From Escherichia coli (GTDB taxonomy: Bacteria > Pseudomonadota > Gammaproteobacteria > Enterobacterales > Enterobacteriaceae): DNA of 64,000 nt. Shown one piece after another: positions 1-64,000 of the stretch; positions within the stretch are counted from its first letter, which is position 1, and each line of letters begins with the position of its first letter. The notes under the pieces were generated by a model. The model worked only from the letters and a program-made list of their open reading frames with translations, did not search any database and was not told the origin of the DNA. Both the position numbers and the translations under genes were made by a program. The stretch lies in NCBI RefSeq assembly GCF_003334335.1, contig NZ_QOWQ01000022.1. One strand, written 5' to 3'.

Positions 1-273
1 CAGTATGGCTATTTTGTTCTGCCGTTATTACATCGTGGGCAATTAGTTGGGCGAATGGATGCCAAAATGCATCGCCAGACAGGCATCCTTGAAGTTATCT
101 CTCTGTGGTTACAGGAAGGTATTAAACCAACGACAACGCTGCAAAAAGGGCTACGTCAGGCGATTACTGATTTCGCTAACTGGCAGCAGGCAACGCGGGT
201 GACATTAGGATGCTGCCCGCAAGGCCTCTTTACTGATTGCCGCACCGGCTGGGAAATAGACCCCGTCGTATAA
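1..273 (+). CDS. ycaQ: 3' part of ycaQ-like gene (winged-helix DNA-binding/crosslink repair glycosylase family); 5' end lies outside the window
   Basis: Frame 1 is open from base 1 to the stop at 273 (ORF track 55..273 is the M-initiated tail); position immediately upstream of ycaR-kdsB matches K-12 order. Confidence 0.6.
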   Translation, partial: QYGYFVLPLLHRGQLVGRMDAKMHRQTGILEVISLWLQEGIKPTTTLQKGLRQAITDFANWQQATRVTLGCCPQGLFTDCRTGWEIDPVV

Positions 274-324
274 ATGATTATGATAAGATTTATGCATTCA
301 TAACCCGATCCATCTGGAGGAACT

Positions 325-1250
<926 letters not shown>

Positions 1251-1403
1251 TTTCACTTCACGACACTTCAGCCAATTTTGGGAGGAGTGTCGTACCGTTA
1301 CGATTTTCCTCAATTTTTCTTTTCAACAATTGATCTCATTCAGGTGACATCTTTTATATTGGCGCTCATTATGAAAGCAGTAGCTTTTATGAGGGTAATC
1401 TGA

Positions 1404-2297
1404 ATGGAACAGCTGCGTGCCGAATTAAGCCATTTACTGGGCGAAAAACTCAGTCGTATTGAGTGCGTCAATGAAAAAGCGGATACGGCGTTGTGGGCTT
1501 TGTATGACAGCCAGGGAAACCCAATGCCGTTAATGGCAAGAAGCTTTAGTACGCCCGGAAAAGCCCGACAACTGGCATGGAAAACCACCATGCTGGCAAG
1601 AAGTGGGACTGTCCGTATGCCGACTATTTATGGTGTGATGACGCATGAAGAACACCCCGGCCCCGATGTCCTGCTACTGGAGCGGATGCGTGGTGTTTCG
1701 GTGGAGGCACCAGCCCGAACACCAGAACGCTGGGAACAACTCAAAGACCAAATCGTTGAAGCCTTACTGGCCTGGCACCGTCAGGACAGTCGCGGTTGCG
1801 TCGGCGCGGTCGACAATACTCAGGAAAATTTCTGGCCCTCATGGTACCGGCAACATGTTGAAGTGCTATGGACCACGCTCAATCAGTTCAATAACACCGG
1901 TCTGACGATGCAGGATAAGCGGATCCTGTTTCGCACTCGCGAATGTCTCCCGGCATTATTTGAAGGCTTTAACGACAATTGTGTGCTGATTCACGGTAAC
2001 TTCTGTTTACGCAGCATGTTGAAAGATTCGCGCAGCGATCAGTTACTGGCGATGGTCGGGCCGGGACTAATGCTTTGGGCACCGCGAGAATACGAACTGT
2101 TCCGACTAATGGATAATTCTCTGGCGGAAGATTTGCTCTGGAGTTACCTGCAACGCGCGCCAGTGGCGGAGTCGTTCATCTGGCGGCGTTGGTTGTATGT
2201 GTTATGGGATGAAGTTGCGCAACTGGTTAATACCGGACGATTTAGTCGGCGCAACTTCGATCTGGCATCAAAATCACTCTTGCCGTGGCTCGCCTGA
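1404..2297 (+). CDS. ycbJ: putative phosphotransferase/kinase-like protein YcbJ
   Basis: 297 aa ORF in conserved position between kdsB and elyC; 3' end overlaps convergent elyC. Confidence 0.85.
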   Translation: MEQLRAELSHLLGEKLSRIECVNEKADTALWALYDSQGNPMPLMARSFSTPGKARQLAWKTTMLARSGTVRMPTIYGVMTHEEHPGPDVLLLERMRGVSVEAPARTPERWEQLKDQIVEALLAWHRQDSRGCVGAVDNTQENFWPSWYRQHVEVLWTTLNQFNNTGLTMQDKRILFRTRECLPALFEGFNDNCVLIHGNFCLRSMLKDSRSDQLLAMVGPGLMLWAPREYELFRLMDNSLAEDLLWSYLQRAPVAESFIWRRWLYVLWDEVAQLVNTGRFSRRNFDLASKSLLPWLA

Positions 2298-3053
2298 CGA
2301 ACCTTTTAGCCACTGCCAGATACGGCCAAGCGTTTCATAGCCAACACGATCGCTATGCATCAACCAGACCGGAGAAGGGATTGCCCGTTCCCACGGGTTA
2401 AGCGGCGAGTCGATGGCCAACTGATTCGCCGGGGCTGGTAGCGGATTTAACCCTTCCTGCTGAAAAAAGATCATCGCCCGCGGCAGATGTGATGCGGAGG
2501 TCACCAGCAGGAAAGGGGCGTCACCAATCGCCTGTTTCACTGCTGCAGCTTCTTCTTCGGTATCTTTTGGCAAATCCAGGGTGATAATTTGCTCGCGCGG
2601 CACGCCCAGCGATTGCGCAACTCTGGCACCTACTTCCGCTGTACTCACCGTATTGGTTTTTGCTACGCCTCCCGTGAAGATCAGTTTTGATCCCGGATTT
2701 TCGCGCCATAAGCGAATACCTTCATTCAGGCGTGGCAGACTGTTATTGATTAAATTAGAGCTCGGTGCCCACTGCGGGTTCCAGGTATAACCACCTCCGA
2801 GCACCACGATATAGTCCACTTTTTGCGAATTATTCCATGTCGGATAGGTGCTTTCGATGGGACGCAGCAGGCGGTCGGCTACCGGTTGCAAACTCAATAA
2901 CAAGAGCGCCAGCCACCCAATGCTAATAAAAATCTTCCCGGTTTTTTGAAAACGGCTAAACCACAGCAGCGCCAGGCCAGCGCCAATAATCAACAACATC
3001 AGCGGAAGTGGCAGCAACATATTGCCAATCACTTTTTTCAGTGTAAAAAGCAT
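2274..3053 (-). CDS. elyC: envelope biogenesis factor ElyC (YcbC, DUF218 family)
   Basis: 259 aa ORF with N-terminal transmembrane segment; conserved position. Confidence 0.88.
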   Translation of the reverse strand: MLFTLKKVIGNMLLPLPLMLLIIGAGLALLWFSRFQKTGKIFISIGWLALLLLSLQPVADRLLRPIESTYPTWNNSQKVDYIVVLGGGYTWNPQWAPSSNLINNSLPRLNEGIRLWRENPGSKLIFTGGVAKTNTVSTAEVGARVAQSLGVPREQIITLDLPKDTEEEAAAVKQAIGDAPFLLVTSASHLPRAMIFFQQEGLNPLPAPANQLAIDSPLNPWERAIPSPVWLMHSDRVGYETLGRIWQWLKGSSGEPRQE

Positions 3054-3188
3054 CCTTTCTGGTTCCTTTTTTAACCATATAGCAAGGGATCGCCAGCGAT
3101 ATTACACCAGACGGGTTCATTCTCGCCGTGGCTGTGACAAAATAGCGTCTTTATCAGAAAACGTCTTAGCCAACCGGTGGAGAAAGCA

Positions 3189-3974
3189 ATGCAGGATCGC
3201 AATTTTGATGATATTGCGGAAAAGTTTTCCCGTAACATTTACGGCACCACCAAAGGGCAGCTTCGACAGGCTATTCTGTGGCAGGATCTCGATCGCGTGC
3301 TGGCGGAAATGGGCCCGCAAAAACTGCGTGTGCTGGATGCTGGCGGTGGAGAAGGGCAGACCGCAATCAAAATGGCCGAGCGTGGGCATCAGGTCATTTT
3401 ATGCGATCTTTCTGCGCAGATGATCGACCGCGCAAAACAGGCGGCAGAAGCAAAAGGTGTGAGCGACAACATGCAATTTATACATTGCGCCGCTCAGGAT
3501 GTTGCTTCGCATTTGGAAACGCCCGTTGATCTGATATTGTTCCATGCGGTGCTCGAGTGGGTGGCTGATCCCCGCAGCGTATTGCAGACCCTGTGGTCAG
3601 TGTTGCGTCCAGGCGGCGTGTTGTCGTTAATGTTCTACAATGCGCATGGTTTGTTGATGCATAACATGGTCGCCGGGAATTTTGATTACGTGCAGGCGGG
3701 AATGCCGAAAAAGAAAAAACGGACGCTTTCGCCAGATTATCCACGCGACCCGGCGCAGGTTTATCTGTGGCTGGAAGAAGCTGGTTGGCAAATTATGGGT
3801 AAGACAGGCGTTCGCGTGTTTCATGATTATCTGCGCGAGAAACACCAGCAGCGCGACTGCTATGAAGCATTACTTGAATTAGAAACGCGTTATTGCCGTC
3901 AGGAACCGTATATTACCCTGGGGCGTTATATTCATGTCACCGCGCGCAAACCGCAGAGCAAGGATAAAGTATGA
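3189..3974 (+). CDS. cmoM: SAM-dependent methyltransferase CmoM (formerly SmtA), tRNA cmo5U methyl ester formation
   Basis: ORF 3177..3974; start moved to second ATG (MQDRNFDD) to match known 261 aa protein; SAM motif LDAGGGEG; stop overlaps mukF start. Confidence 0.9.
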
Positions 3975-5293
3975 GTGAATTTTCCCAGACAGTCCCCGAA
4001 CTGGTTGCCTGGGCCAGAAAAAATGACTTCTCCATCTCGCTGCCGGTAGACCGACTCTCTTTTCTGCTGGCGGTTGCCACGCTGAACGGCGAGCGTCTGG
4101 ATGGTGAGATGAGTGAAGGCGAGCTGGTGGATGCATTCCGCCATGTGAGTGATGCGTTTGAGCAAACCAGCGAAACCATCGGCGTGCGCGCCAATAACGC
4201 GATCAACGACATGGTGCGTCAACGTCTGCTGAACCGCTTTACCAGCGAGCAGGCGGAAGGGAACGCAATTTACCGTCTGACGCCGCTCGGCATCGGCATT
4301 ACTGACTACTACATCCGTCAGCGCGAGTTTTCTACGCTGCGTCTTTCTATGCAGTTGTCGATTGTGGCGGGTGAGCTCAAACGCGCAGCAGATGCCGCCG
4401 AAGAGGGCGGTGATGAATTTCACTGGCACCGTAATGTCTATGCGCCACTGAAATATTCGGTAGCAGAAATTTTCGACAGTATCGACCTGACGCAACGTCT
4501 GATGGACGAACAGCAGCAGCAGGTGAAGGACGATATCGCCCAGTTGCTGAACAAAGACTGGCGGGCGGCGATTTCCAGCTGTGAATTGTTGCTTTCGGAA
4601 ACTTCCGGAACGCTGCGTGAATTGCAGGATACGCTGGAAGCGGCAGGCGACAAATTGCAGGCTAATCTGTTGCGCATTCAGGATGCGACGATGACCCATG
4701 ACGATCTGCATTTCGTCGATCGTCTGGTGTTCGATCTGCAGAGCAAACTCGATCGTATTATCAGTTGGGGCCAGCAATCCATCGACTTGTGGATTGGCTA
4801 CGACCGCCACGTACACAAATTTATTCGTACCGCGATCGATATGGATAAAAACCGCGTCTTTGCTCAGCGGTTACGTCAGTCGGTACAAACCTATTTTGAT
4901 GAGCCGTGGGCGCTAACTTATGCCAATGCCGATCGTCTGCTGGATATGCGTGACGAAGAGATGGCACTGCGCGATGAAGAAGTGACTGGGGAACTTCCTG
5001 AGGATCTGGAATACGAAGAGTTTAACGAGATCCGCGAACAGCTGGCGGCGATCATCGAAGAACAACTTGCCGTGTACAAAACCAGACAAGTGCCGCTGGA
5101 TCTTGGTCTGGTGGTACGCGAATATCTGTCACAGTATCCGCGTGCACGTCACTTTGACGTTGCGCGTATTGTTATTGATCAGGCGGTACGTCTTGGCGTA
5201 GCGCAAGCAGATTTCACCGGACTGCCAGCGAAATGGCAGCCGATTAATGATTACGGAGCCAAGGTACAGGCGCATGTCATCGACAAATATTGA
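3971..5293 (+). CDS. mukF: chromosome partition protein MukF (kleisin of MukBEF condensin)
   Basis: 440 aa ORF, recognised MukF sequence; operon with mukE/mukB. Confidence 0.96.
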
Positions 5294-5978
5294 ACAAGTG
5301 ATGCCGGTTAAGCTGGCGCAGGCGCTGGCGAATCCGTTATTTCCGGCGCTGGACAGCGCCTTACGTTCAGGACGCCATATTGGCCTCGACGAACTGGATA
5401 ATCATGCATTCCTGATGGATTTTCAGGAATATCTGGAAGAGTTTTACGCGCGTTATAACGTTGAGCTTATTCGCGCACCAGAAGGGTTCTTCTATTTACG
5501 CCCACGTTCCACCACGCTGATCCCTCGTTCCGTCTTGTCGGAACTGGATATGATGGTCGGGAAAATCCTCTGTTATCTCTATCTCAGCCCGGAACGGCTG
5601 GCGAATGAGGGGATTTTCACCCAGCAGGAACTGTACGACGAACTGCTCACCCTGGCCGATGAAGCAAAACTGCTGAAACTGGTGAACAACCGTTCAACCG
5701 GTTCAGACGTTGACCGTCAGAAGTTGCAGGAGAAAGTACGTTCTTCGCTCAACCGTCTGCGTCGTTTAGGCATGGTGTGGTTTATGGGCCACGACAGCAG
5801 CAAGTTTCGCATTACCGAATCGGTGTTCCGCTTCGGAGCCGATGTGCGTGCTGGCGACGATCCCCGTGAAGCACAGCGTCGCCTGATTCGTGATGGCGAA
5901 GCAATGCCGATTGAAAATCATCTGCAACTCAACGATGAAACCGAAGAGAATCAGCCAGATAGCGGAGAGGAAGAATAA
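5274..5978 (+). CDS. mukE: chromosome partition protein MukE
   Basis: ORF 5247..5978; start placed at MSSTNIEQ (234 aa); overlaps mukF end and mukB start. Confidence 0.93.
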
Positions 5979-8900
5979 TGATTGAACGCGGTAAATTTCG
6001 CTCACTGACGCTGATTAACTGGAACGGCTTTTTTGCCCGAACTTTTGACCTTGACGAGCTGGTCACGACGCTTTCTGGCGGTAACGGGGCGGGTAAATCC
6101 ACCACCATGGCGGCGTTCGTTACGGCGCTGATCCCCGACCTGACCCTGCTGCATTTCCGTAACACTACGGAAGCCGGGGCCACCAGCGGTTCGCGCGATA
6201 AAGGTCTGCACGGTAAGCTGAAAGCGGGTGTCTGTTATTCGATGCTCGACACCATTAACTCGCGCCACCAGCGCGTGGTGGTCGGTGTGCGTCTGCAACA
6301 GGTTGCCGGACGCGATCGTAAAGTGGATATCAAGCCGTTTGCCATTCAGGGACTGCCGATGTCGGTGCAGCCGACACAGCTGGTGACCGAAACCCTGAAC
6401 GAACGCCAGGCGCGCGTGCTGCCGCTTAACGAGCTGAAAGACAAGCTCGAGGCGATGGAAGGCGTGCAGTTTAAACAGTTCAACTCCATTACTGATTACC
6501 ACTCGCTGATGTTCGATCTGGGCATCATCGCGCGTCGTCTGCGCTCCGCATCTGACCGTAGCAAATTCTATCGTCTGATCGAAGCTTCGCTGTATGGCGG
6601 GATCTCCAGTGCCATTACCCGTTCTCTGCGCGACTACCTGTTGCCAGAAAACAGCGGCGTGCGTAAAGCGTTCCAGGACATGGAAGCGGCGCTGCGTGAA
6701 AACCGTATGACGCTGGAAGCGATTCGTGTCACCCAGTCGGACCGCGACCTGTTTAAGCATCTGATCAGCGAAGCCACCAACTACGTGGCGGCGGACTACA
6801 TGCGTCACGCCAACGAGCGCCGTGTCCATCTCGACAAAGCCCTGGAGTTTCGTCGCGAGCTACATACTTCGCGTCAGCAACTGGCGGCTGAGCAGTACAA
6901 ACACGTCGATATGGCGCGTGAGCTGGCAGAGCACAACGGTGCCGAAGGCGATCTGGAAGCGGATTATCAGGCGGCCAGTGATCACCTGAACCTGGTGCAA
7001 ACCGCACTGCGTCAGCAGGAGAAGATCGAACGCTACGAAGCGGATCTCGATGAGCTGCAGATCCGTCTGGAAGAGCAAAATGAAGTGGTGGCAGAAGCCA
7101 TCGAACGCCAGGAAGAGAATGAGGCTCGTGCGGAAGCTGCCGAACTGGAAGTGGACGAGCTGAAAAGCCAGCTTGCTGACTACCAGCAGGCGCTGGACGT
7201 CCAGCAAACGCGCGCGATCCAGTATAACCAGGCGATTGCTGCGCTTAATCGTGCCAAAGAACTGTGCCATCTGCCGGACTTAACCGCCGACTGCGCCGCC
7301 GAATGGCTGGAAACCTTCCAGGCGAAAGAGCTGGAAGCGACTGAAAAAATGCTCTCTCTTGAGCAGAAAATGAGCATGGCGCAAACCGCGCACAGCCAGT
7401 TTGAGCAGGCTTATCAGCTGGTGGTGGCAATCAACGGCCCACTGGCGCGTAACGAGGCGTGGGATGTCGCTCGCGAACTATTGCGCGAAGGGGTCGATCA
7501 GCGTCACCTGGCAGAGCAGGTTCAGCCGCTGCGGATGCGATTAAGCGAACTGGAACAGCGTCTACGCGAGCAGCAAGAAGCTGAGCGTCTGCTGGCAGAT
7601 TTCTGCAAACGTCAGGGCAAGAATTTTGATATCGACGAACTGGAAGCCCTGCATCAGGAACTGGAAGCACGCATTGCCTCTCTTTCCGATAGCGTGTCTA
7701 ACGCCCGTGAAGAGCGCATGGCACTGCGCCAGGAGCAGGAACAGCTGCAGTCTCGCATTCAGAGTTTGATGCAGCGTGCGCCGGTTTGGCTGGCAGCGCA
7801 AAACAGTCTCAACCAGTTGAGCGAACAGTGCGGCGAAGAGTTTACCTCCAGCCAGGACGTCACCGAATATCTGCAACAGTTGCTGGAGCGTGAGCGAGAG
7901 GCGATTGTTGAACGCGATGAAGTGGGCGCGCGCAAAAACGCCGTCGATGAAGAGATCGAACGTTTAAGCCAGCCTGGCGGCTCTGAAGATCAGCGTCTGA
8001 ACGCGCTGGCGGAGCGTTTTGGTGGTGTGCTGCTGTCAGAAATTTATGACGACGTTAGCCTGGAAGATGCGCCGTACTTCTCAGCGCTGTATGGCCCGTC
8101 ACGCCACGCCATCGTGGTGCCAGATCTGTCACAGGTAACTGAACACCTGGAAGGCTTGACCGATTGCCCGGAAGATCTCTATCTGATCGAAGGAGATCCG
8201 CAGTCATTCGATGACAGCGTGTTCAGCGTTGATGAGCTGGAAAAAGCGGTAGTGGTGAAAATCGCCGATCGTCAGTGGCGTTATTCACGTTTCCCGGAAG
8301 TGCCGCTGTTTGGTCGTGCTGCGCGTGAAAGCCGTATTGAAAGCCTCCATGCCGAGCGTGAAGTGCTTTCCGAACGCTTCGCCACGCTCTCCTTTGATGT
8401 ACAGAAAACTCAGCGTCTGCATCAGGCGTTCAGCCGCTTTATCGGCAGTCATCTGGCGGTTGCGTTTGAGTCTGACCCGGAAGCAGAAATCCGTCAACTG
8501 AACAGCCGTCGCGTCGAACTGGAGCGGGCGTTAAGTAATCATGAAAATGATAACCAGCAGCAGCGTATTCAGTTTGAGCAGGCGAAAGAGGGCGTTACGG
8601 CGCTGAACCGCATTCTGCCGCGTCTCAACCTGTTGGCTGATGACAGCCTGGCGGATCGCGTCGATGAAATCCGCGAACGTCTGGATGAAGCCCAGGAAGC
8701 CGCGCGTTTTGTTCAGCAGTTTGGCAATCAACTGGCGAAACTGGAACCGATTGTTTCGGTATTGCAGAGCGACCCGGAACAGTTCGAACAGTTAAAAGAA
8801 GATTACGCGTACTCTCAGCAGATGCAGCGCGATGCCCGTCAGCAGGCGTTTGCCCTGACGGAAGTGGTGCAGCGTCGTGCGCACTTTAGCTATTCTGACT

Positions 8901-10438
8901 CGGCAGAAATGCTTAGCGGTAACAGCGATCTCAACGAAAAACTGCGTGAACGTCTGGAACAGGCGGAAGCGGAGCGTACCCGCGCTCGCGAAGCGTTGCG
9001 CGGTCACGCAGCGCAGTTGAGTCAGTACAACCAGGTGCTGGCTTCGCTGAAAAGTTCTTACGACACCAAAAAAGAGCTACTCAACGATCTGCAACGTGAA
9101 TTGCAGGATATCGGCGTGCGTGCTGATAGCGGGGCAGAAGAGCGGGCGCGTATTCGCCGTGACGAGCTGCATGCGCAACTGAGCAATAACCGTTCACGCC
9201 GCAATCAACTGGAAAAAGCGCTTACCTTCTGCGAAGCGGAGATGGACAACCTGACCCGCAAACTGCGCAAGCTGGAGCGGGATTACTTTGAGATGCGCGA
9301 GCAGGTAGTGACCGCCAAAGCGGGCTGGTGTGCGGTGATGCGCATGGTGAAAGATAACGGCGTTGAGCGCCGCTTACACCGTCGTGAGCTGGCTTATCTC
9401 TCCGCTGATGATTTGCGTTCCATGTCGGATAAGGCGTTAGGTGCGCTGCGTCTGGCGGTGGCGGATAACGAACATCTGCGCGACGTGCTGCGCATGTCGG
9501 AAGATCCGAAACGTCCGGAGCGTAAAATTCAGTTCTTCGTGGCGGTTTATCAGCATCTGCGTGAACGTATTCGTCAGGATATTATTCGTACCGATGATCC
9601 GGTGGAAGCTATCGAACAGATGGAGATTGAACTTAGCCGTCTGACCGAAGAATTAACCTCCCGTGAACAGAAACTGGCGATCAGTTCCCGCAGCGTGGCG
9701 AACATCATTCGCAAAACCATTCAGCGCGAGCAGAACCGTATCCGTATGCTCAACCAGGGGTTGCAGAACGTATCGTTTGGTCAGGTGAACAGCGTGCGTC
9801 TCAACGTGAACGTGCGTGAAACGCACGCCATGCTACTGGATGTGCTCTCTGAACAGCACGAGCAGCATCAGGATCTGTTTAACAGCAACCGTTTGACCTT
9901 CTCGGAAGCGCTGGCGAAACTGTATCAACGTCTTAACCCGCAGATTGATATGGGGCAGCGCACGCCGCAGACCATCGGTGAAGAACTGCTGGATTACCGC
10001 AACTATCTGGAAATGGAAGTTGAGGTTAACCGTGGTTCCGATGGCTGGCTGCGCGCAGAGTCTGGTGCATTGTCGACCGGTGAGGCGATTGGTACCGGTA
10101 TGTCGATTCTGGTGATGGTGGTACAAAGCTGGGAAGATGAATCTCGCCGCCTGCGCGGTAAAGATATCTCTCCTTGCCGCCTGCTGTTCCTCGATGAAGC
10201 AGCGCGACTGGATGCTCGTTCTATCGCCACGCTGTTTGAATTGTGTGAGCGTTTGCAAATGCAACTCATCATCGCAGCGCCGGAAAATATCAGCCCGGAG
10301 AAAGGCACCACCTATAAACTGGTGCGTAAAGTCTTCCAGAATACCGAACACGTTCATGTCGTCGGCCTGCGAGGATTTGCGCCGCAACTCCCTGAAACGC
10401 TTCCAGGAACTGACGAAGCGCCTTCTCAGGCGAGTTAA
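5978..10438 (+). CDS. mukB: chromosome partition protein MukB (SMC-like ATPase)
   Basis: 1486 aa ORF, Walker [10 protein letters not shown] near N-terminus, long coiled-coil region, C-terminal ABC signature region. Confidence 0.97.
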
Positions 10439-10698
10439 AATTAAGGCGGCAGCAATGCCGCCTTTTCTTTTTCCGAAAACTCCGTTTCTGCACTAAAAAA
10501 GTGGCACATTACGGCGCGCTTTTCTTTAAACTTCTTTACATTAGGTTATGTAAAAACGTATCGGCGTTTATATACTGAAGATAAGCCTGATGAGTAACAG
10601 GCTTGCTCGTCATACTTTCGTGAGTATTGGCGTTGTACAGGCAAGTCGTAAAATAACAGCCTGGCTATTCAGAGTATGATAAAAACAGGGGGCAAGGG

Positions 10699-12546
10699 AT
10701 GTTGCTTAATATGATGTGTGGTCGTCGGCTGTCGGCAATCAGTTTGTGCCTGGCCGTAACATTCGCTCCACTGTTCAATGCGCAGGCCGATGAGCCTGAA
10801 GTAATCCCTGGCGACAGCCCGGTGGCTGTCAGTGAACAGGGCGAGGCACTGCCGCAGGCGCAAGCCACGGCAATAATGGCGGGGATCCAGCCATTGCCTG
10901 AAGGTGCGGCAGAAAAAGCCCGCACGCAAATCGAATCTCAATTACCCGCAGGTTACAAGCCGGTTTATCTTAACCAGCTTCAACTGTTGTATGCCGCACG
11001 CGATATGCAACCCATGTGGGAAAACCGTGATGCTGTTAAAGCCTTCCAGCAACAGCTGGCAGAGGTGGCGATTGCCGGTTTCCAGCCGCAGTTTAATAAA
11101 TGGGTAGAGTTACTGACCGATCCTGGTGTTAACGGGATGGCACGCGACGTGGTGCTCTCTGATGCGATGATGGGCTATCTCCATTTCATTGCAAATATTC
11201 CGGTCAAAGGCACTCGCTGGCTATATAGCAGTAAACCTTATGCACTTGCAACGCCGCCGCTCTCGGTGATTAACCAATGGCAGCTGGCGCTGGATAAAGG
11301 TCAATTGCCTACGTTTGTTGCAGGACTGGCACCGCAGCATCCGCAATATGCGGCGATGCATGAATCGTTACTGGCCTTACTCTGTGACACCAAACCGTGG
11401 CCCCAACTGACCGGCAAAGCAACGTTGCGCCCAGGGCAGTGGAGTAACGACGTACCGGCGTTGCGCGAAATATTGCAACGCACAGGCATGTTGGACGGGG
11501 GGCCGAAAATTACTCTACCTGGCGATGACACGCCAACTGACGCGGTAGTCAGCCCATCCGCTGTTACTGTTGAAACAGCAGAAACTAAGCCGATGGATAA
11601 GCAAACGACGTCTCGTAGTAAACCTGCGCCTGCCGTTCGCGCCGCCTACGATAATGAACTGGTGGAAGCCGTTAAACGTTTTCAGGCATGGCAAGGATTG
11701 GGGGCAGATGGTGCTATTGGCCCGGCAACACGTGACTGGTTAAACGTAACGCCCGCCCAGCGTGCTGGCGTGTTGGCTCTCAACATCCAGCGATTGCGCT
11801 TGCTGCCAACAGAGCTTTCTACCGGGATCATGGTTAACATTCCGGCCTATTCGCTGGTCTACTATCAGAACGGCAATCAGGTGCTGGATTCGCGAGTCAT
11901 TGTCGGTCGCCCCGATCGCAAAACGCCGATGATGAGCAGTGCCCTTAACAACGTAGTGGTAAACCCGCCGTGGAACGTACCTCCAACTCTGGCACGCAAA
12001 GATATTCTGCCAAAAGTGCGCAACGATCCGGGATATCTCGAAAGCCATGGCTATACGGTGATGCGCGGCTGGAACAGCAGAGAAGCGATTGACCCATGGC
12101 AGGTTGACTGGTCTACAATCACGGCCTCGAATTTACCGTTCCGCTTCCAGCAGGCTCCAGGCCCACGGAACTCGCTGGGGCGCTATAAATTCAATATGCC
12201 GAGTTCAGAGGCCATTTATTTGCATGACACGCCGAACCACAATCTGTTCAAGCGTGATACACGCGCATTGAGCTCAGGCTGTGTACGAGTGAATAAAGCT
12301 TCCGATCTGGCGAATATGCTGTTGCAGGATGCAGGCTGGAATGACAAACGTATTTCTGATGCGCTGAAGCAGGGTGATACACGTTACGTCAATATTCGGC
12401 AGTCGATTCCGGTGAATCTCTACTACCTGACGGCCTTTGTTGGTGCAGATGGTCGTACCCAGTATCGTACAGATATTTACAATTATGATCTGCCTGCGCG
12501 ATCCAGCTCGCAAATCGTATCGAAAGCGGAACAATTAATCAGGTAA
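10699..12546 (+). CDS. ldtD: L,D-transpeptidase LdtD (YcbB)
   Basis: 615 aa ORF with signal peptide and C-terminal YkuD-like domain (HDTPNHNLF...SSGCVRV). Confidence 0.93.
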
Positions 12547-12726
12547 ATGAAGTAGTTCGGGGAAATCAGTTGTCGTAATAATTAGCATGATTGGGGGCGA
12601 TTCTCTGCAGCCCCCGTCACTGCTGGGGTTGAGTCATCTTGACGTCTGCTTTACGGGCGGTTAAGGTGCCTCTTGTGCGCCAGAAGTGCATATAAACGAT
12701 AACATTGACCTGTAGACTTGATTATC

Positions 12727-13275
12727 ATGGACAAATTCGACGCTAATCGCCGCAAATTGCTGGCGCTTGGTGGCGTTGCACTCGGTGCCGCCATCCTGCC
12801 GACCCCTGCGTTTGCAACACTCTCTACCCCACGCCCGCGCATTTTGACACTCAATAATCTTCATACCGGAGAGTCAATCAAAGCGGAGTTTTTCGATGGC
12901 AGAGGCTATATTCAGGAAGAATTGGCAAAACTTAACCATTTTTTCCGCGATTACCGCGCGAACAAAATAAAGTCCATCGACCCAGGATTATTCGACCAGT
13001 TGTATCGCCTGCAAGGGTTGTTAGGCACGCGCAAACCGGTGCAACTCATTTCCGGTTATCGTTCTATTGATACCAACAATGAACTACGCGCCCGCAGCCG
13101 TGGAGTAGCGAAGAAAAGCTATCACACTAAAGGCCAGGCGATGGATTTCCATATTGAAGGTATCGCGTTAAGCAATATTCGCAAAGCCGCGTTATCTATG
13201 CGCGCAGGTGGTGTAGGATATTATCCACGTAGTAACTTTGTGCATATTGATACCGGGCCAGCACGGCACTGGTAG
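12727..13275 (+). CDS. mepK: peptidoglycan L,D-endopeptidase MepK (YcbK, M15/DUF882), Tat signal
   Basis: ORF 12718..13275; start at MDKFDANRRKLLALGG (twin-arginine motif), 182 aa. Confidence 0.9.
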   Translation: MDKFDANRRKLLALGGVALGAAILPTPAFATLSTPRPRILTLNNLHTGESIKAEFFDGRGYIQEELAKLNHFFRDYRANKIKSIDPGLFDQLYRLQGLLGTRKPVQLISGYRSIDTNNELRARSRGVAKKSYHTKGQAMDFHIEGIALSNIRKAALSMRAGGVGYYPRSNFVHIDTGPARHW

Positions 13276-13301
13276 TAATTGCTTAACGAAACAGGGGCAG
13301 T

Positions 13302-13949
13302 ATGAACTATCGTATTATTCCGGTCACCGCATTCTCCCAGAACTGTTCATTAATCTGGTGTGAACAAACCCGTCTGGCCGCACTGGTCGATCCTGGCGGC
13401 GATGCGGAAAAAATCAAACAGGAAGTTGATGACAGCGGCCTGACACTGATGCAGATCCTGCTGACGCATGGTCATCTGGACCACGTTGGCGCAGCGGCGG
13501 AACTGGCGCAACATTACGGCGTGCCGGTTTTCGGCCCGGAAAAAGAAGATGAGTTCTGGCTGCAAGGCTTGCCTGCGCAAAGTCGTATGTTTGGTCTGGA
13601 AGAGTGCCAGCCGCTGACGCCAGATCGTTGGCTGAACGAAGGCGATACCATCAGCATAGGGAATGTGACTTTACAGGTGTTACATTGCCCTGGGCATACG
13701 CCGGGTCATGTCGTGTTTTTTGATGATCGGGCAAAGCTGCTGATTTCTGGCGATGTTATTTTCAAAGGCGGAGTAGGGCGCAGTGACTTCCCGCGTGGCG
13801 ATCATAATCAACTGATTTCTTCAATCAAAGATAAATTGCTGCCACTGGGGGATGACGTGATATTTATTCCGGGTCACGGACCATTATCCACACTTGGTTA
13901 TGAACGCCTGCATAATCCCTTCCTGCAAGACGAAATGCCCGTCTGGTAA
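13302..13949 (+). CDS. gloC: metallo-beta-lactamase fold hydrolase GloC (YcbL), hydroxyacylglutathione hydrolase
   Basis: 215 aa ORF with HxHxDH motif (THGHLDHVG). Confidence 0.9.
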
Positions 13950-13956
13950 GGCACAT

Positions 13957-13983
13957 AAAAAAGCCCGCTTTTAATGCGGGCCT
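13957..13983 (-). terminator. hairpin GCCCGC-loop-GCGGGC with U-run on minus strand; candidate distal aspC terminator
   Basis: Inverted repeat at 13962-13981 preceded on plus strand by A6. Confidence 0.4.
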
Positions 13984-14012
13984 GGATTTCTGGCAAAGTG
14001 CGCTTTGTTTAT

Positions 14013-14112
14013 GCCGGATGCGGCACGAGCGCCTTATCCGGCCTACAAAATCGTGCAAATTCAAAATATTGCAGGGGACGCGTAGGCCTGATAAGCGTAG
14101 CGCATCAGGCAA
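14013..14112. repeat. REP/BIME element (two inverted REP copies) between gloC and aspC
   Basis: gccggatgcggcacgagcgccttatccggcctaca and inverted copy gtaggcctgataagcgtagcgcatcaggca match the REP consensus. Confidence 0.8.
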
Positions 14113-14133
14113 TGTTGCGTTTGTCATCAGTCT

Positions 14134-14166
14134 CAGCCCGCTTTTCAGCGGGCTTCATTGTTTTTA
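14134..14166 (+). terminator. hairpin AGCCCGC-TTTTC-AGCGGGCT followed by T-rich tract
   Basis: Inverted repeat just upstream of aspC stop; T-rich tail on plus strand. Confidence 0.4.
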
Positions 14167-14170
14167 ATGC

Positions 14171-15361
14171 TTACAGCACTGCCACAATCGCTTCGCACAG
14201 CGGAGCCATGTTATCTGGTGTCATCCCGGCCACATTTACGCGACCAGAAGCAACCGCATATACGCCAAACTCTTCGCGCAGACGCAGCACTTGTTCTTTT
14301 GTCAGGCCACTGAAGGAGAACATGCCGTTCTGTTTGATGATAAAGCTGAAGTCGCGGTTTGCGCCTTTTTCCTGCAGCGTATTGACGAACAACTGACGCA
14401 TACGCTGAATACGCTGGCGCATATCAGTCAGCTCTTGTTCCCAAATCGCACGTAACGCATCGTTGCTCAGGATGGTGGCAACAACAGAAGCGCCGTGTGC
14501 TGGTGGGTTAGAGTAGTTAGCGCGAATCGCCGCTTTCATTTGGCTGAATGCGCGATCAACGGTTTCACTGTCGGCAGCAACCAGAGTACAAGCGCCAACA
14601 CGCTCGTTGTACAGGCCAAAGTTTTTAGAGTAGGAACTGGCAACAATCAGCTCTTTATGCATAGCCGCGAAAGCGCGCAGTCCTTCAGCATCTTCTTCCA
14701 GACCACGGGCAAAACCCTGGTAAGCGAAGTCAAACAGCGGTAACCAGCCTTTCTCAACGGAGAGTTGTGCCAGTGTTTGCCATTGTTCCAGCGTAGGGTC
14801 GATACCGGTTGGGTTATGGCAGCAGCCATGGAACAGCACTACGTCGCCAGCCTGAGCTTCATTCAGGCTGTTAATCAGTGCATCGAAGTCAAGAGTGTGA
14901 TTTTCCGCATCATAATAAGCGTATTCACGAACTTCCAGACCTGCAGAGTTAAAGACGCTCTTATGGTTCGGCCAGCTTGGGTTGCTCACCCACACACGCT
15001 TAACGCTGGTATTTTTTGCCAGGAAATCGGCAGCCACGCGTAGTGCGCCAGTGCCCCCCGGAGTCTGTGCCGTGCGAGCACGTTTGTCATTGATCAGGGC
15101 GCTACCTTTACCAAACAGCAGTTCCTGAGTGCAGCGACCAAATTCAGGGATGCCGTCAATGCCGAGGTAATTTTTGGTGGTTTCATTTTCGAGCAGATAC
15201 TGTTCAGCCTTTTTCACGCTGGTCAGTACCGGGGTTTTGCCCGTCTCATCTTTATAGACACCAATCCCGAGGTTAATTTTGCCGGGACGTTCATCGGCAC
15301 GAAACAGATCGGCCAGGCCCAGAATCGGGTCGGCAGGAGCGGCGGTAATGTTCTCAAACAT
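14171..15361 (-). CDS. aspC: aspartate aminotransferase
   Basis: 396 aa [42 protein letters not shown]-lysine motif SYSKNFGLY. Confidence 0.97.
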
Positions 15362-15491
15362 GACGAGGTTCCATTATGGTTACAGAAGGGAAGTCCGCTA
15401 TCAGGGTAACGGGAGATTTACAAAATTCCAACTATTACTGATGAAAACGCAGGCTGTTTTTGCAAGACGTGAGATTGCTCTGGAAGGTATA

Positions 15492-15523
15492 AAAAAAACA
15501 GGACCAAAGTCCTGTTTTTTCGG
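15492..15523 (-). terminator. rho-independent terminator downstream of ompF
   Basis: A8-ACAGGAC-CAAA-GTCCTGT-T6; hairpin with U-run on minus strand. Confidence 0.75.
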
Positions 15524-15545
15524 CATTTAACAAAGAGGTGTGCTA

Positions 15546-16634
15546 TTAGAACTGGTAAACGATACCCACAGCAACGGTGTCGTCTGAACCTACGCCCAGT
15601 TTGTTGTCAGAATCGATCTGGTTGATGATGTAGTCAACATAGGTGGACATGTTTTTGTTGAAGTAGTAGGTTGCGCCCACTTCAAAGTAGTTCACCAGAT
15701 CAACATCACCGATACCTTCTACGTCTTTCGCTTTAGATTTGGTGTAAGCGATGGACGGACGCAGACCGAAATCGAACTGGTATTGCGCAACTAACAGAAC
15801 GTCTTGCGTTTTGTTGGCGAAGCCGCTGGTGTTTGTAAATTTATTAGTGATCGGCGTAGCGTTACGGGTTTCACCGTAGTTCGCTGCCAGGTAGATGTTG
15901 TTCGCGTCGTACTTCAGACCAGTAGCCCACTGTTCAGCTTTTTTACCGTTGCCAAGAGGTTGAGCTTCTTGCAGGTTGGTACGGTCAGCTGCACCATAAG
16001 CACCAACGATACCAAAGCCTTCGTATTCGTAGCTGATAGAACCGCCAACACCGTCGCCGTTAGAACGGCGTGCAGTGTCACGCTCGTTTTTACCCAGGTA
16101 CTGAACAGCGAAGTTCAGGCCATCAACCAGACCAAAGAAGTTGGAGTTACGATAGGTAGCAACGCCGCCAACACGACCAACGAAGAAGTCATCGCTGTAT
16201 GCAGTATCACCACCAAATTCTGGCAGCATATCGGTGTAACCCAGTGCATCATAAACCACACCGTAGTTACGGCCGTAATCGAAAGAACCAACGTCAGCGT
16301 ATTTAAGACCCGCGAATGCCAGACGCGTTTTGTTACCAGTTTGAGCGTCAGCGCCTTCAGAGTTGTTACCCTGGAAGTTATATTCCCACTGACCATAACC
16401 GGTCAGATCGGAATTGATTTGAGTTTCCCCTTTAAAACCAAGACGGGCATAGGTCATGTCGCCATTGCCACCGTAACTGTTTTCACCGTTACCCTTGGAA
16501 AAATAATGCAGACCAACAGCTTTACCGTACAGATCTACTTTGTTGCCATCTTTGTTATAGATTTCTGCAGCGTTTGCAGTACCTGCTACTAACAGAGCAG
16601 GGACGATCACTGCCAGAATATTGCGCTTCATCAT
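15546..16634 (-). CDS. ompF: outer membrane porin OmpF
   Basis: 362 aa ORF with signal peptide, C-terminal VGIVYQF typical of enterobacterial general porins. Confidence 0.97.
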
Positions 16635-16789
16635 TATTTATTACCCTCATGGTTTTTTTATGACACCTGCCACTGCCGTCAATAAGTTCTGTCAATAAAA
16701 ATTTACGGAACTATTGATGAGAGTTTGGTGTCTTTATGTGTCTGCAGGCATCTTTCCATTCAAACTAACGTTTCGCTACCGTGAAAGTG

Positions 16790-16880
16790 CTACAAAGATA
16801 AAGATTTGGTTTCAAAAAGAAAAAATATGTAACCAAAAGTAAAATTTAAGGAACTTTGTGAACACCGTCATATTTCCATA
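16790..16880 (-). promoter_or_regulatory. ompF promoter-proximal OmpR-binding region
   Basis: Contains TTTACTTTTGGTTACATATTT (reverse complement of 16823-16843), the classic OmpR site sequence upstream of ompF. Confidence 0.6.
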
Positions 16881-17198
16881 GAGACGTGATGATATTTACA
16901 GCAATTTTAATCTATTTATATGATTTCCTTATATTTAAATTAACTAAACGGAAATTTTGTTTCTGATGGAAACTTTATCGACCTGGCACAAAATCTTCTT
17001 TCAGACATCCAGAATGCCAAAAAATAGTATGAAAATTGTGCTATTAGCTAAGAAAAAACTAATCCGCAATAAGAATGCGGATTAGTTTTTGCGCGTAAAT
17101 GTTGCAATGTAATATTCCGTAACAGGATGATCGTTATGGCGGGGTTGCAAATAGATTGCTTGACTTAACAAACAGATAACTTGACAGAAAAGATAAAA

Positions 17199-17225
17199 AA
17201 AGAGCCAGCGGGCGCTGGCTCTTGA
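17199..17225 (-). terminator. rho-independent terminator downstream of asnS
   Basis: Palindrome GAGCCAGCG-GGC-GCTGGCTC flanked by A7 on plus strand (U-run on minus strand). Confidence 0.7.
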
Positions 17226-17235
17226 AGACGCTAAA

Positions 17236-18636
17236 TTAGAAGCTGGCGTTACGCGGAGTACGTGGGAACGGAATCACATCACGTACGTTTTGCACGCCAG
17301 TTACGTAAGCAATCAGACGTTCAAAACCAAGACCGAAACCTGAATGCGGAACAGTACCGTAGCGACGCAGATCGCGATACCACCAGTAATCTTCTTTATT
17401 CAGGCCCATTTCCAGCATACGCTCGTCCAGCACGTCCAGACGTTCTTCACGCTGGGAGCCACCAATGATCTCACCGATGCCCGGAGCCAGAACGTCCATA
17501 GCCGCAACGGTTTTACCGTCTTCGTTAAGGCGCATATAGAACGCTTTAATATCTTTCGGATAGTTTTTAACCACTACCGGTGCTTTAAAGTGTTCTTCCG
17601 CCAGATAACGCTCATGCTCAGAAGAGAGATCGACTCCCCAGTAAACCGGGTTTTCAAACTTCCTGCCGCAGTTTTCGAGAATGGTCACTGCGTCGGTATA
17701 ATCCACCTGCGCAAAATCGGCTTCAATGAAGCGTTCCAGACGTGAAACGGCATCTTTATCTACGCGTTCAGCGAAGAATTTCATGTCGTCAGCGCGTTCT
17801 TCGAGAACCGCTTTGAAGACATATTTCAGCATGGCTTCAGCCAGACCCGCAATATCGTTCAGGTTAGCAAACGCCACTTCCGGCTCCAGCATCCAGAATT
17901 CCGCCAGGTGACGGCTGGTGTTGGAGTTTTCAGCACGGAAAGTCGGGCCGAAGGTATAAATTTTGGACAATGCGCAAGCGTAGGTTTCGCCGTTCAACTG
18001 GCCAGATACGGTCAGGAAAGACTCTTTACCAAAGAAGTCTTTGTCGAAATCCACTTTGCCCTGATCGTTACGCGGCAGGTTTTCCAGATCCAGCGTAGAA
18101 ACGCGGAACATTTCGCCTGCACCTTCGGTATCAGATGCGGTAATCAGTGGCGTTGAAACCCAGAAGAATCCCTGCTCGTTAAAGAAGCGATGCAGCGCCT
18201 GCGCCAGCGTATGGCGAACGCGCGCGACGGCACCAATCAGGTTTGTGCGCGGACGCAGGTGAGCGACTTCACGCAGATACTCAATGCTGTGGCGTTTTGC
18301 CGCCATCGGGTAAGTGTCTGGATCTTCAACCCAACCAGCAACTTCAACCTTGCTGGCCTGAATTTCAAATTGTTGCCCCTGGCCCGGCGACGCCACGACT
18401 TTACCCGTCACAATGACCGAGCAGCCGGTGGTCAGACGCAGGACGTCTTCATTGTAATTGGGCAGAGAATTATTGATGACAGCCTGTACAGGATCAAAGC
18501 AGGAACCGTCATAAACGGCGAGGAAGGAGATGCCAGCTTTTGAATCTCGGCGGGTACGTACCCATCCGCGCACGGTGACTTCGCTGTCAACGGCTACACG
18601 GCCCTGGAGTACGTCGGCTACAGGCACAACGCTCAT
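17236..18636 (-). CDS. asnS: asparagine--tRNA ligase
   Basis: ORF 17236..18681; start placed at [13 protein letters not shown] (466 aa); class II aaRS motifs. Confidence 0.95.
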
Positions 18637-18772
18637 AATATTCTCTCTGTTAATAGTCGGAAAAAATAAACACTTGTCCACCCGTAAATGGGGGGATACC
18701 TATGTTACCTGGCATCTGCAATCAGACAAGCAGAATTCGCAAATGCAGCGAAAGATTTCGGAATTAAAGGTA

Positions 18773-18798
18773 AAAAAAGGGAGCCGATTAGCTCCCTG
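18773..18798 (-). terminator. rho-independent terminator downstream of pncB
   Basis: AGGGAGC-CGATT-AGCTCCCT with A7 upstream on plus strand. Confidence 0.65.
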
Positions 18799-18804
18799 AT
18801 GATA

Positions 18805-20007
18805 TTAACTGGCTTTTTTAATATGCGGAAGGTCGAACGCTTTGCGCAGCGCCCGAACAAACGCTTTATCATGGCAGATAGTTTTGCCAGGGCTGTCAGA
18901 AAGTTTCGCCACCGGTTTACCGTTACACTCTACCAACTTAATGACAATATTCAGGGGTTTTACCTGGGGGATATCGCAGGTCAGGCGAGTCCCAATACCA
19001 AAACTTAATTGCACGCGGGAAGAGAAGTGGCGGTATAGCTCAACCGCTTTGCGTAAATCCAGATTGTCAGAGAAAACCAGCGTTTTACTCTGTGGATCAA
19101 TTCCCAGCTTTTCATAATGTGCAATGGCTTTTTCACCCCATTCAACCGGGTCGCCAGAGTCATGACGCAGGCCCTGATACCGACTAGCGAACTCGACACC
19201 GAAATCACGCAGGAAAGCATCCATAGTGATGCAGTCGGTTAATGCAATGCCAAGTTGGTCGGGATACTCTTCCAGCCAGGCAGCAAGTGCAGCTCGCTGG
19301 CTGTTGGCTAGATCCGGGCTGATTTGCTGATGTGCCTGGAACCATTCGTGTGCCTGTGTTCCCATCGGCGTGAGGGAAAGCCGACGCGCCAGATCGTAGT
19401 TGCTGGTGCCCACAAACCAGGATTCCTGTTGCAGACGCTTAACGATGGTTTCTTGTACTTCGCGAGAAAAACGGCGACGGGTGCCAAAATCCATCAGATG
19501 GAAGCGCGACATATCAAGACCGGCGGTTAACGCCGAGAAGTCGACTAATTTGCTTTCCAGCGTGTCGAGGGCTTGCGCAACGTCGGCCTGCGGTGAGCGA
19601 TAGCGATGTACCATTTCACTGATAACCGCCAGCAAAGGAACTTCCCAGAGGATGACTTCACGCCACGGGCCGCTTAAACGAATATCCAGCTTGCCATTAT
19701 CGTTGGACACGGTGACTTGTTCCGGGTTAAAGCGGAACTCGCGTAACCAGTTAAGATAGTCGGCCTTAAAGAAAGGCAGGGCAGAAAGCCACTGATATTC
19801 ATCATCCTGCAGGCGCAGGTGCTGCATCGCCTGAACCTGTTCACGAATAGCATCGGCATAAATACCCAGCAGATCGTCACCTCGGCAACGAAACTCCGCC
19901 GCGACATGCACATCGTAATAGTGATGAAACACGGCTTGCTGCATATGCAACTTATAAGCATCTGTATCCAGCAACGAGTGCAGAACAGGAGAAGCGAATT
20001 GTGTCAT
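18805..20007 (-). CDS. pncB: nicotinate phosphoribosyltransferase
   Basis: ORF 18805..20055; start placed at [20 protein letters not shown] (400 aa). Confidence 0.95.
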
Positions 20008-20272
20008 AGGTGCGCAGTAGCGTCCTCGTACAGGAGCGTTTAGTACAATAAACATCTTCAGGAACTGCTGGAGTATACCTTGTTTCGCAATTTATTGAAC
20101 CCCGATCACACCATATGCCACCTTTCTGGTCGATGGCATTACGCGGTGTATGTTATAAAAATGTAGCAATAAAGGCGTTTGTACCTGAAAAGATGAAGAT
20201 TCTGCATAGCGCGATTTACGCAACAGGAATAGACTGAACACCAGACTCTATAAAAGATGCTAAAGGTTATTT

Positions 20273-22885
20273 ATGACTCAACAGCCACAAGCCAAATACC
20301 GTCACGATTATCGTGCGCCGGATTACCAGATTACTGATATTGACTTGACCTTTGACCTCGACGCGCAAAAGACGGTCGTTACCGCGGTCAGCCAGGCTGT
20401 CCGTCATGGTGCATCAGATGCTCCCCTTCGTCTCAACGGCGAAGACCTCAAACTGGTTTCTGTTCATATTAATGATGAGCCGTGGACCGCCTGGAAAGAA
20501 GAAGAGGGCGCACTGGTTATCAGTAATTTGCCGGAGCGTTTTACGCTTAAGATCATTAATGAAATAAGCCCGGCGGCGAATACCGCGCTGGAAGGGCTTT
20601 ATCAGTCAGGCGATGCGCTTTGCACCCAGTGTGAAGCCGAAGGTTTCCGCCATATTACGTATTATCTCGACCGCCCGGACGTGCTGGCGCGTTTTACCAC
20701 CAAAATTATTGCCGATAAAATCAAATATCCCTTCCTGCTTTCCAATGGTAACCGCGTTGCGCAAGGCGAACTGGAAAACGGACGCCATTGGGTACAGTGG
20801 CAGGACCCGTTCCCGAAACCGTGCTACCTGTTTGCGCTGGTGGCAGGCGACTTTGATGTACTGCGCGATACCTTTACCACGCGTTCTGGTCGCGAAGTAG
20901 CACTGGAGCTGTACGTCGATCGCGGCAACCTTGATCGCGCGCCGTGGGCGATGACCTCGCTGAAAAACTCCATGAAATGGGATGAAGAACGCTTTGGCCT
21001 GGAGTATGACCTCGACATCTATATGATCGTCGCGGTGGATTTCTTCAATATGGGCGCAATGGAGAATAAGGGGCTGAATATCTTTAACTCCAAATATGTG
21101 CTGGCCCGCACCGACACCGCCACCGACAAAGATTACCTCGATATTGAACGCGTTATCGGCCATGAATATTTCCATAACTGGACCGGTAACCGAGTGACCT
21201 GTCGCGACTGGTTCCAGCTCAGCCTGAAAGAAGGTTTAACCGTCTTCCGCGATCAGGAGTTCAGCTCTGACCTTGGTTCCCGCGCAGTTAACCGCATCAA
21301 TAATGTACGCACCATGCGCGGATTGCAGTTTGCAGAAGACGCCAGCCCGATGGCGCACCCGATCCGCCCGGATATGGTCATTGAGATGAACAACTTCTAC
21401 ACCCTGACCGTTTACGAGAAGGGCGCGGAAGTGATTCGCATGATCCACACCCTGCTTGGCGAAGAAAACTTCCAGAAAGGGATGCAGCTTTATTTCGAGC
21501 GTCATGATGGTAGTGCAGCGACCTGTGACGACTTTGTGCAGGCGATGGAAGATGCGTCGAATGTCGATCTCTCCCATTTCCGCCGTTGGTACAGCCAGTC
21601 CGGTACACCGATTGTGACCGTCAAAGACGACTACAATCCGGAAACCGAGCAGTACACCCTGACCATCAGCCAGCGCACGCCAGCCACGCCGGATCAGGCA
21701 GAAAAACAGCCGCTGCATATTCCGTTTGCCATCGAACTGTATGATAACGAAGGCAAAGTGATCCCGTTGCAGAAAGGCGGTCATCCGGTGAATTCCGTGC
21801 TGAACGTCACTCAGGCGGAACAGACCTTTGTCTTTGATAATGTCTACTTCCAGCCGGTGCCTGCGCTGCTGTGCGAATTCTCTGCGCCAGTGAAACTGGA
21901 ATATAAGTGGAGCGATCAGCAACTGACCTTCCTGATGCGTCATGCGCGTAATGATTTCTCCCGCTGGGATGCGGCGCAAAGTTTGCTGGCAACCTACATC
22001 AAGCTGAACGTCGCGCGTCATCAGCAAGGTCAGCCGCTGTCTCTGCCGGTGCATGTGGCTGATGCTTTCCGCGCGGTACTGCTTGATGAGAAGATTGATC
22101 CAGCGCTGGCGGCAGAAATCCTGACGCTGCCTTCTGTCAATGAAATGGCTGAATTGTTCGATATCATCGACCCGATTGCTATTGCCGAAGTACGCGAAGC
22201 ACTCACTCGTACTCTGGCGACTGAACTGGCGGATGAGCTACTGGCTATTTACAACGCGAATTACCAGAGCGAGTACCGTGTTGAGCATGAAGATATTGCA
22301 AAACGCACTCTGCGTAATGCCTGCCTGCGTTTCCTCGCTTTTGGTGAAACGCATCTGGCTGATGTGCTGGTGAGCAAGCAGTTCCACGAAGCAAACAATA
22401 TGACTGATGCGCTGGCGGCGCTTTCTGCGGCGGTTGCCGCACAGCTGCCTTGCCGTGACGCGCTGATGCAGGAGTACGACGACAAGTGGCATCAGAACGG
22501 TCTGGTGATGGATAAATGGTTTATCCTGCAAGCCACCAGCCCGGCGGCGAATGTGCTGGAGACGGTGCGCGGCCTGTTGCAGCATCGCTCATTTACCATG
22601 AGCAACCCGAACCGTATTCGTTCGTTGATTGGCGCGTTTGCGGGCAGCAATCCGGCAGCGTTCCATGCCGAAGATGGCAGCGGTTACCTGTTCCTGGTGG
22701 AAATGCTTACCGACCTCAACAGCCGTAACCCGCAGGTGGCTTCACGTCTGATTGAACCGCTGATTCGCCTGAAACGTTACGATGCCAAACGTCAGGAGAA
22801 AATGCGCGCGGCGCTGGAACAGTTGAAAGGGCTGGAAAATCTCTCTGGCGATCTGTACGAGAAGATAACTAAAGCACTGGCTTGA
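20273..22885 (+). CDS. pepN: aminopeptidase N (M1 family zinc metallopeptidase)
   Basis: 870 aa ORF with HEYFHNWTGN zinc-binding motif and GAMEN motif. Confidence 0.97.
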   Translation: MTQQPQAKYRHDYRAPDYQITDIDLTFDLDAQKTVVTAVSQAVRHGASDAPLRLNGEDLKLVSVHINDEPWTAWKEEEGALVISNLPERFTLKIINEISPAANTALEGLYQSGDALCTQCEAEGFRHITYYLDRPDVLARFTTKIIADKIKYPFLLSNGNRVAQGELENGRHWVQWQDPFPKPCYLFALVAGDFDVLRDTFTTRSGREVALELYVDRGNLDRAPWAMTSLKNSMKWDEERFGLEYDLDIYMIVAVDFFNMGAMENKGLNIFNSKYVLARTDTATDKDYLDIERVIGHEYFHNWTGNRVTCRDWFQLSLKEGLTVFRDQEFSSDLGSRAVNRINNVRTMRGLQFAEDASPMAHPIRPDMVIEMNNFYTLTVYEKGAEVIRMIHTLLGEENFQKGMQLYFERHDGSAATCDDFVQAMEDASNVDLSHFRRWYSQSGTPIVTVKDDYNPETEQYTLTISQRTPATPDQAEKQPLHIPFAIELYDNEGKVIPLQKGGHPVNSVLNVTQAEQTFVFDNVYFQPVPALLCEFSAPVKLEYKWSDQQLTFLMRHARNDFSRWDAAQSLLATYIKLNVARHQQGQPLSLPVHVADAFRAVLLDEKIDPALAAEILTLPSVNEMAELFDIIDPIAIAEVREALTRTLATELADELLAIYNANYQSEYRVEHEDIAKRTLRNACLRFLAFGETHLADVLVSKQFHEANNMTDALAALSAAVAAQLPCRDALMQEYDDKWHQNGLVMDKWFILQATSPAANVLETVRGLLQHRSFTMSNPNRIRSLIGAFAGSNPAAFHAEDGSGYLFLVEMLTDLNSRNPQVASRLIEPLIRLKRYDAKRQEKMRAALEQLKGLENLSGDLYEKITKALA

Positions 22886-22894
22886 TAAATAACC

Positions 22895-22920
22895 GAATGG
22901 CGGCAATAGCGCCGCCATTC
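22895..22920. terminator. bidirectional terminator between convergent pepN and ssuB
   Basis: GAATGGCGGC-AATAGC-GCCGCCATTC hairpin. Confidence 0.6.
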
Positions 22921-22927
22921 GGGGAAT

Positions 22928-23695
22928 TTACCCCTGTTTTCTCAGGCGAGTTTCAGATTCACCACGTTGCATCACCCGTTGCAACACCTCCGCTTCCAGC
23001 TCCGCTAATCGCACCGACCCTAATCGACGCGGACGGGGGATATCCACTGTCAAATCCAGACCAATTTTTCCCTCTTCAATTAACAGCACCCGGTCAGCCA
23101 TCGCTACCGCTTCGCTCACATCATGCGTCACCAACAGTACGGTAAAGCCGTGCTCCTGCCAAAGTGACACAATCAAATCCTGCATCTCGAGTCGCGTTAA
23201 GGCGTCCAGCGCCCCGAGCGGTTCATCAAGCAACAATAATCCCGGTCGATGAATCAACGCTCTTGCCAGCGCCACTCGCTGTTTCTGCCCGCCAGAAAGT
23301 GCGGCAGGCCATTCCCCTGCGCGATTCTCCAGTCCTACCGCAGCCAACGCTCGACGTGCGGCATCGCGCCACTGGCCTTTAAGGCCTAACCCAACGTTAT
23401 CAATCACCGATTTCCACGGTAGCAGACGCGCATCCTGAAACATCATTCGCGTGTCTTCCTGAATTTCAGCCAGCGGTGTGGTGCCCGCTAACACATCGCC
23501 TGCGGTTGGCGTTTCCAGACCTGCCAGCAGGCGCAGCAGGGTACTTTTGCCACCACCGCTGCGGCCCACCACCGCCACAAACTGACCTGCCGGAATATGT
23601 AAATCCAGTTGGTTCAGGACGATATTTTCCGCGTAATGTTTGCTTACTGCATTGAGCAACAATGGCGTGCCCTGGTTCAGACGAGCAGTATTCAT
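22928..23695 (-). CDS. ssuB: aliphatic sulfonate ABC transporter ATP-binding protein
   Basis: 255 aa ORF with Walker [10 protein letters not shown] and ABC signature LSGGQKQR. Confidence 0.95.
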
Positions 23696-24483
23696 ACCGT
23701 GGCCTCCTTCAAATGATAAGCCGGGTTCCAGCGCAACCAGAGGCGCTCTAACAGCTGCGCGCTGACGTCAGCCAGTTTGCCGAGCAGGGCGTAAAGAATA
23801 ATAGCGACTACCACCACGTCCGTTTGCAAAAACTCCCGCGCATTCATCGCCAGATAACCAATGCCTGAATTGGCAGAAATGGTTTCGGCAACAATCAGCG
23901 TCAGCCACATCAGGCCCAACGCAAAACGCACGCCGACCATAATTGAGGGCAGGGCACCAGGCAGGATCACATGGATAAACAGCGGTATGCCGGATAATCC
24001 ATAGCTACGCGCCATCTCCACCAACCCGCGATCGATATTACGGATGCCATGCCAGGTGTTGATATAAATGGGGAATAGCGTACCGAGCGCCACCAGAAAG
24101 ATTTTTGCGGATTCATCAATGCCAAACCACAAAATCACCAGCGGGATCAGCGCCAGATGCGGCACGTTGCGCAACATCTGAATTGAGGTATCCAGCAGCC
24201 GTTCTCCCCAGCGAGATAGCCCGCTAATCAGTCCCAAAATCAACCCCAGCGATCCGCCAATTGAAAAGCCAATCAGCGCCCGCCAGGAGCTGATCGCCAG
24301 ATGCTGCCACAGTTCGCCGCTGGCGGAGAGCGTCCAGAACGCCGTCACCACTCCTTCCGGTGAAGGCAAAATACGCGTCGACAGCCAGCCAACCGAGGAG
24401 GCCAGTTGCCACACCGCCACGATGCCCACCGGTAAAAACCAGGGGGCAACGCGCAATAACCACTTCTTCACTGGCGTTGCCAT
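23692..24483 (-). CDS. ssuC: aliphatic sulfonate ABC transporter permease
   Basis: ORF 23692..24528; start placed at [10 protein letters not shown] (263 aa); overlaps ssuB start. Confidence 0.93.
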
Positions 24484-24493
24484 TATTTCTTCC

Positions 24494-25639
24494 TTAGCTT
24501 TGCGCGACTTTACGGGGGATAAAATCATTCGCCACCGCTTCGCCTTGCGGATTCAGCGGCTGCGGCTGGGGAATTTCCGGGATGGCGACATCCAGAAGCG
24601 GGAACAGCAACTCGCCAACCCGATACGCTTCTTCCAGATGCGGATAGCCCGAAAGCACAAAACTGTCGATGCCAAGCGCGGCATATTCGTTGATTCGCGC
24701 AGCGACCGTAGGACCATCGCCCACCAGCGCCGTCCCGGCACCGCCGCGCACTAAGCCAACGCCCGCCCATAAATTGGGGCTGATCTCCAGATTGTCGCGC
24801 TTGCCGTTATGTAACGCCGCCATTCGCTGTTGCCCTACGGAATCCGTCCGGGCGAATGCGGCCTGTGCTTTGGCGATAGTTTCATCATCAAGATGCGAGA
24901 TTAACCGCTCGGCGGCCTGCCACGCTTCGTCGTTAGTTTCACGAACAATCACATGCAGACGAATACCGAAACGAATTTTGCGTCCATGCGCGGCAGCTTT
25001 CGCCCGCACTTGTTCGATTTTCTCTTTAACCAGTTCCGGCGGTTCGCCCCAGGTGAGGTAGAGATCAACCTGTTCTGCCGCCAGCTCCTGGGCGACATCT
25101 GACGATCCGCCAAAGTAAAGTGGCGGATACGGCTGTTGAATCGCCGGGAAGAGCAGTTTTGCTCCGCGCACATGAATATGTTTACCGTTGAAATCGACGG
25201 TTTCTCTCTGCAATAAACGCCGCCAGACCTGGGTAAATTCCGCCGAGGCTTCGTAGCGCTCGCTATGATCAAGGAACACTCCGTCGCCTGCCAGCTCTTG
25301 TGGATCGCTGCCTGTGACCAGGTTAAACAACGCACGTCCATTTGAGAGACGGTCAAGCGTGGCGGCCTGGCGGGCGGCAACGGTAGGTGAGGTTACGCTG
25401 GGACGCAGGGCGACAAGAAACTTCAGCCGCTGCGTCACCGGGATCATCGATGCGGCAACCAGCCACGCATCTTCGCAGGAGCGCCCCGTTGGAATTAGCA
25501 CACCGGTATAGCCAAGACGATCCGCCGCTTGCGCAATTTGTTGCAGATAACCGTGATCAACCGGGCGTGAACCTTCTTCCGTTCCCAGATAATGCCCGTC
25601 ACCGTGGGTCGGTAAAAACCAGAACATATTCAGACTCAT
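24494..25639 (-). CDS. ssuD: FMNH2-dependent alkanesulfonate monooxygenase
   Basis: 381 aa [22 protein letters not shown] luciferase-like monooxygenase. Confidence 0.96.
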
Positions 25640-26595
25640 AATTGTTTTCCTTCCAGTTGAGTGGGCTGCCAGATGCGCTGGCGAATATCGACTTTTTTCG
25701 GCACCAGACGATTTTCATAAAACAGATCTGCCGTTTGCTGCTGTAAGGCGGCAACCTCGGCGTTAACCGGTTTGATGGTGGTAGGAGGGCGATGATCTAA
25801 GTAAGAGGCAATCACCGGTGCCGGTAAGCCCATCGTTTTTGCCAGTAAAGCGATGCTTTGCTCGCGCTGGCTGCGGGTTAACGCATCGGCCTCACTAAAG
25901 GTTGCCAGTACGCCCTGAATAAAAGCGCCGTTTTTTTCTGCATAGGGACGAGCTGCCAGATAAAACGATCCAGTTTGATTGAGATCGGTGCCGTCTTTCA
26001 GCACCCGCACGCCGCCCTGTAATAATGCAGCAGAGTAGTAGGGATCCCAGATAGCCCAGGCGTCAACGTTACCTTGCTGGAACGCGGCGCGGGCATCAGC
26101 GGGCGTCAGGTAAGTGGGTTGGATATCGGTAAACTTAAGTCCGGCCTGACGCAGTGCACGCAGTAAAAGGTTGTGTGAACTGGAACCTTTCTGAAAGGCA
26201 ACTTTGTGACCTTTAAGATCGGCTACGGTTTTGATCGGGCTGTTTTCTGCCACCAGAATCACTTCGGCTTTGGGCTTCGGTGGCTCGACGCCCACGTACA
26301 CCAAATCAGCCCCGGCAGCCTGGGCAAAGATTGGCGGAATATCCCCGGTACTGCCGAGATCAATACTGCCAACGTTTAACGCTTCCAACATTTGCGGACC
26401 CGCGGGGAACTCCACCCAGGAGATTTTTGATTCCGGATAGCGTTTTTCCAGTAACTGGTGGCTTTTTGCCAGCACCATACCAATACTGCCTTTCTGATAG
26501 CCTATACGTAACGCTTCAGGCGAGGATTCTGCAGCAACCGCAAAAGTAGAGACGCTAAGCAATCCCGCCAGCGCCAGTTTAATGATGTTACGCAT
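25636..26595 (-). CDS. ssuA: aliphatic sulfonate periplasmic binding protein
   Basis: ORF 25636..26637; start placed at [13 protein letters not shown] (319 aa, signal peptide). Confidence 0.93.
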
Positions 26596-27163
26596 GGGCA
26601 TTACCTCGCAGAGACAGAAGGTCAGGAACCTGAACATCGCGGCGGTGCAATGCCTGCCAGAAAGTTTCTAGCGCGGTATCAAGACGGGTTTGCAGATTTG
26701 GCGTGAACTGGGGTCTGTGATGGTAATCAATTACTTGTGAGTCATCGGCAAACACGCCGTGCAGGATCTCCTGAGCTTTCAGTGCGCTTAAAACTGGTTT
26801 AAGGGCATAATCGACCGCCAGCAGATGGGCCACGGTACCGCCCGTCGCCAGCGGTAGCACCACTTTGCCTTGCAAAGCGCGTTCTGGCAGCAGGTCGAGC
26901 AGGGTTTTCAACGCACCGGAATAGGCGGCTTTATACACAGGCGTGGCGACAATCAGCCCATCGGCCTGTTGCAGCTGTTCGGTGAAGGTCTTGAGTGCCG
27001 GACTATCGAAACGAGCATAAAGTAGATCTTCCGGGGCGAAGTTTTGCAGATTCCAGTGATAAACCTCTACATCCAGGCCATTTAGTTTTTCCCGCGCATA
27101 TTCCAGCAAGGAGCTGGAGCGAGAAGGAAAGCGAGGACTACCCGCCAGGGTGATGACACGCAT
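26588..27163 (-). CDS. ssuE: NADPH-dependent FMN reductase
   Basis: 191 aa ORF, first gene of ssuEADCB operon. Confidence 0.95.
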   Translation of the reverse strand: MRVITLAGSPRFPSRSSSLLEYAREKLNGLDVEVYHWNLQNFAPEDLLYARFDSPALKTFTEQLQQADGLIVATPVYKAAYSGALKTLLDLLPERALQGKVVLPLATGGTVAHLLAVDYALKPVLSALKAQEILHGVFADDSQVIDYHHRPQFTPNLQTRLDTALETFWQALHRRDVQVPDLLSLRGNAHA

Positions 27164-27518
27164 ACTCTCTCCTTATAACCAATTGTTCTTTTTTTGTTAA
27201 CATTGATAACAATTCGGTCAGTCTGTCGGAGAGACAAGAAAATTCCAAATATAAATTTTGTGTATCTTTTTCTGAAAATAAACTAAAGAAAGGGCTTTAT
27301 ATATCACGCATATTTATTTATTGGATAGTCATTAGATGTTGAATCAATGAATTACTCGTTCAGTTAATATTTAAATATTCATGAAATCTATAAATTAAAG
27401 ATTTGTCACTTATTGGATTTAGTATGCTTGATTTAAATGGCGGACAATTATTGTTATTATTAAGTCTAATGTCATTTAAAGGCATTATCATATTTACGAA
27501 GAGATCAGGATGATAACG

Positions 27519-28058
27519 ATGAAAAAAAGTGTATTGACGGCGTTTATAACTGTGGTATGTGCAACGTCCAGCGTTATGGCTGCTGATGATAATGCTATCA
27601 CGGATGGCTCAGTAACATTTAATGGTAAAGTTATTGCTCCAGCTTGTACCCTGGTAGCTGCGACGAAAGATTCCGTGGTGACTTTGCCAGATGTTAGTGC
27701 CACGAAGTTGCAAACCAATGGTCAGGTTTCTGGCGTGCAAATTGATGTGCCAATTGAATTAAAAGATTGTGATACTACCGTAACAAAAAATGCAACGTTC
27801 ACCTTTAATGGCACTGCGGATACTACTCAGATTACAGCGTTTGCTAACCAGGCCTCATCTGATGCTGCTACAAACGTGGCCCTGCAAATGTATATGAATG
27901 ATGGTACAACGGCCATCACGCCAGACACAGAAACCGGGAACATTTTGTTGCAGGATGGAGATCAGACGTTGACTTTTAAAGTTGATTATATCGCTACGGG
28001 GAAAGCGACTTCAGGTAATGTGAATGCGGTAACAAATTTCCATATTAACTATTATTAA
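27519..28058 (+). CDS. elfA: fimbrial major subunit ElfA (YcbQ)
   Basis: ORF 27510..28058; start at MKKSVLTAF; signal peptide, type 1 pilin-like with C-terminal aromatic residues. Confidence 0.92.
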   Translation: MKKSVLTAFITVVCATSSVMAADDNAITDGSVTFNGKVIAPACTLVAATKDSVVTLPDVSATKLQTNGQVSGVQIDVPIELKDCDTTVTKNATFTFNGTADTTQITAFANQASSDAATNVALQMYMNDGTTAITPDTETGNILLQDGDQTLTFKVDYIATGKATSGNVNAVTNFHINYY

Positions 28059-28140
28059 TAGAACTCATTAATTGTTTTATTAATTAGTACCCCTCCAGTG
28101 TTCTGGAGGGGATATTCATATTTTTTAAGAGTGACTATTT

Positions 28141-28842
28141 ATGAAAACTTGCATAACAAAGGGAATTGTGACCGTAAGTTTAACGGCAATATTACTCAGC
28201 TGCTCATCCGCATGGGCGGCAGGTAAAGGCGGGATTGGACTTGCAGCAACACGTCTTGTTTATTCAGAAGGTGAAGAGCAAATTTCACTGGGTGTACGTA
28301 ACACCAGTCCGGATGTTCCTTATCTTATTCAGTCATGGGTGATGACCCCAGATAATAAAAAATCAGCAGACTTTATTATTACACCACCGCTATTTGTGCT
28401 GAATCCGGCAAATGAGAATCTGTTACGCATTATGTACATTGGAGCGCCGTTGGCGAAAGACAGAGAAACCCTTTTCTTCACTAGCGTACGGGCAGTCCCT
28501 TCAACAACGAAGCGGAAAGAGGGAAATACCCTGAAGATTGCCACACAAAGCGTCATCAAACTTTTCTGGCGACCAAAAGGTTTAGCGTATCCCTTAGGCG
28601 AGGCTCCGGCGAAACTGCGTTGCACTTCGTCAGCTGACATGGTTACGGTCAGTAACCCAACACCTTATTTCATTACCCTGACAGACCTGAAAATAGGTGG
28701 AAAAGTAGTTAAAAATCAAATGATTTCCCCCTTTGATAAATACCAATTTTCTCTGCCAAAGGGGGCCAAAAATAGCAGCGTAACGTATCGAACCATCAAT
28801 GACTACGGGGCGGAAACGCCGCAACTCAACTGTAAATCGTAA
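28141..28842 (+). CDS. elfD: periplasmic fimbrial chaperone ElfD (YcbR)
   Basis: 233 aa ORF with PapD-like chaperone features. Confidence 0.92.
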   Translation: MKTCITKGIVTVSLTAILLSCSSAWAAGKGGIGLAATRLVYSEGEEQISLGVRNTSPDVPYLIQSWVMTPDNKKSADFIITPPLFVLNPANENLLRIMYIGAPLAKDRETLFFTSVRAVPSTTKRKEGNTLKIATQSVIKLFWRPKGLAYPLGEAPAKLRCTSSADMVTVSNPTPYFITLTDLKIGGKVVKNQMISPFDKYQFSLPKGAKNSSVTYRTINDYGAETPQLNCKS

Positions 28843-28866
28843 TTCGTCTTCAGTTAAGAGAGCGAG

Positions 28867-32020
<3,154 letters not shown>

Positions 32021-32031
32021 CGCGTGAACGT

Positions 32032-32574
32032 ATGAAGAAAAAAACGATATTTCAGTGCGTTATCTTGTTCTTTAGCATTCTTAACATCCATGTCGGGATG
32101 GCTGGGCCTGAACAAGTTAGTATGCATATTTATGGGAATGTGGTCGATCAGGGCTGTGATGTCGCCACCAAAAGTGCATTACAAAATATTCGTATTGGTG
32201 ATTTTAATATCAGTGATTTTCAGGCTGCGAATACCGTAAGCACTGCTGCTGATTTGAATATCGATATCACCGGTTGTGCCGCTGGTATTACTGGCGCGGA
32301 CGTCCTTTTTAGCGGCGAGGCTGACACCCTTGCGCCGACACTGCTCAAACTAACTGACACAGGCGGAAGCGGTGGTATGGCAACGGGGATTGCCGTGCAA
32401 ATTCTTGATGCGCAAAGTCAGCAAGAAATCCCGCTCAATCAGGTCCAGCCTCTTACGCCCTTAAAAGCCGGGGATAACACACTCAAATATCAACTTCGTT
32501 ATAAGTCCACAAAGGCGGGAGCAACGGGCGGTAATGCGACGGCGGTTCTCTATTTTGATCTGGTTTACCAGTGA
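32032..32574 (+). CDS. ycbU: fimbrial-like protein YcbU
   Basis: 180 aa ORF with signal peptide and pilin-like C-terminus (LYFDLVYQ). Confidence 0.88.
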   Translation: MKKKTIFQCVILFFSILNIHVGMAGPEQVSMHIYGNVVDQGCDVATKSALQNIRIGDFNISDFQAANTVSTAADLNIDITGCAAGITGADVLFSGEADTLAPTLLKLTDTGGSGGMATGIAVQILDAQSQQEIPLNQVQPLTPLKAGDNTLKYQLRYKSTKAGATGGNATAVLYFDLVYQ

Positions 32575-32581
32575 AGGAGTG

Positions 32582-33097
32582 ATGTTGAAACGGATAATCT
32601 GGATTCTGTTCTTACTGGGATTAACGGGGGGCTGTGAGCTATTTGCCCATGATGGCACGGTCAACATTAGCGGATCGTTTCGCCGTAATACATGCGTGCT
32701 GGCACAGGATAGCAAGCAAATCAATGTGCAGTTAGGCGATGTCTCGCTGACACGTTTTTTTCATGGGAATTATGGCCCGGAGAAATCTTTCATCATTAAT
32801 TTGCAGGATTGCGGAACAGATGTCAGCACGGTTGACGTCACCTTTTCAGGAACCCCCGACGGAGTGCAGAGCGAAATGCTGTCCATTGAAAGTGGTACGG
32901 ATGCAGCCAGCGGGCTGGCAATTGCGATTCTGGATGATGCGAAGATATTGATTCCGCTTAACCAGGCGAGTAAAGACTACAGCCTACATAGCGGTAAGGT
33001 GCCATTAACTTTTTATGCGCAATTGCGACCTGTCAATAGCGATGTGCAGTCGGGTAAAGTGAATGCCAGCGCGACATTTGTACTTCATTATGACTAA
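32582..33097 (+). CDS. ycbV: fimbrial-like protein YcbV
   Basis: ORF 32534..33097; start placed at MLKRIIWILFLLG (171 aa). Confidence 0.85.
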   Translation: MLKRIIWILFLLGLTGGCELFAHDGTVNISGSFRRNTCVLAQDSKQINVQLGDVSLTRFFHGNYGPEKSFIINLQDCGTDVSTVDVTFSGTPDGVQSEMLSIESGTDAASGLAIAILDDAKILIPLNQASKDYSLHSGKVPLTFYAQLRPVNSDVQSGKVNASATFVLHYD

Positions 33098-33800
33098 TAC
33101 GTGGAACAGATTGGCGCTCTTGATTTTCGCCGTTTTATCGCTGCTGGTGGCGGGTGAATTGCGGGCAGGAGTGGTGGTCGGCGGAACGCGATTTATCTTT
33201 CCGGCAGACAGAGAATCGATATCTATTTTACTGACTAATACCAGTCAGGAATCCTGGCTTATTAACAGTAAAATCAACCGCCCAACGCGTTGGGCCGGGG
33301 GGGAAGCGTCGACAGTGCCAGCACCATTACTGGCCGCTCCGCCACTTATTCTCCTGAAGCCCGGTACTACAGGCACGTTGCGCTTGCTGAGAACGGAAAG
33401 CGACATCTTGCCTGTGGATCGCGAAACGCTATTTGAGTTAAGCATTGCCAGCGTGCCATCCGGCAAAGTTGAAAATCAGAGCGTAAAAGTGGCGATGCGC
33501 TCGGTATTTAAACTGTTCTGGCGACCCGAAGGTTTGCCGGGCGACCCGCTGGAAGCTTATCAACAATTACGCTGGACACGGAATTCGCAGGGTGTACAAC
33601 TCACTAACCCAACGCCTTACTACATTAACCTGATTCAGGTGAGCGTAAATGGTAAAGCGTTAAGTAATGCGGGAGTTGTGCCGCCTAAAAGCCAGCGTCA
33701 GACAAGCTGGTGTCAGGCAATCGCACCGTGTCATGTCGCCTGGCGGGCGATAAATGATTACGGCGGGTTGAGTGCAAAGAAGGAGCAAAATCTGCCCTGA
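33090..33800 (+). CDS. ycbF: periplasmic pilus chaperone YcbF
   Basis: ORF 33063..33800; start placed at MTNTWNRLALLIFA; PapD-like chaperone features. Confidence 0.85.
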   Translation: MTNTWNRLALLIFAVLSLLVAGELRAGVVVGGTRFIFPADRESISILLTNTSQESWLINSKINRPTRWAGGEASTVPAPLLAAPPLILLKPGTTGTLRLLRTESDILPVDRETLFELSIASVPSGKVENQSVKVAMRSVFKLFWRPEGLPGDPLEAYQQLRWTRNSQGVQLTNPTPYYINLIQVSVNGKALSNAGVVPPKSQRQTSWCQAIAPCHVAWRAINDYGGLSAKKEQNLP

Positions 33801-33910
33801 AACAGGTTCGGAAAACGTTTGCGTTTTTTTTGCCGCAGGTCAATTCCCTTTTGGTCCGAACTCGCACATAATACGCCCCCGGTTTGCACACCGGGAATCC
33901 AGGAGAGTTC

Positions 33911-34921
33911 ATGTACTACCCCTTCGTTCGTAAAGCCCTTTTCCAGCTCGATCCAGAGCGCGCTCATGAGTTTACTTTTCAGCAATTACGCCGTATTACA
34001 GGAACGCCGTTTGAAGCACTGGTGCGGCAGAAAGTGCCTGCGAAACCTGTTAACTGCATGGGCCTGACGTTTAAAAATCCGCTTGGTCTGGCAGCCGGTC
34101 TTGATAAAGACGGGGAGTGCATTGACGCGTTAGGCGCGATGGGATTTGGATCGATCGAGATCGGTACCGTCACGCCACGTCCACAGCCAGGTAATGACAA
34201 GCCGCGTCTCTTTCGTCTGGTAGATGCCGAAGGTTTGATCAACCGTATGGGCTTTAATAATCTTGGCGTTGATAACCTCGTAGAGAACGTAAAAAAGGCC
34301 CATTATGACGGCGTCCTGGGTATTAACATCGGCAAAAATAAAGATACGCCAGTGGAGCAGGGCAAAGATGACTATCTGATTTGTATGGAAAAAATCTATG
34401 CCTATGCGGGATATATCGCCATCAATATTTCATCGCCGAATACCCCAGGATTACGCACGCTGCAATATGGTGAAGCGCTGGATGATCTCTTAACCGCGAT
34501 TAAAAATAAGCAAAATGATTTGCAAGCGATGCACCATAAATATGTGCCGATCGCAGTGAAGATCGCGCCGGATCTTTCTGAAGAAGAATTGATCCAGGTT
34601 GCCGATAGTTTAGTTCGCCATAATATTGATGGCGTTATTGCAACCAATACCACACTCGATCGTTCTCTTGTTCAGGGAATGAAAAATTGCGATCAAACCG
34701 GTGGCTTAAGTGGTCGTCCGCTTCAGTTAAAAAGCACCGAAATTATTCGCCGCTTGTCACTGGAATTAAACGGTCGCTTACCGATCATCGGTGTTGGCGG
34801 CATCGACTCGGTTATCGCTGCGCGTGAAAAGATTGCTGCGGGTGCCTCACTGGTGCAAATTTATTCTGGTTTTATTTTTAAAGGTCCGCCGCTGATTAAA
34901 GAAATCGTTACCCATATCTAA
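33911..34921 (+). CDS. pyrD: dihydroorotate dehydrogenase (quinone)
   Basis: ORF 33884..34921; start placed at [20 protein letters not shown] (336 aa). Confidence 0.96.
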
Positions 34922-34952
34922 TTATTTCTTCGAATTCCTCTTTATAAGATAA

Positions 34953-34986
34953 TCAGGGCTTTATTTTCAGCCCTGGTTGTTTTATA
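34953..34986 (+). terminator. rho-independent terminator downstream of pyrD
   Basis: CAGGGCT-TTATTTT-CAGCCCTG followed by TTGTTTTATATT. Confidence 0.65.
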
Positions 34987-35094
34987 TTCATCTCTGTTGC
35001 TTATTTAGACATTTTGTACTTTTATTGTTGAGGTTATTAAGCGAAGCGACAATGGATTGTGTTGCTGCGGTTTTATAGGGTAGGGGAGAGGCAG

Positions 35095-35637
35095 ATGCGA
35101 ATTAAACCAGACGATAACTGGCGTTGGTATTACGATGAAGAGCACGATCGAATGATGCTCGATTTAGCCAATGGTATGCTATTTCGCTCACGTTTTGCGC
35201 GCAAGATGTTGACTCCAGATGCCTTTTCTCCCGCAGGCTTTTGCGTTGACGACGCCGCGCTCTATTTCTCTTTTGAAGAAAAGTGCCGCGATTTTAATTT
35301 ATCTAAAGAACAAAAAGCCGAACTGGTGCTGAATGCACTGGTAGCAATTCGCTATCTCAAACCGCAAATGCCGAAAAGCTGGCATTTTGTTTCCCATGGT
35401 GAAATGTGGGTGCCCATGCCGGGCGATGCGGCCTGCGTTTGGTTGAGCGATACTCACGAGCAGGTCAATTTGCTGGTCGTTGAATCTGGCGAAAATGCCG
35501 CACTATGCCTGCTGGCACAACCCTGCGTTGTTATTGAGGGTCGCGCGATGCAGTTGGGCGACGCCATTAAAATCATGAACGACAGGCTGAAACCGCAGGT
35601 TAATGTTGACAGCTTCAGCCTCGAACAGGCAGTCTAA
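35095..35637 (+). CDS. zapC: cell division protein ZapC (YcbW)
   Basis: ORF 35059..35637; start placed at [14 protein letters not shown] (180 aa). Confidence 0.92.
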
Positions 35638-36743
35638 CGCGCCAACTTAAGTGCAGTCTTCGGTACACAGCTACAGCAAAGAATGGTGCCATCATCGCCC
35701 ATTGCTGATTTTTTCAGCGGCGTGACTTCGCCTTCTAAAAGCTGAACACGGCAACTTCCACAAATGCCCGCGCGGCAAGAATAAGGGATACGAATTCCCT
35801 GATTTTCTAATTGCTCCAGCAACACCTGTTGGTTATTTCCACGAAATGCCTGTCCCTGCCAGTCAATATCTACATTTGCGTCCGGTTGTTGCGTGATGTT
35901 GGCGGTATCATCAGCGGCAGCTGCGCCGTAAATTTTTGCCGGAGCCGTTGCCAGAATTTCCACCTCATCGCCAACGCGAATCACGCCGCTATTACGGGCA
36001 ATTAAATTCTGACCAAAATCGACATCGCCGTTATCCTGGGCAGTGCGGAAAGATTGCAATGTTTTTAATGGTTCGCCTGCCGGATGTTTTTGCCCTTTTT
36101 CTGGGCTGACGGTGGTGAAAATACAGCGGCTACAAGGTTTAACCACATCAAACACCACATCACCAATGCGAATCACTTTCCAGCGATCTTCTTCCCAGGC
36201 TGACGCGCCGGAAACCACCAGATTGGGGCGGAATTGCTCCATTTTTACACTGGCCGGACAACGTTGTTGGAGATCACGTAACGAGGCTTCGTTAGCAAGA
36301 AGGTAAGGATAGCCATCAGCAAATGACAGAGGTACAGTGTTGTGGCGTTTCACGCGCCGGGTCATTTGTGGCCCCACCCAGCGTAATTGCACTTCGCGGG
36401 AGAAAAATCCACTTAGCCATTTGTTGATCGCGTCTGGCGCAATTCGCGCGGTAAAATGTGTGCCCCAAACTTCGGTTGGTGCGTCTTGTGTGGCGAAATC
36501 AGCAAAACGAACATATGCGCTACTGCCATCTGGTGCGGTGAGATGCAAGCCATCATGCACAGGTGAAGGAGTAAACCGTACCATCTGGGGAAACTGGCGA
36601 GCGGTAATAAACGTACCGTCAGGTTCCGTGATCATAAAGATGCGATCGAAGGCCAGACCACTGACATCTGCCAGAGCATGTGTAAGACCAATGCCGCGCA
36701 TCGATTTAACAGGATGAATAAAAAGCCGGATTAATGTCGCCAC
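35634..36743 (-). CDS. ycbX: MOSC-domain 2Fe-2S protein YcbX
   Basis: 369 aa ORF with C-terminal ferredoxin-like Cys motif (CxxGxCGxC...C). Confidence 0.9.
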
Positions 36744-36986
36744 GGTGCGGTCCTCAAATGAAAATAAGCCCTCAACTTTATGACATGACGCGCTTATTAG
36801 CTATAATGCGCAACAATTTTCTTAGCGCCTGTCCCATTAGGCTATTTTATTTGTCAGTTTGGCCCTGGGTTATGCTCGAAATCCTCACGTACTTGTGTAC
36901 GCTCCGGTTTCTCCGCGCTGTCCATGTCCAGACTGACTGCAACAATTACGCCTACTGCGGTAGGCTCTTAGAGTAAAAGTGACGAT

Positions 36987-39095
36987 ATGAATTCTCTGTT
37001 TGCCAGTACGGCCCGTGGGCTGGAAGAGCTGTTAAAAACTGAACTGGAAAACCTGGGGGCCGTTGAATGCCAGGTGGTTCAGGGTGGGGTCCATTTCAAG
37101 GGCGACACACGGCTTGTTTACCAGAGCCTGATGTGGAGCCGCCTGGCCTCGCGTATTATGTTGCCGCTGGGCGAGTGTAAGGTTTACAGCGATTTAGACC
37201 TCTATCTCGGTGTTCAGGCGATCAACTGGACAGAGATGTTTAATCCTGGCGCGACCTTCGCTGTCCACTTCAGTGGTTTGAATGACACCATCCGCAACAG
37301 TCAGTACGGCGCGATGAAAGTGAAAGACGCGATCGTCGATGCTTTCACGCGGAAAAATCTGCCGCGTCCAAATGTTGATCGCGATGCGCCGGATATCCGC
37401 GTTAACGTCTGGCTGCATAAAGAAACCGCCAGTATCGCTCTTGATCTGAGTGGTGATGGTTTACATCTGCGTGGCTATCGCGATCGTGCTGGTATTGCGC
37501 CGATCAAAGAAACCCTGGCAGCCGCTATTGTGATGCGATCCGGCTGGCAGCCAGGAACACCGCTGCTCGATCCGATGTGTGGTTCCGGTACGTTGCTGAT
37601 TGAAGCAGCGATGCTGGCGACCGATCGCGCACCTGGCTTGCACCGTGGGCGTTGGGGCTTTAGCGGCTGGGCGCAGCATGATGAAGCTATCTGGCAGGAA
37701 GTGAAAGCGGAAGCGCAAACTCGCGCCCGTAAAGGCCTGGCTGAGTATAGCTCTCATTTTTACGGTTCGGACAGCGACGCACGGGTGATTCAACGTGCGC
37801 GCACTAACGCCCGTCTTGCGGGGATTGGTGAACTGATCACCTTTGAGGTGAAAGATGTCGCGCAACTGACCAATCCGCTGCCGAAAGGGCCGTACGGTAC
37901 AGTGTTGAGCAACCCGCCATACGGTGAACGTCTGGACAGCGAACCGGCGCTGATAGCGCTGCATAGTCTGCTGGGCCGAATCATGAAAAACCAGTTCGGT
38001 GGCTGGAATCTCTCTTTGTTTAGTGCCTCGCCGGATCTGCTCAGCTGCCTGCAGCTGCGTGCAGACAAACAGTACAAGGCGAAAAACGGCCCGCTGGACT
38101 GCGTACAGAAAAATTACCACGTTGCCGAAAGCACTCCAGACAGCAAACCGGCGATGGTAGCGGAAGACTACGCTAACCGCCTGCGTAAGAACCTCAAAAA
38201 ATTCGAGAAGTGGGCTCGCCAGGAAGGGATTGAATGTTACCGCCTGTATGACGCCGATCTGCCGGAATATAACGTTGCCGTTGACCGTTATGCCGACTGG
38301 GTGGTGGTGCAGGAGTATGCGCCGCCAAAAACTATTGATGCGCACAAAGCGCGTCAGCGTCTGTTCGATATTATCGCTGCAACCATTTCGGTACTGGGGA
38401 TTGCGCCAAACAAACTGGTGCTGAAAACCCGTGAACGCCAGAAGGGCAAAAATCAGTACCAGAAACTGGGCGAGAAGGGCGAGTTTCTCGAAGTCACCGA
38501 ATATAACGCTCACTTGTGGGTGAACCTGACGGATTACCTCGATACCGGTCTGTTCCTCGATCACCGTATCGCCCGTCGTATGCTCGGTCAGATGAGCAAA
38601 GGCAAAGATTTCCTCAACCTGTTCTCTTATACCGGCAGCGCCACCGTGCACGCGGGATTAGGCGGTGCACGCAGCACCACCACCGTGGATATGTCGCGTA
38701 CTTATCTGGAGTGGGCAGAACGCAACCTGCGTCTGAATGGCCTGACCGGGCGTGCGCATCGCCTGATTCAGGCCGATTGCCTGGCGTGGCTGCGTGAGGC
38801 AAATGAACAGTTCGATCTGATCTTTATCGATCCGCCAACCTTCTCTAACTCAAAACGAATGGAAGATGCGTTTGATGTTCAGCGCGATCATCTGGCGCTG
38901 ATGAAAGATTTGAAACGTCTGCTGCGTGCTGGTGGGACGATCATGTTCTCGAACAACAAACGTGGCTTCCGTATGGATCTCGACGGCCTGGCAAAACTGG
39001 GACTGAAAGCACAAGAAATTACGCAAAAAACGCTCTCCCAGGATTTCGCCCGTAACCGCCAGATCCACAACTGCTGGCTGATTACCGCAGCCTGA
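36987..39095 (+). CDS. rlmL: bifunctional 23S rRNA methyltransferase RlmKL (m2G2445/m7G2069)
   Basis: 702 aa ORF with THUMP-like N-terminus and two methyltransferase folds ([15 protein letters not shown]). Confidence 0.95.
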
Positions 39096-39106
39096 AAGGA
39101 ATAGTA

Positions 39107-41014
39107 ATGTCATTAATCAGTATGCATGGCGCATGGCTGTCGTTCAGCGACGCGCCGCTTCTCGATAACGCAGAACTGCATATCGAAGATAACGAACGTG
39201 TTTGTCTGGTGGGCCGCAACGGCGCAGGCAAATCGACGTTAATGAAAATCCTCAACCGTGAACAAGGGCTGGATGACGGTCGCATTATTTACGAGCAGGA
39301 TTTGATTGTAGCGCGTCTGCAACAGGATCCGCCGCGTAACGTTGAGGGTAGTGTTTATGATTTCGTTGCCGAAGGCATTGAAGAACAAGCGGAATATCTG
39401 AAACGCTATCACGATATTTCTCGCCTGGTGATGAACGACCCGAGCGAGAAAAATCTCAACGAACTGGCAAAGGTTCAGGAACAGCTGGATCACCACAACC
39501 TGTGGCAGCTGGAAAACCGCATCAACGAAGTGCTGGCGCAACTGGGGTTAGATCCTAACGTTGCGCTGTCGTCGCTTTCCGGCGGCTGGTTGCGTAAAGC
39601 GGCATTAGGACGCGCGCTGGTGAGCAATCCGCGCGTATTGCTGCTGGACGAACCGACTAACCACCTGGATATCGAAACCATCGACTGGCTGGAAGGGTTC
39701 CTCAAAACCTTCAATGGGACGATTATTTTCATCTCCCACGACCGTTCGTTTATCCGCAATATGGCGACGCGCATTGTTGATCTCGATCGCGGCAAGCTGG
39801 TGACCTATCCGGGCAATTACGATCAGTACCTGCTGGAAAAAGAAGAAGCCCTGCGCGTGGAAGAACTACAAAATGCCGAGTTCGATCGCAAACTGGCGCA
39901 GGAAGAAGTGTGGATTCGGCAGGGGATCAAAGCACGCCGTACCCGTAATGAAGGCCGCGTACGCGCCCTGAAAGCGATGCGTCGCGAGCGGGGCGAACGT
40001 CGCGAAGTGATGGGTACCGCAAAGATGCAGGTGGAAGAGGCCAGCCGCTCCGGTAAGATCGTTTTCGAAATGGAAGACGTTTGCTATCAGGTTGACGGTA
40101 AGCAACTGGTGAAAGATTTTTCTGCCCAGGTTCTACGTGGCGACAAAATTGCCCTGATTGGTCCGAATGGGTGCGGCAAAACCACGCTGCTGAAACTGAT
40201 GCTCGGTCAGCTTCAAGCAGACAGCGGGCGTATTCACGTTGGCACCAAACTGGAAGTGGCTTATTTCGATCAGCACCGCGCGGAACTGGATCCCGATAAA
40301 ACGGTGATGGATAACCTTGCCGAAGGTAAGCAAGAGGTGATGGTTAACGGCAAGCCACGCCACGTATTGGGCTATTTGCAGGACTTCCTGTTCCATCCAA
40401 AACGGGCGATGACGCCGGTACGTGCGCTTTCTGGCGGTGAGCGTAACCGTTTGTTGTTGGCGCGTTTGTTCCTCAAACCAAGCAACTTATTGATTCTTGA
40501 CGAACCGACCAACGATCTTGATGTCGAAACGCTGGAACTGCTGGAAGAACTGATCGACAGCTATCAGGGCACGGTATTGCTGGTTAGCCACGATCGTCAG
40601 TTTGTCGATAACACCGTTACAGAATGCTGGATCTTCGAAGGCGGCGGTAAAATTGGTCGTTATGTCGGCGGTTATCATGATGCCCGTGGTCAGCAAGAGC
40701 AGTATGTGGCGCTCAAACAGCCTGCGGTGAAAAAAACCGAAGAAGCCGCCGCGGCAAAAGCAGAAACTGTAAAACGCAGCAGTAGCAAACTAAGCTATAA
40801 ATTGCAGCGCGAACTGGAGCAGCTACCGCAATTGCTCGAAGATCTGGAGGCGAAGCTGGAAGCCCTACAGACGCAGGTGGCGGATGCTTCCTTCTTCAGT
40901 CAGCCACATGAGCAGACACAAAAAGTGCTCGCCGATATGGCTGCTGCAGAGCAGGAGTTGGAGCAAGCCTTTGAACGCTGGGAGTATCTTGAAGCGTTAA
41001 AAAATGGTGGCTGA
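39107..41014 (+). CDS. uup: ABC-F family ATPase Uup
   Basis: 635 aa ORF with two ABC cassettes (GRNGAGKST and GPNGCGKTT) and C-terminal coiled coil. Confidence 0.96.
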   Translation: MSLISMHGAWLSFSDAPLLDNAELHIEDNERVCLVGRNGAGKSTLMKILNREQGLDDGRIIYEQDLIVARLQQDPPRNVEGSVYDFVAEGIEEQAEYLKRYHDISRLVMNDPSEKNLNELAKVQEQLDHHNLWQLENRINEVLAQLGLDPNVALSSLSGGWLRKAALGRALVSNPRVLLLDEPTNHLDIETIDWLEGFLKTFNGTIIFISHDRSFIRNMATRIVDLDRGKLVTYPGNYDQYLLEKEEALRVEELQNAEFDRKLAQEEVWIRQGIKARRTRNEGRVRALKAMRRERGERREVMGTAKMQVEEASRSGKIVFEMEDVCYQVDGKQLVKDFSAQVLRGDKIALIGPNGCGKTTLLKLMLGQLQADSGRIHVGTKLEVAYFDQHRAELDPDKTVMDNLAEGKQEVMVNGKPRHVLGYLQDFLFHPKRAMTPVRALSGGERNRLLLARLFLKPSNLLILDEPTNDLDVETLELLEELIDSYQGTVLLVSHDRQFVDNTVTECWIFEGGGKIGRYVGGYHDARGQQEQYVALKQPAVKKTEEAAAAKAETVKRSSSKLSYKLQRELEQLPQLLEDLEAKLEALQTQVADASFFSQPHEQTQKVLADMAAAEQELEQAFERWEYLEALKNGG

Positions 41015-41143
41015 TCGCAAAATAGTCGATTTAAACAGAGACAGCTGACAACGGTAAAATTGCCTGATGAACTGGGTTTATCAGGCATGAAAAACAACAC
41101 TTTGTTAGTCATCTGTAAAATAGCGCATCATTAAGGAGTACCA

Positions 41144-50922: not shown

Positions 50923-53038
50923 TCTGGCGTTGCAGACGACCAATCTCAGGCAGTAATGCAATCAATAATCCAACTTGTTGTACGACCAGAGGTTCTTTGC
51001 TGTCTGCCCGTGGTTCAAGTTGCTGCATCCGCTGTTTCAGGCTAGCTAATGCCTCATTGACGCGTTCTTCATCAGCAGGTTGATGATGTAACGCGTCATC
51101 AACATAGCAAACTGCGTCATCAAGAAACGCCAGAATTTCAGGATTAGTTAACTGCTCCCGGTGAGCACCGAGGGCTGAGATATAGCTGGTAAACGTATGG
51201 TTAAGGCACAGCAACCGAAACGCGGCTTCGCGAATTTGCGGGGTAACGTTCGGCTCGCTGGACATATTTGATACCACCGACGCCAGCTCAGCATCACGGT
51301 TGTGTGCATCGCGGCGGGCAATACGATACGCCAGACGGTTATCACGCCCCTGATGGTATTGCTCCAGTATGGCATCGAGATACCGACAGTTGGCCTCTGT
51401 GGCGCGTTCGAGCATGCGCGGCAGATTGCGAAACTGCCAGTCAGGCCAGATGTAGCTCACTGCCGCCCACGCAATGGCACAACCAATCAGCGTATCGATT
51501 ACGCGAGGTAACGCTACTTCAAAACCTTCACCCAGTAAGTTAAAACACAGTAGCACCAAAAGTGTGATGAACATCGTTGCATGAGCGTATTGCACGTTAC
51601 GGAAGGCAAAAAAGAGCACGCCGGTAATAACCAGCAGCACCAGCTGCCCTTCCAGTGATGGCACAAACCACAGCACAGGAATGCCAATGGCGATACCTAC
51701 CAGCGTACCAATAATCCTTAACTTCAGGCGGTGGCGCGTGGCGTTATAGTTTGGCTGGCAGACAAACAAACTTGTCAGCAAGATCCAATACCCGTGATGC
51801 ATTCCGGTTATCTGAATGATGGCGTAGCCGAAGCACAACACCAGCGACATTCTTACCGCATGACGGAAGAGGGCGGATTCCGGCGTGAAGTGACGGCTAA
51901 GACGCAGCCAGATATCACTCAACCCGTGCGGGCTGTCATCAGCGAGCTCATTTTCGTCATTATTATGGGGTAGTGCCTGGGCCTGTTCTGATTCAATTGT
52001 TGCCAGTTGGGCATCAATGGCGCGTAAATTGTTCAGCAAAAATCCCAGTGTTTTGAGTAAATCGGCGGGTGCGCCGTTATCGCGCATCCGCTCCAGCGCA
52101 GCATCAATATGCGTAAAAGCGCGCTCAAAATGCGGATCATGTTGATAAGGCTGACGCAACAAAATACAGCGTGACAGTTGCTGGCACGCCTGGCCCTGCA
52201 TCGACATCAGCCGCTGAAAACGGAACAGCACGTCGCTGTGGCGAAAATGTTCACGCAATGTTTGATACTGAATATGAGAAGAGCTGGCACGCTCGTGAAT
52301 ATCCTGTGCGACAAAGTAATAATGCAGCGTGCGACGCGTTCCCCGTTGACCACGATCGCCACGTAAGCGGGTCAGCAGCGAGAGTTTCGTCTGATTCAAT
52401 GTCGCCATCAGCAGACCGTTGGCGAGAGCCAAATCGTACAGCGGTGCCTGGCTTTGATCTTCAATATCAGGATCAAACATGCGCGACTTGAGCTCAAGAT
52501 AACGCGCCAGTTGTTCATAGCAACGCGCCAGGTTGTCCTGCAGCGGGCGGACCGGGAACAGCAGATGACCAATAAGTGTCAGGACGTTGTACCAGACGGC
52601 ACCGGCCAGCAGATACATCGGCTGCTGATACCAGTGCTCATACAGTGATGTTCCCAACATAGTGTAAATGGCGATCAGCAATGCACCGAAGGCAATTGTT
52701 GCATAGCGTTGACCCAGACCGCCGAGCAAAATGAAGCCGCTGGTAGAGAGCGTTAAGCCAATCGCAAATAGCCAGGGCCAGGGAAACAGCAATTCTACTG
52801 AGGCCGAGGCGATAAAAAAGCAGAACAGCGTAATGATGAGGTTACGCAAACGTCCCGCCAGTCGGTCATCGAGATCGGTCAGCGCCGCTGCCACCATCCC
52901 CAGCGTTAGCGGAATCGTCAGTTTTACATCACCCAGCCACCACGGAAACGCTGTGGTTCCACAAAGCGCAATAAAAATACGCGCGTAATACAGCCAGGCG
53001 CTGTTCCAGGTATAGCGTTTGAGCAAAGGACTTAGCAT
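50885..53038 (-). CDS. yccS: inner membrane protein YccS (YccS/YhfK family)
   Basis: ORF 50885..53047; start placed at MLSPLLKRYTW (717 aa; alternative start at 53047); multiple TM segments. Confidence 0.88.
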   Translation of the reverse strand: MLSPLLKRYTWNSAWLYYARIFIALCGTTAFPWWLGDVKLTIPLTLGMVAAALTDLDDRLAGRLRNLIITLFCFFIASASVELLFPWPWLFAIGLTLSTSGFILLGGLGQRYATIAFGALLIAIYTMLGTSLYEHWYQQPMYLLAGAVWYNVLTLIGHLLFPVRPLQDNLARCYEQLARYLELKSRMFDPDIEDQSQAPLYDLALANGLLMATLNQTKLSLLTRLRGDRGQRGTRRTLHYYFVAQDIHERASSSHIQYQTLREHFRHSDVLFRFQRLMSMQGQACQQLSRCILLRQPYQHDPHFERAFTHIDAALERMRDNGAPADLLKTLGFLLNNLRAIDAQLATIESEQAQALPHNNDENELADDSPHGLSDIWLRLSRHFTPESALFRHAVRMSLVLCFGYAIIQITGMHHGYWILLTSLFVCQPNYNATRHRLKLRIIGTLVGIAIGIPVLWFVPSLEGQLVLLVITGVLFFAFRNVQYAHATMFITLLVLLCFNLLGEGFEVALPRVIDTLIGCAIAWAAVSYIWPDWQFRNLPRMLERATEANCRYLDAILEQYHQGRDNRLAYRIARRDAHNRDAELASVVSNMSSEPNVTPQIREAAFRLLCLNHTFTSYISALGAHREQLTNPEILAFLDDAVCYVDDALHHQPADEERVNEALASLKQRMQQLEPRADSKEPLVVQQVGLLIALLPEIGRLQRQITQVPQETPVSA

Positions 53039-53056
53039 AAAGGCCATATTAGTGGA

Positions 53057-53503
53057 TTATTCAAAACGACGACGTGCATTGGCTTCACGCGCAGCTTGCG
53101 CTGTTTCTACCGATACCACGCGACGACCAACCGGCCATAGTGCAATAGCGGCAATTTTAAAGTTCGCAATGCCGACAGGAATGCCAATGATTGAAATACA
53201 TTGTGCGATGCCCGTTGCAATGTGCATCAGGCATAACCACCAGCCAAAGAAAATCAGCCAGAAAATATTCAATACCGTACCGCCAGTATTCAGCAGCACA
53301 TTTTTGCCAGCCGGGTTCAGTTCATCGACATGAATAGCTTCATTGCCATAAGGCACCAGAGACAGTTTAGTGATCTCCCAGCAGGATCGTGTCAGCGGTA
53401 AGGTAAAAATCAGCACAATACTGACCAGAGTCGCCAACAGCCAGCCCAGAGTGGTGGCAAATCCGCCAAGCACAAAGTTCAGAATGTTCAAAACGGTACG
53501 CAT
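53057..53503 (-). CDS. yccF: inner membrane protein YccF (DUF307)
   Basis: 148 aa hydrophobic ORF. Confidence 0.88.
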   Translation of the reverse strand: MRTVLNILNFVLGGFATTLGWLLATLVSIVLIFTLPLTRSCWEITKLSLVPYGNEAIHVDELNPAGKNVLLNTGGTVLNIFWLIFFGWWLCLMHIATGIAQCISIIGIPVGIANFKIAAIALWPVGRRVVSVETAQAAREANARRRFE

Positions 53504-53625
53504 AAAACCTCGCTTTACTGTGGTTTTCAGTAATGGGCGGCAATTGTAACGTTTTTTTGGGCTGGAGCACGTTTTCTCTGACGGTTACACTGATAAGAAA
53601 TAATTTCGTGTGGATCTACAGAGTC

Positions 53626-55680
53626 ATGGAACTGAAAGCGACAACGCTTGGAAAACGTCTGGCACAGCACCCTTACGATCGGGCGGTGATCCTCAATGCC
53701 GGGATTAAAGTCTCCGGCGATCGCCACGAATACCTTATTCCTTTCAATCAATTACTGGCGATTCACTGTAAGCGCGGTCTGGTATGGGGCGAGCTGGAAT
53801 TTGTACTGCCGGACGAAAAAGTGGTGCGTCTGCACGGCACCGAATGGGGCGAGACGCAGCGTTTTTACCATCATCTTGATGCTCACTGGCGGCGGTGGAG
53901 TGGCGAGATGAGCGAAATTGCGTCTGGTGTTTTACGCCAGCAACTGGATTTGATTGCCACGCGCACTGGGGAAAATAAATGGCTGACGCGTGAGCAAACC
54001 TCTGGCGTGCAGCAACAAATCCGCCAGGCTTTGTCGGCGTTGCCGTTGCCGGTTAACCGACTGGAAGAATTCGATAACTGCCGTGAGGCGTGGCGTAAAT
54101 GTCAGGCCTGGTTGAAAGATATTGAAAGCGCTCGGTTGCAGCATAACCAGGCGTATACCGAAGCCATGCTTACCGAGTATGCGGATTTTTTCCGCCAGGT
54201 CGAGTCTTCACCGCTGAATCCGGCGCAGGCCCGGGCAGTCGTTAATGGCGAGCATTCTCTGTTAGTGCTGGCAGGTGCAGGAAGCGGAAAAACGTCGGTG
54301 CTGGTGGCCCGTGCAGGCTGGTTGCTGGCGCGTGGTGAAGCGTCCCCTGAGCAAATTTTATTGCTGGCGTTTGGTCGCAAAGCCGCTGAAGAGATGGACG
54401 AGCGGATTCGCGAACGGCTACATACCGAAGACATTACCGCACGCACGTTTCATGCGCTGGCGCTGCATATTATTCAGCAGGGCAGCAAAAAAGTTCCGAT
54501 AGTCAGCAAACTGGAAAATGATACCGCTGCCCGTCATGAACTCTTTATTGCTGAGTGGCGCAAGCAATGCAGCGAAAAGAAAGCGCAGGCGAAGGGCTGG
54601 CGGCAATGGCTGACGGAAGAAATGCAGTGGTCAGTGCCAGAAGGTAACTTCTGGGATGATGAAAAATTACAGCGTCGCCTTGCCTCTCGCCTCGATCGCT
54701 GGGTAAGTCTGATGCGGATGCACGGTGGTGCACAGGCAGAAATGATTGCCAGTGCACCCGAAGAGATTCGCGATCTGTTCAGTAAACGTATCAAGTTGAT
54801 GGCCCCGTTATTAAAAGCCTGGAAAGGTGCGCTGAAGGCAGAAAACGCTGTCGATTTTTCGGGCCTTATTCATCAGGCGATTGTGATTCTGGAGAAAGGT
54901 CGCTTTATCAGCCCGTGGAAGCATATTCTGGTTGATGAATTTCAGGATATCTCGCCGCAGCGGGCAGCGTTGTTAGCGGCATTACGCAAGCAAAACAGTC
55001 AGACGACGTTGTTCGCTGTTGGTGATGACTGGCAGGCGATTTACCGATTCAGCGGTGCGCAAATGTCGCTCACCACCGCTTTCCATGAAAACTTTGGTGA
55101 AGGCGAACGCTGTGATTTAGACACGACTTACCGTTTTAACAGTCGTATCGGTGAGGTGGCAAACCGGTTTATTCAGCAGAACCCAGGCCAGCTGAAAAAG
55201 CCGCTAAACAGCTTAACCAATGGAGACAAAAAAGCCGTCACGTTATTGGATGAGAGTCAACTTGACGCTTTGCTGGATAAGCTCTCTGGTTATGCCAAAC
55301 CGGAAGAGCGCATTCTGATCCTGGCGCGTTACCATCACATGAGGCCTGCCAGCCTGGAAAAAGCGGCAACACGCTGGCCGAAGTTGCAAATCGACTTTAT
55401 GACCATTCATGCCAGCAAAGGGCAACAGGCGGATTACGTCATCATCGTTGGCTTGCAGGAGGGAAGTGATGGTTTTCCGGCTGCGGCGCGGGAGTCGATT
55501 ATGGAAGAGGCGCTACTGCCACCGGTTGAGGATTTCCCGGACGCTGAAGAACGGCGGTTAATGTACGTGGCGCTGACCCGGGCACGCCATCGGGTATGGG
55601 CACTGTTTAACAAAGAGAATCCCTCTCCCTTTGTGGAAATACTGAAAAATCTGGATGTGCCGGTGGCGAGAAAACCGTAA
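53626..55680 (+). CDS. helD: DNA helicase IV
   Basis: ORF 53533..55680; start placed at MELKATTLGKRLAQ (684 aa); UvrD-like Walker A AGAGSGKTS. Confidence 0.95.
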   Translation: MELKATTLGKRLAQHPYDRAVILNAGIKVSGDRHEYLIPFNQLLAIHCKRGLVWGELEFVLPDEKVVRLHGTEWGETQRFYHHLDAHWRRWSGEMSEIASGVLRQQLDLIATRTGENKWLTREQTSGVQQQIRQALSALPLPVNRLEEFDNCREAWRKCQAWLKDIESARLQHNQAYTEAMLTEYADFFRQVESSPLNPAQARAVVNGEHSLLVLAGAGSGKTSVLVARAGWLLARGEASPEQILLLAFGRKAAEEMDERIRERLHTEDITARTFHALALHIIQQGSKKVPIVSKLENDTAARHELFIAEWRKQCSEKKAQAKGWRQWLTEEMQWSVPEGNFWDDEKLQRRLASRLDRWVSLMRMHGGAQAEMIASAPEEIRDLFSKRIKLMAPLLKAWKGALKAENAVDFSGLIHQAIVILEKGRFISPWKHILVDEFQDISPQRAALLAALRKQNSQTTLFAVGDDWQAIYRFSGAQMSLTTAFHENFGEGERCDLDTTYRFNSRIGEVANRFIQQNPGQLKKPLNSLTNGDKKAVTLLDESQLDALLDKLSGYAKPEERILILARYHHMRPASLEKAATRWPKLQIDFMTIHASKGQQADYVIIVGLQEGSDGFPAAARESIMEEALLPPVEDFPDAEERRLMYVALTRARHRVWALFNKENPSPFVEILKNLDVPVARKP

Positions 55681-55711
55681 GAAACAGGTGGCGTTTGCCA
55701 CCTGTGCAATA

Positions 55712-56170
55712 TTACTTCAGACGGTCCGCGAGATAACGCTGATAATCGGGGATCAGAATATCGACCGCGTCGTTGAAATGCGGCGACTGGATTATGAAGT
55801 CTGCCGTTGCCACGTTGGTGGCGACCGGAATGTTCCATACCGTCGCCAGACGCAGCAAGGCTTTCACGTCAGGATCGTGCGGCACGGCATTTAGTGGATC
55901 CCAGAAGAAAATCAATACATCAATTTTCCCTTCTGAGATCAATGCGCCAACCTGCTGGTCACCCCCCATTGGGCCACTCAACATCGCGTTGACGTTCATG
56001 CCGGTCGCGCGGGAAATTAAGTTACCGGTAGTGCCTGTTGCATACAGTACGTGTTGTTCCAGTAACGGTTGATGCCGTTCCACCCAGCTCATCAGCATTT
56101 GTTTGCAGTGATCGTGTGCCACCAGCGCAATATGTTTCCGCGCAGGTAAAGTGCGAGTCGTCAGTTCCAT
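55712..56170 (-). CDS. mgsA: methylglyoxal synthase
   Basis: ORF 55712..56179; start placed at [20 protein letters not shown] (152 aa). Confidence 0.95.
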
Positions 56171-56265
56171 AATGTACATCCGTAGTTAACTTTCCTACAG
56201 ATTACTGTAAGCACTTATCGCTGCAAGATAAAGACCGAAAAAGCCTGCGCACAGGCACAAAAATC

Positions 56266-56928
56266 TCAGGAAGATGGTTGTTTTTCCGCCCACTGCAGGA
56301 AAGTATTTCGCGTTTGTGGGTCAGCCAGTTTAAACCAATACTTCAGCCGTTGTTCTGTGAGCACCTGAGACTGCGGTGGAATAGCATCCAGCTCGGAAAC
56401 ACCCGAAAGCAGCGTACTGTCATCTGCCATCATCGTGGCAAATTGCGGTAGTGAAGCGCGTTTCGCGGATTTGTTATAGCGTTCAACCTCGACCTCATAA
56501 TCAATCGTTTTTGCCGTTGAGGTAATGGCGAGAATATCCAGCTTTACCGGAATCGGCGTCGCATCGCCATCCAACAATTCAAGGCGCGGCGCGGCATCAA
56601 AATGGTTAGCTTCCCGCTCATTCTCCAGGCGAGGCAGGCGAAAATTGACCTGGTTGATGAGCTGGGTATTAAAACTGACCACCAGCGGTGGGGAGATATA
56701 CAGCCGTTCTTCACTATTGGAAAGATGAATCGTCTTCTCAACGCGAAACACTAACTGATGCGGTCCATTATCCAGTTCAATGCTGTCCGCACCGCGCAGC
56801 AGAGAGCTGGAAACCTTCTTGCCGTCGAGTACCAGAAGATCGACATCGGTTGAAAGCCGCAGCGTGGTGGCAAAAACGGATACCGGCAAACATAATGCAA
56901 TCAAGGTGGTCACGATGCCGGTTTTCAT
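56266..56928 (-). CDS. yccT: UPF0319 periplasmic protein YccT
   Basis: 220 aa ORF with signal peptide. Confidence 0.88.
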
Positions 56929-57100
56929 AGGTAGCTCCTGTCAAAAGACCGCCCGAATAATAATGTGTCAAAATTTTTCTTTAATCATACTTACTAACAT
57001 ATAGACATATTTCCCGCTTTTGCTCTCATTCATTCGTATTAGCTGCATGGTTGGCATGTCGGCTTTGTCGTACACTTTGTTAAACAGTCTGGAGGAAATA

Positions 57101-57514
57101 ATGAAAGAAACCGATATTGCAGGCATTTTAACGTCCACTCACACCATTGCGCTGGTGGGGGCAAGCGACAAACCCGATCGTCCCAGCTATCGCGTGATGA
57201 AATATCTACTCGACCAGGGGTATCACGTCATTCCGGTTTCGCCAAAAGTTGCCGGCAAAACGCTGCTGGGCCAGAAGGGGTATGGCACGCTGGCAGACGT
57301 TCCGGAAAAAGTCGATATGGTCGATGTTTTCCGTAATTCAGAAGCGGCGTGGGGCGTGGCACAGGAAGCTATTGCCATTGGCGCGAAAACCCTCTGGATG
57401 CAACTGGGGGTGATTAATGAGCAAGCGGCAGTACTGGCACGGGATGCCGGGTTAAATGTGGTGATGGATCGCTGCCCGGCTATTGAGATCCCTCGCCTGG
57501 GCCTGGCCAAATAA
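57101..57514 (+). CDS. yccU: CoA-binding protein YccU
   Basis: ORF 57020..57514; start placed at [10 protein letters not shown] (137 aa). Confidence 0.88.
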
Positions 57515-57550
57515 AAAATCCCCGGAAGGCAAAAACCTTCCGGGGATTTG
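57512..57550. terminator. bidirectional terminator between convergent yccU and hspQ
   Basis: A6-TCCCCGGAAGG-CAAAAA-CCTTCCGGGGA-TTTGTT. Confidence 0.8.
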
Positions 57551-57558
57551 TTCAGGGA

Positions 57559-57933
<375 letters not shown>

Positions 57934-59124
57934 TTACATGACGCGACAGGCAAACCCTTTCAGATATAGCCCTTCCGGATAGGTAGCGATCACCGGATGA
58001 TCGGCTGCCTGACGGAACTGCTCTATAAATTGTACATCACGACCGGCATCAATTGCGGCATCCGCGATGATTTTCTGAAATAAATCGCTGGTCATCAGAC
58101 CGGAACAGGAGAAAGTCAGGAGAATACCGCCTTCATTCAGCAGCTGAATCGCCAGCATGTTGATGTCTTTATAACCACGACACGCGCCCATCAACTGGCT
58201 TTTATTCTCAACAAACTTCGGCGGGTCCATCACGATAACGTCAAATTTTTCACCGCGATCGCGATAAGTACGCAGCAATTTAAAGACATCATCACGGACA
58301 AACTCAGCCTTGCTCAGATCCAGTTTGTTCAGCTCAACGTTCTGCCGTGCAATATCCAGCGCTTCCTGGGAGGTATCAACGCTGACAACCTGGCTGCAAC
58401 CGCCCATCAGTGCCGATACGGCGAAACCACCGGTATAGGAGAAACAGTTCAGCACACGTTTATTTTCAACGTAGCGGCGGGTAGCCAGGCGGCTATCACG
58501 CTGGTCCAGGTAGTAGCCCGTTTTGTGTCCGTGCTGAATATCCACCAGCAGTTTCATTCCGTGTTCTTCAATCGGCAGCAGGGCAGGTGGCAACTCGCCG
58601 GTGACGGGGCCCTGGGTCAGCTCCATTCCTTCTTTTTTACGTACCGCGACGTCGCTGCGATCGTAAATCGAACATTCCGGGTACAGCGTTTGCAGGGCAC
58701 TAATTAATGCCGCGCGCTGATATTCTGCCCCAGCACTCAGCAGTTGCAGCACCAGAAAATTACCGAAACGATCGATAGTAATACCCGGCAGGCCATCAGA
58801 TTCTCCGGCGATTAAACGATAGCTGTCGAGGCCATCTTTTTGCGCCAGCCAGTCACGCCATTTTTGTGCTTGTTGCAAACGGCGGGAAAAAAAAGCAATG
58901 TCGATAGACTCAGACGGGTCAAACGTCCAGACGCGCGCCCGGATTTGCGAAGCTGGCGAATAAGCGCCGCGTGCTAACCATTTTCCCTGATGATCAACAA
59001 TATCGATGGTTTCACCGAGGCTGGCTTTACCTTCCATGCGGGCAACGGCCCCGGAAAAGACCCACGGATGGCGACGAAGTAATGATTTTTCGCGCCCTTT
59101 GGCTAACACTAAACGTACACTCAT
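57934..59124 (-). CDS. rlmI: 23S rRNA m5C1962 methyltransferase RlmI (YccW)
   Basis: 396 aa ORF with PUA-like N-terminus and SAM-dependent methyltransferase fold. Confidence 0.94.
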
Positions 59125-59218
59125 AATTTACTTTTCTGTCGATGCAAAGAAATGGGCGTCATTGTCCGGAGTTTTCCATGGATTTGCAACGCGTCCATTA
59201 AGGATAAGGAGAGCAGCA

Positions 59219-59497
59219 ATGTCGAAAGTCTGCATAATTGCCTGGGTTTACGGGCGAGTTCAGGGCGTAGGATTTCGCTACACCACACAGTACGAAGCGA
59301 AAAGACTGGGTTTAACCGGGTACGCCAAAAATCTTGACGATGGCAGCGTGGAAGTGGTTGCTTGCGGTGAAGAAGGGCAGGTGGAAAAATTAATGCAGTG
59401 GTTAAAGAGTGGCGGCCCGCGTTCTGCGCGTGTAGAACGGGTGCTCAGCGAGCCGCATCATCCCTCGGGGGAATTAACCGATTTTCGTATCCGTTAA
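59219..59497 (+). CDS. yccX: acylphosphatase
   Basis: ORF 59006..59497; start placed at [21 protein letters not shown] (92 aa), acylphosphatase signature. Confidence 0.92.
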
Positions 59498-59823
59498 ATA
59501 CATTTTACCGGTTTTGGCAGGCCAGCAATTTTGGTGGCTTGCTTAGCCGGACCTTTCGGAAACAGTCGGTATAAATAGCGGCTGTTACCTTTTTCTTCGC
59601 CAAATTTATTCGCCATCGCTTTTACCAGCATACGAATCGCCGGAGAAGTATTGAATTCCAGATAGAAATCACGCACAAAACGCACCACTTCCCAGTGTTC
59701 CGGTGACAGCGAAATCCCTTCGTTCTCTGCAATCACCACAGCCAGCGGCTCACTCCACTGGCTGCTTTCTTTGAGATAGCCTTCGGTATCCGTTTCTATC
59801 TCTTTACCTTCGAAGATCAGCAT
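59494..59823 (-). CDS. tusE: sulfur relay protein TusE (YccK)
   Basis: ORF 59494..59880; start placed at [12 protein letters not shown] (109 aa). Confidence 0.92.
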
Positions 59824-59913
59824 AATTATTACTACCTTAATCAGACTGGCGGCAGTGTAACAAAAAACAAAGCCCCGCATAAAGCGAGGCTATGAAAGTG
59901 TTAGCGGGTGAGA

Positions 59914-60573
59914 TTAATCGCGGCTAGCGAAGCCCAGAATGCTCAGCAGGCTGACGAAGATGTTGTACAGCGAAACATACAGGCTAACCGTGGCACGAAT
60001 ATAGTTCGTCTCACCGCCATGAATGATGTTGCTGGTTTCAAACAAGATAGCGCCAGAGGAGATCAGAATGAAGACCGCGCTGATCGCCAGATGCAGAGCA
60101 GGCAGCTGCAGGAAGATATTCGCAACCATACCAATCAGCACCACCACAATACCCGCCATCAGCATACCGCCGAGGAACGACATATCTTTGCGGGTGGTCA
60201 GCACATATGAAGAGCAGCAGAAGAACACTAACGCCGTTCCGCCCAGTGCCATAGCGATTACGTCACCCATTCCGGCAGACAGATAGGTGTTCAGAATAGG
60301 TCCGAGGATATAACCCAGAAAACCGGTAAAGGCGAATGCGGAGATAATCCCGGTCGGCTTATTCGCCGTTTTATAGGTCAGGAACATCAAACCATACATA
60401 CCCACCAGCGTCAGAATCAGACCCGGAGATGGCAGCATCAGCACCGTACTGGCAGTTGCGGTAATCGCCGAAAAGGCCAGCGTCAGGCTCAGCAGAAAAT
60501 AGGTATTACGCAGCACCTTATGGGTGCTAAGCAGTGATGTACGGTCATGTGAAGAACTAACAATACGATCCAT
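59914..60573 (-). CDS. yccA: Bax inhibitor-1 family inner membrane protein YccA (FtsH modulator)
   Basis: 219 aa ORF with 7 predicted TM segments. Confidence 0.93.
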
Positions 60574-60741
60574 TGAGTCACTCTCTATGACAGATGTAAT
60601 TAATTAAGCAGCATAATGATAATGCGTAAGGGCACCCAGAAGTTTTACCCATCTTTACGCATTTGATCTGGAACAGGTTTAACAGCGGATTATCAGGTCA
60701 TTAAGCAAATATAACGCCCTGAGAATTTCGACAGGCAAAAG

Positions 60742-60772
60742 AAAAAGGGGTTAGCATTTAGCTAACCCCTTA
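60742..60772 (-). terminator. rho-independent terminator immediately downstream of the serT remnant
   Basis: Minus strand AGGGGTTAGC-TAAAT-GCTAACCCCT followed by TTTTTC. Confidence 0.75.
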
Positions 60773-60779
60773 TCTTATT

Positions 60780-60839
60780 TGGCGGAAGCGCAGAGATTCG
60801 AACTCTGGAACCCTTTCGGGTCGCCGGTTTTCAAGACCG
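60780..60839 (-). tRNA. serT: truncated tRNA-Ser (serT) 3' segment, 60 nt from anticodon loop to CCA end; att core of the adjacent prophage
   Basis: Reverse complement of 60780-60839 matches the 3' 60 nt of the serT sequence as I recall it (...CTTGAAAACCGGCGACCCGAAAGGGTTCCAGAGTTCGAATCTCTGCGCTTCCGCCA); the 5' 28 nt are replaced by AT-rich DNA. Confidence 0.85.
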
Positions 60840-60980
60840 AAGAAAAACAAATGAAAATCAGTGTAATACGTGAATCTGCTGAAAATTTAATTAAATTTAA
60901 CACCAAGAAAAATCAAGGTGTTAGGAAGTTGCTCATAGCTAGTATACCAAGTATTTTTGCCAGAAAATTTTCTGTATTGC

Positions 60981-62000
60981 CTACTTGCTAACCACGAGCG
61001 GCAGATCCAGTGTTGGTGTGATTTTTGTTTTACGATCGTAAATCAACACCTGATTTTCTGTTTTATGCCCGCTGAAAATTTGTTTGTCGCGACTGCTGCC
61101 TTCGTAATCTGAGATCCCCTTGGCTTTTATGTCGTGAAAATTGCACCCGAACGGAACGCCAACTTTTTGCTCGGCTGAGCGTTTAGCCTGATTCCACCAG
61201 TTGTTCAGCGTTTTAGCTATGACTTTCCCGCCTTTGGTTGTATTGATCACATATTCGCATGTACAGGAAGATACATTTCGGGCTAACTGGATCGCTGTAC
61301 GTAATCGCGGTGACCATTCCTTGATTTGTTTGGTGCCGGTTTTGTTTTGCTCAATGTAGATCCCTTTATCCATAATATCCTGCCATTTCAACTCAAGCAC
61401 ATCACCGAGCCTTGCCGCACAGAGATAGGAAATCTCCATTGCAATGCGTAACTGTGGAATTGCTTCCGCATATATCGCTGCATACTGTTCATCGGTGATG
61501 TAAACAGTGCGGGCTTTAAGAGAGAATTTTCTGACTCCTTTACATGGGTTATTCTTCACGTATCCACGCTCATATCCCCACCCGTATACTCGACTCAGGC
61601 TTGCCAGTTCATGATTTGCCTGGGTCTTGCTCTCAAGCCCTCGTTTATCCATGAAAATTCTTACCTGCTCAGTTTTGACATTATCAGCAAGCACTTTTCC
61701 GAATACCATCAGCAACGCCTTCTGATGTTGTCGATAATCTTTTTGGGTTCGGGGGGCCAGTTCTGTAAATGCAGGGGAGTCCATAAACATGTGCCATAAT
61801 TTAGCTACGGTCATTATGTTGTGGAGTTTTGCTTTTTCCAGTTCATAATTTTGCCAGACTTTAGCTACGCTGGTTTTCCGCACTCTTCCTAGCCCTATAG
61901 TTCTTGTACTTCCTTCTGGTTTCCACACGTAACTGTAACCATTCGATCTAACCCGCGGTGGCAGTACATTATCTTTTTTATTTTTTCTTGGTCTTCCCAT
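60981..62000 (-). CDS. int: lambda-family tyrosine integrase
   Basis: 339 aa ORF; N-terminus MGRPRKNKKDNVLPPRVRSNGYSYVWKP resembles lambda Int arm-binding domain; C-terminus has GHKxxxxxxxY-DRK resembling lambda Int LGHKSDTMASQYRDDR. Confidence 0.9.
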   Translation of the reverse strand: MGRPRKNKKDNVLPPRVRSNGYSYVWKPEGSTRTIGLGRVRKTSVAKVWQNYELEKAKLHNIMTVAKLWHMFMDSPAFTELAPRTQKDYRQHQKALLMVFGKVLADNVKTEQVRIFMDKRGLESKTQANHELASLSRVYGWGYERGYVKNNPCKGVRKFSLKARTVYITDEQYAAIYAEAIPQLRIAMEISYLCAARLGDVLELKWQDIMDKGIYIEQNKTGTKQIKEWSPRLRTAIQLARNVSSCTCEYVINTTKGGKVIAKTLNNWWNQAKRSAEQKVGVPFGCNFHDIKAKGISDYEGSSRDKQIFSGHKTENQVLIYDRKTKITPTLDLPLVVSK

Positions 62001-62220
62001 TGTTCAGTGCCTCAAAATCGGGTTCAGCAGAAACCAGTTCAGATGTTTTTGGCATCGTTGTCAGTCCGTGTGGAATATCCCTGCGTAGAACTATTGGTTC
62101 GTTTTTAGGACCGATTACAAATGGGATGCCGTGCAGTCTTAACTGGTGTTGCTGTTTTGTGTATCGCTCGTATTTCGTGATCTCTTTAATCTCTGCTGGA
62201 GATAGAGTTAATTCGTACAT
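61978..62220 (-). CDS. xis: putative excisionase (Xis-like directionality factor)
   Basis: 80 aa ORF whose stop overlaps the int start by 23 nt, as lambda xis does; N-terminus MYELTL and basic C-terminus NGKTKKK resemble lambda Xis (MYLTL...NGKKAKS). Confidence 0.55.
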   Translation of the reverse strand: MYELTLSPAEIKEITKYERYTKQQHQLRLHGIPFVIGPKNEPIVLRRDIPHGLTTMPKTSELVSAEPDFEALNNGKTKKK

Positions 62221-62287
62221 GTGGTCACGTGCCTTTACAGCATGACCGCCGCCACTATAGCTGGTGGGCGGCGATATGGGTTGAACA

Positions 62288-64000
62288 TTAAAAATCAGCC
62301 TGACTCGGGATCAGTTTTTGCCAGATAGCTGAAACGTATTTTGCCTGATAACGGGCGTCATCAAGTGCATTATGGCGCTCACCTTCGAATGGGGTAGCAG
62401 TTCTGGCATCGAAGTCTATGGCTTTCCCCAGCTCAACGATTGTGCGTACATCGCGATCGTTGTAGTAACGCCACGGGCAGGGGATCCCCTGCCGTTCGTA
62501 TGAACGGCGCAAAATCGTGTTGTCGAAGTTGGCTCCATTTCCCCAAACCTGAACAAAAAATTCACCGGAGTTTTCGTCGATAAATTCCCGCAATTGTAAC
62601 AGTGCATCATCTAACGGGATTTCATCGGTCATAATGGCAGATTGCGCTTCGCGTGATTGCTTAAGCCACCATTTAATGGTGTCCCGATCAATGACTCCGC
62701 CAGCAGTTTCCAGATCGATAGTCTTACTAAATTCCGGTCCCATATCTCCGGTTTGCGGATCGAAAAATATTGCACCTATTGAGATGATCGGGGCATCAGG
62801 ATTTTTTCCCATGGTTTCAAGGTCGATCATTAGATGGTCACACGTCCTGCTGGTGGATGTGATTTCGTGATGACCGTTCACCTTAATTGGGTGATCTGCC
62901 GTCTCGCCAGTTTCATTATCGCTATTGTGATGCTGATTGCCGCCAGTGTTCTCCTTGTGTGGATGTTCAGCGCCTTCCATTTCCTCCGGATCATCTTCCT
63001 GAACTTCAGGCTGATACTCTTCATCGAATGTTTCCTGGTATGTTGCGTCGCCCATTACCGCGCCACAATCAGGGCAGTTGCCGCCGGTCTGACCGCAGGC
63101 GGTGCAGACTTTTTCCACTTCCTGTTGCGCCACTGATTCAGGCTGTTTCGTTTCTGGCTCGTTTTGTAACGCATTTGGGCTGTTTTGTTCCGCTTTCTGG
63201 TCGTTCTGTTCCGTTTCTTGCTGGTTCTGGTTCACAGAATCGCGGGTCTGGTTCCCCTTAACCCATTTCGGATCATTCGGGTCGCTAATCCCTTCAACAA
63301 ATTCACCACGTGATACTGCAAGCAGTTCATCGGCGTCAGGCTGGCTGATATTGGCTGCCTGCATAATTTTGTTTACTTCGTCAGCGGTAACTTTTACTGA
63401 CCCTGGTTGTGCGGTCGTGTCAGATGCACCAGTATTTTGTTGTGAACCTGAGTATGTACCGTTTTTGCGGGCGAAATATTCTTCTTTCGTGATTTCAGTA
63501 GCCCCAGCAGACAGCGCCTTATCCAGACCAGAAAGTTTGTTTGCGCGACCGTATTTTTCGCCATCCTTGTCGGTGAAGAGGAAGTAGAACGGCCCCTCAC
63601 GTTCTACAGATGGTTCGACTTCCACTTTGCATTCGGTTTTTTCGTTGTCTGGAATTGCCGTTTCCACTGCATCAGTTTCTGGTACTGGCGACGAGAGAGT
63701 ATCAGTTGCGCTCTGATTTGTTCCTTCATCTTCAAACACGCCCTTTGTAGTCAGGTATTCAGTAATGTATTTGTTCAGTGCCACAGGGTCTTTGTGAATG
63801 TCGATCGGACGTTCACGGACAAGGCCAAAAATAGTCTGGCGGTCGTAGCGAAGGGCATCAGGCTGTTTGCGCATTGATGCCGAGATACGCTTCCAGTCTT
63901 CGCGGTCGTTGTCGATAACTTCTTTTTTTGCCCAGCGATGGATGCTGCCGTCAATGTTTCCGGCATCCACATCACCAGGCCAGAGAGCGTAGGCCAGTTC
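62288..64000 (-). CDS. phage exonuclease, partial (N-terminus beyond window): acidic/Gln-rich linker, CxxC-x7-CxxC zinc-ribbon motif and C-terminal DEDDh-type 3'-5' exonuclease domain
   Basis: Reading frame is open to the window edge; C-terminal motifs MIDLETMG, WGNGANFD and HNALDDARYQ are the DnaQ-like DEDDh triad; Cys cluster CTACGQTGGNCPDC. Confidence 0.75.
   Translation of the reverse strand, partial: ELAYALWPGDVDAGNIDGSIHRWAKKEVIDNDREDWKRISASMRKQPDALRYDRQTIFGLVRERPIDIHKDPVALNKYITEYLTTKGVFEDEGTNQSATDTLSSPVPETDAVETAIPDNEKTECKVEVEPSVEREGPFYFLFTDKDGEKYGRANKLSGLDKALSAGATEITKEEYFARKNGTYSGSQQNTGASDTTAQPGSVKVTADEVNKIMQAANISQPDADELLAVSRGEFVEGISDPNDPKWVKGNQTRDSVNQNQQETEQNDQKAEQNSPNALQNEPETKQPESVAQQEVEKVCTACGQTGGNCPDCGAVMGDATYQETFDEEYQPEVQEDDPEEMEGAEHPHKENTGGNQHHNSDNETGETADHPIKVNGHHEITSTSRTCDHLMIDLETMGKNPDAPIISIGAIFFDPQTGDMGPEFSKTIDLETAGGVIDRDTIKWWLKQSREAQSAIMTDEIPLDDALLQLREFIDENSGEFFVQVWGNGANFDNTILRRSYERQGIPCPWRYYNDRDVRTIVELGKAIDFDARTATPFEGERHNALDDARYQAKYVSAIWQKLIPSQADF

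Follow-up and report, generated by a model that had tools for sequence, protein, structure and literature searches.

Two inverted REPs between the convergent genes gloC and aspC of Escherichia coli are bracketed by two GC-rich hairpins, and the U-run of each hairpin belongs to the strand of whichever gene lies farther away. This layout raises the question of how such a spacer arose and where the two convergent transcripts end, an earlier note on the same DNA having proposed that each of them reads through the REP pair before terminating. In the window analysed here (a stretch of 64,000 nt from contig NZ_QOWQ01000022.1, assembly GCF_003334335.1), ldtD, mepK and gloC are encoded on the + strand and are followed by aspC and ompF on the − strand, with a 221-nt spacer (13950-14170) separating gloC from aspC. 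This spacer differs from K-12 MG1655 positions 984298-984518 (window coordinate = MG1655 coordinate − 970348) by a single base, a G→T change at window 13978 (MG1655 984326), so that the left hairpin stem reads gcGggc in the window and gcTggc in MG1655. The RefSeq annotation of MG1655 lists no repeat features at this region. The features of the spacer and its flanking genes are collected in Table 1.

Table 1. Features of the gloC-aspC spacer and flanking genes, in window coordinates.
Feature	Position	Strand	Basis and remarks
gloC (ycbL) CDS	13302-13949	+	Stop TAA at 13947-13949; ORF list and annotation in matching E. coli genomes
A6 run	13957-13962	.	U-tract for the aspC-sense (−) strand; presumed left half of the ancestral bidirectional terminator
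Left stem-loop copy AGCCCGCTTTTAATGCGGGCC	13962-13982	.	− strand terminator-like hairpin 13983-13961, then UUUUUUAU
Inserted BIME-1 unit, 152 nt	13983-14134	+	TG + 146-nt core GATTT...CATCAG + TCTC; absent as a block in O157:H7 and other E. coli
Left outer motif GATTTCTGGCAAAGTGCGCTTTGTTTAT	13985-14012	+	Imperfect inverted repeat of the right outer motif; paralogue alignment, fold
Y-type REP (palindromic unit) GCCGGATGCGGCACGAGCGCCTTATCCGGCCTAC	14013-14046	+	Hairpin, −19.5 kcal/mol
L linker	14047-14081	+	IHF-consensus-like site ATTCAAAATATTG at 14059-14071; Rfam match, motif search
Z1-type REP GTAGGCCTGATAAGCGTAGCGCATCAGGCA	14082-14111	-	Inverted relative to the Y REP; sequence, paralogue alignment
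Right outer motif ATGTTGCGTTTGTCATCAGTCTC	14112-14134	+	Paralogue alignment
Right stem-loop copy AGCCCGCTTTTCAGCGGGCT	14135-14154	.	Both convergent 3′ ends map here in MG1655
T-rich tail TCATTGTTTTT	14155-14165	+	U-tract for the gloC-sense (+) strand; presumed right half of the ancestral terminator
aspC CDS	14171-15361	-	ORF list and annotation in matching E. coli genomes

Judged by its sequence, the element in the spacer is an ordinary BIME-1, a repeat of an already catalogued kind at a known place. BIME-1 has been defined as a y and a z1 REP with a long conserved L linker that contains an IHF site, present in single copy (PMC3333891), and its size has been given as about 140 bp (PMC1187871); the spacer holds an inverted Y and Z1 pair, an IHF-like linker and one 152-nt unit between convergent stop codons. 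The unit boundaries were set by alignment to paralogues at fepA-entD, satP-mog and asnB-nagD and to 120 metagenomic loci found via the right-end motif. Full-length paralogues of the inner 152 nt, including those at the three named E. coli sites, share 85-91% identity with it (E ~1e-35 to 1e-46), and across the family the unit is constant, consisting of a 146-nt core that runs from GATTG to CATCAG, 2 nt on its left and TCTC on its right. Across five copies the Z1 REP is invariant and the Y REP almost invariant, the window copy departing at 2-3 positions of the loop, and the arms of the two REPs are 81-93% complementary to one another. Terminal inverted repeats are present as well, since the outer motifs (RAGAYTG...) pair across the whole unit, which folds end to end into a single long hairpin of −57.7 kcal/mol in a local fold.

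Within the linker, positions 14047-14089 match the Rfam model RF02751 (ES036) at 53 bits, above its gathering score of 37.6 (E 7e-10), the stretch TGCAAATTCAAAATATTGCAG at 14054-14074 is one position off the family linker motif, for which window shuffles gave an expectation of 0 matches, and the putative IHF site, a sequence motif only, fits the consensus WATCAANNNNTTR with one mismatch. The paralogues at 85-91% identity, the above-gathering linker match and the 0 shuffled motif matches together argue that the BIME-1 assignment is not a chance match. The inverted REPs that the earlier note had placed at 14013-14047 and 14083-14112 lie within 1 nt of the positions found here, and its reading of the region as a BIME is upheld by the inverted Y and Z1 REPs, the IHF-like linker and the full-length E. 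coli paralogues. Beyond ES036, the Rfam scan of the spacer returned only a sub-threshold naRNA4 (REP-like) match and a spurious Trp-leader match, with no evidence of a distinct sRNA. The RF02751 model itself (ES036/CssrF, described as an 'sRNA') appears to match the repeated BIME-1 linker and not a unique gene. As a separate observation, the Z1 REP of this spacer in E. coli JB2 is interrupted by IS621, an IS110-family element of ~1.28 kb (positions 1088-2366 of the extracted locus); the junction corresponds to window 14085/14086, between GTAG and GCCTGATAAG, and fits the known REP targeting of that IS family.

The two GC hairpins that had been described as bracketing the REP pair were recovered by terminator scan and folding (left, 13961-13983; right, 14135-14154), as were the strands of the U-runs, which in both cases are those of the gene farther off, aspC-sense for the left hairpin and gloC-sense for the right. 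The scan found an 8-bp stem at 14135-14154 on the + strand, followed by the tail TCATTGTTTT, and an 8-bp stem at 13983-13961 on the − strand, followed by TTTTATGTGC. Local folds gave −15.2 kcal/mol for the right hairpin on the + strand, followed by UCAUUGUUUUU, and −14.1 kcal/mol on the − strand for the left hairpin, whose stem arms at 13963-13968 and 13976-13981 extend to 13961-13983 and whose tail is given in Table 1. Few U residues are found in the tails of the opposite strands (CUGGAUUUCUGG for the left hairpin on +, GAGACUGAUGAC for the right hairpin on −). The layout of an intrinsic terminator, a GC stem-loop followed by a U-tract, is thus present in the right hairpin on + and in the left hairpin on −, and is absent from the right hairpin on − (tail GAGACUGAUG) and from the left hairpin on +. 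The two stem-loop copies share an 11-nt exact direct repeat, AGCCCGCTTTT (14135-14145 in the right copy). A fold of the whole spacer in which both hairpin copies pair with each other (−93.9 kcal/mol) was considered as a functional structure and set aside as a by-product of the palindrome duplication.

The G→T change in MG1655 breaks the stem of the left copy (−8.3 vs −14.1 kcal/mol). Among the strains listed, it was seen in those of the K-12 laboratory lineage (MG1655, EMG2, C600) and in 98234. The form of the window itself, with an intact left stem, is found in 2,637 of 5,426 complete E. coli genomes, and in Escherichia albertii the left stem is mutated as well. K-12 3′-end maps may under-report use of the left hairpin, the stem being broken there.

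Many of the 5,426 complete E. coli genomes lack a block of 171 nt at this spacer. The O157:H7 empty allele consists of a 50-nt spacer, aaaaaaGCCCGCttttcaGCGGGCttcattgttttt, in which an A-run, one stem-loop and a T-run follow each other, and which has the sequence of a classic bidirectional terminator. Spacers of 42-60 nt with such a single A-run/hairpin/T-run terminator are found in roughly 41-48% of E. coli genomes and in ~60 enterobacterial genera; the A-run that precedes the left hairpin of the window also precedes the single hairpin of the O157 allele and of these genera. The filled allele is present in ~2,800-3,200 of the 5,426 genomes, or roughly 52-59%, where the inner 152 nt at an identity of at least 95% gave 2,812 records and the left junction was found in 3,186 genomes.

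In order to establish the ancestral state, outgroup loci were collected by a scan with GloC, with one genome per species, which yielded 80 loci, in 78 of which both genes could be placed. The spacer measures 42-109 nt in 65 of these 78 species loci, and a single hairpin lies between A- and T-rich runs in every one of the 65 except Escherichia sp. ESNIH1, in which REP-like hairpins fill the spacer. The single hairpin across outgroups indicates that a single two-way terminator was the ancestral state. The insertion is present in E. albertii and in the divergent E. coli E69 too, and it is orthologous, since the outer motif, the linker and the Y loop carry the same unusual substitutions in all three. 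The BIME core of E. coli shares 94% identity with that of E. albertii, and ~97% over the stretch bounded by the Y REP and the right hairpin, and at third codon positions the two species share only 68% identity in gloC and 76% in aspC; the greater likeness of the core than of the flanking codons possibly reflects constraint, homogenisation, or transfer or recombination.

Other genera offer further variants of this spacer. Single or paired species-specific REPs adjoin the same terminator, with no hairpin duplication, in Citrobacter (L010, L012, L028, L031), Lelliottia, Leclercia and Escherichia sp. ESNIH1, so that the spacer is a recurrent REP landing site across genera. Enterobacteriaceae bacterium LSJC7 has a 342-nt spacer with a (CCAGAG)x8 microsatellite and an extra upstream hairpin, unlike the short spacer of other genera.

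From these comparisons we consider it probable that BIME-1 inserted at an ancestral bidirectional terminator and duplicated its stem-loop, with the right copy now serving as the operative 3′ end in K-12. On this account one bidirectional intrinsic terminator, made of an A-run, a GC stem-loop and a T-run, would first have served both gloC and aspC, and within the Escherichia lineage the 152-nt BIME-1 would have entered that stem-loop and duplicated it in its entirety (~21 nt). The product would be an A-run, hairpin copy 1, BIME-1, hairpin copy 2 and a T-run; with the A-run outside the left copy and the T-run outside the right one, each hairpin would keep a U-run in the sense of the distal gene only, as is seen in the window.

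Published MG1655 data bear on where the transcripts end. A bidirectional terminator (entry #69, ycbK:ycbL:aspC) is listed at 984478-984506, where the convergent 3′ ends overlap, in both log and stationary phase in Table 16 of bioRxiv 10.64898/2026.03.23.713779, one of 306 experimentally defined bidirectional terminators listed there for E. coli. This interval corresponds to window 14130-14158, the right hairpin. The source of that table, the preprint's reference 47, is presumably Ju et al. 2019, a SEnd-seq study. Term-seq places the 'primary' aspC 3′ end at 984479(−) with a score of 26,604 (Adams et al. 2021, PMC7815308, supplementary file 1), that is at window 14131, 4 nt beyond the near (right) hairpin with a GAGA tail, and Table 16 agrees independently with this position. 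At the far (left) hairpin, whose stem is mutated in MG1655, neither MG1655 map lists a 3′ end. Rho-termination regions at 984273(−) and 984537(+) (PMC7815308) indicate some read-through on both strands. All of these data come from MG1655, with its mutated left hairpin, and not from the strain type of the window.

The MG1655 data fit a gloC-sense RNA that ends at the right copy after reading through the left one and through the BIME. The gloC mRNA in K-12 carries the BIME within a 3′ UTR of ~205 nt, and the aspC 3′ UTR in K-12 is short, ~40 nt, ending at a hairpin without a U-tract. Of the proposed read-through of the REPs by both transcripts, the gloC half stands, its end lying beyond the BIME (984478-984506), and the aspC half does not, its end at 984479(−) being at the near hairpin. 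The 3′-end mapping that the earlier note had named as a check, read from the published MG1655 maps, divides in the same way, with gloC ending past the REPs and the dominant aspC end short of them. Since aspC mainly ends before the REPs, putative REP-mediated stabilisation can concern the gloC mRNA only. The aspC end at 14131 could reflect non-canonical termination or a trimming of longer transcripts back to the hairpin; trimming is plausible because the BIME RNA would be a long duplex. In the strain type of the window the left copy is predicted to be a canonical terminator for aspC-sense read-through, and strains of this type, with their intact left stem, could use the left hairpin more than MG1655 does. 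We infer that the left copy acts as a back-up terminator for such read-through and shields gloC from antisense transcription. Its mutation in K-12 and E. albertii makes it look dispensable.

The same data weigh on a functional interpretation of the layout, in which both convergent transcripts read through the REPs to the far hairpins and the whole is a unit whose REPs stabilise both mRNAs. The position of the U-runs on the strands of the distal genes, the gloC-strand 3′ end beyond the BIME, the aspC-sense transcription that in part spans the whole spacer (Rho region 984273(−)) and the intact left hairpin of the 2,637 genomes are all in keeping with such a unit. We nevertheless consider it improbable, because two independent data sets place the dominant MG1655 aspC end 4 nt beyond the near hairpin, the far hairpin has no listed 3′ end in the MG1655 maps, the mutated left stems of K-12 and E. 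albertii suggest that this hairpin can be dispensed with, and an insertion history accounts for the layout without design.

Hairpin duplication around BIME-1 was found at up to seven further E. coli sites, six of them clear and one decayed; five of the seven have empty alleles, four of these with one matching hairpin. At arcC-yqeB the filled allele holds two identical 28-nt hairpins around a 152-nt unit and the empty alleles hold one. At satP-mog the filled allele (strain MS20677) has two copies, and K-12 is empty with one hairpin (terminator entry #1), while ymdF-rutG has two hairpin copies when filled and one when empty. Two copies each surround BIME-1 at mscK-rsmS and mgtA-ridA, both copies are present at a separate metagenomic site (L169), and at barA-gudD the second copy has decayed. 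Locus L153 represents the same site as L169 and has lost its left copy through a small deletion, and erosion therefore explains at least some single-hairpin BIME-1 sites. About half of the BIME-1 sites examined have one flanking hairpin or none, which indicates that duplication is non-obligatory or often erased.

Local alignment of left against right flanks gave scores of 12-28 at duplicated sites, compared with a mismatched-pair null whose mean was 6.3-6.4 and whose maximum was 13-17. The duplications measure 20, 21, 25 and 28 nt, close to the length of the hairpin and roughly foot to foot; their boundaries are 1-4 nt away from the stem feet at some sites, which counts against the insertion account that we prefer. 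Among 19 parsed sites, a GC hairpin starts 2-6 nt past CATCAG in 15 and one ends 0-5 nt before GATTG in nine. The possibility that the hairpin is part of the element itself was discarded, as the flanking hairpins vary by site and match the local empty allele. A 9-nt repeat, TTTTAATGC (at 13969 and 14162), was likewise rejected as a breakpoint, since O157 has TTTTAACGC there and other sites have no equivalent.

The same spacer was also targeted in another genus. In Pseudocitrobacter, BIME-1 lies between gloC and aspC in the opposite orientation and a hairpin of that genus, GGCCGCGAAAGCGGCC, is duplicated around it, and a sister species has an empty site; the insertion is independent of the E. 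coli one. Taken together, the sequence comparisons show an insertion/deletion polymorphism, a single-hairpin ancestral state, and recurrence at other sites and in another genus.

These observations allow the reverse order of events to be weighed, in which the long two-hairpin allele came first, the short alleles arose by deletion between direct repeats, and the duplication was unrelated to BIME insertion. The O157-type empty allele combines the left flank of the filled allele with exactly the right-copy loop, TTTTCA, as a deletion via the 11-nt direct repeat would leave it, and E. albertii is also filled. That allele may be a secondary precise deletion through the repeat and not a progenitor. 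As a general origin, long-allele-first is very improbable: the single-hairpin state occurs in ~60 genera, the E. coli empty alleles, each with one hairpin, comprise at least four loop variants with differing flanks, and identical duplications also surround BIME-1 in Pseudocitrobacter and at unrelated E. coli sites, where the duplicated hairpin in each case agrees with the single one of its own locus. Deletion may account for some empty alleles, but not for the origin of the architecture.

Several further observations concern the element and its targets. Entomohabitans teleogrylli and Tenebrionibacter intestinalis carry gloC-aspC inserts of ~140-150 nt with BIME-1-like termini (AGATTGATGGC.../...GCTTTGTCAGCAG; ...GCTTTGTCATCATTCTGA) and no E. 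coli-type REPs. The E. teleogrylli insert has a central sequence motif that is a perfect IHF consensus, AATCAATTTATTG, and lies between copies of the local terminator hairpin that are duplicated perfectly over 25 nt; the hairpins that flank the T. intestinalis insert share a stem and differ in the loop. The sequences of these two inserts hint that the outer termini, rather than the REPs, define the mobile unit. Separately, the K-12 bidirectional terminators #35, #79, #229 and #353 abut a BIME-1 end and have a one-sided U-tract, as at gloC-aspC, and it may be general for 3′ ends on the BIME side to lack a U-tract. In E. coli SJ7 a different insert of ~500 nt at mgtA-ridA replaces the BIME-1 present in most strains; it contains a 151-aa ORF annotated as 'transposase', with an HTH-like N-terminus and a hydrophobic tail.

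As to how an insertion could duplicate a whole stem-loop, the element may integrate across the base of a stem-loop or cruciform that has been extruded. If each strand were nicked at one of the two feet, the stagger would be as long as the palindrome, which gap repair would go on to duplicate; with foot-to-foot nicking the duplication would be about as long as the hairpin. As a generalisation, we put forward, tentatively and with somewhat less than even confidence, that BIME-1 and non-REP elements with the same termini integrate across the bases of terminator stem-loops and duplicate the entire stem-loop, the palindrome setting the length. A point against the insertion account preferred here is that the RAYT/IS200-type enzymes usually proposed for REP mobility make no large target duplications (PMC2817692).

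A real duplication could also have come about through replication template switching, in which the polymerase, having copied the hairpin, switches to a BIME-1 elsewhere, re-enters at the other foot of the folded template hairpin and copies the hairpin a second time. In favour of this route, the duplication length follows the hairpin, the two feet of a folded hairpin are spatially adjacent, and no transposase is known to make duplications of 20-28 nt. We regard it as doubtful while granting it some weight, as the constant ends and length of the element (146-nt core, 152 nt with NN and TCTC) are more typical of cut-and-join, and no microhomology is evident between BIME ends and targets at the cleanest junctions (arcC-yqeB, ymdF-rutG).

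Compared with known systems, the element agrees with BIME-1 (RIB/RIP) in composition, order, inverted orientation, size, L linker, extragenic 3′ location and presence/absence polymorphism among strains, and is itself no different. In the BIME, REP and REPIN literature covered here, which leaves out the BIME papers of the 1990s, no description was found of target or terminator duplication or of flanks formed by a duplicated local terminator stem-loop. The right hairpin is a catalogued bidirectional intrinsic terminator (entry #69) and the empty allele has the textbook A-run/stem-loop/U-run form; the terminator of the window differs in being split, its operative copy having a U-tract on one side, yet both 3′ ends lie there. 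The feature is thus already known as a catalogued E. coli repeat beside a catalogued terminator, and the stem-loop duplication is the aspect worth pursuing.

Like MITEs, BIME-1 is a short non-coding element with terminal inverted repeats and a long hairpin fold; direct repeats of target sequence lie on either side of it, and it occurs at filled and empty sites, with target duplication and one-copy empty sites at gloC-aspC, arcC-yqeB, ymdF-rutG, satP-mog and in Pseudocitrobacter. MITE duplications are fixed at 2-10 bp, however, whereas those of BIME-1 are 20-28 nt and approximate the length of the target hairpin; REPs are described in the REP literature as lacking MITE signatures. With REPIN/RAYT systems, in which REP doublets are moved by an IS200-like Y1 transposase, BIME-1 shares an inverted REP doublet, the fold into one hairpin, vertical persistence and rare gain or loss, but IS200/IS605-type transposition proceeds without large target duplication and the BIME-1 unit extends to conserved outer motifs. 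In CRISPR spacer integration by Cas1-Cas2 with IHF, a partly palindromic repeat of ~28 nt is attacked in a staggered manner at its two borders, and gap repair then leaves the whole repeat in duplicate. That system is unrelated and would serve only as an analogy for whole-palindrome duplication around inserted DNA.

The insertion mechanism of REPs and BIMEs is still called unknown (bioRxiv 10.64898/2026.03.23.713779), and the hairpin-length duplications at filled and empty pairs constitute a specific footprint of BIME insertion that may be a clue to mechanism; if the generalisation put forward above is true, it would be a first concrete footprint of this kind. BIME-1 would then split bidirectional terminators into two one-way halves and restore them on excision. 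Such an insertion would rewire 3′ ends with the coding sequence untouched, giving roughly 52-59% of E. coli genomes a ~205-nt, REP-containing gloC 3′ UTR and leaving aspC in the same genomes to end at a hairpin without a U-tract. Several K-12 'bidirectional terminator' hairpins would likewise be the one surviving copy of a split pair, which bears on the occurrence of 3′ ends that lack a U-tract.

Follow-up and report, generated by a model that had tools for sequence, protein, structure and literature searches.

The 64,000-nt window, by which we mean the whole stretch of E. coli DNA analyzed here, follows the K-12 core genome up to the tRNA gene serT. Identity with K-12 holds up to ...TTCAAGACCG and breaks inside serT; past position 60839 the window reads AAGAAAAACAAA..., whereas attB reads GTGCCTTCAACC... 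at the same point. About 3.2 kb of the inserted element, from the junction to 64000, lie in the window, and the following features were assigned at the locus:

59914..60573, minus strand: yccA, the last chromosomal gene ahead of the junction (219-aa ORF; annotated as yccA in K-12, PEC1009, E110019, and others)
60745..60771, minus strand: native serT intrinsic terminator (terminator scan; 11-bp stem hairpin followed by a T-tract, identical to K-12)
60775..60839, no strand: att core, left copy of the prophage direct repeat (65-bp identity block present at both prophage ends in E110019 and also in the attP of phage Evi)
60780..60839, minus strand: displaced 3' fragment of serT, tRNA-Ser(UGA), nt 29-88 of 88 (exact 60-nt identity)
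60840..60980, no strand: P' arm of attL, phage DNA (141 bp, 29% GC)
60911-60923, in the P' arm: predicted IHF site (consensus scan)
60943-60951, in the P' arm: candidate arm-type Int site, TATACCAAG (sequence motif, putative binding)
60981..62000, minus strand: int, lambda-type tyrosine integrase (339 aa; PF00589, PHROG, and lambda Int matches)
61978..62220, minus strand: xis, putative DUF4224-family excisionase (80 aa; 23-nt overlap with int)
62288..64000, minus strand: 3' part of a prophage exonuclease gene (PHROG exonuclease, profile positions 263-823 of 823)

The block of identity to the serT genes of K-12 and PEC1009 is exactly 60 nt long (60780-60839, minus strand) and extends from base 2 of the anticodon stem through the terminal CCA, in agreement with the first-pass annotation, which had read this segment as the 3' part of serT from the anticodon loop to CCA. 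The anticodon loop occupies 60829-60835, with the anticodon TCA, as written on the plus strand, at 60831-60833. The native serT terminator (fold energy of -21.6 kcal/mol) now lies 3' of the tRNA fragment and downstream of int on the same strand. On the other side of the fragment, the AT-rich phage DNA that had been described from the letters alone is borne out by a GC content of 29.1% over 60840-60980, against 50.4% on the chromosomal side. We also considered whether the junction holds a variant but complete tRNA, a finding that the first-pass annotation had named as fatal to its own reading. This was rejected because ARAGORN called no tRNA anywhere in the window, and an Rfam search of the whole window at E ≤ 1 returned no tRNA, only chance matches far below the gathering scores. 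No tRNA-Ser is called in the window because serT is split by the prophage junction.

The att core and its phage arms

The identity shared with phage DNA is slightly longer than the tRNA fragment, comprising 65 bp (60775-60839) made up of the 60 nt of tRNA and 5 nt past its CCA end. The sequence of this core is TTATTTGGCGGAAGCGCAGAGATTCGAACTCTGGAACCCTTTCGGGTCGCCGGTTTTCAAGACCG, and that of the 5' part of serT is GTGCCTTCAACCGCTCGGCCACACTTCC. The same 65-bp core, with recombinant flanks, is found in all four types of att site: attB in K-12 and PEC1009, attP in Evi (where the core sits between an espV remnant and int), attL in the window, E110019, JB2, and Sakai, and attR in E110019. This upholds the earlier proposal of site-specific integration into a tRNA gene. 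Polymorphisms between attL and attR cannot be used to map the crossover, since attB, attP, attL, and attR do not differ within the 65 bp.

The candidate arm-type Int site in the P' arm lies at +104 from the core, an offset that is the same in the window, E110019, JB2, Sakai, and Evi, and 60943-60951 is its sole occurrence within the 64 kb. The TATACCAA motif, proposed as the arm-type sequence, has four copies in the P arm, of which one is inverted and three are direct, plus a single copy in the P' arm; its offsets are conserved across the five elements. Evidence for the predicted IHF site is weak because IHF-consensus matches numbered six in the window against 2.7 expected; one of the six falls in the P' arm. 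The phage P arm also has a terminator hairpin of its own, a homolog of the serT terminator with a fold energy of -23 to -25 kcal/mol.

Integrase, excisionase, and exonuclease

The genes that follow the P' arm are those that the first-pass annotation had named: a lambda-family integrase, an overlapping Xis-like gene, and an exonuclease. The int gene lies 141 bp from the core, near the element end. Its product matches PF00589 (E = 1.2e-7) as well as PHROG integrase families, and aligns with lambda Int over query residues 1 to ~318 (lambda 1-339, E = 1.4e-19). Because homology to lambda Int starts at residue 1, the protein includes the arm-binding N terminus. It is identical to Sakai ECs_1055 of prophage Sp4 at 337 of 339 residues and to the E110019 integrase at 338 of 339.

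The catalytic positions are R197, K220, H289, K292, H312, and Y321. The tyrosine nucleophile and the box I Arg, beta Lys, box II His, and box III His (R197, K220, H289, H312, and Y321) are present and are kept in 116 to 120 of 120 homologs. The second catalytic Arg (HxxR of box II, R311 in lambda) is replaced by Lys at K292, as it is in Evi and in every one of the 120 homologs down to 55% identity, and because of this substitution we treat the protein as a homolog whose active site is variant and not as a canonical RKHRH enzyme. The change is conservative and fixed throughout the clade. An integrase with the same Arg-to-Lys change is experimentally active (PMC12884075), and in view of this precedent we rejected the change as a novelty; the clade is evidently active despite the missing second Arg. 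The notion of an "IntKX" subgroup named for such a change was also wrong, since IntKX comprises simple recombinases from ICEs.

Xis matches the PHROG excisionase family phrog_1266 (E = 1.9e-23), it is annotated in RefSeq as DUF4224 (PF13986 in relatives), and all 80 residues are identical to those of Sakai ECs_1056, which is annotated as a phage excisionase. A small basic protein encoded directly upstream of and overlapping int, it has the features of an excisionase, and its predicted role is that of a recombination directionality factor. The exonuclease gene runs beyond the window end, where its start is located; in relatives the full gene is 2,472 nt (823 aa). The C-terminal part visible here contains the Rv2179c-like 3'-5' exonuclease domain PF16473 (E = 2.8e-67). 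Neither int nor xis is truncated, and the exonuclease reading frame is uninterrupted as far as the window shows it.

Empty sites, far ends, and related elements

The uninterrupted form of the locus is found in PEC1009, which is 99.99% colinear with the window over positions 1-60839 and then continues into an intact tRNA-Ser gene (serT) and hyaA. K-12 has the same empty arrangement of intact serT followed by hyaA. Together with the K-12 alignment, this supports the earlier statement that colinearity with the K-12 core ends inside serT. The first-pass annotation also expected an intact serT to be rebuilt at the far end of the element. Although the window stops at 64000, short of the far end of its own copy, such a gene was found in all three relatives that we walked, at a distance of 47.6 kb in E110019, 49.8 kb in Sakai Sp4, and ~51 kb in JB2. 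At attR in each of these, the tRNA-Ser(tga) gene next to hyaA is intact and has the wild-type serT sequence, and the site is occupied by a single element.

The junction is common among complete E. coli genomes. Defined as a 331-bp sequence (window 60650-60980) matched at a coverage of at least 80%, it is present in 745 of 5,426 genomes, or about one in seven, and several closed genomes carry it at 100% identity. The attR-type junction was found in 473 genomes at 80% coverage, compared with the 745 for attL, and in ~765 records in the class of at least 95% identity. Given the ~765 high-identity records, the gap between the two counts is probably a coverage artifact arising from variable DNA beyond the P arm. 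On the phage side, the best matches among complete genomes reach 98.5-98.7% (JB2 and O55:H7 USDA5905), and none of the complete genomes, including those with the exact Int, is identical over the 3.2 kb. Among the exact-Int matches listed, seven of eight places adjoin yccA. The eighth, in JE86-ST02, borders the tail genes of a different prophage, and its junction consists of the P arm, the 60-nt fragment, and the P' arm; this is an internal, attP-like arrangement.

Beyond int, xis, and the exonuclease, the relatives continue into dicB, a cI/cro-like immunity region, replication genes, Q, and lysis, head, and tail genes. Their head modules differ, being lambda-like in E110019 and Sakai and HK97-like in JB2, so that the relatives are mosaic. 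Each of the three has tccP2-like genes as well as remnants of espV. Signs of decay are seen in Sakai Sp4 (IS629 and ISEc8 insertions, tccP2/espV pseudogenes) and JB2 (IS21 and ISEc12 insertions, a frameshifted portal gene), and IS1203 lies inside the exonuclease gene in some O111 genomes.

Among characterized elements, Sakai Sp4 ("prophage Sp4, lambda-like phage," NC_002695.2 1161092-1210882) occupies the same insertion point in serT after yccA. It also has the order int (1,020 nt), xis (243 nt), and exonuclease (2,472 nt), with equal core and P' arm motif offsets. It differs in its exonuclease gene, a different allele that lowers the nucleotide identity across the whole 3.2 kb to 90.4-90.7%. 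By its integrase, excisionase, and integration site, the element in the window would be classed as Sp4/CP-933M-type, CP-933M being the EDL933 counterpart of Sp4. In its chromosomal backbone, the window resembles PEC1009 and other small, prophage-poor strains and not O157.

Evi (LR597642.1), a free lambdoid phage genome, shares the 65-bp core with its 60 nt of serT, the P' arm, int, xis, and the exonuclease, and its P arm has the TATACCAA repeats and the terminator hairpin. It differs from the window in being unintegrated, with phage DNA on both sides of the core, and the two sequences agree at 89% of nucleotides across the 3.2 kb. The Evi annotation gives int a length of 888 nt, which is too short; the ORF encodes the full 339 aa. 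Lambda itself offers a more distant comparison. Like lambda, the element encodes a heterobivalent tyrosine integrase with xis directly upstream of and overlapping int, and attP adjoins int on the side facing the tail/late end of the genome, with candidate arm-type and IHF sites. The lambda target, however, is the gal-bio intergenic attB with a 15-bp core, whereas the target here is a tRNA gene with a core of 65 bp, longer because the core must rebuild the tRNA. Unlike their lambda counterparts, the window Xis belongs to the DUF4224 family and the window Int has HxxK in box II instead of HxxR.

The principle of integration into tRNA genes and the anticodon-centered class of att sites have been described (PMC4383910, where the Williams 2002 sublocation scheme is cited). 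In STEC, serT is listed among the prophage sites (PMC8767318, PMC10132054). In the Islander collection, a 3' tRNA fragment accompanies 3,760 of 3,919 islands, and the 2,083 anticodon-centered ones form the majority class (PMC4383910). As in Islander class "A," the 3' fragment at the window locus would be co-oriented with and downstream of the regenerated tRNA gene, the identity block extends from the anticodon stem to the 3' end, and a tyrosine integrase is encoded at one end; we see no essential difference between this class and the window element. Of the features that mark an Islander island, the window has an exact 3' tRNA fragment beside foreign DNA and an integrase near the element end; PEC1009 and K-12 have the empty site, Evi has an attP with the same core, and the intact cognate tRNA gene at the other end is present in E110019, Sakai, and JB2.

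Integration at serT and competing explanations

Positions 60775-64000 very probably represent the int-proximal junction (attL) of a lambdoid prophage of the Sp4 type, formed by site-specific recombination between attP and serT. The phage attP carries the last 60 nt of serT and 5 nt more, followed by its own terminator hairpin. The tyrosine integrase, presumably aided by IHF and the arm-type sites, would most likely act on the 7-nt segment of the anticodon loop, exchanging strands between the inverted arms of the anticodon stem. Integration splits serT, leaving its promoter and 5' 28 nt on the hyaA side. There, the 5' part would be joined to the phage-borne 3' part and the phage terminator, giving a functional serT at attR, while the chromosomal 3' part becomes a dead fragment between yccA and int, the one present in the window. 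Excision, the reverse reaction, would be carried out by Int and the DUF4224-family Xis. The window's own copy of the element is presumably complete.

One alternative is that the attL is genuine but the element behind it is decayed or rearranged by deletion, IS insertion, or inversion between prophages, leaving no intact serT at a phage-length distance. The window covers only 3.2 kb of the element, and Sakai Sp4, JB2, and some O111 genomes give examples of decay, but we regard this as unlikely given the full-length int and xis, the open exonuclease part, and the attR with intact serT kept in all three walked genomes. Furthermore, loss of serT would be selected against because it is the tRNA-Ser(UGA) isoacceptor gene and, to our knowledge, the only one in K-12. 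We likewise give little credence to the window containing the first of two or three tandem prophages, in which case the next core would be internal and attP-like, with the intact serT over 60 kb from the junction. Single occupancy in E110019, Sakai, and JB2 speaks against it, as does the one-in-eight share of exact-Int places of this kind among those listed, the other seven adjoining yccA. Nevertheless, tandem prophages at serT_1-3 have been described in STEC CC119 (PMC10132054), and in JE86-ST02 an identical Int sits beside the tail genes of another prophage. Because such tandem prophages occur at serT (PMC10132054; JE86-ST02), the first-pass annotation was too strict in treating the absence of an intact serT within about 60 kb as refutation.

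It is very improbable that the same int-att module belongs here to a smaller, non-phage element such as an integrative island or satellite: every relative examined runs on into lambdoid phage genes, and the module is also found in the packaged phage genome of Evi, even though integration modules are exchanged between elements and the visible part consists of the int-xis-exonuclease module only. The chance that the junction is a chimera, with chromosomal and prophage contigs wrongly fused across a repeat during assembly, is close to negligible. Nothing specific points to it, and while short-read assemblers can in principle be misled by a repeat of 65 bp, the 331-bp junction occurs at 100% in several closed genomes and with at least 80% coverage in 745. 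A more far-reaching proposal is that the phage is recently acquired and still active, its remaining 40-50 kb bearing cargo unlike that of the sampled relatives (e.g., a toxin gene, as in E. albertii), and that the invariant Lys in place of the second catalytic Arg marks a mechanistically distinct active site in a large enterobacterial integrase clade. Recent acquisition is conceivable because the backbone is small, prophage-poor, and commensal-type, and matches 4.7-Mb genomes whose serT is unoccupied at 100% identity, but we consider the proposal as a whole quite improbable.

The attL of an Sp4-type prophage is a real but ordinary feature whose integration site, mechanism, and phage family are already described. 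It is the point where core-genome colinearity ends and a mobile element of roughly 50 kb begins, which matters mainly for annotation. Prophages at serT in related strains carry the type III effector genes tccP2 and espV as well as sodC, lom, and extra tRNA genes, and an Stx2f prophage is found at serT in E. albertii. Because prophages at this site carry effector and toxin genes in related strains, an occupied serT is, once the downstream part of the contig is at hand, useful when judging virulence potential.

The serT junction and its attachment sites

The plus strand of positions 60780 to 60839 reads TGGCGGAAGCGCAGAGATTCGAACTCTGGAACCCTTTCGGGTCGCCGGTTTTCAAGACCG, the reverse complement of the final 60 of the 88 nt of serT, the gene for tRNA-Ser(UGA). 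The match is exact over these 60 nt against both K-12 and PEC1009, two strains with an empty serT site, and stops there; past it the window reads AAGAAAAACAAA... where intact serT reads GTGCCTTCAACC.... What is kept of the tRNA begins at the second base of the anticodon stem's 5' strand and extends to the CCA end, and an exact match that stops precisely at the 3' end of the gene is not a product of chance. The first-pass annotation had named a variant but complete tRNA as the alternative; this is excluded, because ARAGORN calls no tRNA in the whole 64-kb window and no credible Rfam match lies within 60600 to 61000.

Features of the window at the junction and in elfC
28867-30234 and 30273-30959, plus strand: two ORFs of elfC, broken at about 30188
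59914-60573: yccA, in the left flank beyond the serT terminator
60745-60771: serT terminator hairpin, left of the core
60829-60835: anticodon loop of the serT fragment (fragment on the minus strand)
60981-62000, minus strand: int, 339 aa
61978-62220, minus strand: xis-like gene, 80 aa
62288 to window end, minus strand: exonuclease gene, 3' two-thirds (full-length product 823 aa in relatives)

The layout of the left flank, with yccA and the serT terminator, matches K-12, and several small genomes match the chromosomal part of the window over 20.8 kb at 100.0% identity. PEC1009 is the isogenic empty site. It is colinear with bases 1 to 60839 at 99.99% identity, and its locus reads yccA, intact tRNA-Ser and hyaA, with the match to the window stopping exactly 60 nt into the tRNA, just as the claim that core colinearity ends inside serT had it. 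The one departure is in elfC, a fimbrial usher gene, where the window lacks 508 bp from gene offset about 1322 of 2601. This loss leaves two ORFs, of 455 and 228 aa, and elfC of the window is therefore probably a pseudogene.

We aligned six attachment sequences: attB of K-12, attP of the free lambdoid phage Evi (LR597642.1), attL of the window, E110019 and JB2, and attR of E110019. All six share one 65-bp block (the core), consisting of TTATT plus the 60 nt of the tRNA. In attP the core lies between the left and right phage arms, in attL between the chromosomal left flank and the phage right arm, and in attR between the phage left arm and the chromosomal right flank, which holds the 5' 28 nt of serT and leads to hyaA. 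The flanks are recombinant as predicted for site-specific integration, which is what had been proposed for this tRNA gene. In E110019 the core occurs twice as a perfect direct repeat of 65 bp, over a span of 47,583 bp, and the tRNA at its attR is identical to wild-type serT (ARAGORN call, tRNA-Ser(tga)). The junction is the attL of an Sp4-type lambdoid prophage in serT.

The integrase module and its relatives

To the right of the core lies a stretch of 141 bp with a GC content of 29%, versus 50% on the chromosomal side. It is followed by an integrase, an overlapping Xis-like gene and an exonuclease, all found where the first-pass annotation had placed them. Int matches PF00589 and the PHROG integrase families, and its residues 1 to about 318 align with lambda Int (E 1.4e-19). 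The xis-like gene, annotated as DUF4224 in relatives, shares 23 nt with int and has a hit to the PHROG excisionase family phrog_1266 (E 1.9e-23), and the C-terminal domain of the exonuclease is PF16473, a Rv2179c-like (DnaQ-type) 3'-5' exonuclease (E 2.8e-67). Exonucleases of relatives (e.g., E110019, locus L001 2353-4824) carry YdfE_N and YdfE_C domains besides the DnaQ-type PF16473, and several phage records label the gene exodeoxyribonuclease VIII despite this domain. The exonuclease also varies more than the rest of the visible module. The deposited record of phage Evi gives int as a "mobile element protein" of 888 nt (L003 3142-4029); the actual ORF encodes 339 aa starting MGRPRKNKKDN, and the annotated start codon is placed too far downstream.

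Alignment with lambda Int places the catalytic positions at R197, K220, H289, K292, H312 and Y321. Five of these are canonical, whereas K292 stands where lambda Int has R311 of box II (HxxR), so that box II of the window Int reads H-D-I-K. All 120 homologs compared, from many Enterobacterales and with identities down to 55%, have lysine at this position, as does the Int of phage Evi. This clade is evidently active, since it accounts for precise insertions in hundreds of genomes and is present in a free phage. Given this, and given that a 2026 study reports an integrase with the same Arg-to-Lys change to work in vivo (PMC12884075), we regard K292 as marking a variant of the active site rather than a discovery.

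The window ends after 3.2 kb of the element. We followed the far end in three complete genomes with the same junction, E110019, O157:H7 Sakai and JB2. The rebuilt, intact serT expected there was present in all three. The E110019 element is a 47.6-kb lambdoid prophage with, in order, int, xis, exonuclease, dicB, cI/cro-like and replication genes, rusA, Q, tRNA genes, lysis genes, lambda-like head and tail genes, sodC, J, lom, tail fibres, tccP2 and an espV remnant, and it ends at tRNA-Ser and hyaA. The Sakai element, annotated by its depositors as "prophage Sp4, lambda-like phage" (1161092-1210882), opens next to yccA with the genes for Int (ECs_1055), excisionase (ECs_1056) and exonuclease (ECs_1057), and at its other end lie tccP2 and espV pseudogenes, then serT (ECs_R0048, anticodon tga) and hyaA. 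In JB2, the nearest match to the phage side of the window, the element measures about 51 kb; it combines an HK97-like head module with several IS elements, an EspF-repeat protein and an espV remnant, and intact tRNA-Ser and hyaA follow.

Int of the window is identical to that of E110019 at 338 of 339 residues and to that of Sakai at 337 of 339, and Xis is identical to both (80/80). Sakai Int is thus 99% identical, but the whole 3.2-kb stretch is only about 90% identical in DNA, and no phage-side match among complete genomes exceeds 98.7%. The serT prophages are strongly mosaic. Alongside one and the same int-xis-exo-att module, E110019 and Sakai have a lambda-like head module and JB2 an HK97-like one, and immunity and replication regions differ among eight loci with the identical Int protein (L010-L017). 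Because relatives are mosaic behind the same module, the cargo of the window's element is not safely extrapolated from them.

Proposed integration mechanism

In the phage attP, the core made of the 3' 60 nt of serT and 5 nt more is followed by a T-tract hairpin of -23 to -25 kcal/mol, a diverged copy of the terminator that serT has in the chromosome (-21.6 kcal/mol).

Terminator hairpins beside the core
L001 48300-48361 (E110019 attR) and L003 2885-2940 (Evi attP): phage P-arm terminator hairpin
Window 60735-60779: chromosomal counterpart of the phage hairpin

The two terminator regions are about 90% identical over 107 nt, core included; the 3' part of the tRNA and the terminator thus both come from the phage. 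Integration places this phage-supplied 3' sequence and terminator behind the serT promoter and 5' 28 nt, which restores the sequence of the tRNA gene, and the original 3' part is left beside yccA without its 5' half.

By family precedent, Int would bind core-type sites in the inverted arms of the anticodon stem, and strand exchange would take place in the 7-nt segment of the anticodon loop. The identity block, whose start falls within the anticodon stem (5' strand), fits such an exchange. In the P arm the motif TATACCAA is found four times at -78 to -55, three times in direct and once in inverted orientation (Evi attP, E110019 attR); the P' arm has one copy, at +104, and this offset is shared by the window, E110019, JB2, Sakai and Evi. 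The 9-mer form of the motif occurs once in the whole window. Judged by sequence, these copies are good candidate arm-type sites for the lambda-like N-terminal domain of Int, and a consensus match at 60911-60923 is a weak candidate for an IHF site. Excision would be the work of Xis together with Int. int and the serT fragment share a strand, so that transcription out of int would cross the fragment and reach the serT terminator in the prophage, and in the free phage would reach the phage's copy of that terminator. We speculate that the hairpin may serve int as well as the rebuilt serT.

Frequency of the junction and precedents at serT

The 331-bp junction (window 60650-60980) was found in 745 of 5,426 complete E. 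coli genomes at a coverage of 80% or more, with 100% identity in several of them, and a 3.5-kb junction in 727. A 265-bp attR-type query matched 473 genomes (coverage of at least 80%), with 765 records in the class of at least 95% identity; empty sites match this query at 90 to 95% only, through the terminator look-alike. These summary counts suggest that attL and attR junctions are roughly equal in number. The exact Int protein occurs in 2,530 blocks of the assembly index.

Prophages can also share the site. In JE86-ST02 (AP022811.1, L015 about 11100-11830) the identical Int adjoins the tail-fibre genes of a second prophage, in the order Int, P' arm, 60-nt serT fragment, P-arm-type flank and tail-fibre genes. 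This is an internal junction of a tandem prophage array, and up to three prophages in tandem (serT_1-3) are described for STEC clonal complex 119 (PMC10132054). Because such arrays exist, the earlier proposal that integration would be refuted by finding no intact serT within about 60 kb is too strict, as it would wrongly count against integration in a strain of this kind. The overall interpretation was correct and the finding is real.

Both this kind of feature and the site itself are already known. serT is among the prophage integration sites of STEC O121:H19 (PMC8767318) and holds an Stx2f prophage in E. albertii (PMC10673567). The Islander paper describes tDNAs that are split by integration and restored by the element, whose ends are the regenerated gene and the displaced fragment; 3,760 of 3,919 islands had a 3' fragment, and 2,083 an att site centred on the anticodon (PMC4383910). 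The junction in the window belongs to this majority class.

Follow-up and report, generated by a model that had tools for sequence, protein, structure and literature searches.

A probable lambda-type attachment-site arm next to the integrase gene of an Escherichia coli serT prophage

Results

The prophage junction at serT

The window, that is the whole stretch of 64,000 nucleotides (64 kb) that was analysed, is E. coli chromosome up to position 60839 and phage DNA starts at 60840. On the host side lie yccA (59914-60573, minus strand), so annotated in the identical region of NZ_AP022815.1, the terminator hairpin of the host serT gene (60745-60771), found by a terminator scan, and the 3' 60 nucleotides of serT itself (60780-60839, minus strand), which codes for a tRNA-Ser with anticodon UGA. 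This host-derived remnant begins in the anticodon stem and ends at CCA, and ARAGORN detected no complete tRNA anywhere in the 64-kb window. On the phage side, a tyrosine integrase of 339 aa related to lambda Int is encoded on the minus strand (60981-62000) and terminates at a TAG codon (60981-60983, minus strand), and the start of its gene is overlapped by the gene of an 80-aa protein (61978-62220, minus strand) with a Pfam DUF4224 domain. The int-proximal arm is thus the 141 bp from 60840 to 60980, bounded by the end of the serT identity (60839) and by the int stop. An AT-rich arm between the tRNA remnant and int had been described by an earlier, sequence-only reading, and both its coordinates and its composition are right: its GC content is 29.1% vs 50.7% for the whole window, and its AT-richness is equalled in just 0.7% of the 141-bp windows across the 64 kb.

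The segment 60775-60839 forms a 65-bp identity with the intact tRNA-Ser at attR of JE86-ST05 (NZ_AP022815.1). This block common to attL and attR extends from the anticodon stem, inside which it ends, to 5 bp past CCA. In four genomes an intact tRNA-Ser is annotated at the far prophage junction, the int-side junction in the window has the remnant, and the intact attPs of phage Evi and of the loci L040 and L060 contain the 3' half of the tRNA alone. By these alignments, the serT prophage fits the anticodon-loop class, in which one junction regains a whole tRNA gene and the other keeps a remnant. The probable core is 60824-60839, where the anticodon stem halves CCGGT and ACCG flank the 7-nt loop TTTCAAG (60829-60835). 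The loop centre, 60832 in the window, was used as the origin of all relative positions given below. By analogy with tRNA-integrating phages, the stem halves and the loop are probably the core-type Int sites and the overlap region, respectively. The crossover may fall anywhere in the 65-bp identity; a SNP between phage and host 3' of CCA in ECA64 puts it on the tRNA side of the SNP and allows nothing finer.

The integrase and the DUF4224 protein

The alignment of the integrase to lambda Int spans residues 1 to 318, N-terminal domain included (E 1.4e-19). A profile of the 65 N-terminal residues gave as top PDB match 1KJK, the structure of the lambda N-domain, with a marginal E value of 0.018, and no arm-binding domain was found in Int by Pfam. 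The alignment bears out the earlier proposal of a lambda-family integrase with an N-terminal arm-binding domain. At the position of lambda Arg311 the protein has a Lys (FHDIKAKG vs FHELRSLS in lambda; window 61105-61128, minus strand; Int residues ~288-295), and the second Arg of the R-K-H-R-H/W-Y signature (H-x-x-R motif) is therefore missing. The same Lys occupies this position in all seven aligned members of the family, ST64B, 689R5, Fostie, ZF40, ECA64 and EC12 included (loci L014, L015, L016 and L019 among them), and the other catalytic positions are conserved in the alignments, with one exception, the Gln that Fostie has for the first Arg. The presence of the Lys across relatives suggests that it is a trait of a functional integrase subfamily. 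A literature search for precedents of a Lys at the Arg311 position returned none. The DUF4224 protein matches a PHROG family annotated as excisionase (E 1.9e-23) and is presumed to be the excisionase (Xis).

Source of the opposite arm and variants compared

The opposite arm lies outside the window, at the far end of the prophage, and was taken from relatives. Of 5,426 complete E. coli genomes, about 748 carry the integrase and the arm at serT (a longer query gives 741), among them O157:H7 Sakai with its prophage Sp4. Because the prophage of the window, identical to that of JE86-ST05 through int and xis, diverges from it after ~62546, the distal arm was borrowed from genomes with the same or a near-identical int. 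The divergence starts within an exonuclease-like ORF (from 62288, minus strand; 681 mismatches in an ungapped comparison) and indicates mosaicism or an indel.

An uninterrupted attP was provided by phage Evi (LR597642.1), 90.6% identical across the region, and further intact attPs by the IMG/VR loci L040 and L060; far junctions with an intact tRNA-Ser were fetched from JE86-ST05, Sakai, EC12, P15-25 and ECA64. FORC_043 (L008, NZ_CP016828.1), in which two serT prophages are apparently in tandem, gave an attP-like junction: in this hybrid the ykgJ-like gene, the distal repeats described below and the tRNA half directly adjoin the proximal arm of the second int. Most IMG/VR loci end at the int stop and hence come without the arm, and L095 and L096 (Int 76-77% identical), with no tRNA fragment downstream, were left out. 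A distal-arm query that contained the upstream gene was swamped by chromosomal ykgJ paralogues. Three junctions look decayed or rearranged: L079 has a degenerate distal arm with a single CTGGTATA copy and a hybrid host/phage hairpin, in L036 the arm is joined to unrelated DNA after CGGTCT, and in L009 (MFDS1022581) int is truncated and the core absent. Conservation was measured over 17 distinct variants of the int-proximal arm, 75-100% identical, in which 87 of the 141 columns are invariant (62%) and 38% are variable.

A nine-base word common to both arms

The repeat search on the arm alone gave nothing convincing. The word TATACCAAG at 60943-60951 (+111 to +119, plus strand) is the sole exact copy in the 64-kb window, and four matches with at most one mismatch were counted there vs 7.6 expected, which is not above chance. 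This lack of an above-chance repeat set within the arm explains why none could be defined by eye, and the meaning of the repeats emerged only after the opposite arm was added. Words of the TATACCAAG type (at most one mismatch) then occur four times on one strand, once next to int and three times in tandem in the distal arm, outside the window. The distal triple is of the type TATACCAA(G/T) and spans -128 to -97, with the copies TATACCAAT (-128 to -120), TATACCAAG (-116 to -108) and TATACTAAG (-105 to -97), the last reading TATACCAAG in Evi, Sakai and others. In the natural attP of Evi, the repeat search returned exactly this four-copy family, with spacings of 12, 11 and 218 bp. An exact 13-mer, TAGTATACCAAGT, is common to both arms in the reconstruction made from the window and JE86, and was matched by 1 of 300 shuffles; the cross-arm match is weak in some variants, 62 of 300 shuffles equalling it in EC12. 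The largest 9-mer family, with four copies, was reached in 25 of 500 shuffles and is not significant, A-rich words inflating the background.

The outer site stands at the position of lambda P1 and is a candidate arm-type integrase site. Its TATACCA core is invariant in the 17 variants, as are eight of its nine columns, and L060, the most divergent arm, retains both the outer site and the triple. Furthermore, what precedes the distal arm is a ykgJ-like gene, an espV pseudogene or a tail-fibre remnant, three contexts unrelated to one another, and homology among these distal ends sets in precisely with the first copy of the triple, which points to this copy as the outer edge of the functional attP. 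The word accaag, said earlier to be present twice, is indeed found at 60902 and 60946, and the copy at 60946 falls in TATACCAAG. Lambda-type arm repeats had been expected in this arm: one clear copy is there, and the other three of the four clear copies lie in the opposite arm. Repeats are thus shared by the two arms, the lack of which the same reading had named as telling against it.

A second word, AACACCAAG (60899-60907, +67 to +75, plus strand), differs from TATACCAAG at two positions, includes the accaag at 60902 and stands where P2 does in lambda. With its flanks it resembles the third distal site (TTAACACCAAGA vs TTTATACCAAGA), five of its nine columns are invariant in the 17 variants, and it reads AACCTCTAG in L060. 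It is possibly a weak arm-type site, an assignment of low confidence.

Tandem direct repeats are a frequent target of recombination directionality factors, so the TATACCAAG words could instead be bound by the DUF4224 excisionase or by another phage factor, the Int arm sites being elsewhere or absent. The repeat word changes among relatives whose Xis also differ, as this explanation would have it; since word and Xis change together, the covariation does not separate Int from Xis. We consider the explanation unlikely, as the word is found in both arms, a single outer copy facing a tandem triple, which is the distribution of the Int sites in the lambda control, whereas the Xis sites of lambda occur in one arm only (PMC4880445). 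The integrase, moreover, has a lambda-like N-domain, which needs such sites, and in 689R5, where the word is similar (ATATTCCAAG), the Int N-domain is 41% identical and Xis 30%.

IHF-type sites

A scan for the IHF consensus WATCARNNNNTTR gave three sites in every variant. Two of them belong to the int-proximal arm and had been missed by the earlier note. The first, AATCAAGGTGTTA (60911-60923, +79 to +91, plus strand), is a perfect match preceded by an A-tract, at the position of lambda H1; a perfect IHF match was found in just 3.8% of shuffled arms. The second, AATCAGTGTAATA (60856-60868, +24 to +36, plus strand), is core-proximal, has one mismatch to the consensus and stands at the position of lambda H2; in Evi it is part of a direct repeat of 19 nt, the other copy of which is at the perfect site just described. 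The third, AATCAAGGGGTTA (-68 to -56, minus strand), is a perfect match outside the window, in the copy of the serT 3' flank that the phage carries, and is missing from the host copy. In this phage copy (L003 3620-3654; L001 3000-3041) the terminator hairpin differs from that of the host at 60745-60771 and its pairing is kept. When run on lambda attP as a control, the same scans recovered H1, H2 and H', all three as perfect matches, together with P1, P2 and P'1-3.

In the 17 variants, variation in the site at 60911-60923 is confined to the R position and three N positions, and in the site at 60856-60868 to the R position and two N positions; the fixed positions of both are invariant. With random placement of the variable columns over the 13 positions, such patterns would be expected in 5 of 715 cases (~0.007) and 10 of 286 cases (~0.035), respectively. 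These results suggest that the two sites of the arm, 60856-60868 and 60911-60923, are probably IHF binding sites.

The pattern of substitutions also bears on whether the arm could be mainly a spacer or the 3' untranslated region of int, the distal triple holding the sole functional sites and the word at 60943-60951 and the IHF matches being conserved by kinship. Conservation among variants so closely related is weak evidence when taken alone, the invariant columns make up 62% of the arm anyway, and the repeats of the window are at chance level. The substitutions nevertheless avoid the specified IHF positions and TATACCA, whereas neighbouring stretches vary at 50-60% of their columns. In addition, ST64B, whose Int is 49% identical and whose word is different, has a single copy of its own word at +110 to +118 and an IHF-like site at +79 to +91. 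A mere spacer is, in our opinion, improbable.

The spacer, the palindromes and the conserved block

The 30 bp from 60869 to 60898 are the least conserved of the arm, 12 of 30 columns being invariant vs 87 of 141 for the whole arm. The word TTAAATTTAA (60891-60900), cited earlier as a near-palindrome, is present, but is a perfect palindrome of 10 bp; it occurs once and is not conserved. As a specific site it was rejected, since most of it falls within these poorly conserved 30 bp and both Evi and the majority of variants lack it. Xis-binding sites, which had been expected in the arm, could not be defined anywhere in it, 60869-60898 included, and what speaks for their presence is solely the P-arm-like order of the other sites. 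If the analogy with the P arm of lambda holds, this stretch would be the sole room for Xis- or Fis-type sites.

The block TTTTTGCCAGAAAATTTTCTG (60952-60980), which separates the outer site from the int stop, has 19 of 29 invariant columns and contains a 14-bp palindrome, CAGAAAATTTTCTG (60961-60974). A hairpin or a dimer site was considered for the latter and not retained, since Sakai, ECA64 and L060 have lost its symmetry with no compensatory substitutions. That the arm would encode a small RNA or a peptide, or carry a promoter, instead of recombination sites is very improbable: the ORFs that span it, one of 70 aa on the plus strand (60779-60991) and one of 43 aa on the minus strand (60775-60906), run through the tRNA remnant, no Rfam family was above threshold and no promoter-like site was found in the arm, and the sole terminator-like hairpin is that of the host serT.

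Discussion

Along attP, the sites follow each other in the order outer site, IHF site, weak inner site, 30-bp gap, IHF-like site, core, tRNA 3' half, IHF site, terminator hairpin and triple, which matches the P1-H1-P2-gap-H2-core-H'-P'1-3 order of lambda. The inner site agrees less well with a lambda-type reading, being poorly conserved and direct, whereas P2 of lambda and the inner copies of ST64B, ZF40 and Fostie are inverted. Taking the evidence together, we consider that this 141-bp segment of the prophage junction at serT is likely the arm of a lambda-type attP that adjoins int.

From the site order and the homology of the integrases, we infer that recombination follows the lambda mechanism. 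The N-terminal domain of Int would bind the TATACCAAG words and its C-terminal domains the core formed by the anticodon stem. The arms would be folded back by the U-turn bends due to IHF, so that single Int molecules could bridge arm and core, as they do in lambda. The DUF4224 protein would direct excision, probably from the gap at 60869-60898 beside the weak inner site. In the searchable literature we found neither mapped arm sites nor binding or recombination data for the serT, CP-933M and ST64B phages or for DUF4224 excisionases, and no mapped arm sites for 689R5.

The arm would then be an ordinary lambda-style attachment-site arm; its sites are computationally defined, and no paper mapping arm sites was found. 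The TATACCAAG word, the three IHF sites and limits at about -130 and +120 give a concrete minimal attP, of use for integration vectors, for excision assays and for calling precise prophage boundaries at serT. Beyond that, the locus would be an expected example of lambda-type site-specific recombination. In ECA64, the serT prophage (L013, NZ_CM144250.1), which has a variant Int, carries genes for the stx2 A and stx2c B subunits (15789-17029), and the attachment system is thus one used by a Shiga-toxin phage.

We further propose, tentatively and with a little less than even confidence, that the serT att module is a complete lambda-style set which, by comparison with lambda and with the closest relatives ST64B and 689R5, is inverted with respect to int, and that it is served by an integrase subfamily with a Lys in place of the second Arg. 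If true, the Xis-responsive P-type arm would stay attached to int-xis in the prophage, and the integrase family would be a natural test case for the role of the second arginine in tyrosine recombinases. Should both hold, att modules would be invertible as a unit without loss of function.

The architecture of lambda attP is P1-H1-P2-(X/F)-H2-COC'-H'-P'1-3 (PMC4880445). The serT phage shares with it an Int of the heterobivalent kind with an N-terminal domain of the arm-binding type and three IHF consensus sites. Five predicted arm-type positions, a separated pair in one arm and a tandem triple in the opposite one, are likewise common to both, and the presumed xis gene overlaps the start of int, as xis does in lambda. 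The differences are several. The arm word is TATACCAAG in the serT phage and CAGTCACTAT in lambda, and the inner site is direct and weak instead of inverted as in P2. The arm adjoining int is P-like in the serT phage, whereas in lambda it is P', with int overlapping P'3 (stop at +80). The tRNA 3' half and the terminator make the triple-bearing arm of the serT phage ~45 bp longer than that of lambda, while the gap available for Xis is ~30 bp vs ~55 bp in lambda. Finally, the serT phage targets a tRNA gene, its Int has the Lys for lambda Arg311, and its Xis-like protein is of the DUF4224 type.

Closer relatives are ST64B of Salmonella and vB_EcoS-689R5 of E. coli (Int 49% and 55% identical, respectively), which also target tRNA-Ser genes. 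They belong to the same integrase subfamily and have a DUF4224 partner. Their tandem triple stands on the side of the tRNA 3' end, ~100-130 bp outside the core, and an IHF-like site spans -69 to -57; they differ from the serT phage in their arm words and in the tRNA-Ser fragment. The triple is made of TTTTCTCAY words at -131 to -100 in ST64B, which also has the single copy and the second IHF-like site mentioned above (+110 to +118 and +79 to +91), and of ATATTCCAAG words at -132 to -100 in 689R5. In both phages the triple adjoins the 3' end of int or sits inside it and the tRNA is antiparallel to int, a placement which suggests that members of a single integrase subfamily have the att module in opposite orientations with respect to int. 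In 689R5 (L015 2200-2235) the triple is mostly inside the 3' coding end of int, the stop of which is at -107, and this arrangement recalls the overlap of int and P'3 in lambda. Tandem words are likewise found in ZF40 (TTCCTAATAT) and Fostie (TATTATGAA).

Integration at a tRNA anticodon loop with lambda-type arm-type and IHF sites is known from phage P22, whose attP recombines in the anticodon loop of thrW; compared with the serT phage, P22 uses a different tRNA, other arm words and an integrase of a different clade.

What the first reader, a model, noticed from the sequence alone, without database searches (positions are those of the whole stretch)
61978..62220. Small ORF overlapping the integrase start is a likely excisionase
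An 80-codon ORF on the integrase strand ends 23 nt inside the int start, the same arrangement as lambda xis-int. Its N-terminus (MYELTL) and basic C-terminus (NGKTKKK) echo lambda Xis (MYLTL…NGKKAKS). The middle of the protein is not recognisably similar, so it may be a divergent directionality factor.
Basis: partly seen in the sequence, partly recalled or inferred. Interest (0 to 1): 0.3.

Follow-up and report, generated by a model that had tools for sequence, protein, structure and literature searches.

The report
Prophage excisionase gene next to integrase
The small gene overlapping the integrase start is a real, conserved prophage gene, already annotated as "phage excisionase" or DUF4224, and most likely helps the integrase cut the prophage out of the chromosome, so the finding is correct but ordinary.

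Summary
The ORF at 61978-62220 (minus strand, 80 codons) exists and overlaps the integrase start by 23 nt. Its product is 100% identical to ECs_1056, annotated "phage excisionase", of prophage Sp4 at serT in E. coli O157:H7 Sakai. RefSeq calls the same CDS "DUF4224 domain-containing protein".

It hits Pfam DUF4224 (E=1.2e-8) and PHROG 1266 "excisionase" (E=1.9e-23). It is under purifying selection (dN/dS 0.12-0.48). In 6 of 6 distant relatives examined, the gene lies directly upstream of a co-oriented tyrosine integrase.

It is not a detectable homologue of lambda Xis (no BLASTP alignment; hhalign probability 0.3%). The C-terminal "NGK...K" echo is a by-product of the lambda-like Int N-terminus (MGR...) read in the other frame.

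Sp4, which encodes this exact protein, excises precisely at this att core. No one has tested whether the protein is required.

Verdict: very probably a recombination directionality factor, and already known.

The parts
61978..62220 (-). 80-codon gene for a DUF4224-family protein (9.2 kDa, pI 9.3). It is the candidate excisionase / recombination directionality factor.
   Evidence: ORF. Pfam DUF4224 E=1.2e-8. PHROG 1266 'excisionase' E=1.9e-23. RefSeq CDS WP_000273151.1. 100% identical to Sakai ECs_1056 'phage excisionase'. dN/dS 0.12-0.48. pI.
62071..62220 (-). Codons 1-50: predicted winged-helix DNA-binding domain, with a strand at residue 5, helices 8-15 and 20-30, a GIPF loop, and a two-strand wing at 34-36/42-45.
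62005..62025 (-). Codons 66-72, EPDFEAL: a family-conserved C-terminal motif in an otherwise variable, low-confidence tail. Inferred to be the partner (Int) docking element.
   Evidence: Alignment A4 of 38 sequences down to 25% identity. Short helix at 70-73 in a tail of pLDDT 56-64. The docking role is inference only.
61978..62000 (-). The 23-nt overlap between the end of the ORF and the start of int. The tail NGKTKKK is read from the same bases as Int MGRPRKNK.
   Evidence: Lambda has the same geometry.
60981..62000 (-). Tyrosine integrase, a full-length homologue of lambda Int including the N-terminal arm-binding region.
   Evidence: BLASTP against lambda Int: 25% identity over residues 1-321, E=2e-26. 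PHROG integrase families. 99% identical to Sakai ECs_1055.
60775..60839 (.). attL core. This 65-bp block is identical at both prophage ends. It consists of TTATT plus the 3' 60 nt of serT (60780-60839), and it ends in the anticodon stem-loop.
   Evidence: Alignment with the attR end of the same prophage in NZ_AP022815.1. ARAGORN finds no intact tRNA here. The same core was determined experimentally for Sp4 attL/attP/attR (Fig S5 of PMC2669165).
60840..60980 (.). Int-proximal phage arm, analogous to lambda P'. It contains an exact IHF consensus (60911-60923, AATCAAGGTGTTA) and a 13-mer, TAGTATACCAAGT (60940-60952), that recurs in the far arm.
   Evidence: Conservation among four alleles. These are consensus or repeat matches only; binding was not tested.
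62221..62287 (-). Leader between the exonuclease stop and the ORF start. It holds an SD-like AAGG (62232-62235) and two predicted hairpins (62248-62272 and 62223-62247).
   Evidence: z = -1.85, not significant; conserved among alleles. No promoter-like or terminator-like site here.

Best explanation
The ORF encodes the recombination directionality factor (excisionase) of an Sp4-like lambdoid prophage integrated in serT.

Shown: it is a conserved, selected protein of the DUF4224 family. Members of that family sit immediately upstream of tyrosine integrase genes in mobile elements of many proteobacteria. It has a confidently predicted strand-helix-helix-wing domain followed by a flexible tail.

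Inferred mechanism, by analogy with lambda Xis, TorI, Pukovnik Xis and BldC:
- After induction it is co-transcribed with int from the early leftward operon.
- The winged-helix domain binds phased direct repeats in one att arm, probably the int-distal arm at attR, and bends the DNA.
- The C-terminal tail (the EPDFxAL motif plus a basic end) contacts the lambda-like N-terminal arm-binding domain of Int.
- Together with IHF this assembles the excisive intasome on attL x attR and disfavours attP x attB integration.

The protein belongs to the MerR/excisionase winged-helix fold class. It is not a sequence-detectable member of the lambda Xis family.
For: - Family hits: PHROG 1266/8896/4764, all annotated 'excisionase' (E=1.9e-23, 3.4e-8, 1.3e-5). 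Ten distant relatives hit only these three families. Pfam DUF4224 matches 38 of 38 relatives, one of which also hits HTH_17 at 9.8e-5.
- Existing annotation: the identical protein is annotated 'phage excisionase' in Sakai Sp4. Relatives are annotated excisionase in Burkholderia phage KL3, Pseudomonas phages F10 and LESphi2, and a Mannheimia phage.
- Synteny: in 6 of 6 distant members (25-40% identity) the gene lies directly upstream of a co-oriented integrase, from a 26-nt overlap to a 9-nt gap.
- Selection: dN/dS 0.12-0.48.
- Partner: Int is lambda-like, including its arm-binding N-terminus, so an RDF is expected. attP has repeated arm-type sites (29 repeat pairs against 9.8 +/- 5.1 in shuffles) and IHF consensus sites.
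- In vivo: Sp4, which encodes this exact protein, excises precisely at this core after mitomycin C (PMC2669165).
Against: - No experiment links any DUF4224 protein to excision. No paper on DUF4224 or PF13986 function was found.
- Asadulghani et al. 2009 judged the Sp4 putative Xis to 'lack DNA binding motifs' and to be probably non-functional. They proposed that Int alone excises Sp4, and they saw no spontaneous Sp4 excision.
- No similarity to lambda Xis was detected, and there is no NCBIfam hit.
- The SD is weak.
- The window allele lacks the last three residues (QKR) found in other alleles.
- The repeats found in the att arms occur in both arms, so they could all be Int arm sites rather than RDF sites.
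Confidence: 0.75

Rival explanations
1. The ORF is a decayed, non-functional excisionase remnant, and the integrase alone (with host factors and regional replication) excises the prophage. This is the reading published for Sakai Sp4.
For: PMC2669165 says the protein lacks DNA-binding motifs and that Sp4 excision was seen only after mitomycin C, not spontaneously. The window/Sakai allele carries a premature stop relative to the 83-aa alleles. The SD is weak.
Against: The full-length family architecture is intact and aligns end to end with distant relatives. A winged-helix domain is predicted with confidence. dN/dS is 0.12-0.48. The 80-aa sequence is present on at least 1000 contigs. Lambda-type Ints with arm-binding domains normally cannot run attL x attR efficiently without an RDF (established knowledge of lambda). 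The truncation removes only QKR, downstream of the conserved EPDFxAL motif.
Confidence: 0.08
2. The protein is mainly a small winged-helix transcriptional regulator of the prophage, in the manner of AlpA, Cox, Apl or BldC, for example controlling int or early promoters. It is not an architectural excision factor, or it does both jobs.
For: The best structural match is BldC, a transcription regulator. AlpA-family and Cox/Apl-type RDFs are known to double as regulators (PMC7498355 abstract). The arm repeats could belong to Int alone.
Against: Strict positional coupling to the integrase gene persists across distant taxa, including a filamentous prophage that shares no other genes. The three matching PHROGs are in the integration/excision category. 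The conserved C-terminal motif outside the DNA-binding domain suggests a protein partner.
Confidence: 0.12
3. The ORF is a chance open frame or merely a translated leader that couples ribosomes into int, and its protein product has no function.
For: Many 30-100-codon ORFs occur by chance in this region, including a 95-codon antisense ORF over the same DNA. The stop lies inside int, which would allow translational coupling.
Against: HMM hits reach E=1.9e-23. The protein family is conserved down to 25% identity in other genera. Third-position substitutions are in excess and dN/dS is below 0.5. In distant members the gene does not overlap int at all, yet the protein is conserved.
Confidence: 0.02

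Closest known systems
ECs_1056, 'phage excisionase' of prophage Sp4 (serT) in E. coli O157:H7 Sakai; RefSeq WP_000273151.1 'DUF4224 domain-containing protein'
   Same: The protein is 100% identical. The neighbours are the same (yccA, serT fragment, int, this ORF, exonuclease), the 23-nt overlap is the same and the att core is the same.
   Different: Nothing at the protein level. The window's Int differs from Sakai's at 2 of 339 residues.
Lambda Xis (Pfam PF07825, Exc)
   Same: Both are small basic proteins encoded immediately upstream of a lambda-type int and ending inside it. The int ATG lies in the same AAT GGG AAG codons. Both have a strand, two helices, a Pro-containing loop and a wing, followed by a flexible C-terminal tail (the lambda Xis structure is from established knowledge). 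hhalign's only alignment puts LRLHGIPFVIGPKNEPIVLR against RECRIFPPPVKDGREYLFH, which are the equivalent elements.
MerR-like / HTH_17 / AlpA-type excisionases (Pukovnik Xis 4J2N, GIsul2 excisionase 8C3T, TorI 1Z4H) and BldC (6AMK)
   Different: It is a separate Pfam family, DUF4224. Scores are too low to prove homology. BldC is a developmental regulator that is not linked to an integrase.
Gifsy-1 Xis (Salmonella), characterised experimentally
   Same: It is an RDF of an enterobacterial lambdoid prophage, with HTH, proline-loop and beta-sheet elements, and it binds three imperfect direct repeats in attP (PMC2603039).
   Different: It is 94 residues long with an FPPP loop.

Membership tests
Pfam DUF4224 (PF13986) | Match to the family HMM over the roughly 45-residue domain | tested here: met
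   E=1.2e-8, residues 5-48 against model positions 1-44 of 45. 38 of 38 collected relatives match. RefSeq uses this name.
PHROG 1266 / 8896 / 4764 ('excisionase', integration and excision) | Match to the family profile over most of its length | tested here: met
   phrog_1266 E=1.9e-23, residues 1-74 against profile positions 3-77 of 77. The family label is an annotation, not a tested function.
Recombination directionality factors (functional class) | Small basic protein encoded next to, and co-oriented with, the cognate integrase at the edge of the element | tested here: met
   80 aa, pI 9.3. Overlaps int by 23 nt. The same linkage holds in 6 of 6 distant relatives.
Recombination directionality factors (functional class) | Winged-helix / HTH DNA-binding domain of the excisionase-MerR type | tested here: inconclusive
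Recombination directionality factors (functional class) | Phased direct-repeat binding sites in one att arm | tested here: inconclusive
   Repeats of the T(A/G)TACCWAGT type at 11-12-bp phasing occur in the int-distal arm (L003:1579-1612). One copy lies in the window arm at about 60940-60953. They may be Int arm sites, and no binding data exist.
Recombination directionality factors (functional class) | Stimulates excision and inhibits integration by the cognate integrase | not testable with these tools
   Only indirect evidence is available: Sp4, which encodes the identical protein, excises precisely after mitomycin C.
Lambda Xis family (Pfam PF07825, Exc) | Sequence or profile similarity to lambda Xis | tested here: not met
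   BLASTP gives no alignment with E<=100. hhalign of a 38-sequence profile against a 20-sequence profile gives probability 0.3%. No Exc hit in Pfam.
Lambda Xis family (Pfam PF07825, Exc) | xis stop codon inside a lambda-type int, with a C-terminal tail that recruits Int | tested here: inconclusive
   The overlap geometry is the same and Int is a lambda Int homologue. Tail-Int contact was not testable, and the tail similarity is forced by the int reading frame.

The most novel reading that the evidence does not exclude
DUF4224 is a distinct and so far uncharacterised lineage of recombination directionality factors.

- Its conserved C-terminal EPDFxAL motif would be a new integrase-docking peptide.
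- In lambda-type int modules it would have replaced a lambda-type Xis while the overlapping xis-int junction was kept.
- The excision of Sakai prophages Sp4 and Sp14, published as 'integrase alone', would then actually depend on this protein.
Probability: 0.35. Interest if true: 0.35.

Novelty: already known. Interest (0 to 1): 0.15.

Why it matters
There is little new here. The gene is annotated in thousands of E. coli genomes, and phage databases already label its family as excisionases.

The one useful point is a correction. The Sakai prophage study dismissed this very protein as lacking a DNA-binding motif and concluded that integrase alone excises Sp4. The predicted winged-helix fold, the purifying selection and the family-wide linkage to integrases argue that it is a functional directionality factor.

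Sp4-type prophages at serT occur in about 14% of complete E. coli genomes (745 of 5426), including EHEC O157, O26 and O111. Whether they can leave the chromosome therefore bears on prophage mobility in pathogens. DUF4224 also still lacks any experimental characterisation.

Tried and rejected
- Direct homology to lambda Xis is not supported. BLASTP gave no alignment. Profile-profile hhalign of DUF4224 against a lambda Xis alignment gave probability 0.3%.
- Sequence searches of the PDB with the protein and with its profile found nothing significant.
- NCBIfam gave no hit.
- I looked for a lambda pI-type CII site (TTGCN6TTGC) inside the ORF and found none.
- The promoter/terminator scan around the ORF was uninformative.
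It holds only AT-rich 10-bp repeats, one 13-mer shared with the other arm and an IHF consensus. By lambda analogy this is the wrong arm.
- Literature searches for DUF4224, PF13986 and serT excisionase found no functional study.
- The exact coincidence of the 23-nt overlap with lambda is rejected as evidence, because other alleles overlap by 32 nt.

Full report
**Observation**

The window's right end is the E. coli chromosome segment rlmI-yccX-tusE-yccA, followed by a prophage. On the minus strand there is a 339-codon integrase ORF at 60981..62000. An 80-codon ORF at 61978..62220 has an ATG start and a TAA stop and overlaps the integrase by 23 nt. Upstream of it lies an exonuclease gene that runs off the window end.

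Lambda xis/int also overlap by 23 nt. In both phages the int ATG is embedded in the xis codons AAT GGG AAG. The exact number is allele-specific, however. Three diverged E. coli alleles are 83 aa with a 32-nt overlap. The window allele has TAA where they have CAA, a change that is synonymous in int.

ORF length alone is not remarkable here, because a 95-codon antisense ORF covers the same DNA. Other evidence shows the ORF is a real gene:
- Among four alleles, dN/dS over codons 1-72 is 0.12-0.48, with an excess of third-position changes.
- The protein aligns end to end with relatives down to about 25% identity in Erwinia, Citrobacter, Pseudomonas, Pandoraea and metagenomes.

**What it is**

- Pfam places residues 5-48 in DUF4224 (E=1.2e-8).
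- PHROGs gives three families, all labelled "excisionase", the best at E=1.9e-23 over the whole protein. Ten distant relatives hit only these three families.
- NCBIfam has no model for it.
- RefSeq annotates exactly this CDS as "DUF4224 domain-containing protein".
- In E. coli O157:H7 Sakai the 100% identical protein is ECs_1056, "phage excisionase", in prophage Sp4. It sits next to ECs_1055, an integrase 99% identical to the window's.
- The int-ORF region is present at >=80% coverage in 745 of 5426 complete E. coli genomes. The exact protein occurs on at least 1000 contigs.

**Context**

The prophage is integrated in serT. The window keeps only the 3' 60 nt of the tRNA gene (60780-60839), and ARAGORN finds no tRNA there. 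In a genome with a 100% identical junction (NZ_AP022815.1), the intact tRNA-Ser lies about 50 kb away at the other end of a complete lambdoid prophage.

The two ends share a 65-bp identical core, window 60775-60839. It ends in the anticodon stem-loop. The same core was sequenced experimentally for Sp4 attL, attR and the excised attP (Fig S5 of PMC2669165).

The integrase is a full-length homologue of lambda Int, 25% identical at E=2e-26, and this includes the N-terminal arm-binding region. A directionality factor is therefore expected.

The reconstructed attP is enriched in short direct repeats: 29 pairs against 9.8 +/- 5.1 in shuffles.
- Four T(A/G)TACCWAGT-like sites lie in the int-distal arm, three of them at 11-12-bp phasing.
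- One 13-mer, TAGTATACCAAGT, is identical in both arms (window 60940-60952).
- Exact IHF consensus sites are present in both arms (window 60911-60923).

The window arm thus resembles lambda's P' arm (core, H', arm sites). By that analogy any Xis sites would lie in the other arm, outside the window.

**Family-level evidence for function**

I looked up six distant DUF4224 members, which share 25-40% identity with the ORF. In all six the gene lies immediately upstream of a co-oriented tyrosine integrase, between a 26-nt overlap and a 9-nt gap, at the edge of a mobile element. For the sixth, the integrase identity was confirmed by BLASTP.

The elements are otherwise unrelated. One is a filamentous (Zot/secretin/Rep) prophage in Pandoraea.

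Relatives in phage isolates are annotated as excisionases: Burkholderia KL3 gp2, Pseudomonas F10 and LESphi2, and Mannheimia 1152AP2. These are annotations only. I found no paper testing a DUF4224 protein.

**Structure**

With a 38-sequence alignment, AlphaFold2 gives a confident N-terminal domain with pLDDT of about 83-93 for residues 1-50. It consists of a short strand at residue 5, helices 8-15 and 20-30, a GIPF loop and a two-strand wing at 34-36/42-45.

The tail has low confidence, with one helical turn over the conserved EPDFEAL motif.

- Its other whole-domain matches are GIsul2 excisionase (3.0), Pukovnik Xis (2.9), Mu repressor (2.7), pSK1 Par, CbpM, TorI (2.3) and a small terminase. 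All are MerR/excisionase-type winged helices.
- Partial matches to unrelated large proteins score about the same.
- Foldseek agrees (BldC, GlnR, gpNu1, CarH, Pukovnik Xis), but E >= 0.8.
- One of the 38 relatives also matches Pfam HTH_17 at 9.8e-5.

The fold assignment is therefore consistent and plausible, but not statistically decisive.

**Relation to lambda Xis**

There is no BLASTP alignment. hhalign between the two family profiles gives 0.3% probability. Its single alignment nevertheless pairs the structurally equivalent segments, the end of helix 2 with the Pro loop and the wing.

It is explained by the overlapping frame: those bases also encode the conserved Int N-terminus, MGRPRK against MGRRRS. 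DUF4224 members that do not overlap int end soon after EPDFxAL.

The N-terminal hydrophobic-L-T/S-L pattern before helix 1 is near-invariant in the family only at L6. It is the first strand of this fold class rather than a lambda-specific signature; that last point is inference.

**Mechanism**

The inferred mechanism has four steps:
1. The gene is co-transcribed with int from the early leftward operon. No promoter-like site or lambda-type CII site lies in or near the ORF.
2. The winged helix binds phased repeats in an att arm and bends the DNA.
3. The tail contacts the Int N-domain.
4. With IHF, this drives attL x attR recombination.

Indirect in-vivo support comes from Sakai Sp4, which encodes the identical protein. 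It forms the precise circular attP junction after mitomycin C.

The authors of that study stated that the Sp4 and Sp14 putative Xis proteins "lack DNA binding motifs ... and are probably non-functional", and that integrases alone appear capable of excision. The present data contradict the first statement (confident winged-helix model, selection, synteny). That makes the second conclusion unnecessary, but nobody has deleted the gene.

**Caveats**

- The SD is weak: AAGG lies 11 nt from the ATG. It sits in a predicted hairpin whose stability is not significant (z = -1.85). The leader is conserved among alleles.
- The window/Sakai allele lacks the terminal QKR.

**Verdict**

The specific lambda Xis homology hints are largely an overlap artefact. 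The feature is already annotated and is ordinary.

Noticed in passing
window 60745-60839; L003:1620-1742: Only the 3' 60 nt of serT (60780-60839) remain at this prophage end, and ARAGORN finds no tRNA. The intact gene is rebuilt at the far end of the prophage. The phage-borne copy carries its own version of the downstream terminator hairpin, with several differences from the chromosomal one (AAGGGGTTAGCATTTAGCTAACCCCTT against AAGGGGCTACCATTTGGTAACCCCTT).
   Followed up: yes
window 60911-60923 and 60940-60952; L003:1554-1612 and 1639-1651: There are exact IHF consensus matches in both att arms. A 13-mer, TAGTATACCAAGT, is shared by both arms. The far arm holds a cluster of four related sites, three at 11-12-bp phasing. 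These could be Int arm-type sites or RDF sites.
   Followed up: partly
window 61978-61980 (codon 81 of the ORF): The ORF has a length polymorphism. The window and O157 Sakai carry TAA (80 aa, 23-nt overlap), whereas three diverged alleles carry CAA (83 aa ending QKR, 32-nt overlap). The change is synonymous in int (AAT/AAC, Asn).
   Followed up: yes
window 62223-62272 (minus strand): Two adjacent predicted RNA hairpins lie between the exonuclease stop and the ORF start. The second encloses the only SD-like AAGG. The leader is nearly invariant among alleles at about 90% identity, but the folding energy is not significant (z = -1.85).
   Followed up: partly
window 61958-62245 (plus strand): A 95-codon GTG-started ORF lies antisense to the excisionase gene. 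It is most likely a shadow ORF; it was not searched against any family library, and RefSeq annotates no gene there.
   Followed up: no
window 62288-64000 (minus strand): The exonuclease gene (Exo VIII-like N-terminal part plus a DnaQ-like 3'-5' exonuclease C-terminal part) is cut by the window end. RefSeq annotates 2472 nt. The listed 560-codon GTG-started ORF matches only positions 263-823 of PHROG 2082.
   Followed up: partly
L007 (Pandoraea sputorum LT906435.1), 1-4314: A DUF4224 gene plus integrase sits at the end of a filamentous-phage-like module (Zot, secretin, Rep). This family of putative excisionases is therefore not confined to tailed prophages.
   Followed up: no
protein clusters P0018, P0035, P0151: Some NCBI records name fragments or relatives of this protein 'histone-lysine N-methyltransferase'. 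This looks like a spurious propagated annotation.
   Followed up: no
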